A DNA stretch of 63,530 nucleotides, counting the filler, from Asterionella formosa (taxonomy: Eukaryota): the NCBI GenBank assembly GCA_002256025.1. It is 10 parts of 10 records of this genome, joined end to end, with 100 filler letters (N's around TTAATTAATTAA, not from the genome) between each part and the next. Parts side by side here need not be neighbours in the genome. Positions count along the whole stretch, not along the records: positions 1 to 25,211 come from NKIB01002041.1; 9 more parts are not named here. One strand, written 5' to 3'. This document shows, in pieces, positions 1-63,530 of the stretch. Each line of letters opens with the position of its first letter. The stretch's first letter is position 1. Position numbers and translations under genes: made by a program. Under the pieces are notes generated by a model. That model was given only the letters and a program-made list of their open reading frames with translations, was not told the origin of the DNA and did no database searches.

Positions 1-291
1 AAATAATAATCATATTAATAATTTATACTACAATACTCCATACAAACTTCTTGCACGAGTACAACAAACATGCTTTGAAAATTGATTCGTTCCGTCGTCA
101 GTTGAGCTCACATTTTCGTTGAAAAGGAAAAATGTAATTGATTCATGTAAGGGATCAGGTGAACATCGACAATATAATGATCACAATTTTGTCTGATATT
201 TGCGCACCTCTCGGTACGCTTGTACGCAATCCTGACTAGAAAGCCACTGTTGACACACATAGAAACAGGCGGTACTCACTATCAAGCGACG

Positions 292-1813
292 ATGACCACC
301 ATGGGGACACAGCGTCTCGACAACACCGCTGAGCAAGGATGTAAGTGTTTAAGTGCTGTACCGCTATCAAAGTTCCAAGTGACAGCCTCTTATTATTTTT
401 GATGTCATCTTTACAGCTCTTACAAAGAAGAGAAACTTGGATCGCGATGATCACGAGGACTGGGAGTCCTCCAGGGACGGTTCTCGTTCCCCTCCTCGGA
501 GCAGGTCGTGCCGAGAATCGGATAGAAACTCTACAGGCAGCCAAGAACATGACTTCACAAAAAGGCATCGATTTCTCGAGGCCATGGATATCAATTCTCC
601 ATCCAGTCGAGATATCGCCTTTAGACAGTATCCACATGCAATGGAGACGGATTCTCCATCTTCATATCCAAAACATGTGATTGTTCCATCTCCACCAGAT
701 TCAAATGATCGTAAAGCGGATACGCACTCTCGTCCACCATTTCCAACTTATCCTAGGAACTACTACGTCGGCGAGAGCCCTATTGCGAACATGCCTCACG
801 AGAAAGTGGTAACACCAATCCTTGCAGATAGGCATGTTGGAATTCATGGTGGGTACGAAGGTCGCTACATGTACCCTGGTCGTCAGCAGGGACACTATTA
901 CCCTAGTGATGCTTACGGACACCCATACCATGCAGCTCAGCAGATGCCTTTTGATGGACCATATAACCAGCATCAGGGCTCCCACGAGCAAGTCCAGCTT
1001 CGTCCAAAGCGCTGGGCGTGTGACTATTGCTGTGTTGCTACTTTCCCAACTTACGAGGACGCCTGTGCGCACGAAGAAAGTTGTTCACGAAATGCTCATT
1101 CCATGGGACGTCATAACCACGCTCATCCTCATCATCCGTACCCTTCTCAACCTCAATATCAAGGAGAAGAAAATCCCCAGGGTATCGTGAACTCTGGCCT
1201 TGGTGCACTCTACCAGGCAACTCAAGAAGTACAACACCGAGTCCCGCCTTTGCCCATCAACGACCACTCAGGTTATCGTCAGATTACTCCTCGCTTTCAG
1301 CAATACAGCCAGCATGGACGCGAACAGGAGCATGCTAGGCACTACCACAACCCCCGTAGAATCCTCCTGGCAGGGCCTAACGATGTTGAGTCACTCAGTG
1401 ATCGTCAGTGTTTCGTAAGGTCTGATTTTGTGGAGGTGTTTGCTGCAACCGAAAAGGATGTTTCCTCTCGCCATTCGAAGGGGGCACAAAAACTTGTTCG
1501 TGGTCAAGTGGGTATTCGCTGTATTCACTGCTCTCACTTGCGTCCAAAGGATCGTGCAGAACGAGCCGTGTGTTACCCATCGTCTATTTCCCGCATCTAC
1601 CAGACTGTTGCCGATATGCAGCGATTCCACTTTGAGCAATGCCGTGAAATTCCTGACCAGATTCGCCAGATCTACAAGAATTTGAAGACAACTCGCCCAC
1701 GTGGTGTTGGCTCTCCTCAAACATACTGGATCCAATCTGCAAAGTTGTTGGGAATGGTCGATTCCGAGGATGGAATTTGTTTCGACAGTGGGCCTCATAA
1801 ATCTGACGACTAG
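292..1813 (+). CDS. Diatom-type Cys/His-rich (putative zinc-binding) protein; 2 exons (292-340, 417-1813)
   Basis: ATG at 292; GTAAGT...TTACAG intron 341-416 (76 nt) splices in frame into ORF 437-1813. Contains WACDYC...CAHEESC (C2HC-like) and a C-terminal LSDRQCFVR...GQVGIRCIHC...YPSSISRIYQ...MQRFHFEQC domain that I recognise from uncharacterised diatom proteins. Confidence 0.75.
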
Positions 1814-2129
1814 CAACGGAAATAGCAATAGTGGTACTTCATATCCTATAAAGTGAGCAGGAGAACGGGGAGAAGAAAGGGAATATAAAAGAAGAATCGA
1901 GGACATCATATCTGTATAATCCACATGCTGAGAAACAAATAATTCTTAATAAATCTATGTGAAAAGCTGCTATTCCGTACAGCTCAAGGTGAAATTCTGA
2001 AACTATAATTTAAAAATAAACATTGTTGAAGGAGCTGCAACCAACGATCTACTTGAAGTGTCAGGTGCAATCATCACAAAATCTGGCATCGTCATTCCCT
2101 CTATATTTCAATCGGCAGCAACCTATTCG

Positions 2130-2190
2130 CTGCAGTGTTTCTTTTCGAACAGTATTAGAAAGTAATTTACTGCTACATTCACAAACATGT
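2130..2190 (-). promoter_or_regulatory. Candidate SECIS element (GUGA-type, imperfect) in the SelH 3' UTR
   Basis: Minus strand reads CATGTTT-GTGAA-TGTAGCAGT-AAA-TTACTTTCTAAT-ACTGTTCGAAA-AGAA-ACACTG: RUGA core, AGCAGT/ACTGTT stem, apical AAA, 3' GA. Folded by eye; stem II is imperfect. Confidence 0.3.
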
Positions 2191-2193
2191 CCC

Positions 2194-2685
2194 CTATGCG
2201 TTTAAGGCCTCCAGCACCTTTTTCGCAACTTCTTCCATGTCAAGTGCTTTCAAAGCAGGGAATGGGCGCGCCATCCCTTCCAAGAAAACAATTGGTTCGT
2301 CGATTCCTTCGACTCTAACAACAAAATTCCCCTTGGCCACCTTGTCTATCTTGACAACGGCCAAATCCCCAACAGCTTTTACGATCGTCATAGCTCGTGT
2401 GTTGAAAGCTGCTCATTGCTTGCTAGCTTCGACAGCAACCACCTTCTTTTCAGCAGGCGCTTCAGGTTCCTTCTCAGGAACTTCTTCGGGCTTCTCTTCC
2501 GCCTTCTTCTCTTCCGCAACGGCAGCTCCTTTCTTCGCGGGAGGAGCTTTTTTCTTCGTCTCCTTCTTCGCGGGAGGTTCTTTGGCAGGCTTCGCGGTCT
2601 TCTCTACTTTCTTCTTTGCCTCCACTGGCTTCTTTGCTGGCGGTTCAGCCGTTTTATTAGCGGAGGAACGTGTCACTCTTACCAT
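2194..2685 (-). CDS. SELENOH: Selenoprotein H (Rdx/thioredoxin-like fold); in-frame TGA at 2413-2415 read as selenocysteine
   Basis: ORFs 2413-2685 and 2194-2391 share a frame and are separated only by one TGA plus AAFNTRA. Read-through gives VVAVEASKQ-U-AAFNTRA...KGNFVVRV...IVFLEGMARPFPALKALDMEEV, the SelH signature, after a Lys/Pro/Ala-rich N-terminus. Confidence 0.85.
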
Positions 2686-3261
2686 GTTGAATTGATCGTT
2701 TGAATAAAAGGGATTGGTCTATTTTTATGAATTTTTGAACATGCTCAGGCGTGCGTTGACTCGGGCCTGCCGGTGGCCACGTGAAAAATAAGATCCGAAT
2801 GGAAATGTCACGTTAGGGATTTTGATGATAAAAGTATACAGAGCATATATAAAGCCCAATGTTCAAATAATCGAAATTTTCATTTATCCTTATCACATCT
2901 CATGTGGACAACATAAAAAAAATTGCGTAGGGCCGTAGATGGTGGGATACTGGCACGGTACAAGGTACGGGTACCAGGTACCATCGTCTAACGGTACTAG
3001 ATTCCCCTGGTACCAGGGACCAGGTACCAATCTTGGTTGTAGATATGGTGTCAGCCATAGTACCTGGTATACCGGCATGTATCGTTATATTGTTGAATCA
3101 GCCGCCCGATATTTATTTTGCTAGAATATACTACCGGTACCGGTACTGTATGTAAAGATGATTATAATAATGATTCATGCATTGTACCGGTACCAGGGTA
3201 CCAGATACCCAACAAACAAGTAAAAAGGGTGTTGCTTACCTAATGCACACCGTTAGATAGT

Positions 3262-4651
3262 GGGCGCGCTCTGATAATAAAAAAATTTTATATCATGTGT
3301 GTATTATAACACAAGTTCTTTTGGCGATTTGATATATTATAACATAGTTTCATAGCAATGCATACTCTTGCGTGTTATGCGGCCTCTTGTTCATTGTCCA
3401 CATGAGTTCCATAATTTCACCAATGTCAGTCACTGACCAGCAATGTTGGCTTACCTCTCATCTCCTGATGACAAGGATGATGCAATGAGTGAACTTAAAA
3501 CATGAGACAGAGACAGAGAAGTTTCAGCTTTTCTCAAGAAACAAGCCTTTGATTGTCAAATCAGGCCAACAGAACTTTCATAACGAGGTATTGCTCTCCA
3601 AGAATGACTTTTCACTCCAAAATTAAGACAGTCAGAGGGACTTGCATTGTTTGTTTGCCCATGCTATGGACTGAGCCCAACCTGTTCCCACTTTTCAACG
3701 ACAAGTTCTTATCAATCCTCATTGCAATGGAGGTGAAATCAATCAAGTTTTCGATGAAATTAAAAATCAATTTCAGCAAAGGCAAGAGCAATTGGCAGCA
3801 AGCCCGCCAACTTATTCCCAACTTTCAAAGACAAGATTGTATCAATTCCCATGGGGATGGAGGTGAAATCAATTCATTTTTTGATGACATTGAAAATCAA
3901 TATCAACAGCTGCAAGAGAAATCGGCAGCAAATCCAAATGTATTGCAGCTTGTAGATGGAGACGATGAGGTACCAGCAGAGATATTCAGTGGACTGTGTT
4001 TTGTCTGGAAAATAAGTTCCATGCTGCTGCAGACACCATTGTACAAAGGATGCTACAGTACTAACAAAGATGGTCTGTGGTGAACACAACATCTTCATAT
4101 ACAAGCGCAGCAAATCTATTTTAGTTTAAGGCAGTGTTGACAATGTAGTGACATAAAAGCTAACAAACAAATGTATAGAATGATAGCTATAATGTTCTCT
4201 GTTTCTTCATTTCGCCTTATAGTCATCAATCAGTGCAGACATTGTACATGAATTGATAGTGGCTTGAACCACTAAGATTTTACTGCAGGTGGATTGTGAA
4301 CAAGATCACATGATCAAAACAAAACTGGAAGCAGACGAGGATTGATGATACCTTTAGGATGATTGATGTGGATATGTATATGCATACTGACACCATTTTT
4401 GGTAAGAGCAAGCCATTTCGGTTATGAGCAAGCAAGTCTTGAAATATTACGGGAAATCATGTGTAGTCATTCATGCCTAAATATCTACTTATATAATAGA
4501 CTGTTATTTATAACTGTAAAAAATTTGGTCAACACAAACACACCAGGTTTACCAAATTTGGTCAACACAAACACAATTTTGGGGTTATGGGTACAACGAT
4601 TTGTGTTATAATGCACATGATATAATAATTTTTTAATATCAGAGCGTGCCC
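3262..4651. mobile_element. 1.39-kb non-autonomous TIR DNA transposon (PIF/Harbinger-like ends)
   Basis: ~55-bp imperfect TIRs (GGGCGCGCTCTGATAATAAAAAAATT... / ...AATTTTTTAATATCAGAGCGTGCCC) flanked by 3-bp direct repeat AGT (3259-3261, 4652-4654). Only broken ORFs inside. Confidence 0.8.
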
Positions 4652-6336
4652 AGTAACAACTATGGGTGGTACTAGCAGGTATAAATATGGTTTTTAAGTA
4701 TTCTAGAAACAGGTAAACCTGACCTCGTTTTTAATTTTTGGAGCGTTTTTGGAAGAATCATTTCCTTTAGGGAATGTTTGGTCCAGACCTCCCCCCCCGC
4801 CCCCATTTTTCCTTGACCCTATGAAAAGCAAAAGGCATAAGAAGAAGGACTTGAAACCAGAACAGTATCAATTCATCATTGATTGATCGCTTCGCAACCT
4901 CAGAAGGGAGGCTGATGAGACTGTCGACAAGGATGGCTGGCTTGTTATAAATCCGGGCAGGCACAAAACTTCCCTACCAGTAGATCTTAATCTCGAATCG
5001 TATCAAAGGAATTTGATAATCAAACACAGGAAAACGAAATAACTACAAACGATCAATAAACAAAAGTGCGAAACAAGAAAAATTATAAAGTAAAACTAAT
5101 CACAATCCTGTTCATCAGTATTTGCCAGTATCAGTTGAATCGCATTATGTGTATTATATAGTATATATAATGCATGCATATATACTTAATTTGTATTCAC
5201 AAACCAATGTTCTTAACGGTTCTTTGTGATATCGCTAGTCAAGAATTAAACATACATGTTCATCAACAATTGTCAACTTACATTTCTTTCATGTCTTCGA
5301 AGCGAAACAAATGAAATGTTCAGTCAGGCCAGGCAAAGCAGCAGCCGATAGTTAAATCGGCTCGGGAGGCAATGTTGCTGGAAGAACTGTGACTTGTGAT
5401 GATTGTGGAGGAAGCAAGGAGCACCGGCATGATTGTAAACTTTGGTGGCGTCGCTGTGGTGTGATGTTAGTATTTTGTCGGAGAAGGAGAAAGATGACCC
5501 GCCCTGAAGGCTGAAGTTTCAAGGAACGGGATCAAGATCATTATCATGGAGGAAAATTTGATTGTATGCAGTGATCAATTCAGTTTTTATGATCACAGAA
5601 GGGTTCACTCGAGAAGAAATTAAATTGGGATGACAATCAACCAGCCTTGTCAATTGCGTTGGGTGCAGTGTGGTGTTGGAACATGGTACATTGCAAGTCA
5701 TAATTTTGTTGGCGCAAATGATGTAGATCCTAATAATTCCAATGTTTTTTTGGAAATCATTCAGTTGCTGCTTTGGCTGGTGGAAATAACAAACCCACTG
5801 GCGATTTTTGTTCAAAAATGTGAATGGGAGTAAATGACTAAAGGAATTTTGTTTCAGAGAAGATGAATGGAAGCAATCATACGCAACAATCAACAGAATG
5901 TACCACTGCTTGGGAATTGTTTTGAGACATTAGGAATATTGCAGCTATAGCTGGAAGGAACAAATGTGATGCTGGCTCCTTGGATATTTGGATTGTGACT
6001 AAGATATACCATCATCAAGATGTTCTCTATGTGAAAAACAATATAGTTTGATTATTGATATTACCGTGATTTGCATGGAAGCGACCAAATAAGCAACAAT
6101 CAACAGAACATATCATACTAAACCAACCAAGACAACAAGCACAGTTTGATGATTCCTGTTGTCCACTTGGGTTCTGTTTCTCACCTCAAGCTGATAGCTT
6201 GGTTAGGGTACAAGAAGTGGCTTCTGGTTTGCTTTGTCATTGTCGATTTTATGATAATGAAGTAAAAATAATAATTGTGATTAGATAACCTACAGAAACA
6301 ATGCTATTTTAGAACAGTGGAAAAGGCAAGCAATTG

Positions 6337-7226
6337 AGCACTAAAGGACACGTAGAAAATATACCAAAGCATTTTGGTCAAAATTTAATGGCTGATCATA
6401 TCTGATGAAAATATTTAAATTTTGCGCCACTGCAATGAAGCAATTGTCACCAAAAGTCGTATCATCCAACAATCAGCCACATCCCTTTGATGAAGAGTCG
6501 TTACTTGAGACATCAATGATCAGAGTTTGTATACATCGGAGCCCGCTAGAAGATAGCAGGGATGTAAATAATGGAATTGCTCTCAACACAATACAGAAAG
6601 CCATCATTTTGTGCCTTCACATAGCTCATCCTACTCCCTTACAATTTTGGCAGTCCATTTTCCTCAAGTATATGGCAGTCCATAGGGGGGCAATTGATAT
6701 GATCAGTAATCCATTTCCCTTAAATAAACGGCAGTCCATTTTGGCAGGCAAATCTAGGGGCTATTGGAAATTTTGAAGGTAGTTTGGCAATGCAAAAATA
6801 GAGCAAATGAAAAATCCAAAATTTGTTTTATATGAAGGGCCATTGCAGGATTGAGTAATCCCAAAACTCAACAAATGAAATATACAATGTATGTTTTATA
6901 TGAATGGCAATTGGCTAGTCCACATCCAACATACAAACTATCTAAAACAGGTTTTCAATGTAACTGAAAGGGCAATGTAGTGGCGAAAAGCATGCTGATA
7001 GCTAGGATGTGAATTGCCTACCGGTACTGCTAGTTGGAAGGAGTCTGCCTACTTGTGATCTTGTGTACCCCTGGTACCAGGTGCTCGACTTGGGAGCAAG
7101 GTCCTCGCAGTGCCGGGGGCACCACGATCAACCTACTCACGCCTCTCAAGCCTCGAAAACAAGAATAGTACCGGTACTCGCAGGCAATCTCCACCCTAAA
7201 ACATATGCTGTGTCATTACCTTCAGT
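6337..7226 (-). mobile_element. Copy of modular interspersed repeat family (A-box + T-box + B arm)
   Basis: Aligns by eye with 28762-29345, 30975-31500, 48850-49926 and, reverse-complemented, 14490-15405; B arm ends in GTGAATTGCC at 7018. Confidence 0.75.
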
Positions 7227-7593
7227 AGAACCACGGCAACTTGCGTTAAAGTATGGAATGCGCATCCCCGAAAGTGGAGATGATGGGAAGGAAGAAAATG
7301 ACGGTATGCTCGTTTTGAGGATTGTAACCGTTAAATATCCGTCGGTATGGTACATACTTAAATTTGCAACAATCGTAGAAAGTAGACTGAACTACAATTA
7401 TTCTAGTCATGTTTAAATAATTATAGTGGCTGGTACCGTTATGTACCCCACGGTAGCGGTACCGGTACCGGTACACTCCATTGGGTAGTGCTGACTTTCT
7501 TCTCGCTCAGAACAATTGCTGCTTCGCGATCATTCCTTTTTATCTGTCCTCGACGTTTTCTTCACTGCTACTTTCCTCGAATCAACATCAGGG

Positions 7594-8241
7594 ATGTGCT
7601 TATTCTGTTTCTCGTCTGAACCGCTAGCTCCGCACGAACGCGTGGGTCGATATGGGTCGACAATGGGAGCCTTCGCGGACAACAACTCCACTTTCGACAT
7701 TTCCATGTGTGAAGCACCATGCCGTGAACCATGTTGCTGTCTATCGGCCGCGCTGTGCTTCTGTCCAGCGCAGGTATGGATGAGACATCGTGTCTTGAAT
7801 CATGTCGAACCTGGATCCAACTGGCGCAACTACACCTGTTGCCAAGGGACCTTTCCAGGGTGCTGTTGTTTGCAGCCAGGACAAATGTGCGAAAGCACTT
7901 GTCCCTGCGCCTGCATGTGTTTAGAAGCATGTCTATGTCCTGGTCTTGCGGTCAGTGCCACTTCTATTGTTGTTCGACATGAGTATCGCCTGGGTTTGGA
8001 TGCCGATGATGTTCGATTGATCCGATGCAACAATTGTTTGCAAGTATTTTCCTGCCTCTTTTCATGCCTTGCCCGGTGTACCGATTGTGCCTGGGACGAC
8101 CAAGCCGCCAGTGTGGTGGATTGTATTGCGGACGTTGTCTTTTGTTCAGTGGCAGCCTGTTCAACAGCGCAAACTTATCACGAAATTAAAGTTCGAGAAC
8201 AAATGGGATCTCCAAAACGTGAAGCCATTGAACGCTTCTGA
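7594..8241 (+). CDS. PLAC8-family cysteine-rich protein
   Basis: Single ORF from first ATG 7594; very Cys-rich (PCCCLSAALCFCPAQVWMRHRVL, CMCLEACLCPGLAVSA, CSTAQTYHEI). Confidence 0.7.
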   Translation: MCLFCFSSEPLAPHERVGRYGSTMGAFADNNSTFDISMCEAPCREPCCCLSAALCFCPAQVWMRHRVLNHVEPGSNWRNYTCCQGTFPGCCCLQPGQMCESTCPCACMCLEACLCPGLAVSATSIVVRHEYRLGLDADDVRLIRCNNCLQVFSCLFSCLARCTDCAWDDQAASVVDCIADVVFCSVAACSTAQTYHEIKVREQMGSPKREAIERF

Positions 8242-9188
8242 ATGTCGTACCAGAGGTAAAGGACTGCTTTACCAGAGTTTATAATAGTGCACCTTCGTCC
8301 TTTTACACTATCTGGACACTTAACTTCTAGATCAATTCTGAAAAATGGCACGTTGCTTAGTATTAGAAAGACACTGGAAACACGGAAAGTAGTAACGAAC
8401 TGATGCAACAATTGAGAATTTGATTTCACGTCGTCTCAACTGCAACTCCCTCAAATTATGTTTGCAAATGATGCATTTTATCCATGATCACCAACAAATT
8501 AAATCGTTCAACCATTTTCTATTGTTAGCGACAAGATAAGTGCCTTTGATATCCCCTCCGCACTTAAGTGATTGTCGGAAGGCCAAAATTGATCGATCAA
8601 AGTAGCTAGTACTATAGAATGGGCTCATGTAAACCATCTTGGTTTCATAGTTTCAAAAGCAGCACTAGTGCAGGTGCATCGTGCAAACAACCAGGTACCG
8701 GGACGGACCCAAATATCTCTACTTGTATTTTGGGTAAAGAATAATAAAATGCTTGAGTTCGTAGGTACAAGGCATTGGCAAGGTAACACCAGTGTTTCGT
8801 CGCTTTCTCAGATACAAAACGAGTCAGCCCATCAATATTCGAGATGCCTTATTCGGCATAGAAGCATTTACCACCAGTCGTAGCAAGAACTGCACGGCAA
8901 AATAACTTTGTGGAATGAAAAACTTACTTAGATGCAATTTGGGGAGCCCTCCTTCATCATCACAGTGCCTTCGATTGCACCTGTGCCATTTCAAAAATGA
9001 TAGCAGAGGAAGGTGCCCGGACTGTATGGTCATGGTCCATTACAACGCCGCCATTCTTTCGTCAATGGCGATTCAACCCAAGGGCCTATCAAACCTAGTG
9101 CTATCATCACCAATGCGTCCGTGCTGCCCTTCCATGTTTTATACGAAAGGACACAATATTTCAAGCTATGAAAAATCAGGGTATGGCT

Positions 9189-12100
9189 TCACCACTTGCA
9201 TAAAGTGATGGCAAACAAAACGCAGACTTCCACAGCATAAATCACCAACAAACACATGAGTACGGGGACCAATAATATTGACATGACGATGGCATCCTGT
9301 TCCAAGTACCATAAGCCAATCTGGTGAAGAACAGAAACCCAAGTCGATATGCCCTCGGCCGTGTACGTCTCCTCACCCAAACCAAAAAGGTGAGTCCAAG
9401 TACGATGAGGAGACTGAGAAAGATGAGCAAGCCACTGGAAGGTCAATTTCGTCTTGATATTACCCATCATAAGGGTATCCGTACCCTGAAAGGACACGTA
9501 GCTAGAGGCCTTGACATTACACACAACAATTGTTCCAGACGTGGTGAATGGTGCATAAGCCCCCTTACGGAAAATGATATTGATTCTTTCTACAGTCACC
9601 ACCTTGCCCATCGCTGTCTCGAGTTCATCGCCCACTTTGACCGCAGATGCCGGAATGTAGCGACCGCGGATCTTTACCATATGGTCCTTGGAGATCTCTA
9701 GTTGCGACGGAAAAAGCTGAAGATACTCGGCTTCCAAGTTTTCTTGGCGATGACCAAAGCAATATACCATTTCAAAGTTACCGGCGGACACAAGAACCAT
9801 ATCACCGACAGTGAGCTCCGGCATTGTAAGTGAGCCTTTGCCTTTGACTTGGACCGTTGTCACGCTGGAAAAGCAAGATATCCTAGTTGACCGCTCAACT
9901 TTTCCAGTAGTTTGGTTCTGAGCGCTGTCCGTTTCTGTTGCAATACTCAAAAGCGAAGGTGCGTTTGTCGTTGTTCTCTGAATATTTAAAGGTTTCACAG
10001 GAAAAGATGGAACTGACGAAATCGTGGACTGAGCAATATCAGAGTTACCTGTTGGCAAAGGGGATGAAGCGGTATCAGTGCCTACAATAGGGATCGGGTA
10101 TGGAGCTGACGATATCGTGGTCTGATTAATATCAGAATTTTCAGTTGGAATAGAGGATGGAGCCGTATCAATGCCTGCAACAGGGACTTGAAATGGAGCT
10201 GACGAAATCGTGGTCTGAGTAATATCAGAGTTTGCAGTTGGCATAGAGGTTGGAGCAGTATCAGTGCCTGCATCAGGGACCGGATATGGAGCTGGCAAAA
10301 TGCTTGTCTGAGCAATAGTAGAGACTTCAGTTGGCATAGAGGATGGAGCGGTATCAGTGCCTGCAACAGGGATCGGATATGGAGCTGACAAAATGGTGGC
10401 CTGAGTAACATCAGAGTTTACAGTTGGAATAGAGGATGGAGCGGTATGGTTGCCTTCAACAGGGACCAAATATGGAGCTGATGAAATGGCGTTTTGAGTA
10501 ACATCAGAGTTTGAAGTTGATATGGAGGATGGAGCGGACCCATTGTTGTTTTGAGTATTGTGGTAGGCTGCAGTATTTGTCGGCGAAGGAACCCGATTGC
10601 CATGGGCACTATCACCGCAAGAGTTGCAAGTTGCGGAACACATAAAATAAGCTTCATTTTGTGGGACACATATGCCATTTTGCAGTTCGGGCCGGTTTCG
10701 TAACCAATTACAATCTCTTTTGACATTATTCAGCTTGAATTTGAACTTTGAGTCTTCGCATTTTTCATCACAGCTGCGGCAAGTTGCCGAGCAGATTTTC
10801 CAAGCCCCAGACTCGTGACCCGCTACGCAGAGAATAGCCTTGTCCTTTGGATGCCTTGATAACCAATCACAATGGTGAAATTCTTGAATGCTGCTGACAA
10901 AGAAATTCGTCTTAGGCTCGTCGTTGCAATTGTCGTCCTCCTTCCGCTGCTTCGATCCTTTCGCTCCTGCTTTTTTCTTACCATTCTTGCTTGGATGTGG
11001 GTTTTTATGTTCTTTGCCACAATAGTGGTTGTCCTCCTTTTTCTTCTTCGTCGACTTCTCTTTCTTCTTCTTCTTCTTCTTCTTCTTCTTCTTTGATCGT
11101 TTAGAAGAAAAATAAATTGATTTGTGGCAAGACGATGTTGTTGATGGTACTCTGGGTTTGGTGGTTGGCATCTTTAAACCCAAGGCAGGTTTGGACGATG
11201 GTGAACGATGAGGATCAGATGAGACCGGAAGGAGGGATCCCGGTCGGCTATTGGATGGTCGAGCGGATTGTGAAGTATTGATTGAAACAGAGGAAGGAAA
11301 ATTGGTTAGATCATTTCCTGGTCGAGGAAAGGAAGGCGCAAAGGAGAAATTAGTTGCGCTTATAGAAATCGCTGGGGTCATGACAGGTTCAGATGATGGT
11401 GCTCGCTGAGGATCGAATGAAACAAGGGAGGGAAATTCAGTTCGAATATATGATGGTCGAGTTATTTGCGGATTATGGGAAGAAAATTCGGAAGGAAAAT
11501 TTGTTGGTGGCGCAGCATCGGGTGCAACAGGGAAAGGAAAATTGGTTTTTCCATGGTCTGGATGGACAAATTGAGGAGGGCCGGATGAAGGCGCAGAGGG
11601 AAAAATAGATGAGGAGGGTTTTTTGTTTGGAGATTGTTCGGGGGGGAAATTTGAAGGGAGATTAGTTTCTATTGGTGTTTGGTTTGGTTTTGAGTTCGTA
11701 GGTTCCAGAGTGGGACGGTTTGTCGGAAATTTGGTTCGTTGCGGTGGCATTGGAGGAGAAGATGGGACCACAGTATCAATCGTTGTAGATTCTGATCCAC
11801 CGTACTTTTTTCCCTCCTTAATTTTTTTTCCTGATAAAAAAAGTTTGTAGGAACCGGGCGTAAGGCCATCACCACTAGAATCGAAAATGGTGAATATGTA
11901 AGTTTTGTTGACAGCGAGGCAAACGTCATTGACAATTGTTTTACTTGAGTCATTTTCATCGATTTTGTTGTCAAATTGGGGTTCGCCTTGATTAATGAGC
12001 AGATTAACCCCTATTAATTGCCAGCTTACTTCGCTGGCAAAACGATCGAGATTTATTTCAATCTTGAATAAGGTCTGACCAGAATTGCAAACTTCATCGT

Positions 12101-13100
12101 TCTGACGATAAAGTGACCACACAATGTACATTCGTTCAATTTGTCCAGTTGTAAAATCATTCAAGCAATCATCACTTGAATAATCCATAAAGTTGTGGAT
12201 AGGATCAACACCAGGCACACCAGGGCAAGAATCTCGATCTCTCGGACAATCCATTTCTGTCGCGTTGGCTTGCTGAGGTGTGTCAGAGATGTAATCTCCA
12301 GAGTTCCTATCGTCACAGGAGTTTCCTTCAAATGTGTGATACAATCCAAGCCAGTGTCCAACCTCTTGCACCAACGTCTTTCCAAGATGACAGCAATCTG
12401 AGTTTCCTCCTGGAACAGTCGAAATATCCATGAAAACACCATCGGTCACAAAATCGGTTTCGTTCACATGCAAAAGTGACGGAAATCGCGAAAACGAAAC
12501 TCCTTTATCCTTATTTCCCCAATATACCATTAAAGTGTTTGCCTCACCTTTCTTGTAGAGAGACCCAATGGATTGATCGTTATTTTCGTTCAAGTTTGCG
12601 TAGTACATTTGATTCACGACGTATTGAAAACTTAACAGCTCGAATAGAAATGGTGTGTTAGCAAAACCTTCATTCAGTACTTGCATCTGTGCGTCTATTA
12701 TATCTTGCGACATTTCCGACGGAGATTTCGATGGCTGGAAGCTGAGGAATTGTTAACATAAAGGAGTCGAAGTTGTGTCAGCTTTCGCCCAACATGCCGT
12801 GTTGACGCAAAGGTTTCCATGACATTGCCTTTCATTGGCAATTAAAAACCTCAATTTTCGGTAGGCCTTCAGTCAATGTACTCACATGACAAAATGGGTC
12901 GGAATGATAATTTTTTCCACGGCGTTGAAGTCGCTTGATCGCTTTCGCCGGAACAATAGAATATCCGTGTTGAGGCGAGTTGCATCTGCCTCGTTGAGAC
13001 TCAGTGTGGTGCAACGGTTTGTTGTGTGACTATGGCCATCAACAGCGCTACTCGTTGTCACAATCATGAGATAAGCCATGCACGAAAAGATGCATTTCAT
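9189..13100 (-). CDS. Secreted/membrane-anchored M43 (pappalysin/ulilysin-like) metalloprotease domain + Pro/Ser/Thr stalk + Cys-rich repeats + Hedgehog-type Hint domain + C-terminal TM; 2 exons (13100-12886, 12741-9189)
   Basis: Signal-peptide-like MKCIFSCMAYLMIVTTSSA; GTGAG...CTCAG intron 12885-12742 splices in frame; QEVGHWLGLYHTFEG, ISDTP and Met-turn NFMDYS; Hint motifs SCFS...LTVGDMV, LEISKDH, GAYAPFTTSGTIVV..VKASSY; hydrophobic C-terminus. Confidence 0.85.
10021..10545 (-). repeat. Coding tandem repeat, ~93 nt (31 aa) x5-6, mucin-like
   Basis: GGAGCTG recurs at ~10102, 10195, 10288, 10381, 10474; unit approximately DTAPSSIPTxNSDITQTTISSAPYPIPVAGT. Confidence 0.85.
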
Positions 13101-13404
13101 TGTGAGTAACGACAAGGAAAATCGAGCGCAAGATGCAATGTGAAGGAGTGGAGGAAACAAAAGGGAAACAAATCAAGGAAATAATGAGATGATACATAAA
13201 ATGGTTCAGTATACCATTACCTAGTTACCTGGTACCGGTAAAATAGACTACATATACCGATGAGAGATAATATAGTTTTGTATTTACCGCCTGTATTATG
13301 TACATCCAACACATCCATGCCTGTACAGTACGTACCAGTAGTTCCTCGTCCTTTCTTAAAAAAGCAGCTACCGGTATGTACTAAAAAAATAGACTACCAG
13401 TAAG

Positions 13405-14396
13405 TATTGCTGAATGCAATACACGCCCGAGGTGGTCTCTTGCCTGCGAGTACACATGTGTTCGAGGCTGGGTGGCGCGAGTAGGTTGACCGTACGAGTG
13501 GCCTCCCCGGCGCTGCGAGAAGGTCACCCTACGAGTGCCATCCCAGTCGGGTACACATGTACCGGTATACGAGAAGGCAAGTAGCCGCCGAGAAGGGTAT
13601 TGTTGAGGCAATTCCCGCTCTAGCTATCGTCACGTCATTCGGTTACCTCCTGCGCACAAATTTAGCATAAATGTCAGTTTCAGCCTACTATTGCCCATCA
13701 TATAAATTATATTTTGTATAATTCCTATCTTCACCTCGAAAATTGCAAAAGATCCGATATTGCCCATCATTAAAATATTTTTTCAATATTTCATATGTTC
13801 GCATTTTGGCAAGACAACAGACGCCAATTGCCCCTCGGTTTTCCAGCCCAGGTATTGCCGAAATCGGCAAGGGGTCTAATTAAGGAAACCATTTTATATA
13901 CTATACAGATTTGACTAATTTATATATAGAATTTACCTCGTTTTCGTTCAGCTTTTTTCTTCTTCTTTTTGTCTTCGATTGTATGGTGATGGAAAGTCAA
14001 TGTTGCCTGTGTAAGTACTACAATGATTCACAATGCATACGTCTCCATTGCAACTCTTATTTTTATTTCATTTCTAACCCAAAACAATTTTTTCTATTTC
14101 TCATTTGATGCTACTTATTACATTGCATTTCATACTTTGGTTGCTCCTCACATCATGTTCAATTTTCAGTGATGTTGCATGTTACAATCATTCTCGTGTG
14201 TTTTACGCTTGTTGTACCATCTCTATGCATATTACCATTATTCTTGTTGTCATGCTAAAATCGGCAATTTTATTCCCGAAAAATTCGATGTACCCCATAT
14301 TGCCCTTAAATAAAAATTACTTAAGAAATTACTTAGAGCCTAAAAATTACTTAGAAGTACCCGAATGGCAAGACAATAGCTGGAGTGGGAATTACT
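13405..14396 (+). mobile_element. Non-autonomous relative of the Crypton-like element at 25612-28337
   Basis: 13405-13500 matches revcomp of 28230-28337; 14170-14396 matches revcomp of 25734-26010; 13550-13945 is nearly identical to 49992-50386; inverted T-boxes at 13607 and 14396. Confidence 0.7.
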
Positions 14397-14489
14397 ATCT
14401 GGTACTGGTAAGTACATAACTTGTTAGTGGAGTCTGTGTAACACAACGAGCACCGGTGTGCTGTTAGCTATATGCAGCTAAACATGTAA

Positions 14490-15405
14490 AGTCTGAAGGT
14501 AACACACGACCAAGGCTGGGGACTGCCTGCAAGTATTCTTCTTGTTTTCTCGGCTTGGGAGGCCCTCGCAGGTTGACCTCCTTGCAGCGCCAGGCCGAGT
14601 AGGGTATTACCTGGGCAAATCACAAACTAGCTATTGGCGCGCTTTTCGCCACTACATTGCCCTTTCAGTTAACATTGAAAACCTATTTTAGATAGTTTGT
14701 ATGTTGGATACGAACTAGCCAATTGCCCATCACATAAAACATAGAGATTTCATATGTACAGTTTTTGGATTACTACTCAATTCTGCAATCGCCCATCATA
14801 TAAAACATATTTTGAATATTTCATATGCTCTGTTGTTCGACTGCCAAACTACCTTCAATATTTTCAATAGCCTCTAGATTTTATCGCCGAAATCGACTGC
14901 CATCTATTTAGGGGAATTTGAATACTGATATCTATAGTCCCTCAATTGACTGCCGTTTACTTAAGGAAAATCGACTGCCGAAATTGGACAAGAGTAGGAG
15001 GAGCTACTTGAAGGCACAAAATGATGGTTTTCTTTAAAGTGTCGATGGCAATTCCACTTTTTACATCCCTGCTATCTTCCAGCATGCTCCGATGTATACA
15101 AAATCTGGTCATTGATGTCTCAAGTACTGATTCTTCATCAAATGGATCTGGCTGGTTGTTGGATAATTCGATTTCTTATGGGATTCATATCGTTGCATCG
15201 TGCTTGCTTCGTCACAGTGGCGCCAAAATTTCGGTTCCCCTTTCTGTTGATTTCCGATAGCCTTTCCGGTCAACTCCTTTGCTAGATTTTATATGTAGTG
15301 ATAAATAAATTAATGATTGTTCAAAGCGACATCAATCAGTTGTTGAGTATCAAAACTCAAAACGTTATGGTAGGTCAAAGTTAGGCTTCCATCTCGTCAC
15401 TGAAC
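14490..15405 (+). mobile_element. Copy of modular repeat family (A-box + T-box + B arm)
   Basis: CTGAAGGTAACACACG A-box, GGCAAATCACAAACTAGCTATTG T-box at 14614, then revcomp match to 48955-49759. Confidence 0.75.
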
Positions 15406-16758
15406 CGGTTCTACTATCTTGCCATATAATTTTTCCCAAATTGTTTCAATAGAAGCATTGTCATGTGATTAATAATCTGGAGAAAAGTCTCCCTTGTCAC
15501 CACATCTTGCATCATCAGCCACACATCTCTAAGCTAGGGGTACTTCTCCATGAATGAGCAAGGACAGCATTTGTCATGAAATTGAGATGCTAAATATGAT
15601 GATTGCATTTGTAAATTATCCTCGCATTGTATGCATGAAAGCAGATAAATTAATATTGAATGAGAGCAACAGCTGCACATACTATATGAAGCTTAGAAAA
15701 AATGGGGACTTTTCAACTACCGGCAAAATGGCCACTCGGCCTCCAGTAAAACCCATCATCTGGTAAGAATCATCATCTGCATTCCAACCTTTATTCTAAT
15801 GGTTAGAGTAGTGCTAAATATACTGTGTAAAATTATAATTTGGAAATGGAATTATGTTCGATCTTGCACCAGATAAATCTGGCTGACTGTCAGAACACTT
15901 TCAAGTAAGCTGGGACATAGTTGTTAAATTCATCTTTAGTCTGGCTGACTGTATTGCTAGCTTTCTACTAGGCAGGCCCAGGTACTGAAACTTCTTTTCT
16001 ATTATTGTTAAGCACATCTGATCTATCTTGTAATCATTCATGTGACTCACTTATCTCCTTCCAAATATGTACATGGATATTCATTGCGGAGTTAAACATT
16101 CATATCTCCAATGGCATCTCAACTCCTCTTACTTAGTAGAACAATCCTTAATATTTAATGCTATCTGTATTTCACATGTAATTTTTGTCTAGGGAAATAT
16201 TGATTACTTAGAACATGCTCGATTTGAATATTTACCTTAGCTTATTGAAATTGTTCTTGGCAATTGATGCTGCTCAAATTCATTTGTCATTTCAATGCAG
16301 GATGTTGGCTGGAATGTTATCCAAGATTGCTTTGTTCAATGGATCTGATATGCAGCATGCAATACTAAATCTTGACACATACACAATGATGTGAAATTGA
16401 AATGCATATTACTGAGATTATAATTATGTGTGCAATGCCCCAACATACTAAATAGTACTCTACTAATCAGAATTTCCAATTGATTAATGGTCACATGTTG
16501 TAGAAGCAAAGGCCACTCTTGCTTACATGTTGGTATTCGAACACAGTATAGTTTCTTTGTATAAAATGTAATTAATGTTGTCGGAATTGTAACTTGCTCC
16601 TCAATTTGTGCAGGTGACTGATGATAAGTGATCAAAAGGCATTGTCTGTGAACATGCTATGCAAACAATTAATATATACGGGCAGCATGACTTTATCCAA
16701 GTGTCTTCCCTGTCTGTGCCACATCAATGGCACTCAACGAGAATTCAGATGTATCAGC

Positions 16759-19700
16759 TTATCTGAGACTATCTTGTAAGCTTTCTCCCAACAAATCTTC
16801 ACTTAGGCTCACGCATTCTTGCGCAATACCAGCTGTATCTTCGTCGGAGTCCTCCAATAATTCGGACAAAACTGGTAAGCACTCAGGGAGGAGAACCATG
16901 TACTCTTCTCCCAGTGCTTGAATCAACGACAACAGGCACCGGATACCACTATTCCTAACATTGGATTGCCGCTCATTGCTGCAGGCAACCAAAACACCAT
17001 GATTTAATGGCTTCCATAATTGTTCGTTCCCAGCAGCACATGCCAGGGAAGTGATACAAGAAATTGCACCTGGCAGCGACTGTTCACTTTGCAAAAGTTT
17101 GGTCAATGGTCCGAGGAGGGAATGATAACGAGAATTGTCATCGGCTCGAATCCATTGTCCCCCATCATGAGCATCGGCTTTCAATGTATATTCTAAACAA
17201 AGTAAAAGAGGTTCAACATATCGAACAAGTGCATTTTTGTCCACATCATGGTTTGTCGTCATTTTATCATTCAGCTTTTGCTTCTTGGTGCCACCTGCCA
17301 ACTTGATAGCTTGTTTTTTGGGATCAAGAATAGATGCAGCAACGTCCAACTCTCTTACAGCATCCGCAACCACAGTACTCATACAATTGAAGAAAATGGA
17401 CCGAAGCTCTTTACTCAGTATAGCTGTCATGCTCCAGAATGCATATTGTCGCTCCGACGCCTTTTCCATATCATCGTCACGCCATTCACGAACCTTTGCA
17501 AAGAGATCGAAAAGTTGAACTTCTGAAAGTTTCATAACCAGAGCAAGAGCCACACCATTCACAGAATCAAGCAGGTGCTTCTTTTCCTCTATGGAAATAG
17601 CGTTGAAATCATATACAAGCAAAATGCCTTTAACTACATAATTCCTCACACTCGCGAGATCTCCTTGGGGCGCATGATCCATTGAACGTCGGATGATCGC
17701 TAAAATCGTAATGAACTCCTCAACGTGTTGACATGTTGATAGGGCCTTGCATGCCGATGGAACTAATTGACGACAAGGAATGTTCGTGGCCAGTGCCCCA
17801 TCCAATTGCCCCACCATAGTATCGAGGATATTGACGACTGTCTCCCCGTTCGCGCTTCTCTTTATCGAACGAGAGGATAGGATTGCCGGGGTGAACAATC
17901 GATTCAAGTACGGAATCAAAAACTGCGGGACGGATTCTGCCATACCAACGAAAGCTCGAATAGACGAAAGTTGTATCAGCTTGGCGTGATCCAGAAGATT
18001 CATGCTTGACGAGGAATCTGATGCACTTTGATTGGCTTTGGAAAGGAAAAGCAAGAATGAAGAAATCAATTTCGGTAAAAAAGGTAAACATCGAGCCTTC
18101 AGTGTCTTTACAAGAGTCGCAATACCCAGCGCCATGCTGCAAACTAGTTGACACACAGCATCAGTCTCTAGAAACGCTTCACTTGCTGAGAAATGATCTA
18201 GCTGCTTAGAAATCGATTTCATTGCTTGACTGAAGGTCCCAGCATTTTTTGAATCTCCATTGGGCAACACAAGACATCTCGCAATCTGTTCAATGGCCAC
18301 AACAACAGCCTGTTGGACAATGAGTCCGTCGATTGAGGCATCACTTTCAAAGGAATCGAAAAGGGAAACCAGCGACGGTATGATGTCGAGGAACAATGAT
18401 GCTTCCAGGGAATCTGGCGCAACCATAGACGCCCTTTCAGCGACAAATCGCAGTGCTTTGGATTTTAACTCAGCACTTGAGCTATCGTCAATGATACAGT
18501 TGACAGATGCAAGGAAAATATGGGCTGGAAGCATTTTTTGCAAAGTCGCCAATGAATCGTCAACGACAGTTTTCAATGAAGCAGCCAAGGACTTATCAAC
18601 TATCTTGATCGAGTTGGTTTTCACTTCAATGCTGTTCGTAAAACATTTTCGTTCAAGGTCAACGGCAGAAGTTTGCAGGAGAAGTAGATCTTGCCAGATC
18701 TCAAGAGATAAGGAAGAATCCGAGCCACTTCCTTGTTTCACAAATCGTTCCACTAATGGAAAATTGAGGGTTTCAAGCACCAATCCGCAGACTGTATTTG
18801 CGAACGATGCCGACGACGCCATGGTTGACAACGGATTGCTTCGTGTCATGATTTGAATTGACTCAAGTGCCACCTTGTGGTCTGAATCTACCTCTTCATC
18901 TAATACAATTGATAGTGCCGCACTAGCGACGGCAATAAACTCCTTTATCGCCTCCATTTGAGCCTTCACGGGGGCTTTCTGTAAAAGGGAAAGTATGAGG
19001 TGCCGGGGTGTAGCCGCTGACAATTTCGACGAGCTTAAAGTTATTTCATTTGCCAACAGACAGGACAGGAAAAGTCCAAGATGAGATTTTGTCATAAGTG
19101 GAGAGTGCAGCAAAAGGGCATCGACCATACCTGCGCACAAAACATTTTTGATTACTTCGTCCTGAACCGAATTTAATTCCCCTAGGAATGTGCCGAACAG
19201 ATCAAATATAGAAAGCCCAGCTTCCGAAGAGAATTCAATAATAACTGGCACCATTGAAACATATGTATCCCGAGTTGTACGTAATACAACATCTGATGGA
19301 GTCTCAGGCATTTTCGCAAGGCGATTCGTAATCGTGCTGCTAATCAGTGCATGGATAAGCATGGGGACAACAGTTTTCGGGTGATAGCGACACATACGTG
19401 CTAGGAGCTCAAGAGCTGTGCTTTTCGTTTTCCACGATTTTAATGCAATAGTTTCTTTCTTGTTTTCATTGTTAACATTTCTTAACAGGGCGACAAGCAG
19501 GGTAGTGTAGAACGAAACACGATCCTTCGGAACCAATGAAGGATGTTCAGTTTCTCTCATTAAAATTTGCGAAAGTGCCAACAAAACACTATGAGCGGTG
19601 AACTCAACATCATCGTCCGAATGAGCAAATAAAAAAGTTGAGAGACCACCAAGAGTGTCGAATAAAGATGCTATCAATTGCGAAGCATTGTTCTGCACAG

Positions 19701-22700
19701 ACAGCCGCAAAGCGTTTGCTCGTACATAGTCCATCGTGGAAGTAATTGCAACCAAGTTCATAGAATCCTTTATGCCATTGTCGACAAGTGAGCATACATC
19801 CGCTATATCCAACGGAAGACTCAGGAAAGCCGATGCATCCATATCGATTGATCCGCTTGCTCGGAGCGATATTAGAGCGAACGCAAGCTGTGTCCTGCTC
19901 GTCGGTGACAGCTTCTTGAAAATTCCGTTGCTCCAGGATTGTCTCCCAACCACATCATGTAGAAATGTCCGGCACATGTATCGGACAATGGGTGTCGAAT
20001 TCACTGCAGATCCTTTATCGAAGCAGTTTATTATTGTAGTAACCATGTCAGCTGGATAGGGGTGCAAGAGAGCCACGCCCTTTGTTCGACCAACAGAATA
20101 GGAACGGGTACGAGTACCTCGAAAGCTAGGACCGGTGGAAATGATAATATCCATGTCCAAAGACGAGGAATCAACAACAGTGCCCCCTTTCAACATTCGT
20201 CCCAGCACTTGTACAATGGCGTCAGTAGGGCCTTCGGGGTACAAAGTCGGCTTTGAGGCCGTCATAAACATAGCTGATATCTTTGTCCCAGCCATAGCCC
20301 AACGCTCTATCAAAGGGAAAACAGACTCTCCAGCAAATTCAATCGCAGATAGGACGATGGAACACGATCTCAATGAGCCAGCAACAGCGCCAAGATTGCT
20401 CAATGTTTCGTTCGCAAGAAGATTGACACAGGAATCAAGTAGAAACGTTCGCGACTTTTCAGGGTGCTGAGACTCCTTTATGGCTTCACGAAAGTACGCT
20501 GGAAGTGCCGAAGCACCATTTAGTTGAATCGATGACATTAACTTTCCGACAGAAGTAAAGACTTTTGCATCATTATTGAGTTTTGGCTCAAGATTACAAA
20601 GAAGCGCTGCCGCGTTCTTGCGGATATCTTGATCCGTATGAGCCAAAAGAGCCAAAGTTGGCACGATTGCAAGGGCTGATTCTTTTGGATTCGCTGTCAC
20701 CAGGTCAGTGACTCGTTGGAGCACACGATTCAGAGCAACCACTGGACAATCTTCACATGATGCGATTTCCATGAGAAGTGAGACAGGCGAAATAATTTTC
20801 GCAACAGTAGAGCAAATCGAAAGGATTGCTTCACTTGCGACTCGGTTGAATGTATTCTTCGATTCAATCGACAAGAGGAAACGGAGACCAGCGAATAATT
20901 CGTGGAGAGGCAAAAGCTCGACGCTTCGCCGAATACAACTAAGGAGTCGAATGCCTTCTTGTTTTTTAATTTCTTTTGTGATTCTAAGAACAGATAAACA
21001 ACAACCAAAGCCAACCTCCGCAGCCTCTCGCTTACCCTTGGACTTGGACTGTAGCTTCTCTGCTACGACATCGGCAAACACGAGTTGGCTTCTCCTATGA
21101 AGAGATGAGGCAGTTGTCGATGTACTAGGACTCGAGTACATAACTGCGTTCTTGACTTTCTCGCCTGAAAATATCAAGTCTTTTGTAAGTTTCATCGCGT
21201 CTGCGCTCTTTGCATTCTTTTGAAAGGCAAAACACATGGCCATGGCTGCGTTTGACGCAATACCGATGTTGTCAGAGGAAAGGTGTGCTACAATACCTTG
21301 AATCAAAAACGTAAGGGTCTCATCATCGATATCTTTCTCTAGGAGTGCCTTGACGGCATGCGCTGCCAAGGAAAGTGCAATTCCCACAACCTCCCATCGA
21401 CCCTTCATGGCCCCTTCGATGGTCCCAGGTTCTTCAGCCCTATCATCCAAGGCCCAATGTTGCAAGACTGCCAATATGGTGGAAGCCAAACCAGCAGATT
21501 TTCTGTTGTCATTCTTCAATATGGATTCGACAGCTCGACCTGATGCAAGAACGATCTCCATGTTATCTTCCATTGTAACATGTCGAAGGAGTGCTACTTC
21601 GACTCCATCCCCTCCACCATTAGCAATCAATTTCGAGATGGCAGCCAGCCGCACAGTGGAATCTGCATGCTCCAACGCTACTAGCGGAGGTAACAATGCA
21701 GCTGTCGCAGTACCCTCGTCGCTTCGGTTAGTGTCGTCGGTTTGACCCAACAACAGTTGCGCCAAACGAGTCTTGGTAGCTTTGCTATGTTTCTTTCGAG
21801 TGACAGCTTGGGTAATACCAAGATCACAGGCAGACGAGTCAATTGTACGAAGTGCGTCCAGAATGGATCTTGCGCTTTCAGTTACGGTCACGTCGTTGGA
21901 CTGGATAGTTTTCTGTATCAAATGGTATGTAAACGATGCGATAAGGTTGTATTGAGGATCTTTCCACACAGGCTTGATGGTCGAATGCTGTATCAAATTC
22001 AACACTAGCTTGGTAGCATTCGAAAGATCCACCACCACAAGTGACGATAGTAGGTGTGCCACAACATACCCACGTTGTTCGTGCAACAATCCAAGGGCTG
22101 CTCCCAGGAATGGTAATTTGGCAAGACAGGAAAAGGTTTTAGGTGGCAAGGTATATCCCATGTATTCTGGCTCGGTTGCTGTTTTGTTGCTGCGATGTCC
22201 AATCCTGAGCATAGTTGTATTCGTCTTTTTACTGTCATCACGTGGCAAGGACGATAACACCACCATTACAGTGGCTATCCCATCCGCCACTTGTTCCAAG
22301 TTTTTCTCGTCAGTGTACATGGTCAGTCCCTTGACAATGGAAGATGCCAAACCATCAGCAACGTCCACTGTCAAAACTGCATGTTCAGCAATACAACTGG
22401 CAACCACGTATCCAAATCCACGCCAATCCTCATTGTTAACAGTAGTCTTTCCACCACCACTACATGCCCGGATACAATGTGGCAACACAACACGCAAACC
22501 GGCTTCATCGATTGTGCCCGTCGCTGTGGCTTGCATTGTTAGTCCTTCCACAACAATGGCAGCTCCAAATGAGATCCCCATTCCTCCTCCATTTGTCGCA
22601 GAATGCTCAGCAATATCACATGCCAGTTTTAATAATAATGGCGCTTTGGAGGCACGTTTGGCAATCACCCGTCGAGGAACTGGAGGGGCTTGTGGAGCCG

Positions 22701-23292
22701 CATAGGGTCGTAGAAAGGACCAAGTGGGGGAACTAGCCAAATCTATCAATTGCAGTAATCTCGAAAAGAATGGTTTCTCGTGATGTGCCAACATGGACGT
22801 GAGTACTGCATCCGCACAGGTCACATGAATGTCGTGTCGACGTACCAGGTATTCCATCACCACTAAACCTTCGCTTTCTTCCATGGAAGTGGTTCCTAAT
22901 AAGAATAAAAGTTTTCCAATTAACTTGTACCGCTGTTCATTGAGGACCTTAGTGGACAAACCCCGTTCCAATGAAAGTGATGAAACTCCAAAAAGTGGTT
23001 CAGTGTACTGATAAAAGGATTCGTTGTGATTTTGACTCAGTTGCTCCATGACAATCAAGGAATTTTCGCGAAGCGTAGTTAACGGAACATCTGATGCTGA
23101 CTTGGCATTGGCGTACAGTATACTTGGTTTAAACTTTGGATCGGACGTGGTCACGGAATGTCCATGTTGGACTGAATGTGTCAACCCTCGACCGACGGCA
23201 TCCTCATGCCGTTTGGATGTCCCATACGACAATCCTGGAGTCCCCTGTGAGTTTAAAGAAGCCAGCTGGGCTTGCAAACTAGACATTGCCAT
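16759..23292 (-). CDS. UTP10: U3 snoRNA-associated protein 10 / HEAT repeat-containing protein 1 (BAP28)
   Basis: Intronless ~2177-aa ORF; N-terminal MSSLQAQLA...PSILY, VMEYLVRRHDIH; C-terminal LVMKLSE and LGEEYMVLLPECLPVLSELLEDSDE motifs of UTP10/HEATR1. Confidence 0.92.
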   Translation of the reverse strand: MAMSSLQAQLASLNSQGTPGLSYGTSKRHEDAVGRGLTHSVQHGHSVTTSDPKFKPSILYANAKSASDVPLTTLRENSLIVMEQLSQNHNESFYQYTEPLFGVSSLSLERGLSTKVLNEQRYKLIGKLLFLLGTTSMEESEGLVVMEYLVRRHDIHVTCADAVLTSMLAHHEKPFFSRLLQLIDLASSPTWSFLRPYAAPQAPPVPRRVIAKRASKAPLLLKLACDIAEHSATNGGGMGISFGAAIVVEGLTMQATATGTIDEAGLRVVLPHCIRACSGGGKTTVNNEDWRGFGYVVASCIAEHAVLTVDVADGLASSIVKGLTMYTDEKNLEQVADGIATVMVVLSSLPRDDSKKTNTTMLRIGHRSNKTATEPEYMGYTLPPKTFSCLAKLPFLGAALGLLHEQRGYVVAHLLSSLVVVDLSNATKLVLNLIQHSTIKPVWKDPQYNLIASFTYHLIQKTIQSNDVTVTESARSILDALRTIDSSACDLGITQAVTRKKHSKATKTRLAQLLLGQTDDTNRSDEGTATAALLPPLVALEHADSTVRLAAISKLIANGGGDGVEVALLRHVTMEDNMEIVLASGRAVESILKNDNRKSAGLASTILAVLQHWALDDRAEEPGTIEGAMKGRWEVVGIALSLAAHAVKALLEKDIDDETLTFLIQGIVAHLSSDNIGIASNAAMAMCFAFQKNAKSADAMKLTKDLIFSGEKVKNAVMYSSPSTSTTASSLHRRSQLVFADVVAEKLQSKSKGKREAAEVGFGCCLSVLRITKEIKKQEGIRLLSCIRRSVELLPLHELFAGLRFLLSIESKNTFNRVASEAILSICSTVAKIISPVSLLMEIASCEDCPVVALNRVLQRVTDLVTANPKESALAIVPTLALLAHTDQDIRKNAAALLCNLEPKLNNDAKVFTSVGKLMSSIQLNGASALPAYFREAIKESQHPEKSRTFLLDSCVNLLANETLSNLGAVAGSLRSCSIVLSAIEFAGESVFPLIERWAMAGTKISAMFMTASKPTLYPEGPTDAIVQVLGRMLKGGTVVDSSSLDMDIIISTGPSFRGTRTRSYSVGRTKGVALLHPYPADMVTTIINCFDKGSAVNSTPIVRYMCRTFLHDVVGRQSWSNGIFKKLSPTSRTQLAFALISLRASGSIDMDASAFLSLPLDIADVCSLVDNGIKDSMNLVAITSTMDYVRANALRLSVQNNASQLIASLFDTLGGLSTFLFAHSDDDVEFTAHSVLLALSQILMRETEHPSLVPKDRVSFYTTLLVALLRNVNNENKKETIALKSWKTKSTALELLARMCRYHPKTVVPMLIHALISSTITNRLAKMPETPSDVVLRTTRDTYVSMVPVIIEFSSEAGLSIFDLFGTFLGELNSVQDEVIKNVLCAGMVDALLLHSPLMTKSHLGLFLSCLLANEITLSSSKLSAATPRHLILSLLQKAPVKAQMEAIKEFIAVASAALSIVLDEEVDSDHKVALESIQIMTRSNPLSTMASSASFANTVCGLVLETLNFPLVERFVKQGSGSDSSLSLEIWQDLLLLQTSAVDLERKCFTNSIEVKTNSIKIVDKSLAASLKTVVDDSLATLQKMLPAHIFLASVNCIIDDSSSAELKSKALRFVAERASMVAPDSLEASLFLDIIPSLVSLFDSFESDASIDGLIVQQAVVVAIEQIARCLVLPNGDSKNAGTFSQAMKSISKQLDHFSASEAFLETDAVCQLVCSMALGIATLVKTLKARCLPFLPKLISSFLLFLSKANQSASDSSSSMNLLDHAKLIQLSSIRAFVGMAESVPQFLIPYLNRLFTPAILSSRSIKRSANGETVVNILDTMVGQLDGALATNIPCRQLVPSACKALSTCQHVEEFITILAIIRRSMDHAPQGDLASVRNYVVKGILLVYDFNAISIEEKKHLLDSVNGVALALVMKLSEVQLFDLFAKVREWRDDDMEKASERQYAFWSMTAILSKELRSIFFNCMSTVVADAVRELDVAASILDPKKQAIKLAGGTKKQKLNDKMTTNHDVDKNALVRYVEPLLLCLEYTLKADAHDGGQWIRADDNSRYHSLLGPLTKLLQSEQSLPGAISCITSLACAAGNEQLWKPLNHGVLVACSNERQSNVRNSGIRCLLSLIQALGEEYMVLLPECLPVLSELLEDSDEDTAGIAQECVSLSEDLLGESLQDSLR

Positions 23293-25211
23293 GATGCTGG
23301 TACCAGGATTGATCGAGTAGATATACTTTTGAAGGCACAACACAAATTCAGATTTTTATCAAATAGTGTTTCTGCTATGCAATTATCTTCTCTCTAGCCG
23401 CCGCCTCGATATCAACATCCCTCCTATGATTTGATGTGCACATATATAATACCGGTTTATTTGCAAAAATACAATGCGAATGAATGGCCCAGCATGGCGC
23501 AACATTTTAATCGGACTGTTCCTATTATGTAAGCTGCCATGAACAAAAGTCGGGTACCTGGTACCAGGTACCAGTGCCGGTGAGTTAGTATTAGCAAAGC
23601 ACAGAATACAACATATGTTACTGCAGTACCGGGACGAGGTACCGGTAGTCTATTTGACCTGGTACCAACCAATCCGCCTGAGAAAAGAATACATTGCTCG
23701 TTGTGCATCGAGATACAGCACTTGGAACCTACACATGTTCAATACCTGAACCTTTTTCAACCTTCCTAGGACCATCATGATGAAAATTAACCACGCAGAG
23801 GAGTAGATTGTCCAAATTTTGACAATAAGCATTTGAGCATATGCGCTCCTTAAACAGCAGATACAATAAATTTACTATAATTGTTATAGTAGTAGTATGT
23901 AAAAGCTATCCAAAATCACACTCATGCCCAAAATGGACACAATTAGTACTGGTTTTATTCATCCATATGGTACATCAGGACCTGTCCTTTTGTCAGCTAC
24001 ACACCCTGGAACCCTATGGATTGCATGAAAAGGATACGGATACAATATAGTACTACTAGAGCTACTTGCTAGCTAGCTAGTAGTACAAATCTAATTAATT
24101 GGTGATGCTGATGGCGAGCGAAAATCAACAACAACAAGAAGAATATGTCGCTCATGGACAGGATACTTGCATTTAACCCTAACATTACACAACTAATGAT
24201 CTAACCACTTCTTTTCATTCAACTAGCTACTAGTATTAGTCGCTGTTGCACTGGTACTTCTCAAATGTTGTTGTGAAATCATACCTAGAAGCTTTGCTTG
24301 TAAATTGCTTCTGCTTTGACAAGACTGCTTATCAATCTTGACATTCATCCAATGCAATCTGCTTGCTCAGTGCTCAAAGTGACACACCGGAATTTATCAA
24401 CTCTAGTTCGTCCACAAACCTTCCACAATGTAGCGGCTGACAATGCTTGCTCACTTTCCTTGCACAAGAAGCTGTTTTATGATTGCCAACTTGTAAGAAC
24501 AATCCACTGATTTTGTCAACATGATAACAATGTTTTATAATTAGATTTTTATGTTTTATTCCAAATGATCCATTATATTGCTCAAAATCCGCCCTCTTAC
24601 CCATAAAGTAGCATCCAATGTGAGGGGCTTTTTCATGATCCCTTTTACTAAACTGTTGCAGCCTTTGGAGGCTTGTTGGCTTCAATATCTAAGTAAATAT
24701 GGAATAGTATGCCAGTAGTATTTCGAGTTGCACGGGAATCATAAATTTGTACATTTTGGTTGAACATCCTTGGGATATGAATGATCTCTGATCGAAAATC
24801 CGTCCTAAAAATTAGGTGCTCGGCATTCGCGGCAATTCTAATGTTCAACACAGAAATGGGGACGAGTGCAGTACTGTTTCTACATAATTCGAAACACAAT
24901 GATCCATGGTACCAGGGTACCTATGTAGTGTATACATAACAGGGAAGCATTTTGAAGCTGTGACTGGCTGGCTGTACATGAGAACTGCTCGTCAACCACG
25001 ACCGAAGGAAAAATCGCTCGACCCAACAACAGCGCTACCGGTACCGGTACAGAAAATCATCGTTCGTGCCATTTAATATACGAGAGGCTTCACATTCAAA
25101 TAATACAATCATGCCCCTGCCATGAAGAACAATGGAACAGTTGAACTGACAGTTGAACTGGAAGCAAACGACCATGAGGTTGCTGTACAAGAAGATTTAA
25201 ATTATGTCAAT

Positions 25212-25311
25212 NNNNNNNNNNNNNNNNNNNNNNNNNNNNNNNNNNNNNNNNNNNNTTAATTAATTAANNNNNNNNNNNNNNNNNNNNNNNNNNNNNNNNN
25301 NNNNNNNNNNN
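25212..25311. other. Artificial contig-joining linker (N run + TTAATTAATTAA + N run)
   Basis: 100-nt linker with stops in all six frames; identical linkers recur downstream. Confidence 0.97.
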
Positions 25312-25611
25312 GAACATACCTGGCCCAGTCAGACTTGTTGCGTCAGTTCCTGCGGCTTGCGAATAGTCAATAGCACGCATATTAGAGTTTGTGTCCGCGA
25401 ACGCTTGACATGATGAGAACCTTCCCATCTTTGCACTGTTAGTTTATGATTAGCCTTTCAAAAGTGTAATGGATTGCGCTGCTCGAAGAATTTCTGATTT
25501 CGGTGATCGTCGTTGTGATCAATCTTAAGAGTGAGCGATGGGTCATCAGGGCACCGCAGTGGATTGAATGCATTGAGTAATGCATTCAATGTAGTATGTA
25601 GTATGTACACC

Positions 25612-28337
25612 GGCAATCCCCACCCTAGCTAAATCGTCTTCATTTTCGATGAGAACTGTGGGTGTCTAAGTTATTCTTGGTACATCTAAGTAATTTATAT
25701 TTAGGGGCAATGAAGGGGCACAGTGTATTTTTCGGCAATTCCCGCTCATGCTATCGTCTTGCCATTCGGGTACTTTTAAGTAATTTTTAGCCTATAAGTA
25801 ATTTCTTAAGTAATTTTTATTTAGGGGCAATATGGGGCACATCGAATTTTTCGGCATCAAAATTGCCGATTTTAGCATGACAGCCAGAATAACGGTAAAT
25901 GTTGGTTTTTTCAATTGGTCAAAGAACACCATGGAGAAGAGAAAATTTTTGACCATCGAAAAATTCACACAAAAATGATTGTAACATAAGGATGTCAAAA
26001 AATTGATCATCATGTTTTTGCAATCATGATTGAATCATTAACAACAAAGGTAAGCAACGAGAAGATGATTCAAGTAGGGAGAGAGCGAAAGAAGAGAAAA
26101 GTAAAGGAATATAGATTGGGTGAGAAAACCATCAACAGAATTTTTTTTATCTTCAACGTCATCAAAAACTTACATTCTGTTTTTTGTTCACATCATCACA
26201 GAAATAGCCGGCTGGTGGTGGTAGTAGTAGACTGGTGGTGGTGGTTGACTGCTAGCCGGATGCGGCAGATGATAGTAGTATGCTTGAGGAGGAGGAGCAT
26301 GAGAGTAGTGCATTTGTTGTGGTGGCGCCGGCAGTGAATGAAAATATGGCTGCTGATAGGAATATGCAATGTTGTCGGGAGGGAGAGGGGGACCGGAATG
26401 GTAGATTGCTTGTTGTGGAGGCGGCGGTCCAGAACTGGTGTATATGTGTTGAGGTGTTTGAGGCGGAAGGGAGTAGTAGTGAACTGGAGCCAGAGCAGCC
26501 GCAGCAGGAGGTGCCGCAGTAGCAGACATCAAAACAACTTTACCATCAACAGTAGGATTATCAATTGGAGTTGAAATTCCAACAGATTTGTTCAAATCAG
26601 GAGGAACAAATGCAAAGTCGGAAGTATAAATTTTGGGAGTTTCAAGCTGGTCCTTGGCATCTTCAAACTTCTCAAAAACTGCAATCCTTGCTTGATGCTG
26701 CTGCATTTCCTTTGATGGGAACTGGTACCTGGCATTTATTTATTTATTTTTTCCGCTGATCCATGCCTGGAGTTATCAAGAATAATCTTTGTAGGTAATG
26801 CAACACTAGAGTTGACAAGTGAAGAAATCATACTCTTCCTCCTACCATGGGCAGTGCAACAAACAGCATTATCCATGCCTGAAGCTGTAGCTAAGTCAAC
26901 GCAAAGCCTAGTAGCATAGCCTTTACCAAAGTAGTCTCCCTTCTTGTGTCCTGCCTCGTATGTTAGCCCTAGCTTGCGTCGGTTCTTAGTACCAATTATA
27001 CGAGAAGCAATGTAGAAAGAGACGCACGTGAGTTAGAACATAGATATGCATATGCATAAAAAATCACCGGCACCTGATATCATCAGAACAAATGTATTGT
27101 AGAAATACATACCTTGAGCTCCTTCTCAGGAGCACGTCGCCGAAAGAACGGTTGGTTGCTAGTTACCATCTCGGGCGAACAGAGGTTATCCCGGTAGTGA
27201 TGTATGAGCTTCACTATGCATGTAGGGTTGCCAGTATCCTCGATCATGGTACGTTCCTGTAGACCTTGGTACTTCCGCTCAGTATGTTGCAACGTCAGGG
27301 CATTATTTTTTTCGACTTCACTTGGATGTAGCACGACAGTTCGTGGTCCGTCCAAGACACCGACTGTCACCTTGTTGAAAGTCAAATCGCACCTTTCAAT
27401 TGAACCTATAACACCGAACGCTTTGCCCACTTTCCATACCATGGACTTGAGGCAATCGTCATAATTCAGGTAAGGCTGCATCCATAGTGCTCGTAGCTTC
27501 CTGTCTCCTTCCTTTTGATTGAACTGCGAGGCCATGGGCTTGTGACCGTATTCCAATGGATGGTGCTTGGCAGCAATTGCCATATATTTTTTAAAGAAAG
27601 CTTGTATCTCACCCTTGCCATTAAAATCCTTCGACAGGGAGTACGGGATGCCTTGACGGGAGAAGCATCGGAAGAGATCTTTCAGCTTGGTTTGGGCAGT
27701 GTTCGGTTGGTACATTGCTGATGCGATGGCTTCGTCAGATGCACTTTCAAGGATGACGTGTGATTTTTTCTTAAAAAATTTGGTTGCGAACCAAAGCACA
27801 GCAGTATTGATGATGTCCTTGGTAGCGTTACGTCGTAAGCCACGACATAGTAGATAGAATCGACGGATTGGCTGGTTTCCGTTGTCGGGATCCTGATCCA
27901 TACAAGCAAGCGAGCCCAAGGTTGGATTTCCGACGAGAGTTTCAAAGAATCTGCTTTCGATGATGGTAAGTGCCTTGGTATACCTGCTTGTGTTGTGCAT
28001 CAGGTTCCTGATAACATCTGTTTGTGTAGCAGATCCAAAAACATCGTTGCTGGATCGAATGGCATTTGCATAGTCTTCAGCAGTTGCAACTGACTTTGGA
28101 TTCCGGGAATCACGGTGGCGATCATGAGCTCCAGCGGTAGGATCAACGACGGTAAAAGTTCTTTGGTAGTACTTCGTGTCAGAATCACATGCGCTCCTGT
28201 CGCTGCAATCAGAATCACGACAATCAACAGAGCTGGAGGCACCACTTGTACGGTCAACCTACTTGCACCACCCAGCCTCGAACACATGTATACTTGCAGG
28301 CATGAGACCATCTCGGGCGTGTATTGCCTTCAGCAGT
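25612..28337 (-). mobile_element. Crypton-like tyrosine-recombinase element
   Basis: Recombinase gene bracketed by the A-box (TGCTGAAGGCAATACACGCCCGAG on minus, ~28335) upstream and two T-boxes (GGCAATTCCCGCTC at 25734, GGCAATCCCCACCCTAGCTA at 25612) downstream; both ends recur elsewhere without the gene. Confidence 0.65.
26188..28000 (-). pseudogene. Degenerate tyrosine recombinase (Crypton/DUF3504-like) with Pro/Gln/Tyr-rich tail
   Basis: Exon 28000-27113, phase-0 GTATGT...TAAG intron 27112-26985, exon 2 encodes CTAHGRRK (HxxR) and SRHGSA; a frameshift in an AAAT run (~26735-26752) precedes ARYQ (catalytic Tyr), which is in frame with ORF 26188-26706. The expected first catalytic Arg position reads GVIGSIE. 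Confidence 0.75.
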
Positions 28338-28761
28338 CCAATTTTAGGTGTGAGCAGGGACCATCGAGAAACGTCAGGAGTTGAATTTTCATGGGAAAAA
28401 GATTAGGGATAAAAATCAAACAATAGATGCCACATCAAAAATGCATGGTGGACCACAGAACACCGGTATATGCATGAAAAATGATCACATAAGAATGATT
28501 GGTGCAACAAGCATCGAAAGATTTGAGATGAAGTTTTTTGTTAAAGTATCTAATTTACATTAATAGCTGCAAGCTTACTCATCCAAATATTTATATTGCT
28601 AGCTTTGGTGATAACTTGACTTGTCTTCCATTTTAAGACTCCAAACTGAAGTTGAAAACAGATTTCACACTTGACTTGTTATGAGCTAAAACTAAAACTC
28701 CAAACATGACCTTTCTCAGATTGTTGTCCATCGCAACAACTGTGGAAGAAGCCAGCGATTG

Positions 28762-29345
28762 AGCACTAAAACTTGCTGCCGAGATCTGATTTGAGATATT
28801 GCAGGACACGTAGAAAATGTACCAAAGCATTGTTGTTAAAATTTAATGGCTGGTCATATCTGACGAAAATACCTAAATTTTGGCGCCACTGCGGCGTGAC
28901 GAAGCAAGTGTCACCAAGAGTCGAATCATCCAACAACCAGTGCGCCACATCCATTTGTTGGAGAGTTGGTACTTGAGAAATAAATGATCAGAGTTTGTAT
29001 AGATCGGAGTCTGCTACAAGACAGCAGGGATGTAAATACTGGAATCGCCATCAACACATTACAGAAGTCATCATTTCGTGCCTTCACGTAGCTCATCCTA
29101 CTCTCTTCCAATTTCAGCTGTCGATTTTCCTTAAGTAAACGGCAGTCCATAGGGGGTCAATAGATGTCAGTAATCCATTTCCCTTAAATAAACGGCAGTC
29201 CATTTCGGCAGGCAAATCGAGGGGCTATTGAATTGAATATTTTGAACTTAGTTTGGCAGTCCAAAAACGGAGCACATGAAATACACAAAATATGTTTTAT
29301 ATGATGGGCAATTGTAGAATTGAGTGATCCAAAAACTGAACATAT
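28762..29345 (-). repeat. B arm of modular repeat, interrupted by the 29346-30970 insertion
   Basis: Matches 6337-6890 and 48850-49615; stops abruptly at ...AACATAT. Confidence 0.75.
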
Positions 29346-30970
29346 CCACTGAGAATAAATTTTCCATTAGATCAAACGTTTTACTCAGCAGTATGTGTCA
29401 AAAAAGTCATTGATTAAACGTAATTTTTGTTATATTGATAATAATTTTGATAAATCAACAACCTTTTCTGTGTGATCAATTAAATTTGTATCTCAGGTTA
29501 TAATCTTACTCACGTCAGGTTATGCATATATAAAACCTTGCTTATCATATGTTCCAAAACTTATTGATTAAGCAAAATTTTGTTATATTGATTGAATTTT
29601 TTAATTGATCAACAAATTCTGCACTTCGATTAATTAAATTTCTATCGAAGGTTATGACTTTACACAGATCACCTTACGTGTATGTAAACTTGTACCAGAC
29701 GGTTTCAGAATGAATGCTGTGCAAAAGTTCTTTCCTTGTCGCCATTCCGATTTGAACGCTCTACATGATTTGATGCATTTCATGTATTACCGGTAGAATT
29801 CGTCAATTCTCTCTCCATTTGCATACAGGTAATCGATACAAGGTAAGAAACCGCTCTTGATATGTTAATGCACAGCAATGCTGCAGAGGGTTTGTAGTGT
29901 CTGTGTGCATTGATTAGGATTTCACATTAATAATATCTTCCTCTTCCATACATTCAGATGTGAGAATTAACAATGATACCCTGTCACTTATAAGTCAACA
30001 GTGAGAGCAGAGGTAAGTTACTATACTGTATGCTCATTTATTGCTCATCATGTCTATTGGAACGCGAAGTTATATGGATTGTTTAGGTCATCATTTCGCT
30101 GGAGATGCTTTAGTCATTGCAGCACTTTTGCTAATATTGTTATTATCTCCTCAAAATGATACAGGAACATTGGAGAATGTGACTTGCTGCCATCCTTACT
30201 GGTAGCAACAATCAACCATGAGAACAGAGGTAAGTTAGCTATTTGCACATTGCCTGCTCATGTGTCAATTAGAGCACGGAATTATATGGATTGTTCATGC
30301 GATTGTTTCGTTGCACATATGTGGAGATGGCTTACTTGATGCAACACTTTTGCTAACATTGTTATTATCTCCTAAAGGAAGTGATACAATAACCTTGGAG
30401 AATGTGGCTGAGTTGCTGCCATAATCAATGGTAGAATTTTAAATAGAGCGTCATCAATTTCGCTTCATACTCTCTCATTTCATTTTAAATAAGCAATGAT
30501 CTAAAGAAACATGGCTACCGGAAGTGAAATTAAGGTATTGAAGACGATTGTGTGCTCATTTGGTAAGATTATGCACAGTGGAAAGTATGTGTTACCAGAA
30601 GTATAATAAAAAGAAATAAATAGCAGTCCATTGATTCGATTTGTGTTCATTATTGATCGAACATGATAATAGGTTTGATCGCAGGAATTCGTTAAATCAG
30701 TAGAAGTAAACGTTAGATCGAAAACTTAAATACAATTTGATCACAGCATTCCAAAGTGAGATCAATGAATAATTGATCTGATCAAACGATTTCTTTCTTT
30801 AGATCGTAAATCGAAAAATTAATTGATAGTAAGAATAAGAGTGCGGTATTGACCAGAAGCGTATCGTTCGTTCCATTAATCTGAAAATTAACTATACATG
30901 ATGCGTGTATAATAAAGGCAGGTTACTTATCGATGCAACATAGCCAATCGATTTGAAATTATATAATAAA
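29346..30970 (-). mobile_element. Internal-deletion derivative of the 35825-46537 TIR element
   Basis: 29346-29790 is revcomp-homologous to 45910-46537 and 29830-30970 to ~36020-37170; terminus AT|CCACTGAGAATA; the other terminus is missing. Confidence 0.75.
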
Positions 30971-30974
30971 CAGT

Positions 30975-31500
30975 AGTCCATAGGGGGGGGGGCAAGCAAC
31001 AGATATTGGTAATCTATTTCCCTTACATAAATGGCAGTCCATTTTGGCAGCAGGCAAATCTACTAGTGGTTATTGAAAACATCGAGGGCAGTTTGGCAGT
31101 CCAAAGACGGTGCAGATGAAATACACAAAATATGTTTTATTTGAAGGGCAATTGCAGGATTGAGTGATCCAAAAACTGAACATATGAAATATACAGTATA
31201 TGTTTTATATGAAAGGCAAAAGACTAGTTCGCATCCAACATACAAATTATCTAAAATAGGTTTTCAATAATAACTGAAAGGGCAATTTAGTGGCGAAAAG
31301 CGCGCTGATAGGCTGGTTGTGAATTGCCTAATTAAGACCCTAGTTGGGAGGAGTCTGTATATGGTACTCATAATTTTCTGTACGAGTTGGGAGGCACAAG
31401 TAGGTTGACCAAATGAGTGGCGCCCCCAAGCCTCGAACACAAGAATGATACTCGCAGGCAGAGTCTCCACCCTCGGTCATGTCTTCTTACCTTCAGTAGC
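30975..31500 (-). repeat. B arm end + T-box + A-box of modular repeat
   Basis: Matches 49420-49926; GTGAATTGCC ends at 31328. Confidence 0.75.
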
Positions 31501-33293
31501 ACTATGGTACCAGGAGGTACCATGGTACTCCGTACCATACAGAGTAACAGATTTATGCACAAATCTTGGGAAATACAATATAAATATTCCTTGCTCCTTG
31601 ATTTTTGATACTTCATTTTGTATTTTTTGCTATGGCCATGGAGCTGCCAGAAAATGAAGCAGATGCCAGTGCCATGGCGTCATCCTGTGACGAGGCCCTT
31701 GGAGTTCCTTGCTACTGCGAAGAGAATGTATGGCGATCAGCATTCAGAGAATTGCAGTTTCAACTAGAAAGTGGAATGAAAGGGGTATAATATAACGTTG
31801 TATTTGTTGTTGGTTGCCCCATCAATCAGCTTGCTGATAATATCAAGAGTTCATCTCATCAGAAAGTATGGCATCATCAAAAGGGAATTCTGGATAATAG
31901 GTTCTTGATGTTATGCTATAATGGTTGTCAAGAGGGGGCAGGTGAAGGTTCTACTTCTGGCACAAGCTTGTGAGGGTCAAGGATGCAAACCTAGTAGTAC
32001 TCTATAGATGTAGAAGTAATTCAAGCAGGATAAACCACAAATGTAGTCATAGTCATCAACAGAATATATGCAATCATATGTTTATTAAAGATAAGGTCAG
32101 GCCCATAAGCAACTAAATGATGAATGATTGTTGCTGTGTCTACAGTTATGGTGTGTTTAGATATTAAAGATTTACAAGCATGATTTTCGACTGTTCCCTC
32201 ATTCATGCCTTACATACAATTTAACTTGATAGCCATTAAATTGTTTGACCATCATGATTTCCTCACGCAGACAACAAAATATGGCAATACTGAGTAATAC
32301 AGTCATCATTGTTGGGCAAGAACGCGTTTCTTGGTCGTAACTGGTATTGATCTATAAAATAACGCTTTGTGCCTCGACTGACCCGTTAACTAGGAAGGAT
32401 TGCACAACGAGTGTCATGCAGTTACGCATTGCGTTTTTAGAAATGGATTCACGAACATCACTTTTTCGTCGGTATAAAACGTACAGCTGCATATTAATAA
32501 CTTTATCTCAAACCGTCATCAGGAGGATAAAATTGTCGCTCTGGCTTCTTTCAGGCGATGGAGCAATGTTCTCACATATGCCCAACAAAATGACTGCCGT
32601 CCTAAATATTTCATGCATCATCGAAAAAGCTTCTCAACGCCGCCCAATGCATACACATTCTTGTTATTCTTTCGTCCGGTATCAATATGTTAGAACTCGA
32701 GTACCTGGTACCAGGTGTACCTGGTAATTACTACCGGTATATGCAATATCAACTGCAGGTATCTTTATACGCACTAGCAGGTTCCAGGACATCGTTCGCC
32801 GGAAATTGCCTTATATATAAACCGTGATTTATAGCGAGTTGTGTCCCGCTTTGCATTTACCGGTAATTAAAATACCGGCGTACATACATATAAATATAGA
32901 TACATAACGCTATGGTACCGGTAGTCATCATGCCTGAATGAGAATACCAGTAGTCTACTTGCAATCGACATACCGGTAGTTGAACCCAGCAGCGCCCGAG
33001 TGATAAATAGCAAGTCGGTTGAAAAACATGTATGAACACAAAATTTGAAATTTTGTTGACTTATTTCATAACACAATTATACGAACGATCTTAGTGTCGT
33101 CGCTCACACGACTTCGGTATAGATAGGTACTTGATATTAGTTTCTAGTCTCAATAGTCCCACGAAATCTGCAGGTTTCGAACTGATTTCAGGGTAAGCAA
33201 AGGTGAAGAATCGACTAATACAGTGGCATCACTCAAAACCGGAATTACAACCATCGTTGGTATTTTGGCAAACACCAACCACAACATCAAAAG

Positions 33294-35286
33294 ATGAGGC
33301 GATCTCTGTTTGCTGTTTCATTTGCCGTCTCGATAGCATCAGAGTCGGCGCTTGCGACAGAGCGGAGGCACGAAGATCGAATGTCAAGACACAAATCAAT
33401 GTATTCATGGCGGTACGGGATTTCAGATAACATGCCACAATGGCGACAATGGATGAGTTATTGCCAAGAGAACCCTAATGATCCAACCTGCAGACACGAA
33501 AGTGACCCAATAGAAAAAGAAATTCTATGGAGAGGAATCAATGCTTCGATGCCAATACACCCAACAGATGTAACGAGAATGCCAGTAGCCCCAGCAGCAT
33601 CACAAGATAGTCCGTCGTACATGCTGATGCCGTCGCGGAGTCCCTCGTCGCCTTCAGAGGGCCCATCGAGAGGAGCAAGCAGCAGCCCCTCCAAAATAGC
33701 AACGAATTCAGGGATTCCTTCGCAAATGCCTTCACAGCCGAAGAATTTATCCCCGTCCGTGATGCCGTCAGCTCCATCACATCTTCCTTCTCAAGGAATT
33801 GCAGTAGAACCGACACTTGGCCCGACACTAATTGCATCTTCATCCCCATCGAGCACATCATCACCTCCCTCTCAAGGAGGTACACTAGAACCGTCAATTG
33901 GCCAAACATCACTTATACCTTCATCCCCACCGAGCACATCATCACCAAACGTCATCATTACTTCTTTTCCTTCTTCGTTATCTCCCACTGCTTCTCCTAG
34001 TAGTTTCCCAAATGGTCCAACGCAAATGCCTTCTCAAGGAATTGCACCGCCAAAAATGAACTACACATCATTCCCATCTCAGAGTCCTTCCGAATCTGGT
34101 GTTATTGTACCAAGCATTGGTCCCACATCAAAGCCCTCGTCAATGGCTCCACCAGAAGTAAACTACACACTGTTTCCATCGCAAAGTCCAACTTTGCCAT
34201 TGAATGCCACGAGGGAGCCAACGTCAATGCCTGCTTTGTCACCAATATCCTCACCTGGGTTATGTACACTAGACCAAAATGGAGACACCGGAGTAACGAC
34301 AAATATGGATGTGGTGGTAGTATATTACTACGAAATTGAATATGACCCATCCATTTTTGACCCAACTCAAAGAGATATGATTTTTCTCGTTGAAACAACT
34401 ACAGCTAAGGGACTGCTAAAGGGGCTGTTTGAAAGTGAGTGTGCTACAGCACAAGGAAGGCAAATTCAGGTTTACGCAATTAGACAACGCTGGCTACAAA
34501 ATCAATTTGGCGTTGTGGGTTTTAGCTCCCAGCCAAATGATACAGTGGTTCCAGGTGAGAGTGTTGTTCTACAATTTGTGAAGGTCATGATGCGTCATTT
34601 ATCTTACCATCTCATGTATGTCATCAACAGAGACTTGCTCAGGAGGTCTGAACAGTTCAACAAATGTCTGTGCCCTAATTGAAGGTGGAATCACTCTCTA
34701 TTTGAAAAATGGTTACAACAATACAGATGATCTTGAGTCAACAGCATTGGGAGCAATTGAAGCATACCTAAATAGTGGTGACTTGGAAGATTCTGTGCAA
34801 GGAGTTGTGAATGTTGTTTACATCAACGGATCTGCAATAGCACCCACAGAAAGTCCAACAAACAGCCCATCCACAGCCATGAACCCAACGCAAATACCTG
34901 GAGAGAAACCAACAAGTACACCAATTCCAGGAACTGTGCAACCGACTGAGCAACCCACTGCAAGCAAACTTCCAATTTATGCATATGTCATTTTGATTGG
35001 AATTTCCCCTCTCTTACTGTTTTCTGCCTTTTTGTATTTGCAACGAAAGCGTAAACGCGACGCCAACATAAATGAAGCTGGCGGATCTCAGGGGAGATCC
35101 CGATTGCACTTGATGTCAATCCCAACCCGTGACAGCGAGCATTCCACGTCAGTGCCGATGGAATCAGGAAGTGTAAGTCGGAGCTTGAGCCGAAGTGACA
35201 GTGGGTCATTCCAATCTCTAAAGGAGCGACGCATTCCTCATGGTGATGAAGAGCTGACATTGAGACCAACAGCATCGCTGACATAG
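33294..35286 (+). CDS. Pro/Ser/Thr-rich type I membrane (cell-surface) protein; 2 exons (33294-34554, 34631-35286)
   Basis: Signal-peptide-like N-terminus, PS/PT stalk, Cys-containing extracellular domain (YYYEIEY...GFSSQPND...C...C), GTGAG...ACAG 76-nt intron joining the two ORFs in frame, TM helix IYAYVILIGISPLLLFSAFLYL followed by QRKRKR. Confidence 0.8.
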
Positions 35287-38182
35287 TTTGGATTAGGGAA
35301 AAGAAATTAGCACAACCATGCTGCCACATTTTGTTCAGATGTTTGCAGTACGCTCGTATATAGTGCTGGCATTGTTAAAGGGTTCATGCGTTGGTGTATA
35401 CTCGTTTGCTTTGTATTGCGCACTGCTGATTCCATATGCCAGAAGCAAGAAGGATCAACACAGCAGTGTGACATCTCGATTGAAATTGATGAACAACTCA
35501 ATGAAGACGTTTCCTGGGTCAAAGTCCCTTATCGACAAATAGTCGTGAGTAAACGAACAAAACAAACTTTCTGAAGAATGTTATTGGATATCAACTATTA
35601 TCCTGTGGCTGTTGCACCACGCTATACGAAGCTGCAAATGGTGAGAGTGTGGATAGTTTATTTCTGCCACCTTTCACCTACAACATGTTGCTTCCATTGT
35701 GGTTGATCTAGTCATGGCCGTCATGTCTGGCGTTTATTGCAGCTTCTCATTCCTTATCTCTACTACTAGAATGTAGAGGAACATTTTTCGGTGTCATCAT
35801 TATGCTGATCATGAGTAGAAACATCGTCTGTAAATAAAAAAACCGTTTGGCCTAACAGTTTTGCTGTAAGACCCGCTGCCCCAAAAATTCTCAGTATGAC
35901 GCATCATTTTTTGATTGATCATTAAAAAAAACCGATTGATCATGCAAAAAAACTGATTGATTGGTTAATATTGTAGCATTGATCTTACGTATAATTAGCA
36001 TAGATCACATACAAATTATGTAATATCTAATCGATTGCATTTGCAACATTAATAACGAATCACATTTAGTAGTATACACTCATCATATATATATATATAT
36101 CAATTAGTTTCAAATCAATAGATCAAACGATGTGCTTATGATCAATACAGCACTCTCACTCTTCTTATCAACTAATGTTTTGGTGTTTGATCTAAAGATA
36201 GTAATCGTGAGATCAAATCAGTTATTCATTTGGTCTAACCTTTGGAATGCTAATATCAAATAGAATTTTTAGCTTTCGATCTAACGTTCATTACTATTGA
36301 TCTAACTAATTTCTCTCATTGATCAAACCTATTATCATGTTCGATCAATGATGAACACAAATCGAATTAAATGGATGCTATTTAATACTCAAATATTCTA
36401 CTTCTGGTCACCCATACTTTCCACTGTGCATCCTCTATCAGAATGAGCACACAGTGGTCTTCAATACCTTAATTTTCACTTCCGGTAGCAATGTTTAGAT
36501 CATTGCTGTTTTCAAAATGAAATGAGAGAGTAAACGAAGTTGATGATGCTTTATTTGAACCTCTACCATTGCGAATGGCAGCAAGTCACATTCTCCAATG
36601 TTCTTGTACGACTTTCCTGTAAGAGATAATAACAACAATGTTAGCAAAACTGTTGCATCAAGTAAGCAAGGCATCTAAACATAGATATGTGCAACGAAAC
36701 GATCACATGAACAATCCATCACTCCAATTTCCGTATGAGCAGGCAATGTGCATATAACTTACCTGTGCTCTCATGGTTGATTGTTGCTTCCATTAAGAAT
36801 GGTAGCAAGCCACATTCTCCAAGGTTCCTGTATGATTTCGAGCAGATAATATCAATGTTAGCAAAAGTGTTGCAATGATTAAAGCATCTCCAGCCACACA
36901 TTTGCCACGGACTGATGACATAAACAATCTATATAACGCATTTCACGTTCCAATCGACATAACAAGCATCAAATGAGAGTATAGTAACTTACCTATGCTC
37001 TCACTGTTGATTGATGGGTGACAGGGTAGCGTTGTTAACCCTCACATCTGCATATATGAAAGTGAAAGATGTTATTAATGTCGAAATCCTAATTAATGGA
37101 CACAGACACTACAAAGCCTCTGCAGCATTGTGCACAAACATATTAAGTGCGGTTTCTTACCTCGTAATTAGGTTGATTTTTATCGTTCGTCCTGAGGAAG
37201 TGTAGAAACTTTGAGTGGCAGCAGCGCACACGAACAGCGATACAATTTTATAGTTTGCTTCCGGTCTCACACGGTACCGATCAAAAGCCCCTTGGTAGCC
37301 ACAGTTGAGAAGCAAAACAATCATATAGCTTACCTCTTCCCACCGGTTGGTTTGATACCGGTAGAAGGCTCTCGATCACCATTCCCTCATCAGTTTGTTA
37401 TGTGGAATACTAGAACGCATTACCGGCATGAATTTTTTAACACATCTCAACATTTCCTCTTCTTCAAAAAGTGTGTATAGCATACATCTCTGTATGTCTA
37501 GTAACTTTTTTGAAGGAACATTTAATACCCTACCAGTATGTATGATTAGATAGAATATGCAAGACTTAACAGGAATTCGAATACGGTACCCAATATACTT
37601 CCAGTTGTCATATCCTATATAGTGGACAGTGGAAACCATGTATCATAGGTACATATACATACCGTCAAATTTTACTGGTACTTACATGATGGAGGAATAC
37701 TGGAACTTACATGATGCTCAGAGTACAGTAACAGGACCTCGTACTTCACCGTTATCCAAGCGGGAACTACCCTGGTACCGTACATTTTGTCTATGTTCCT
37801 GTCGGTACTGTTCGAACGTTCAAGTTTGGCTACGGTATTGATCAATACTACCGGTAGGTATTTGAACATGATTGAAAACACTTGAAGTGCATTATTATGA
37901 TATAATGCCGAAGTGCTCAGATTATAACATAGGTAGTGAATGATAAATTAACATTTTTGTATGATCTAAGAGACCAACTCCCTTTTTAATCTTGGTGCGC
38001 CAAAAATAATATCAGACTTTTCCCTTTTATTATTGTTTCATTTTTTGATTTTAAAGCATCAGCGCCCCGTTTACCTTGACTCATGTACATCGTTATCGTC
38101 ATGTCCGGTAAAGGAAGAAAAAGAAGCGATAATTCTACAGTTGATAACTTGTTTCAGAAGAAGTACCGCAACAGTAACCAGG

Positions 38183-39730
38183 ATGAAAAGACTCGGAAAA
38201 AGCCTTCCTATTCATGTCCAACATAGCAGGCGTTTGGTTACTCCTGCAACGAAATTGTCTCATGAGTCCGAAGAGTTTGTAACAAATACAACTGCTTCAA
38301 CAAAGCAGCGAGATCATCATCAAGATTCAGATTCTGACAATGATGATATTTTGTCAGAACTGTCCTCTCCTGGTAACAAGAAGGTGCCACCTTATTACCC
38401 ACCCATTCAAGGAAGGAGTGACGATTCACCAGTCACTGATAATCCAAAGACAAATATTATGGACCTACATCTCGATAATGGCGACGATTTCAAATATATT
38501 TCACAGTTCCGCCTTAGTCGTGAGACAGTGATTGATCAGAAGCATCATTCTCCCTTGTTGTTTTATGTTCAACAACTTCATAATAAGATTGCCGTATTGG
38601 AACGCAAAATTTCCCTGAATAACTCTTCTATCAGTGGATACAAAGATTCCAGCCTTGCCACTATTGTTTATACAAGACGAAGGGATATAGTTGCATCGAT
38701 AACTTTCTCTCATGCAACCGAAGTAGTTGGTGAAATATTTCATACTAGAAAATTTTGTCACACCCAGGTAAGTTCATTTACACATTTAAATCTCCTCGAA
38801 TCACCTTGTTTTCGATATCGTCACCAACCATTTTTACTTTTATGTCCTTACAGTCTTACAAACATCCTGCTGAAACATGTGTGCCAAGTGGTATTGGAAT
38901 ATCAAGTCCAACAAGTCATTGGTATGCAAGATTGTGCATTTCGTTCTTGTTGAAACGTCATCCCGAAATCGCTCTTGCCGTTAAGGATGATTCTGAATTG
39001 GCGGATTGCATCTGGAATGGTGTTGAAGAAGTTTCTCATAGAGGAACCGATTTCCTATCGGTAAGAAGTGCTAAGGAGCGAAAGAAAAGAGTACTTTGAC
39101 CATACGTTTGGAGGACTGTGCATTAAACGTATTCATTACTTCCAATCGACAATGAACCATTTCATTCCTTCAGTTTTGAGTAAGTTTATTTGGATTCCTT
39201 ATTGTGTTTTTTTATTATATTTGTTTGCTTATTCTCTTCTCTTTGTTAGTTGGTGTAACCGAAACCAACTTTACGGAGTATCATAAATCCGATTTTATTT
39301 TTTGGGTTACTTCTCTGTACCAATTTGTTCACCTGGACACTTGTGATCCTTCCTCCGAGTAGTACTACTGGGCTTTCCTCCTACTATTATTAGCTCCTAT
39401 CAGCTTCTTCCGAACAGGAATCAAGAGTCACGATCATTACTTACTGGGTCCAGTAAGATCCTTCAAGCACAGGCTCAGCAAGCAAGGAAAGCGTCTTCTT
39501 GATGGCACCCATGTTGGTGATTCCATTCATCCCAGCACAGAGGCCTATACTTTCCTGAGTGTTGGCGGTAAATTTCTAGTTAACAGCACCCTGAAAAATT
39601 TTCAGTATCTGGATGAAGATACTGATATTCCTGAACAGTTCCTTAACGCCACTACCTATGAAGAAAATGTTTTGATTGGCGGATCTGCAAAGGGACGCAA
39701 TAACCTTAATAGAAACAGTTCATGCCGAGT
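38183..39730 (+). pseudogene. Fragmented ORF of unknown function inside the TIR element
   Basis: Coding-like segments (38033-38953, 38755-39099, ~39400-39730) with possible GTAAGT introns; no recognisable motif. Confidence 0.3.
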
Positions 39731-40359
39731 CAATGGGTTGACGTTTTGCTGGAATGATGAAACACTGAAGTACTACAGAGAGTTTCTTGTTGATATTGAA
39801 CAACAGAACGCAATCCAAAAGGAATGAGTATCAAACAGTGAGGGTAGGAAAGACTATTTTTGTTTTCAAGAGTTGACAACGCATAAATGGGATAATTACA
39901 ATCAAGAACATAAAAAGTTTGTAAGGAATGATCCCATACCTTCGGATACATTCAAGATCGTAAATTCTACCAACCTCCTTGACTTTGAAGAAGAGGATGA
40001 GGAACTTGGCGATAGTAGTTGGCGGCCATTCAAACATTTCACAAAATAAAAAGATGTTATCTTATAAATAGTAATTAATAGCGTTCAATTACTACATATA
40101 AAACATTCCTTATCTGAACCTTCAATCAAAAATTTCATAAATTAGTCCATCCTGTTCCATCATGTTGCACTAAGAACGACGAAAACTTTTGACTACGACC
40201 ACAACGGTGCCTCCAACCAAAAACCCAAAAACTGAACAAGAACTTAGATGGTCTGAATGGCTGGAGTAACTTAGAAAAGATGTGGAAAGTAGTGTGAGCA
40301 TAAACTAAGTTAGATTGCTAGGCACCAACATCCATGAATAAAATTTCCACATTCCCATC

Positions 40360-40790
40360 TTTCCCTTGTTTCAATACCCGGTCGTAACATGATGTGGCTA
40401 CAGTGAAACTGTACCTATTACTACGCTGGTACTGTGAAACTGTTTGTTTGCCCTACCAGCATTCCCTTCTTCCCCTTGTCTCAATGGATACCCGGTCGGA
40501 ACATGACGTGACTACAGTGAAACTGTACCTATTACTACGCTGGTACTGTGAAACTGTAGGTTTGCCCTACCAGCATTCCCTTCTTCCCCTTCTTTCAATA
40601 CCCAGTCGGAACATGACGTGGCTACAGTGAAACTGTACCTATTACTACGCTGGTACTGTGAAACTGTAGGTTTGCCCTACCAGCATTCCATTCTTCCCCT
40701 TCTTTCAATACCCAGTCGGAGCATGACGTGGCTACAGTGAAACTGTACCTATTACTACGCTGGCACTATGAAACTGTAGCTTTGCGCTAC
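40360..40790. repeat. Minisatellite, ~110-114 nt x4
   Basis: CTACAGTGAAACTGTACCTATTACTACGCTGG recurs at ~40398, 40512, 40622, 40732 with near-identical intervening sequence. Confidence 0.9.
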
Positions 40791-40949
40791 CAATCTAATG
40801 TCTATTACTGAGTATGTCGGTGCTGCATCGCTTCCGATCCAGCACTCACCCACTGTCTAATCCTATAGTTGACAGGAGACCATTATCCCTTTCTGCTTCC
40901 TTGTTCTGTTACAGTCACGTTTCTTTTGACAACTTGACATTCGCACGCT

Positions 40950-42899
40950 ATGATCGATAATGCAATATATCACTTGTTATCTGGAATGGCAAATGTTCCG
41001 AGTGCTACAAGGAATGGAACAATCTTGGTTGTGAAGGGGATACTGATCGCAGATTTTTCAATCAGGAAAAACGTGTTTCTACGGCGTATTTCATGTCTGT
41101 TCAAGAGAGAATGGAAGAGAAAGGAACGACTCTTACTGCTGGTTAGATACTTTGATCATGATGACAAAGGCAACAAGGAGACGAGGCTACATGACAGTGT
41201 CCTGGATTTTGTTCTAAACAAATTCTATGTGGTCCTAGAGTCTGGCTTGTTTAACAAAAAATCATTTGAAACTTCAAGGAAATTTCGGAAACATATAGGA
41301 CCAGCGATGATTTTATGGAAAACTCACTTTCCTTGAGATTTTAGACTATGTCAGAAAGACAACAATTTGCCACCAAATGCAGCAGAAATAGACGATTTCC
41401 TATGTTTCATCACTGATTCATTACGGTTAATCAAAACAGTTCTGAGAACCGATAACTTCCTTTTTGTCATCGACGGAATTGAACAAGAACTTGTGTTTTT
41501 CCTTAATTTATCTTTCCTTCCAGATGAATTTTTTGGAAAAGAAGAAAAAGATGATCCATTTTTACATGTGGCAAAATCTTTTTGTACTTCCGAGAAAATC
41601 TATAACACTCCTATTCGTTTTTTGAAACAAACATTCAAAACAACTGCAACATATAAAGCACTTGCTAATACCATGGAAGGAAAAGCCATAAAAGTGTTTC
41701 CTTTCAAGAATTATACTGACAGCTTAAAATATTCAAAGCTGCATCTGCCAAATGTAAAAACTTTTTGGCATATGATAAATTGCTTGTTTATACCAGCCAG
41801 GTTCCGATGATGTCTCCGGCAATAGCGACATAGTTATACCGCACACTGCCACTATGTTGATCACCAGTTCTGGAAAGAATGGCTACCCGAAACCTCAGAA
41901 ACCACACCAACATTAGACACCGACAGAATGCAAAAGGGAAATTCCTATGCCTTGGGGAATGATAATGTCCTTGTCTTTAGGAGGGAACTGTTTAAATGTA
42001 TGGATAATTGTGTGGATGAGAAGCATGCAATACATTTGTCCATACCATTCAAATTCATCTTTATGAATTTGAATTTGAAGATAAAAATTCGATAAATACT
42101 AGAAAGGAAGCAGAGGCATCCATTGTTGTGAAACCCAAACAATTATCTTTCTCAGAGGAGAAAGACCAATGTGGAATTTGGTACATTTCCGGCGGTATTA
42201 AACAACTGTGTACACAACGAAAACGCTCAGATGGGACAGTATACTACCGCTTGTTTTGCCCAGACAAAGAACATGGTAAACCTGCCGTTTAGAACCTTGT
42301 AAATTCTTCCGTGCAGCGGTGCAAGGACAAAAATTCTACTGGAACTACGTCTGTAGAGATAGATCGGATCAATTTCTATTATCATGTTACTATAATCTCC
42401 AAAGATGATGGTACGAAAACAATTTAAAGATGTAATCCAAAATGGAACAAACAGGACAAGAGTCTTCATCAGCCAATCAAATTCTTGGTTTGATTGGGTT
42501 GAAGTGAATTGGGAAAGTCGAAATGGGAAAAATTTCAGTATACCAGCAAAATTACTTTTATGGGGTAACGTCGTTTATTCAGATGGAACTGAAATGACAC
42601 TCCTTGCATCTATACGTTCTTTGAGGAGTACCACTGTCATGCCAGCCCATTATCGCATGTTTTTTGCTACAGGTGATTACATTTGTGATGAGAAGACTGG
42701 ATTAAGCGTTGTTGAGCATAACAACATCCTTTCCACAGCATTTGTAGTCCCAGCTTTAGCACCAGCTACAATCAGTAAATGTATGAGTACACGAGAAACC
42801 GTTGAAGCCATGAAAAATACAGATTATTATATTGTATTACCACCACGAAATCAATGGAAATTGATTGGTTGGGATATTCCTTTAAGTACAGAGAATTAG
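40950..42899 (+). pseudogene. Broken transposase-like ORFs (Plavaka/EnSpm-like C-terminal part)
   Basis: Same-strand fragments 40950-41336, 41367-41810, 42405-42899; the last contains WFDWVEVNWE...IPAKLLLWG...SVVEHNNILSTAFVVP...LPPRNQW, resembling C-termini of such transposases. Confidence 0.45.
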
Positions 42900-42979
42900 C
42901 ACTAATCGTCACAATACAAATTATTACGAATATACTTCAACATTTAATAACTGCCTCCGAATTCATAGTTTACTTATCT

Positions 42980-45072
42980 TTATGATTTTTCTTTTTTTTG
43001 AGAACCTGACGATGAAAATGAACTGTCATCATCCACTGATTCTTCCGATGATTTCAAGAAACTCTTGAAATCTTTGTATAGTATATCATGCTGGCTGTCA
43101 TTCAGGAGAACAGCATACCTGGTGCTCACTTTCTGCATGCCCTCAGCAACAACGAAAGCACGTTCGTATTCTTTTTCAAATTTCAAGGTTTCTTTATTAC
43201 CATGCCAATGGTAAGATTCTACGTGATGATGAACCATTTTACTAAGATACGTCAGTTCAGTTGTAGTTAACATCGGAGATAACTTGAATTCAGGATTGAA
43301 CTCCACTGCTGCAACTTTGTCACAACATGAACCCACAATGGTGTTGAGAACATATACCATAACTGCATCTTCAACGTCATTTTCTGGATTACCAGGAAAT
43401 GACAATCCATTTTGATTTTCACCCTTAAATTTCATTTTCATAATGTATCCCAACCATCCTTTGTTAAACGTGACTCACTTCGTTTCCCCATAAAATTAGT
43501 TTCTCCACCACTGTATTGTAGTTGTAGTAGTAATTCCATAAACTTCACAATTGTAAAGGGACCACATGACCATCCACCATCCTTGGTTGGTTGGAAAATC
43601 TTTGAATCTGAATGTTTCGCTATAAAACATTTCAGAGGGCCTTTCCCACGGAAACCACCGCCCACCTTAAATTGAGGTTCCCCATCGGTGTAACCTCGGA
43701 TTTTTGGTAACTCTCTCGACGTTCGTCTGGAGGGTTGGAGATAAAAACTGTTAGATGGATAAGGACGTTTAGTATTCCAGTAATTTCTGTCTTGAGATTC
43801 AACAATTACATGAATGTTTGAGGGATGCAGTTCATGAACAATGACCTTCACAATGGCGGTCACAATTTCAATATCCCAATATGCACAATTGTCCAGTTCA
43901 TTACTCATTACGATTTTCCCTGTACTGCTTCTCTGACAATCGAAGGGAATACTCATTCCTGCAATATTGACGTACTTCTGAGGGGGAGCAAGAGTATGTA
44001 TTGTAGTAAAGCATATGTGACTCCGGACCCAACGGAAGTGGGAACCGGAAAGGTGAATCAAATACTTGGCAATTCACGCAGAATGGGCAGGACATGCTTT
44101 CCACACAAAAAAAGAGGGTGAAACACTACAAAGGTGATTGTTGAAACATTCCAATTCCTCGCCATATCCCGAAACAGCAGCTGCTACCTCTCCCTTTATC
44201 GATTCTTTCGATACAAGCAATTGATGTGTTTCTTCACTTCTCCTCACTCTTTCGCATAAATATTTATGAATTCCTTCATCAAATAATTTCAATAATGATT
44301 TATCCTTACAGTATAAATCACTTATCTCCTTGACCTGCTCAATTACTGTCCCAGTGACTGCAACAGTTTCGGAAATCTTTGGTAAGTAGTCATGAATTAC
44401 ATCTAGACTGGCAACCATGTCCTGTTTCAATATTTCCAACTCCTTACTAGATAAATGGGACAAATCACTTTCCTCCTCGACCTGTTTTTTTAAAATTTAC
44501 TTTCCCAATCACTCCTACAATTTCGGAACTCTTTGGTGACAAGTCATGGACTGCTTCTTCCGGATTGGTAACCATGTCTGGAGTTGCCTTTAATTTACAT
44601 TTGCTTTTGCTTTGGAAGCAGGGGGAGATTTTATATCAGGTCTATCAGATTCGATAGACTCAATTAGACGCTGTGAGGAAGTAGAAACAAGATCTACCAC
44701 GGGCATACAAGCAACACGATCTTTACTTCTTGGAATGGTATTGGGAGAAGATGAACTGGCATCAACTATTTTGTTTTCACTCGCCTGTGTCAATGCATAA
44801 ACGGAGAATGCACGACGTCAGTGATCTTTATTTGGAATGACAGGTATGACTAATTCCATCGGCTTGTCAGGAAAAAAAGTTTCCCAATTTTTGCGATGCT
44901 TCTCAAATGTGGCCGTTATGGTGCACAGAAGCTTGTTCCTCTTTTCTTCCGTATCAATACCAGCACCAACAATATTAGTAAAAATACAGGGATCATTTGA
45001 AACGCCCCAATAATGGGGAAGTTTATCAACATCATTGGACTCATTTCGACAACCATTGTTGCTGTATGACAT
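42980..45072 (-). pseudogene. Frameshifted accessory ORF of the TIR element, unknown function
   Basis: Abutting minus-strand ORFs 44818-45072, 44590-44793, 44074-44463, 43438-44061, 42980-43453 in shifting frames, convergent with the 42405-42899 ORF. Confidence 0.4.
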
Positions 45073-47409
45073 TGGAATCAGCTATTGATTGAATAATGGT
45101 TCTGGTACCCTCATAAATATTTTACACTTCTTCGGAGTGGCAAGAACATATGTGTGGGACAAGCTACACTACGTATTTATAAGCTATATAAATATAGCGG
45201 TCACTTTGTGGAAAGTATATGTGTGGCAATGGGGTTAGGCTGTCCTATATAGTGCCTCTGATGTTGCCGATAAAGACGAGATTTCTTAAAACAATGGGAT
45301 TGTACAATGTTATTAAGCAAAGTTACGATTGTTATTTCGAACCCCCTGCTATTCAAGGTTCATGTGATGCTACTATTTCCTGAATGAAATTAAACTACTT
45401 CCTGATTAGTGATGTTGCGGCTCTAATTCTGCAGCATAAAAATGTTCTCGCCAATAGCTATTCAATGAGAATGGAAGACCCATGATTAAGGCCATGAGCA
45501 ACAAACTTTGCCGCCATCTGGTCCATCTTCACTTTGATCCACATCTCATCTTGAAGAACAGATTCGAAATACGGATCGATGTTCGCAATGGGCGAATTAT
45601 GATCAAAAGGTATTATCTTCTTGATTTCGGTTGGAATTGGAATCGGTATGGCCTTCAATGCATCGTTCTCCAATTCTGTCATATAAATTGACCAAAGCTT
45701 TTGATTTCGAGAAACAAACAAAAAATCAAACTTCGCCAGCATAATTCCCCATCAATATCGAGACCATATCATTCGTTATAAGACTGAGATCATCGTCGTC
45801 CCCGCAAGAAGGTAGCTCATAAGGGATTCAATGAATGCACATGGCTTGTAAGAAATTCGATTACTGATATGTGAATGGAGAGATAATGACGAATACTACC
45901 AGTACAAGAATTGGATCAAAGCATGTACCGGTAGAGCATTCAAATCGGAATGGCAACAAGGAACGCACCGCTGTTGCACAGAATTCATTCTGATACTAGC
46001 ATTGTTGGGTCCAAGGTTTACATACATGTAAGGTGATCTGTGTAAAGTCATAACCTTCGCTAAAACAATAATTGATCAAAGAGCAACAGCTATTGATCAA
46101 TCAAACAACGTATCAATATATCAAAGCATTTGGTTTGCAGATAAGTTTTGATAACTAATATATAGTATGACTTCTATCTATGCGTAACCTGACGTGTGTA
46201 AGAAAATAATCTGACAAACAAATTTGACTGACCACACCAACACGTCATTGATATATCAAAATGATCATCAACATAACAAAACAATTGATCAATGTATCAA
46301 CAAGTTGGGCTAACCCATTAGATTTGGTAACTAATATATACGAGTTCTTATAAACGCATAACCTAATGTGTGTATGCTAGTAAAATAACGTACAAATTTG
46401 ATTGATCATACAGGAGACACTGCCATTGATATATCAAAATAATCATCAACATGTCAAAATATTTGAATAATCAATCGGTTTTTTTTAACGTATGCTGAGT
46501 AAAACGTTAGATCTAATGGAAAATCTATTCACAGACGATATACAATTTGGATCACTAGAAATGGGAAAAATTCTGGCTTGGAGTTTTTCAGAGACAAAGA
46601 GCTGGGCGCATGTATTGCCCTGACACTCGTAACTTCATTGAATAGGGTGTCAGTGAAAACCGGTGCCCAGAGGTGCTTATGAAGAATCAAATGCGCTTGT
46701 CTGGTCCGAATACATTGGGTAATCTGATTGTTAGTTGGGTGGAGCTTTGGAGAGTCTTTCGCCAAGCCAGGCTGACAGGGTCAATGGTGGATTGGCGATC
46801 TAAGCTGGAGGTATGGGAGATGAAGTGGCTGTCAGTATTGGTAGGAAGGTACTAGTAAGAGCTGTATAAAATGTTATAACTGGTGAGTTGAACCATGACA
46901 GAAAAAGTGGTACAGAAAGGGCGTTCTTGTTGTTGAAATCAAGTGTCATACTATGGTTGCCATTCACTGCCACTGGTTCATTCAATCCAGCTGCAGGAGT
47001 CGAGATCCAATTCCATTGTCTGCAAATAAAAAGTATCTTACTTGTAAGATCAGGGGTATTATACAATAACTGGCACAGAATTTTTCTCCACATCATACAT
47101 ATTTTGTTATATGTATGATAAATGCATACTATGAAAGTGAACAGGTTAAGCATACTTATAATGATAATCAAAACACCATATAATTAGTATCAAAACATTA
47201 TCTTATGATGTACATTCTTTCGTCACTGATGAAAGAATATATATATGGCATATATATATATGGTTACATGATGGTAACTCTAATTTAAATAAGTGTTAAA
47301 AATAGGTTGAAATGAACTGTCTGTTATTTTTCCTGTTATATCACGAAATGACTTTTATGTTTCTACATTTTGTGAGTTTTGACAGCCAATGTTCCCCTTT
47401 TCTAATGTC

Positions 47410-47560
47410 TCAATGCTCTTGACGACGCATGCCTACCGCCTCCCTGCAACGCTCTTGAGGATGCATGCCTCCCCCCGCCTCCCTTCAATTCTCTTGATGC
47501 ATGACTCCCGCTTCTCTTCAATACTCTTGAGGATGCATGCCTTCCGCCTCCCTTCCACTC
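47410..47560. repeat. Tandem repeat ~35-39 nt x4
   Basis: CTCTTGAGGATGCATGCC...CGCCTCCCTTCAA unit repeated. Confidence 0.75.
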
Positions 47561-47871
47561 TGATTCTGAAACTTGTCTGACTACTTGCTGCAAATCCCAT
47601 TTCCTTTTGATCTGATTCTGAATTCGCGTGCGCTATTCCGTTCCTGTTTTACCAATTTTGATTTCCTAATCATACTAACAACGAGAAAGAATTATTCGCT
47701 TGTTAGCCATGTTTTGTTTATACCTCAACACTGCAGTCCCATTTTATCATGCTTCACTTACCAGAAATCGATGAACTTTTCGCATAATTCTATAGAATAA
47801 AGTGTCAGTCTAATATCGCTTACTAAGTAACACATCAATTAACCGGTCCACCAATGTCATTTATAACTTAC

Positions 47872-48058
47872 AACAAAACTGTTTGAAAAATAAAATTCCT
47901 GAAAGATTTAAAAACACGCATGTGTCAGTGATGTTCTAACATTTGTTCATTGATCCGACAACATACAATAAAACTGTTTGAAAAAAAAAATCCTGAAAGA
48001 TTTAAAAACACGCATGTGTCAGTGATGTTCTAACATTTGTTCATTGATCCGACAACAT
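47872..48058. repeat. Tandem duplication ~95 nt x2
   Basis: CCTGAAAGATTTAAAAACACGCATGTGTCAGTGATGTTCTAACATTTGTTCATTGATCCGACAACAT occurs twice. Confidence 0.85.
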
Positions 48059-48849
48059 TATTTACCAATTTTTTGTCGATATTGGTGGTGTCCCACTGAA
48101 TGCAAAATTTCCTGTTTAATTGCTAGGGAAGAAAGCAATCATTTAGTCTTTGTGAACCCAAAAATCGACACCTTGGCATGTGCTCTTGACATACAATAGC
48201 TAGATTCTGTTCGGTTTTCCTTTTTCAATCCTTCTACTAAGCCGCAAGGTTTATCATCATTTTGTGCATTGTAGCGTCGTTCTTTCAGTTTTCTTGTCAT
48301 ATGGCAGTGACAATCTTTCATTTCAGAATCACGTGTTACCGGTATGCATAACAAGGAGCCTCTAAACCCTAAACATGATTTCAAAAAAATAGGTTATGTG
48401 TACATTTATTAAAAATTTGTAAACATATAAATATATACACAACATACTTCACCTCATTGGACAAGCTGGTTTGACCAGTGGATACTGATTTGTTGGCATT
48501 GTCAGGAAATGGAGGAGTAACATGACAGGTGCCTTCATCAACGTTCTGAAGAGAAAGAAATATGTATTTTAATTAGTATGCTCGACCATGGCGGGAACTC
48601 AAATATGACAACAACAATCAAGAAGCACATACCTGTCCTGTCACTCTTCCTTGTTGAATACGAGTTAATGCAGAACACCGGTTCCATCATGTTCCGGCTG
48701 CTTTACGGAGTTTGCGATAGCTCATTGAGATTGACGATTTTTCGTTGGCATTGTAGATGATTATATAGAAGTAACAAAAGTGATATTGTGATTAGAGAGC
48801 AAGAATGAAACAATACTATTGTAGAGCAGCGGAAAAAAGCCAACACATG

Positions 48850-50386
48850 AGCACTAAAACTTGCTGCTGAGATCTGATCTGAGATAGTGTAGGACACGTA
48901 ACATACTACAAAATTATAGATAAAATTTAACTGCTGATCATATCTGACGAAAATACTGGTTCAATGACGAGATGGAAGCCTAACTTTGACCTACCATAAT
49001 GTTTTGAGTTTTGATACCCAACAACTCATTGAGGTCGCTTTTGAACAATCATTAATTTATTTATCACTACATATAAAATTTAGCAAATTAGTTGACCGGA
49101 AAGTCTATCGGAAATCAACAGAAAGGGGAACCGAAATTTTGGCGCCAGTGTGACAAAGCAAGCACGATGCGACGCACAAAATGAATCCCATAAGAAGTCG
49201 AATTATCCAACAACCAGTCAGATCCATTTGATGAAGAGTCGATGTTTGAGACATCAATGAACAGAGTTAGTATACCTCGGAGCATGCTGGAAGATAGCAG
49301 GGATGTAAATAGTGAAATTGCTGTTGACACTTGAAAGCCATCATTTCGTGCCTTCATGTAGCTCATCCTACTCACTCCCCTCCAATTTCGGCAGTCCATT
49401 TTCCTTAAGTAAACGGTAGTCCATAGGGGGGCAATAGATGTCACTAATCCATTTCCCTTAAATAAACGGCAGTCCATTTCGGCAGGCAAATCTAGGGGCT
49501 ATTGAAAATATTGAAGGTAGTTTGGCCGTCCAAAAACGGAGCATATGAAATATACAAAAAGATGGTTTATATGAAGGGCAATTGCAGGATTGAGTAATCC
49601 AAAAACTGTACATATCAAATATACAATATATATCTTTATATGAAGGGCAATTGGCTAGTTCGCATCCAACTTTCAAACTATATAAAATAGGTTTTCAATG
49701 TTGACAGAAAGGGCAATGTAGTTGCGAAAAGCGCGCCGATAGCTAGTTTGTGAATTGCCTACCGGTAGTTAATACCCTACCGGGACTGGGGAGGAGTCTT
49801 CCTACTCGTAATCTTGTGTACCGTACTCGGCTTGGGAGCCGGCGCCACTCGTTCGGTCAACCTACTCGCGCCTCCCAAGCCTCGAACACAAGAATACTCG
49901 CAGGCAGTATCGTGTCTTACCTTCAGAAAGACGATAGCTAGGGTGGGGATTGCTGAAGGCAATACACGCCCGAGGTGGTCTCTTGCCTGCGAGTACACAT
50001 GTATACGAGAAGGCAAGTAGCCGCCGAGAAGGGTATTGTTGAGGCAATTCCCGCTCTAGCTATCGTTGCGTCATTCGCTTACCTACTGCCCACAAATTTA
50101 GCATAAATGTCAATTTTAGCCTACTATTGCCCATCATATAAAATATATTTTGGATATTTCCTATCTTCACCTCGAAAATTGCCAAAGGTCCGATATTGCC
50201 CATCATTAAAATATATTTTGTATTTTTCATATGTTCGCATTTTGGCAAGACAACAGACACCAATTGCCCCTCGGTTTTCCAGCCCTGGGATTGCCGAAAT
50301 CGGCAAGGGGTCTACTTAAGGAAACCATTTTATATACTATTCAGGTTCTTATAATTTATATCTAGAATTCACCTCGTTTTTGTTCG
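48850..50386. mobile_element. Two head-to-head copies of the modular repeat family
   Basis: B arm + T-box (ends 49759) + reverse A-box (to 49926), then a reverse T-box (49931-49953) fused to a forward A-box and a T-box at 50043. Confidence 0.75.
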
Positions 50387-52941
50387 TCTCCTGAAAAGTG
50401 GACTCCGGCAATTCACCTTTCACCATGCCAATCGTCGTCCATCATGACCGGTTTGAAGCGAAATCAGTTCCGCGATGACGCCAGTAGCGATTATTTGCCT
50501 AACGGATGCGGTTGATTGTNNNNNNNNNNNNNNNNNNNNNNNNNNNNNNNNNNNNNNNNNNNNTTAATTAATTAANNNNNNNNNNNNNNNNNNNNNNNNN
50601 NNNNNNNNNNNNNNNNNNNACACGAGGCCGCAACTCCCCTAATGGGAACAAGAACTTGAAGGTTGCGAGACCAACTGGTGGAACTGCGAGCCAGTAAGAG
50701 GAGAGTAGCAAGCTTCAGGGTCTGGTATTTCGATTCAGTGAGTTTTGGTCGGACTCCTTTTAATTTTATGTCCCTTGCTTTGTTGTTGAGTTGATCCGAT
50801 TGTCGACTTGACTGGGGTTCACTTTGATGAAGTCAATCAATCATTCCTTGTTTTCTGGAGGTGCGGTGAACCAGTGTAACTGGTACGGAGTATTGTGGTC
50901 TCAACAATAACCTCACTGTCAACAAAGAGTCGATTCCACTTGTGTCCTCTCCATCATGATGTATCTGTGGATTCTAAAAGAGTTCATTCAATCATGATCC
51001 AGCACGGCAAAGTATAATCCCATGGCTGACATGATTTATCTGGTAATGAATAAGCAGTGTCATGGCTGTGCGACTCTGGTGCTCATCCGTCAGCACTCTC
51101 CTAGTATCTGGCAAGTATACCTGCTACAGCGTCGCTTGCAATCGTCGATACTATCCATGTCAATCGAATCATACGATGTAAGTATAAACAACATCAGATG
51201 GGCCGCCATCATGTCATTCCATCACTATTTATTTATAAAAATACATAAATAACTACATAGAATATATTATATTGCTAATATTATCTAATTCATCTATCTT
51301 TATCAGAAGGTAAGGTAAATGACGGTTATCATCACTAATCGAGGAAAGCCGGTAACCAGGTGGTATGTATCTCATTTTAGTGCTACACCACAGGTGAAGC
51401 GAAATTGCTTGCTCAATTTTTGTTCTTTTCTACATACCTCTGGGAGAGTCCCAGGAGACATTTTATCACTCCGCCCCATCAGTAACTTTATATACATTAC
51501 GGAGTATAAAATAAATATCATATCCATAATATTGACATTATTTTGAACATACGACGTGATCCTAAGGTACGGGTAAAATTGATATTAATTATTTATGGCT
51601 AGTGAGGAGGAATATGTACGCCACAAGCGAAAAATAATTTTCGTGCTGTATCATACTGGAGTATGACGGATAGTGAGAATGTACATCATATCCGTAGGAA
51701 TATTCCATTATTTGTTACTCTATGCTTGCCCTGCTTCCATTATCGGTCACTTGCAAACGCTCGTCGAGTAATCAGACTCCGTCTTCCTCTCTCTTTACTT
51801 CGTCCTTTCATATTCGCTAGGAAGAAGGAAGGAAGACAACACAACCCCATCAGTGAAAAACAAGAGAGAAAGCTGTGGGCTTGAGCACAATTCAAATTCA
51901 TACTCGGTTCATTGCTCAGAGCTGAACGGCATTTTCAGGGAGAAAAAAGACGTTGTCCGTCACGCGCTGTGTGTAAGTCCATTTCTACGATTCGGATTTG
52001 CCTCTATAATATTTCTTTTATCATTGCTGTTGCAGCAATTTTTTTGCAAAGATGACAGACTCGTCAAACGTATGGGTTCGTACCTCTTGCTTAGAGATTG
52101 CTATTTCAGGGAAAGAAAAGAGGGAAGTGAAACGAGGGCTCCCCCCNNNNNNNNNNNNNNNNNNNNNNNNNNNNNNNNNNNNNNNNNNNNTTAATTAATT
52201 AANNNNNNNNNNNNNNNNNNNNNNNNNNNNNNNNNNNNNNNNNNNNTCAGAGTTGTATACAGATTTGATCAACATAGCTAGGCAGGGATAAGGACAGCAA
52301 CAAATCATTTTCCCTGTTTCCAACAGAGATTAGAATCAAAAGACATACTTTACAGCAGAAGCCCTTCTGGGTGAAAACTGTGGATCTTGCTTTTAATGCC
52401 TGACATCAAGAACAATCCAGAAACATAACAAACGTTGCAGGGAGCATCCACCTTGTACCGGTATGGACATGGCTGTGGCTGGTGGCCATGGAAGACGTCC
52501 TACTAGGGTTCATAAGAAACCAGCATGATTATGAAGGAGTGTCTACCCTGGCATGAGTGCAATTTCTAGCTTTAGCAATGTTCTTCAAATTTAATTGTGA
52601 AATAAATATATAGAGTTGACCTATACCCCTACTTTGATCAATGACTTTTTCTAAGCATTTGGAAAGAAGTGTTTGAATTGGTGAAAGCTCCGTTTAGTAT
52701 GTATATTTACATTTTACTTTTAAGAGGTGTGTGTTTGACTACTACTCTGACTTTATACCAGTTTTTGACCCTACCTCTAACCTAGGGTTGAAATGCAGGA
52801 ACATTACTGCCTAATCAAGCAATGACTATTGTAATTAAATTCTATTCCATTTCACAGGCAGAATCAAAACATAGAATGAAAGCCACCACAGCCTTACCAC
52901 CTTTCTAATTGGTAATTACACTCTATGTATCCATTTCTACA

Positions 52942-53773
52942 TCAATGGTCTAAATGGTGACCCAATAAGGCACCCAAAAGCACTGAAATAATTGTAGAAA
53001 CCACCAAAAATGCAGGGCCAAAGAATGCCACAGTGCCATCTGGAATAGGTACTACTGTTACCTCTTCCACAGGTGTGGAATCATTTCTATTCAACTCTTC
53101 ATAAACCTCTTTGCAACAATGGAGTGCTCCACGGACCCCAAGGTCCTCCACCATGACAGCAAACAAGGGGACATAGTCCAGAACAGTTCCTACACGACCC
53201 TTGTCTCGATAGGCCTTCATAAACTCTGATTCTGGGCCTTCAATGAAATGGATATTCTTTGGAGTTAATCCACCAGTTACAAAAAGCCCTCCAGTAGGAA
53301 TGAACTTGATGGCAGTTGAACCAACCTCAGACCCATATGCACTTGTTTGGAGGATGAGCAAGCATGATTTAGGTATGTTCCACTTGTTGATATAATAGAA
53401 ACGAGACCAAGCAAGATGTAAGGACTTACGCCATTGCAACGGTCATTGCCTGATGAAAAAGAGTCCCTTCCTTGGCATGTTCTGAAACAAACTTTCCTTT
53501 CGAATCACCTGGTGCCTTCAAGAACTCCTCATGCATTTTGTCATCCTTCATTTCAGGAAATTCGGAAACAAGAAAATCATAGACATTCCCCAGCCCTGGT
53601 CCAGATACAACATTTTCCACAGATAGTCGATGTTCTCTTCCAAAAATCTTCATCATGTAGGCCCGCATTTTGATTTCCAACTCTGATCTAGGGTTGAACT
53701 CGACATGACCCCCTTCGCTCGGAAAACAAGAATAGGTTCCAGTACGTCCATTCGGCGTTAGGAAGCACTCGCC
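52942..53773 (-). CDS. glk: Glucokinase (bacterial Glk-type), 3' part; 5' end lost at contig edge; intron 53429-53342
   Basis: GECFLTP...FPSEGGHVEF, RLSVENVVSGPGL, AYGSEVG...PTGGLFVTGGLTPKN, YRDKGR, DLGVRGA; GTAAGT...AAG intron restores frame. Confidence 0.85.
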
Positions 53774-54274
53774 NNNNNNNNNNNNNNNNNNNNNNNNNNN
53801 NNNNNNNNNNNNNNNNNTTAATTAATTAANNNNNNNNNNNNNNNNNNNNNNNNNNNNNNNNNNNNNNNNNNNNGTGGTACCATTGGACTTGGGAAACAGC
53901 GAGGAAGGTTGTATCCCGCCGTATCAAACGGTTTCGAATAAGAGGAGTTGGAACGAAGAGATGTGACAAGAACTGACCTGACACTTCTGTCCGACTTGGT
54001 CGATGGATGTCTCCCGCCTATTTGTGACTTCCTGCGCAACACAACAAAACTTGCCACAACGACGAATCAAACGGTTTCGAATATGAGGAGAGGTTGGAAC
54101 GAAGAGACTTGTCATAAACATGACACTTTTGTCCGACTCGGTCGATGGAGCAAAAGAAACGACACCAGCTTCCGGTTATTTGCAAATGGCTGTACTTGAT
54201 TAAAAACAAATAACCATTTTGATAGTAACTATTTATGAGTAAATAAAAATTCTTACTTCCATCTTTCCCCATAG

Positions 54275-54496
54275 GAACCAAGCAAAAACGAAACTAGTCC
54301 TGACGAGGAATACTGTGTCGTCGATCCGGAAAGTGGGGAACTCATTCGTCTCACAGTAGCCGAAAAGGAGCGTATCTTTCTGGACGCGCTTCAGTCCTAC
54401 GATGCCGCTGAAAGGCAAATGCTCAAGGATGACGAGTTTGACCTATTGAAGGAAGATTTGCAATGGAAGAACGGATCTGAGCATATATATAGCTAA
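54275..54496 (+). pseudogene. PGRL1: PGR5-like 1 (PGRL1) gene fragment
   Basis: After CCCATAG the frame reads EEYCVVDPESGELIRLTVAEKERIFLDALQSYDAAERQMLKDDEFDLLKEDLQWKNGS, matching the PGRL1 core, then stops at 54494-54496 with no TM helices. Not in the ORF track. Confidence 0.7.
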
Positions 54497-55500
54497 AACA
54501 AGGAAAGACGACACAACAATGAACGTGATGGCTGGTTGTTGAGGATACCTGTAGTATGTGATATGCATCAGTCCATATCACAAATCATATTATAGTGATG
54601 TACATATCAATGCATCCGTATACTTAGATCCTATCCACTGTATAATACAATCATATTAAGTGTTGACTTTAAGTGTATACATTAAACAACAAACATATAT
54701 AGAAATTATAATACTTTATGATTGCTTGATTTATTTTCTATGATGTATCGATAACACTTGCGTACATATTTTATCGTATTTTATTGTCATTGTATTATTT
54801 TTACATGATCATATTTTGATCAAAATTATATCATAAACATTTTAAAAAATCATCATAGTTTTATGATCAATGTATCATAGCTCTGTGATGTACTTTATTC
54901 AATATTACGTATCATACTTTGGTGATGTATGCATCGATGTAACCTTATCATGATATCACAGTATCATCTTATCAATCATGATGAGATGATTGGGAAGCAA
55001 ATGTATTCTGCATCGTGCTACAGGGTATATTATTATATCACGCAATTTAGTAGCAAAGTCACTCCGCCTGTAATGTACTAAAGTCGACAGTGCACATACC
55101 GGTACTCACACGCTAATTAGGTTTGAGGCAACGGACAGTGGTTCCAACGAGCGAATGATGATACCATGGGTACCAATTTTTCCAACGAAAGAACTTGTCT
55201 CTCTATTGATGAGGATGACACGGACATGGACACCGACTTTTCCAGGAGCAAACAACAATGAAGAGACCCACTTGTCGCTCTATTGATGGTAACAAAGATG
55301 CGGACAAGTTCAACAGTGAATACAAGAACAACATACCATTGAAAACCAGTCGACAGTGTCTGCACGCACACGCCAAGCAAGTTTGAGGCAACGGACAATT
55401 NNNNNNNNNNNNNNNNNNNNNNNNNNNNNNNNNNNNNNNNNNNNTTAATTAATTAANNNNNNNNNNNNNNNNNNNNNNNNNNNNNNNNNNNNNNNNNNNN

Positions 55501-56165
55501 TCTCCAACTTTTGCAATCCCAATAGTGGCTTCACATCCTGAAGGAAGGCGTGCAACAATGGTAGGATGATATGATTGATTCCTTTGTGCCATCATGGCGA
55601 CTCTTTGAAGATGACTTGACTGACCAAATGTTTTAATCGTTAAAATCCCACCTTCTTCTTTCAAAAAATCGTTCCCTCGAACATGCTGATTATGACTCTG
55701 ACCACTACAAACAGCTCCTCCACCAGAACTCAGTTCATTGCCATCAATATCAGCACAAACCAAAGTTACTCCTTCCTCTTCGGATTCAATGTCTTCAAAA
55801 AGCCTGCCAGCAGTGTTATCGACTCTTACAGAATCTGGTGTCACAATATCACTTCGAATATGTTGTTGCCCAGAATCAAACACAAGTTTTTTTCGGATAA
55901 CTCTTGGATCCGTATTTGGACGTGGAAACTTTGCCAAAGAAGAACGCCTAATATATGATACATTCGAAATGGGAGTTCTGTTTGAAGACCCTTGTGAGAC
56001 ATTGGAAAGTACATTCTTGTCCTTCTCAATAGATTCGATTTCCTTTGCATCAGATTCAAAGTCAAAATCTCCAAAACTGTTAGATTCAACACCACCTCCT
56101 CCACCGACTGGTTCATGACTTTTCTCATCTTCAATTAAAACATCACAAATACCTTCAGAACTCAT
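55501..56165 (-). CDS. Hypothetical protein, N-terminal part, runs off contig
   Basis: Open frame from ATG 56165 (MSSEGICDVL...) to the gap; acidic/low complexity; no motif recognised. Confidence 0.35.
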
Positions 56166-57739
56166 CTTTTCAAATAAAATTAAAAATATGAAGATAATTT
56201 GAGACAATATATGCACACACAAAACTGTTCAAAAAATGAACACACAAAACTGTTCAATAAATGAATGGAATAAAAAATCGCTCAACTCGCTAAACAAGAA
56301 GAATTTTTAACAAACTGTCTCTCAATAACATCAATGAATGGAATAGAAAATCGCTCAACTCGCTAAACAAGAAGAATTTTTAACAAACTGTCTCTCAATA
56401 ACATCAGTTTATCTATAAAAAAAATTTAACAAACTGTCTCTCAATATCATCAGTTTATCTATTAAAAAAAAACTAAGTATATACCTACATGAATAAAATA
56501 CAAACAATAACACATAAATTAATCCATAAAGATCAAACTCGCTAAATTGCAAAAATTTGAAATATAACTAAGAATTTAAAAAACATAAAGAAGGAATACA
56601 AATAATCCGATGTATACATAAAAACTGCCGACCATAATTTCAAAATACTGCTGTTAGGGTTAGGGTTAAGGCTCTCTCTTCTTGGTATGAAGTAAATACT
56701 ACCTGAACAACAAAGAAGAACATACAAACAAAATAAGGACGTGCCTGTGACTGTACCAAATCCCAGGTACCATAATTTCAAATCAGTGTCGGTCACCAGC
56801 ATAAATCAACAAAGGTACAAGTACAAGTACAAATACATTATACTGAACATTTCAAATCAGTGCCCGTCACCAGTATAAATCTATACATAAACCCTAACAG
56901 CTACCGGATAGATCAATGAACTTCAAGGTACCACGTACCAATACATCATACCAGGTACCAGGTACTGAACAAATACACGTATGTGCAGCTACATAAAAAT
57001 AATCATAACAAAATACATATACTGTANNNNNNNNNNNNNNNNNNNNNNNNNNNNNNNNNNNNNNNNNNNNTTAATTAATTAANNNNNNNNNNNNNNNNNN
57101 NNNNNNNNNNNNNNNNNNNNNNNNNNGCAAGAAGCAGAAATGCACCTGCTTGTTGTGTTCTGTCAACTGGACTCGTCTGGACTTCATACGACTGGATGCA
57201 CGGTGACACGCTGGGCATACCAGACCATGGCTGGTAGGAGTAGTCTGCGGTATATGTACATGCCAGTAACAAAAGCAAGAATGGTTGCAGTTTACCGGTA
57301 TGTTGTATCGTCTCATCGAAATTGCATCAGAACCGTTGAAATTTATAACAAAGATATGATTACACCTGGTACGGAGTACCTATGTATTCCTCCACCACCG
57401 CTTGAATAAAACACTGTCTGTCGTAGTAGTCGTACAGTATATATATGTACGTGGAGACGTAAGGTAACGACATCAATTCTGGAGACGAGACCTCATTATT
57501 CCTACATGCATACCGGTAGTTTAAATAGATTCCTATTTCCAATCAAATACAGTATGGTTACCTAACAATACCAGGTACCTGGTATCTGGTAGCCATCAGC
57601 TCAAGACTCCTGGGAGGGAACAGAACAGCTGTTTGTATTACGCAAATACATAGCGGTAACAGGGCAAGCATTTGCAGCATGGTGGACTTCGTAGAGTAAG
57701 AAAATTTATGTGACAACGACAAAGCCACCAATACTACCG

Positions 57740-58652
57740 GTATACTGGGTAACCACCCCAACCAATTATTTTGCAGCAGATAATTCCTAGTGACAAATCG
57801 CAATGTCATTAACTAAACAATGTTTAACGATTTACTATAGCTCGCCGAGGTGGGTTTGTTTCTACAAACACACTTAAAGAGTAATGCCTTCAGGGGGGTC
57901 AAACTTGGATCCCTGTTCAGACAGCTTCTTGTGAGCGTTGGCGTAGGAAGTGAAGAAGTCGTCCTGGCTATCGCGAAACTTTTCGGCGAAAGGGCGGAAG
58001 GAATCGTCACCGAACAAGGTCTTGTCTGTTGAAAGCTTAAGGAGTTCGGGATCGGCGTTAGGATCAGGCATTATTTTGAAATAGCTGTTATCGAAGATCA
58101 ACCACTTGTCCGTCCAACTTGAACCACCTGGAGTGTACTTGGCATCAGTTCCGTCTGCTCGGGGCTGTGGAGATCCATCAGTAAATTTTGTCTTTTCGGC
58201 ACCCAACCCAGATCGGTCTTTGTAAGCACGTCCAAAAGTATGAGCACCGGACAAGGCGACAATTTCTTCATCATTCAATCCCATACGATAAAACACCTTG
58301 CGCAAATGGCCGTTGGGAGTCGTGTCTTCCGTCGAGGCAGTTCCTCCAGATCCACCATACTTGCCTTCGGGGCCCGCTTCAGCGTCTGGCAAGTTACCTT
58401 CCGGCGAACATTGAGACGGGTCACTAGCATCCACACGACCATACTTCATGTCAATCTTTGGTCCCCCAGCAAGGGCAATCGATCTAGCAGATGCCATTTG
58501 AAAGTATACTGGGTAACCACCCCAACCAATTATTTTGCAGCAGATAATTCCAAGTGAGTAATCGCAATGTCATTAACTAAACAAAGTTTAACTATTTACT
58601 ATAGCTCGCCGAGGTGGGTTTGTTTCTACATACACACTTAAAGAGTAATGCC
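57740..58652. repeat. Direct repeat pair 57740-57888 / 58504-58652 (period 764 nt)
   Basis: GTATACTGGGTAACCACCCCAACC...CACTTAAAGAGTAATGCC twice, with several mismatches. Confidence 0.9.
57874..58503 (-). pseudogene. APX: Ascorbate peroxidase (class I haem peroxidase), 5'-truncated duplicate
   Basis: [50 protein letters not shown] (proximal His), [17 protein letters not shown]; upstream sequence is a copy of its own 3' UTR rather than the N-terminal coding part. Confidence 0.75.
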
Positions 58653-58752
58653 NNNNNNNNNNNNNNNNNNNNNNNNNNNNNNNNNNNNNNNNNNNNTTAA
58701 TTAATTAANNNNNNNNNNNNNNNNNNNNNNNNNNNNNNNNNNNNNNNNNNNN

Positions 58753-60278
58753 TTAATAGCAACGGTCCACTGCTTGCTCTCGTCTCCTTTCATAGCCTCC
58801 TTGTAATGCTTTGGCTCCCCGGGATCGGAAGCAAGCGTTGTAGAATATGCATAGAACCTCTCTACTCCTTCTTCACTTTGAAATAGTTCATCATCATCTT
58901 GATAGGCCGCTTCAGAATAATCTATTTCTTCAATTGATCCTTTGTCCTTGTCATCTAGTTGTAAGCTGCGCCGAGCACTGCGTTTGCCAGTAACTTCTTT
59001 CCAACCATCAAGGCGTTTCAATTCTCGTTCCAATTTTGCTTTCTTCGAAGCATCTTTGTTGATCTCATCACTTAACTTCCCCACTGCTTCGGATAGCTGA
59101 AATCTTGTTTGTTTCACAACTGGAACAGGTGTTTCCAAATCAATATCCTGCTGGATAGGTGGCACAACAGGAAGAACATCTTCGTCCTGCTTTTCATCAT
59201 CAATTGGAATAACAACCACTTCTGTGTCCCCTTCCACATTGAAATCCCTCAAACCTGCGATTGGACTTGTTTGGCCATGCCAATCAGCCCAGCGAATGTT
59301 TCGACTATTTAAAATCTTTCTTGTCTGAGGGTTAAACATTCGGTAAGTGTATCCAGCATGATCATGAGAATAACCAACCATCACACATTTAATGGCCTTT
59401 TCTTCGAGTTTATTTGTTTTCTTAGCACCAATTTTCACCCATCCGATCCTGCCAAAATGCATTAGATGATCGTAAATCATTGGAACCTTTTTGTAAAACT
59501 TCTCATCTGCACTTTTTACATCATTAGATGTGGCCACAATGTTCGTGATTCGTGTGTTGGTGTTGATGGCCTCTGCCCAAAGTAAACCTTGAAATTCATC
59601 TTTAAATTTTGCAGCAAACATTGCTGCACATGCTCGTTGACGAATGGTTACAAACTTTCGCTCCACAATTCCATTCTGTTGTGGTGTGTAGGGTGCCGTA
59701 AATTCGATTTGAATATTGAATTTCTCGCATAGTTTTGTCAAACCTGAGACGTTTTCACCCGCATTGTCACAACGGAGAAACTTGGTAACATACTCAGCCG
59801 TTTTTAGTTTAGTCAACAAATCTTCAATCTTTGAAGCAAGCTGTGACTTCTTCTTAACAAAGAAACTCCAAGATTTTCCGGTGTAATCATCAACAACAAG
59901 GATCCAATAATCATTTCCTAAAATCGACTTTTTATATGGACCGCTGATATCTGTGCACAAACGTTCGCCCGGTTGAGTAGCCTTGCTCATAGTGATTTTA
60001 GGAACACTTTTTGCTTTAGCCTTAGCTAGCGCACATCCTTCACATGTATACATCACACCTGTCATTTTGATACCAAGCGATTTCATAGTAGCCCGCAATG
60101 CCGCTTCCCCAATATGTCCGTATTTAGCGTGAGCTTCATTAATGTCCATACTGGTCAATTTCGTTGTGATGACCTCTGCAGATAAGATATCACTCCCACC
60201 TGGGTAAATTCCACGAGTTCCTTGGAAATAGTACAAAACATCTGAATGATCACGTTTGAAATCTAGCGTCTCAGTTTT
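58753..60278 (-). mobile_element. Ty1/copia LTR retrotransposon pol fragment (integrase to start of RT)
   Basis: Frame open across the whole contig; HHCC (AHAKYGH...CEGC), DDE (CTDISGP, RCDNAGE, QQNGIVER), LWAEA, KLEEKAIKCVMVGYS, then EPKHYKEAM...W. Confidence 0.93.
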
Positions 60279-60378
60279 NNNNNNNNNNNNNNNNNNNNNN
60301 NNNNNNNNNNNNNNNNNNNNNNTTAATTAATTAANNNNNNNNNNNNNNNNNNNNNNNNNNNNNNNNNNNNNNNNNNNN

Positions 60379-61904
60379 CATGGGATATTTCGGACCACTT
60401 CCCAGTTGTTGCGGACCTACCTGGGCTTACCAGAATCCCAGATATGGGGATTGCCCCACCACGGCCGGAATCACTGTACCGGCGGATTGTGATGGAGGAG
60501 AAGGAGCTCAAAGTAACCGTAACTGTGGCTAGTAGTAACTATTGGCAGCCACTAGCTGACTCGCTGGAAGAGGACCTGGAGGATGTAATCGAGTGGTCAC
60601 ATTCACTTGAAAACCCCACCAGTTACCACCAGGAAAGGTTGGATGGTATGGCCAAGAAGTTCACTACAACATGTCACCAGGTGGCAGAGGACCTGAACCT
60701 CCACCAACGGGTGGCGGGACAAAACCCACCAAGAGTGACAGGACAGGTATGTCGGGCAATTGACACTTCAGCAACTTCTTCACCCACATTGTTTGAAAAC
60801 TCATCTGGATCCCAGATCTCGTCAATGTAGAGTTCCGCCTCTGCACCATTCACAACAAGTAGCCGTTTCCCCACAGGATTTGTACCTGGTTGTAGATTAC
60901 GTACAAGTGCGTATGCCATCTGGATCCGTTGTGTCAGCTTGCCTGGTAAGAAACCCAGTAGACTTGGCTCAAAAGCCGCCCAAAGAAGGACTGGATGTGC
61001 CAGCGTTAGTGCCACATTCCATGGAAATTCCATGCATATATTTGGCACTACATATTGCAGAAGCCAATCATCAGACGCACCGCTTTCTTCATTCAGAACA
61101 TACTTGCATTTGGCGTCTGGATAAGGTAGCTCAACATCAATGTAAGTGTCAACTTGTTCTGTGCGCCGTTTCCAGCGTCCACGGAAGGCAACATCATCCC
61201 AGGAGCAGCCATTTCAACGTGCATGTGTTGATGGGTACTTCCGAAGGCTGTGTGTGCCAATCAAACCATTGTTCATTCGTTTGAACTCACTAGCTACTTC
61301 CCATACATCATCACGCAGAATTGTATAGGCCTTTCTTTTTGCATTTGATGGATTGTTGGTTTGTAGCGAAAATACTCATGGATTTTAGGGTGATGCACCT
61401 TGTTCCATACATTCTGTCTCAAGATGAACAGCCAAGGCAAGGAGAACGCAATAGTCTTGCAACATGGATGCAATGAGTACCTGGTTTGGTGCCTCCCTCT
61501 CTTCTTTAGCGTTTTTGTCCAACACAGCTTGGCCATCAGAGTGAAAGGAAATCGAAGATTTGCAGTTAGGTTTATTTTTGTTAATTGCACACAATCGTCA
61601 ATTCGGCCAACCATGTGGAATTGAAAGGCACACAGTGCAGGCAACTGATACCGATGGATACTGTTCTTGAATGAATGAAGGATATGCATTGTATTGGAGA
61701 ACTCTTGGGATTTTAGGGGTCGCCTTGTTGCTTGTGATGGTTTCCCTTGTCTGCGCACTTCCTTCTTTTTTACTGCTTTGATGAGGTTATTGACACGCAC
61801 AGACCTTGTTGGATTGCCACTGTGCATAATAGCATTCCAAGTGGAGAGTCGATTTGGCATAAAATACGACAATGCCTTTTTGTAGTATTCCAGGGAAGAA
61901 GACC
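60379..61904 (-). pseudogene. CryptonS-like tyrosine recombinase, disrupted
   Basis: SGNPTRSVRVNNLIKAVKKKEVRRQG, FQFHMVGRIDD (R), LCWTKN..EERE, and across frameshifts GTHSLRK (HxxR), RGRWK, VDTYIDVELPYPDAK (Y); internal TGA after STHAR. Confidence 0.8.
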
Positions 61905-62006
61905 NNNNNNNNNNNNNNNNNNNNNNNNNNNNNNNNNNNNNNNNNNNNTTAATTAATTAANNNNNNNNNNNNNNNNNNNNNNNNNNNNNNNNNNNNNNNN
62001 NNNNTT

Positions 62007-63530
62007 ATTGAGAAGAATCTTCCAGGCTACACTGATGTGAGCCCAAATGTGATCTCTGTTGATGTTTCTACAGGTGATGCAACTGGTTTGGAGTTTGTTG
62101 ATGAGCTCCCTTCTTCTGCTCCAAGTGTGAGCAGTTCACCAAGCAACATGCTTCCGAAAACCATTTCTGGTGTTGTCTTTGAAGACATTGACAATGACAA
62201 CAAGAAGGATAATCCTTTGGTCGGCGTTGTTCTTGTGCTCATTGACAAGGACGGAAATATCGTTGCCAACACAACTACGGACTCGAATGGGTTATTTGTG
62301 TTTGAGGGCGTTCCTCCCGGAAAGTATACTTTGGTGGAACAGAATCCTGATGGGTACATTGATGTGACTCCAAATGTCATCAACGTTGACACCAGTAAGA
62401 GTGATATTACTGATTTGGAGATAATCGATGAGCCTTTGCGTACAGTTAGTGGCATTGTTCTCGAGGACACTGACAACAATGATAGTGGCGATGAGCCATT
62501 GGTTGGTGTTGTATTGTTACTCCTTGATGATAATGGCAAAGTGGTGGCCAATACAACTACTGACTCGAATGGCGTGTTTACTTTCGAGAACATCGCTCCT
62601 GGATACTACAGTGTGGTTGAACAGAACCCTCCTGGCTACTCTGATGTTAGTCCGAATGTCATCTTTGTTGATGTGAACAAGGGTGATGCAAGCATAGAAT
62701 TTGTAGATGAGCTTGGTTCTTCTGCTCCTAGTTTGGCTCCTAGCAGCAACAACCTCAGAACTATGATAGGTGTTGTCCTTGCTGACGTTGACAACAACGG
62801 GAGTGGTGATGTTCCATTGGCAGGAGTTGTTGTGGTTCTTGTTTCTGAGAATGGCACTGTTGTTGCAAGCACCAGCACCGACTCGGACGGGAAGTTCATT
62901 TTCAAGGATGTTGTCCCTGGCAAGTACACAATTATTGAGAAGAATCTTCCAGGCTACACTGATGTGAGCCCAAATGTGATCTCTGTTGATGTTTCTACAG
63001 GTGATGCAACTGGTTTGGAGTTTGTTGATGAGCTCCCTTCTTCTGCTCCAAGTGTGAGCAGTTCACCAAGCAACATGCTTCCGAAAACCATTTCTGGTGT
63101 TGTCTTTGAAGACATTGACAATGACAACAAGAAGGATAATCCTTTGGTCGGCGTTGTTCTTGTGCTCATTGACAAGGACGGAAATATCGTTGCCAACACA
63201 ACTACGGACTCGAATGGGTTATTTGTGTTTGAGGGCGTTCCTCCCGGAAAGTATACTTTGGTGGAACAGAATCCTGATGGGTACATTGATGTGACTCCAA
63301 ATGTCATCAACGTTGACACCAGTAAGAGTGATATTACTGATTTGGAGATAATCGATGAGCCTTTGCGTACAGTTAGTGGCATTGTTCTCGAGGACACTGA
63401 CAACAATGATAGTGGCGATGAGCCATTGGTTGGTGTTGTATTGTTACTCCTTGATGATAATGGCAAAGTGGTGGCCAATACAACTACTGACTCGAATGGC
63501 GTGTTTACTTTCGAGAACATCGCTCCTGGA
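62007..63530 (+). CDS. SdrD-B/Cna-B-like domain repeat protein (internal fragment, open at both ends)
   Basis: Stop-free frame, absent from the ORF track: TISGVVFEDIDNDNKKDNPLVGVVLVLIDKDGNIVANTTTDSNGLFVFEGVPPGKYTLVEQNPDGY; three domain variants per 927-nt unit, and the unit repeats identically. Confidence 0.85.
   Translation, partial: MEKNLPGYTDVSPNVISVDVSTGDATGLEFVDELPSSAPSVSSSPSNMLPKTISGVVFEDIDNDNKKDNPLVGVVLVLIDKDGNIVANTTTDSNGLFVFEGVPPGKYTLVEQNPDGYIDVTPNVINVDTSKSDITDLEIIDEPLRTVSGIVLEDTDNNDSGDEPLVGVVLLLLDDNGKVVANTTTDSNGVFTFENIAPGYYSVVEQNPPGYSDVSPNVIFVDVNKGDASIEFVDELGSSAPSLAPSSNNLRTMIGVVLADVDNNGSGDVPLAGVVVVLVSENGTVVASTSTDSDGKFIFKDVVPGKYTIIEKNLPGYTDVSPNVISVDVSTGDATGLEFVDELPSSAPSVSSSPSNMLPKTISGVVFEDIDNDNKKDNPLVGVVLVLIDKDGNIVANTTTDSNGLFVFEGVPPGKYTLVEQNPDGYIDVTPNVINVDTSKSDITDLEIIDEPLRTVSGIVLEDTDNNDSGDEPLVGVVLLLLDDNGKVVANTTTDSNGVFTFENIAPG

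Follow-up and report, generated by a model that had tools for sequence, protein, structure and literature searches.

The window examined here is a stretch of 63,530 nucleotides of Asterionella formosa DNA. Its minus strand carries a single spliced and transcribed gene whose 1255 amino acid product joins a metalloprotease domain to a Hedgehog-type Hint domain, and which comprises the following features (positions in the window):

13100-12886, (-): exon 1
13041..13100, (-): signal-peptide-like N-terminus, aa 1-~20 (hydrophobicity and aligned N-termini of relatives)
12886..13040, (-): remainder of exon 1, a putative propeptide whose Cys30 aligns in 9 of 9 N-termini
12885-12742, (-): GT-AG intron of 144 nt (joint present in RNA contigs of runs X1, X2 and X3)
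12741-9189, (-): exon 2
11248..12547, (-): minor alternative GT-AG skip of 1300 nt within exon 2 (X1 and X2 RNA contigs)
12126..12741, (-): M43 (pappalysin/ulilysin-type) metalloprotease domain (Pfam core 12380-12126)
11769..12089, (-): domain of ~105 aa after M43, beta-type by sequence pattern alone (seen in relatives)
11112..11768, (-): Pro/Ser/Thr-rich stalk (composition in 100-aa blocks)
10929..11111, (-): Lys-rich segment, 28 K/R in 61 aa
10617..10928, (-): two six-Cys modules ending C-x3-C-x2-C, ShK-like on weak but consistent support
10007..10537, (-): 5.7 tandem copies of a 93-bp unit (31 aa, Pro/Ser/Thr)
9495..9875, (-): Hint domain, aa 1028-1154 (Pfam, Hedgehog alignment and predicted fold)
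9303..9494, (-): sterol-recognition-like region (SRR), aa 1155-1218 (Pfam and SHH comparison)
9198..9293, (-): C-terminal hydrophobic helix, likely membrane-spanning

The first-pass annotation had read the gene as one block from 9189 to 13100, overlooking the intron, whose 144-nt joint is present in RNA contigs from three of the four runs compared. Its placing of protease and Hint domain in one gene is upheld: the two share a continuous frame of 1187 codons, and RNA contigs overlapping by 30 nt tile the gene, the whole of which is spanned by no single contig. That the two parts are separate genes was rejected on this frame, the overlapping contigs and the relatives, M43 and Hint being combined in 8 of the 120 listed matches. 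Four other splice choices lead to stops and one in-frame alternative lacks RNA support. The minor 1300-nt skip, seen at a depth of 11 against 33 in runs X1 and X2 of one study, removes the catalytic core and shifts the frame to give a product of 160 aa. One X2 contig carries two 1-nt insertions in homopolymer runs that are not found in the other three runs and are probably artefacts.

The protease and the middle region

The proposed signal peptide, judged by hydrophobicity and alignment alone, is consistent with an N-terminus that contains hydrophobic 9-mers scoring up to 2.1 and resembles those of eight relatives. Within the putative propeptide lies Cys30, which, from pappalysin-family biology, we take to be a candidate cysteine switch. 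The M43 domain named in the first-pass annotation is borne out by a Peptidase_M43 Pfam match (E 1.3e-13, above the curated cut-off) and by a sequence match to mirolysin (E 9e-13) in which zinc motif and Met-turn are aligned, the NFMDY of the Met-turn (at 12194) being of the NxMDY form and lying opposite NYMDY in mirolysin.

What the annotation had missed is that the allele in the window lacks a zinc ligand. Its motif reads QEVGHWLGLYH and departs from HEXXHXXGXXH at the first ligand, where the codon (12368-12366) is CAA, for Gln. An assembly error was rejected as the explanation, RNA run X6 carrying Gln too, as was a family-wide pseudo-enzyme: runs X1, X2 and X3 have a His codon there, giving the full HEXXHXXGXXH, His is present in all three of the database cluster members covering the site, and the full motif is found in 16 of 17 M43 relatives, the remaining one showing none. 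The protease of the sequenced allele, with Gln in place of the first zinc-binding His, is probably weakened or dead; judged by sequence, the site is intact in other copies of the gene. The protein thus resembles the M43B metalloproteases (mirolysin, ulilysin and the pappalysins) in sequence, zinc-motif alignment and Met-turn, and differs from them in the Gln of the window allele and in what has been added to the enzyme: a long stalk, an ShK-like pair and a Hog cassette.

The ~105-aa domain, not picked up in the first pass, follows M43 in relatives and occurs in other Hog-bearing proteins as well. The Pro/Ser stalk proposed earlier is confirmed by block composition, the poly-Lys by an underlying CTT x19 run (the Lys run is 11 residues long in the window and 10, 10, 7 and 7 in database copies) and the 31-aa repeats by 81% matches between copies of the 93-bp unit. 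The two Cys-rich modules are likewise present, their ShK-like nature having been overlooked. They show the six-Cys pattern of the ShK (PF01549) type. PF01549 gave no Pfam match for this pair and weak ones for 4 of 12 paralogous pairs, the best at E 0.023. In a fold search with the pair, the sole four of 48,161 chains reaching a Z of at least 2 were all ShK-type (Z 2.4-2.8); an Atlas score of 0.83 for ShK is a lead only, and Foldseek gave nothing at E up to 0.001. This evidence, weak but consistent, points to ShK-like modules. Neither the post-M43 domain nor the Cys pair nor the 31-aa repeat had a Pfam match above cut-off.

The Hog cassette and its cargoes

The Hint domain gives a Pfam match (PF01079) at E 3.7e-16, above the curated cut-off, and is predicted by AlphaFold with a pLDDT of 96. 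Hedgehog is its top PDB match by both sequence and fold, the nearest structures being Hedgehog Hint domains (Z 21.8, rmsd 1.3 Å over 127 residues; best 6TYY and 1AT0). Its first Cys (Cys1, Cys1028) is encoded by TGC at 9875-9873, where the first-pass annotation had placed it, and the SKDH, YAPFTTSGTIVV and WLAHLSQSPHR segments listed there are all present. C1028 and S-K-D-H align to Hedgehog C1, T69 and H72. Three positions depart from Hedgehog: Ser1027 stands for Gly before Cys1, the His of FGHR occupies the place of Asp46, and A-S-S-Y is found where Hedgehog has A-S-C143-Y.

The Pfam Hog model is matched to position 211 of 213, and beyond the Hint domain lie SRR motifs (K and L) that follow motif J as in other Hog proteins. 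His-Pro-Arg occurs at SHH spacing (H151, P156, R158), followed by Thr, Leu and Gly as a partial match to the three leucines of SHH, and GISTW...IGLWYL corresponds to GIHWY...IGTWLL, a direct match to motif L that is weak alone (3.2 bits). The K and L labels are our own mapping, the motif boxes of Burglin (2008) being in its figures. The WLAHLSQSPHR segment is thus part of a Hedgehog-type sterol-recognition region, a membership that had escaped notice. A tail-only profile found none among PDB sequences at E up to 10, and all 120 of its listed matches contain a Hint domain. The C-terminal hydrophobic stretch (Kyte-Doolittle 19-residue mean 2.8) agrees with the transmembrane segment annotated earlier and likely spans the membrane.

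With the animal Hedgehog Hog (Hint plus SRR) the protein shares the Hint fold, Cys1, a hydroxyl-x-x-His block B, the His-Pro-Arg and G-I-x-W motifs of the SRR and a C-terminal place behind a secreted (here putatively secreted) domain. It differs in its enzyme cargo, in its C-terminal helix and in having a cassette found on many cargoes; M43 and Hint are the only Pfam domains in the scan, with no HhN signalling domain. Inteins, bacterial and ciliate BIL domains and Vint share the Hint fold (Z 11.5-18.4) and the N-terminal Cys. The C-terminal His-Asn and C-extein nucleophile of inteins and BIL are lacking here, where the equivalent positions read K-A-S-S-Y, as is a vWA partner, and SRR and helix stand instead. 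A Hint domain nearer Hedgehog than inteins, BIL or Vint, Cys1 with a T/S-x-x-H block B, and SRR motifs together make this a Hog protein. Non-Hedgehog Hog proteins are already known in protists, as in fungi and nematodes (Burglin 2008, PMC2362128), with a secreted, fast-changing N-terminus before the Hog, to which the signal-peptide-like N-terminus here may correspond; the diatom proteins differ in carrying enzymes that can be recognised as such and in the likely membrane helix of the tail. In the text searched, that paper names neither diatoms nor stramenopiles nor proteases, and it uses 'transmembrane' for a cnidarian protein alone. Other Hint fusions include red-algal kelch+Hint/trefoil genes (PMC9812998) and Glomeromycotina AIG1+Hint (PMC8778642).

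Conservation was counted among the best 150 representatives at 50% identity. Cys1 is found in all 142 that reach its column (the other 8 are truncated), His at the Asp46 position in 149 of 150, the block-B Ser/Thr in 148, the block-B His in 149 and Ser124 in all 150. Of 142 testable representatives, 141 combine Cys1, both His (including His42) and the block-B hydroxyl, and the seven best-filled columns conserved at 99% or more consist of four polar active-site positions and three Gly/Pro. The SRR is kept as well (His 134, Pro 119 and Arg 147 in His-Pro-Arg; Gly 147 and Trp 144 in the motif L region), and a hydrophobic helix follows the Hog in 149 of 149 full tails. At the Cys143 position Cys occurs in 6, Ser in 62, Asn in 47 and Thr in 29; protist motif J Cys has been described as often Ser, Thr or Asp (Burglin 2008, PMC2362128). 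Gly precedes Cys1 in 7 of 141.

By our own tally, the N-terminal cargo can be named for 41 of these best 150. The named cargoes fall into 21 kinds, including trypsins, M11, S8 and aspartic proteases, oxidases, sulfatases and LRR proteins, each with the cassette at its end. On the cassette tree, a quick tree from which 111 of 202 cassettes (distant and unlabelled) were left out, the M43 label needs 7 changes, at least 5 of them forced by strong branches. The closest M43 paralogue in the same genome ends directly after the Cys pair, with no Hog in 9.9 kb, and unanchored close paralogues exist for the same cargoes. The same enzymes end in either the Hog cassette or a ShK-like Cys pair, much as in Cyanidiales a single head with its Thr/Pro/Ala linker is followed by either Hint or a Cys-rich trefoil (PMC9812998). 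The Hog cassette is a portable tag exchanged among many secreted enzymes, with at least 21 cargo types. The first-pass annotation saw in it a system for a metalloprotease-like domain; the M43 fusion is real, but the cassette is not specific to this protease, and the fusion taken alone is just one family member.

Proposed self-cleavage and sterol transfer, and the alternatives

The annotation had gone on to propose autoprocessing release or lipidation, which remains the best reading: the residues of the catalytic site hardly vary among the 150 relatives, and Hedgehog Hint offers the nearest fold. Within it we tentatively favour self-cleavage at Ser1027|Cys1028 with a sterol as acceptor of the protease, to which we give somewhat less than an even chance; cleavage of whatever kind we regard as quite probable. 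The precursor would enter the secretory pathway, its C-terminal helix anchoring it in the membrane. By homology, the Hog cassette would use Cys1 and the S-x-x-H block to turn the peptide bond between Ser1027 and Cys1028 into a thioester. The SRR helices would hold a membrane sterol, which, once activated by the His at the Asp46 position, may attack this thioester directly, bypassing the Cys143 relay of Hedgehog. A front part of ~110 kDa (protease, long stalk and ShK-like modules) would end up lipid-anchored on the outer cell face and a Hog-plus-helix piece of ~25 kDa be thrown away. A protease 'tethered' by its Hint domain, as first described, would accordingly fit the precursor only: Hint and helix would depart with cleavage before Cys1028, so that the Hint would not itself be the tether.

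Sterol transfer is favoured by the retention of the SRR His-Pro-Arg, the helix, Cys1, block B and His46. The His-Pro-Arg is reported as critical for SHH cholesterolysis (PMC7906309), and the D46H form of Hedgehog works in cells (PMC12054796) and, according to one review (PMC8529194), takes more sterols. Against it stand the replacement of Cys143, the rarity of Gly at -1 and, by sequence comparison, a partial match to the leucines that SHH needs in cells (PMC7906309), as do the lack of PDB sequences matching the tail-only profile and the low score of the direct SHH match to motif L; with a membrane helix already built in, the need for a second anchor is also less evident. Hedgehog autoprocessing needs Cys143, C143A and C143D being dead, and the residue is reported to be needed for N-terminal cleavage too (PMC12054796). 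The replacement of both Asp46 and Cys143 would suit an enzyme that releases itself, water resolving the thioester after cleavage before Cys1028 so that the protease is shed, possibly on cue, from the membrane-held precursor. Cys1 and block B are invariant, as this would require, and the anchorless close paralogues of the same cargoes imply that a free form is useful, but neither the conservation of His-Pro-Arg in the SRR and of motif L residues nor an invariant His at the acceptor-activating position would be needed for hydrolysis, and we consider release unlikely. Quite unlikely, too, is a protein that in practice stays uncleaved as a membrane-anchored ecto-protease, its Hog serving as a lipid-binding or folding module. 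The family mostly lacks the Cys143 on which Hedgehog processing depends, Gly at -1 is rare and a membrane helix is already in the precursor; yet the joint retention of Cys1, both His and the block-B hydroxyl across unrelated cargoes is hard to explain without catalysis.

Self-ligation to an acceptor other than a sterol (another lipid, a wall polysaccharide hydroxyl, or an amine such as a long-chain polyamine or lysine) would bond the enzyme covalently to the organic layer that coats the silica wall. Diatoms contain long-chain polyamines, and ciliate BIL domains ligate to lysine. The poly-Lys segment and the alternation of cassette and ShK-like Cys pair, which fits an attachment role, agree with this, as does the loosened acceptor choice that His46 brings to Hedgehog (PMC8529194). 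The SRR resembles, however, the amphipathic membrane-facing element of Hedgehog, nothing found points to a wall acceptor, and in red algae Hog genes are expressed mostly in haploid cells, whereas it is the diploid cells that have walls (PMC13353863); we think such ligation improbable. Returning to sterol transfer, a broader version seems to us evenly poised. In it, diatoms would have a general, genetically portable self-ligating anchor (with natural His46, its own helix and no Cys143) by which dozens of unrelated secreted enzymes become covalently bound to a sterol or, in a bolder form, to part of the wall.

PMC1636047 and PMC12054796 describe Hedgehog as the sole protein family known to attach cholesterol to itself via Hint/Hog, and Burglin (2008, PMC2362128) proposes that secreted partners received their sterols from ancestral Hog proteins. 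Our literature search found no test of that proposal and no experiment on any protein of the present kind. Some diatoms have over 100 Hint genes (PMC12803021). If true, the proposed mechanism would explain the surface display of enzymes in diatoms and yield promiscuous self-ligating tags. The broader version would also provide an alternative to GPI anchoring, extend protein sterolation beyond Hedgehog and reveal a path around the branched intermediate that is at present considered essential there. Diatom cassettes make small, well-folding test cases with an assayable enzyme cargo. His46, engineered in Hedgehog, is natural here and Cys143 is absent, so that one in vitro assay would address both the evolution of the system and the disputed role of Cys143.

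Gene structure, transcription and the M43 domain

The focal gene (minus strand, 13100–9189) has a single main frame of 1187 codons running from 12752 to 9189 which, joined across a 144-nt GT-AG intron to an upstream exon (13100–12886), encodes a protein of 1255 amino acids. RNA contigs from three of the four runs compared with the window, representing two studies, show a joint at the intron. RNA contigs tile the gene, none covering it whole: on one of 2634 nt lie the Hint domain, the repeats, the Cys modules and the last part of the stalk, while the stalk and M43 core are on an adjoining contig that shares 30 nt with it. Lake-water metatranscriptomes make up the runs of highest share. The gene is real and transcribed. 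The first-pass annotation had proposed an M43 protease fused to a Hint domain, and Pfam agrees on both (Peptidase_M43, E 1.3e-13; Hint, E 3.7e-16, model positions 10–211 of 213); the first Cys codon does lie at 9875, and both the 31-aa repeats (93 bp each) and the poly-Lys run that it described are present.

Two runs from the same study showed a 1300-nt skip within exon 2 (11248–12547, minus strand), with a consensus donor (AAG/GTGAG) and an AG acceptor, at roughly one-third the depth of the unskipped path, although its short side of 28 letters falls below the trust limit for joints. The skip removes the catalytic core and shifts the frame, leaving 160 amino acids. At window position 11697 (plus strand) there is a silent C>A difference; since all four RNA runs compared differ from the window, an assembly error or another allele may be responsible.

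The M43 domain matches mirolysin and ulilysin and has a Met-turn, although the window allele differs from them in having Gln for the first zinc-binding His (QEVGHWLGLYH). Run X6 is the same as the window, whereas X1, X2 and X3 have a His codon, as do all three database copies covering the site; the Gln is therefore an allele. Because other copies have His, and the full motif is found in 16 of the 17 M43 relatives checked (none was seen in the remaining one), the gene normally appears to encode an intact protease, whilst the copy in the window is probably impaired.

The Hog cassette and its possible chemistry

The C-terminal cassette (Hint domain, sterol-recognition region or SRR, and hydrophobic helix) is a full Hog domain plus helix, and the focal protein is a non-Hedgehog Hog protein rather than a Hedgehog. 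The last 231 residues are predicted (pLDDT 96) to form a Hint beta-fold, after which come short helices and, at the C-terminus, a helix of 33 residues. In structure it comes closest to Hedgehog (6TYY and 1AT0; Foldseek E 4e-10), ahead of all inteins, and VIA comparison with the Hedgehog Hint gave Z 21.8 and rmsd 1.3 Å over 127 residues. Cys1 (Cys1028), block B (Ser/His for T69/H72) and the His-Pro-Arg of the SRR are common to both, but where fly Hedgehog has Asp46 and Cys143 the focal cassette has His and Ser, together with the extra C-terminal helix. Its best PDB sequence match is an engineered D46H Hedgehog mutant.

Among 1.84 billion representatives searched, 411 clusters matched at E ≤1e-30, and residues were counted in the best 150 of these. 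Araphid pennate diatoms (Thalassionema, Synedropsis, Fragilaria crotonensis) supply the named relatives of the cassette. Cys1 is present in all 142 sequences reaching that column (eight are truncated), His replaces Asp46 in 149/150, block B has Ser/Thr in 148/150 and His in 149/150, and a Ser precedes the Cys143 position in every case. That position itself is Ser (62), Asn (47), Thr (29) or Cys (6). The hydrophobic helix follows the SRR in all 149 full tails. The WLAHLSQSPHR segment supplies His151, Pro156 and Arg158 (conserved in 134, 119 and 147 of the 150, respectively), spaced as H374, P379 and R381 of SHH, which one report describes as critical for cholesterolysis (PMC7906309). As it retains 55 of 61 well-conserved positions, the focal cassette does not look decayed.

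The best reading, which we advance tentatively, is self-cleavage with sterol transfer: an N-to-S acyl shift would occur at the Ser1027–Cys1028 bond, and direct attack would then come from a membrane sterol that the invariant His activates, so that the ecto-protease (~110 kDa) would carry a lipid anchor and a spent piece of ~25 kDa would be left over. The invariant catalytic residues and conserved SRR residues favour this, as do statements in two papers that D46H Hedgehog is active (PMC12054796) and takes more sterols (PMC8529194). Against it, the first of these papers has Hedgehog requiring Cys143 (PMC12054796), which is mostly missing here, with Asn, unable to act as a nucleophile, in 47 of the best 150 of 411 clusters; Gly-1 is rare (7/141), the SRR leucines are matched only in part and an anchor is built into the precursor anyway. 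Of the rival readings, hydrolytic release of the enzyme seems unlikely, a cassette that does not cleave at all more doubtful again, and transfer to a non-sterol acceptor the least probable. Diatoms make both sterols and long-chain polyamines.

Cargo exchange and ShK-like pairs

The cassette is portable. The A. formosa genome has 10 PF01079 matches over the cut-off, corresponding to about seven distinct Hog genes once near-identical pairs are merged, whose cargoes are M43 in two genes, M11-like in three, a trypsin and one Reeler-like head (M11 and Reeler labels coming from BLAST to Pfam-labelled relatives). All of the best 150 of 411 clusters match PF01079; 41 have a named cargo and 109 none. 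By our own tally, these 41 fall into 21 kinds; among them are 19 peptidases from six families, together with multicopper oxidases, sulfatases, LRR, chitinase, fasciclin and phosphate-binding proteins. In a quick tree built from 91 of the 202 cassettes (SH-aLRT support only), the M43 label has to change seven times, with branches of ≥95 forcing at least five of these. A multicopper oxidase cassette is the sister of one M43 cassette (support 99), and the second A. formosa M43 cassette falls with the trypsin and M11 cassettes of that species, away from the focal one. Gene conversion could contribute to this pattern.

The same heads in A. formosa also end in ShK-like pairs without Hog. Hog-bearing and ShK-like-pair forms of the M11-like head share 64% identity, and the closest M43 paralogue (76% identity in the core) ends immediately beyond its Cys pair; the 9.9 kb of sequence read there contains no Hog. 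The focal gene carries both modules. Each of its two Cys modules contains six Cys and ends C-x3-C-x2-C; Pfam ShK matches occur in 4 of 12 such pairs (best E 0.023), and a structure comparison gave Z ≥2 for only four of 48,161 chains, all ShK-type, which is weak but consistent evidence of an ShK-like fold. Foldseek found nothing with the pair. After M43 lies a domain of ~105 amino acids that recurs in many relatives and has no Pfam family.

Secreted proteins ending in at least one ShK-like pair are encoded at loci L021/L046 (contig G000:C984), L023 and L025–L032, with trypsin, M11-like, Reeler-like, M43 or unknown heads (17 matches in the A. formosa genome). Contig G000:C9671, which gave no PF01079 match, holds two M43 genes (L038 and L040) that are divergent and have long PT-repeat stalks; one of them extends past the contig end. 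One relative, P0194 (798 amino acids), has two Hint matches, P0049 has M43 and three ShK-like pairs without Hog, and in P0039 a Cys pair precedes the cassette. The poly-Lys codon run (11025–11101) varies in length among copies (11, 10, 10, 7 and 7 Lys), always in frame.

Earlier reports and neighbouring genes

Burglin 2008 (PMC2362128) describes Hog proteins in many protists, notes Cys-to-Ser/Thr/Asp changes in motif J and proposes sterol addition; the terms 'diatom', 'stramenopile' and 'protease' are absent from its text. Other sources note Hint expansions, without architectures, in Pleurosigma and Seminavis (PMC12803021) and in Bostrychia (bioRxiv 10.1101/2025.02.11.637652), Hint and trefoil alternating behind kelch in Cyanidiales (PMC9812998), whose Hog genes are termed of unknown function (PMC13353863), and mentions in Ectocarpus and Seminavis (PMC3879662), chromerids (PMC4501334), fungi (PMC8778642) and C. 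elegans (PMC1636047). A stramenopile metalloprotease survey found M43 diatom-specific within its sample, Hint being unmentioned in its text and two supplements (PMC8035641). Our literature search, with most subscription papers outside it, found no description of enzyme–Hog–membrane-helix proteins in diatoms and no non-animal Hog tested with sterol; domain tables supplementing diatom genome papers may list such fusions. The enzyme cargoes, membrane helix, His46/no-Cys143 active site and portability set the focal protein apart as a variant among the non-Hedgehog Hog proteins. The weight of the finding lies in the cassette family and its easy test, more than in the single M43 fusion.

The focal contig spans 1–25211 only, 25212–62004 being other contigs joined by paired N spacers. 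Facing the 3' end of the gene is a Cys-rich ORF with no Pfam match, possibly PLAC8-like. This ORF and other features of the window lie as follows:
7594–8241, plus strand: the Cys-rich ORF, 215 amino acids
16759–23292, minus strand: HEAT-repeat gene, 2177 amino acids, with a BP28CT domain (Pfam), an ordinary nucleolar-type neighbour
57874–58497: peroxidase-like ORF, in a later piece of the window outside the focal contig
58701–60149: retroelement integrase ORF, also in a later piece outside the focal contig
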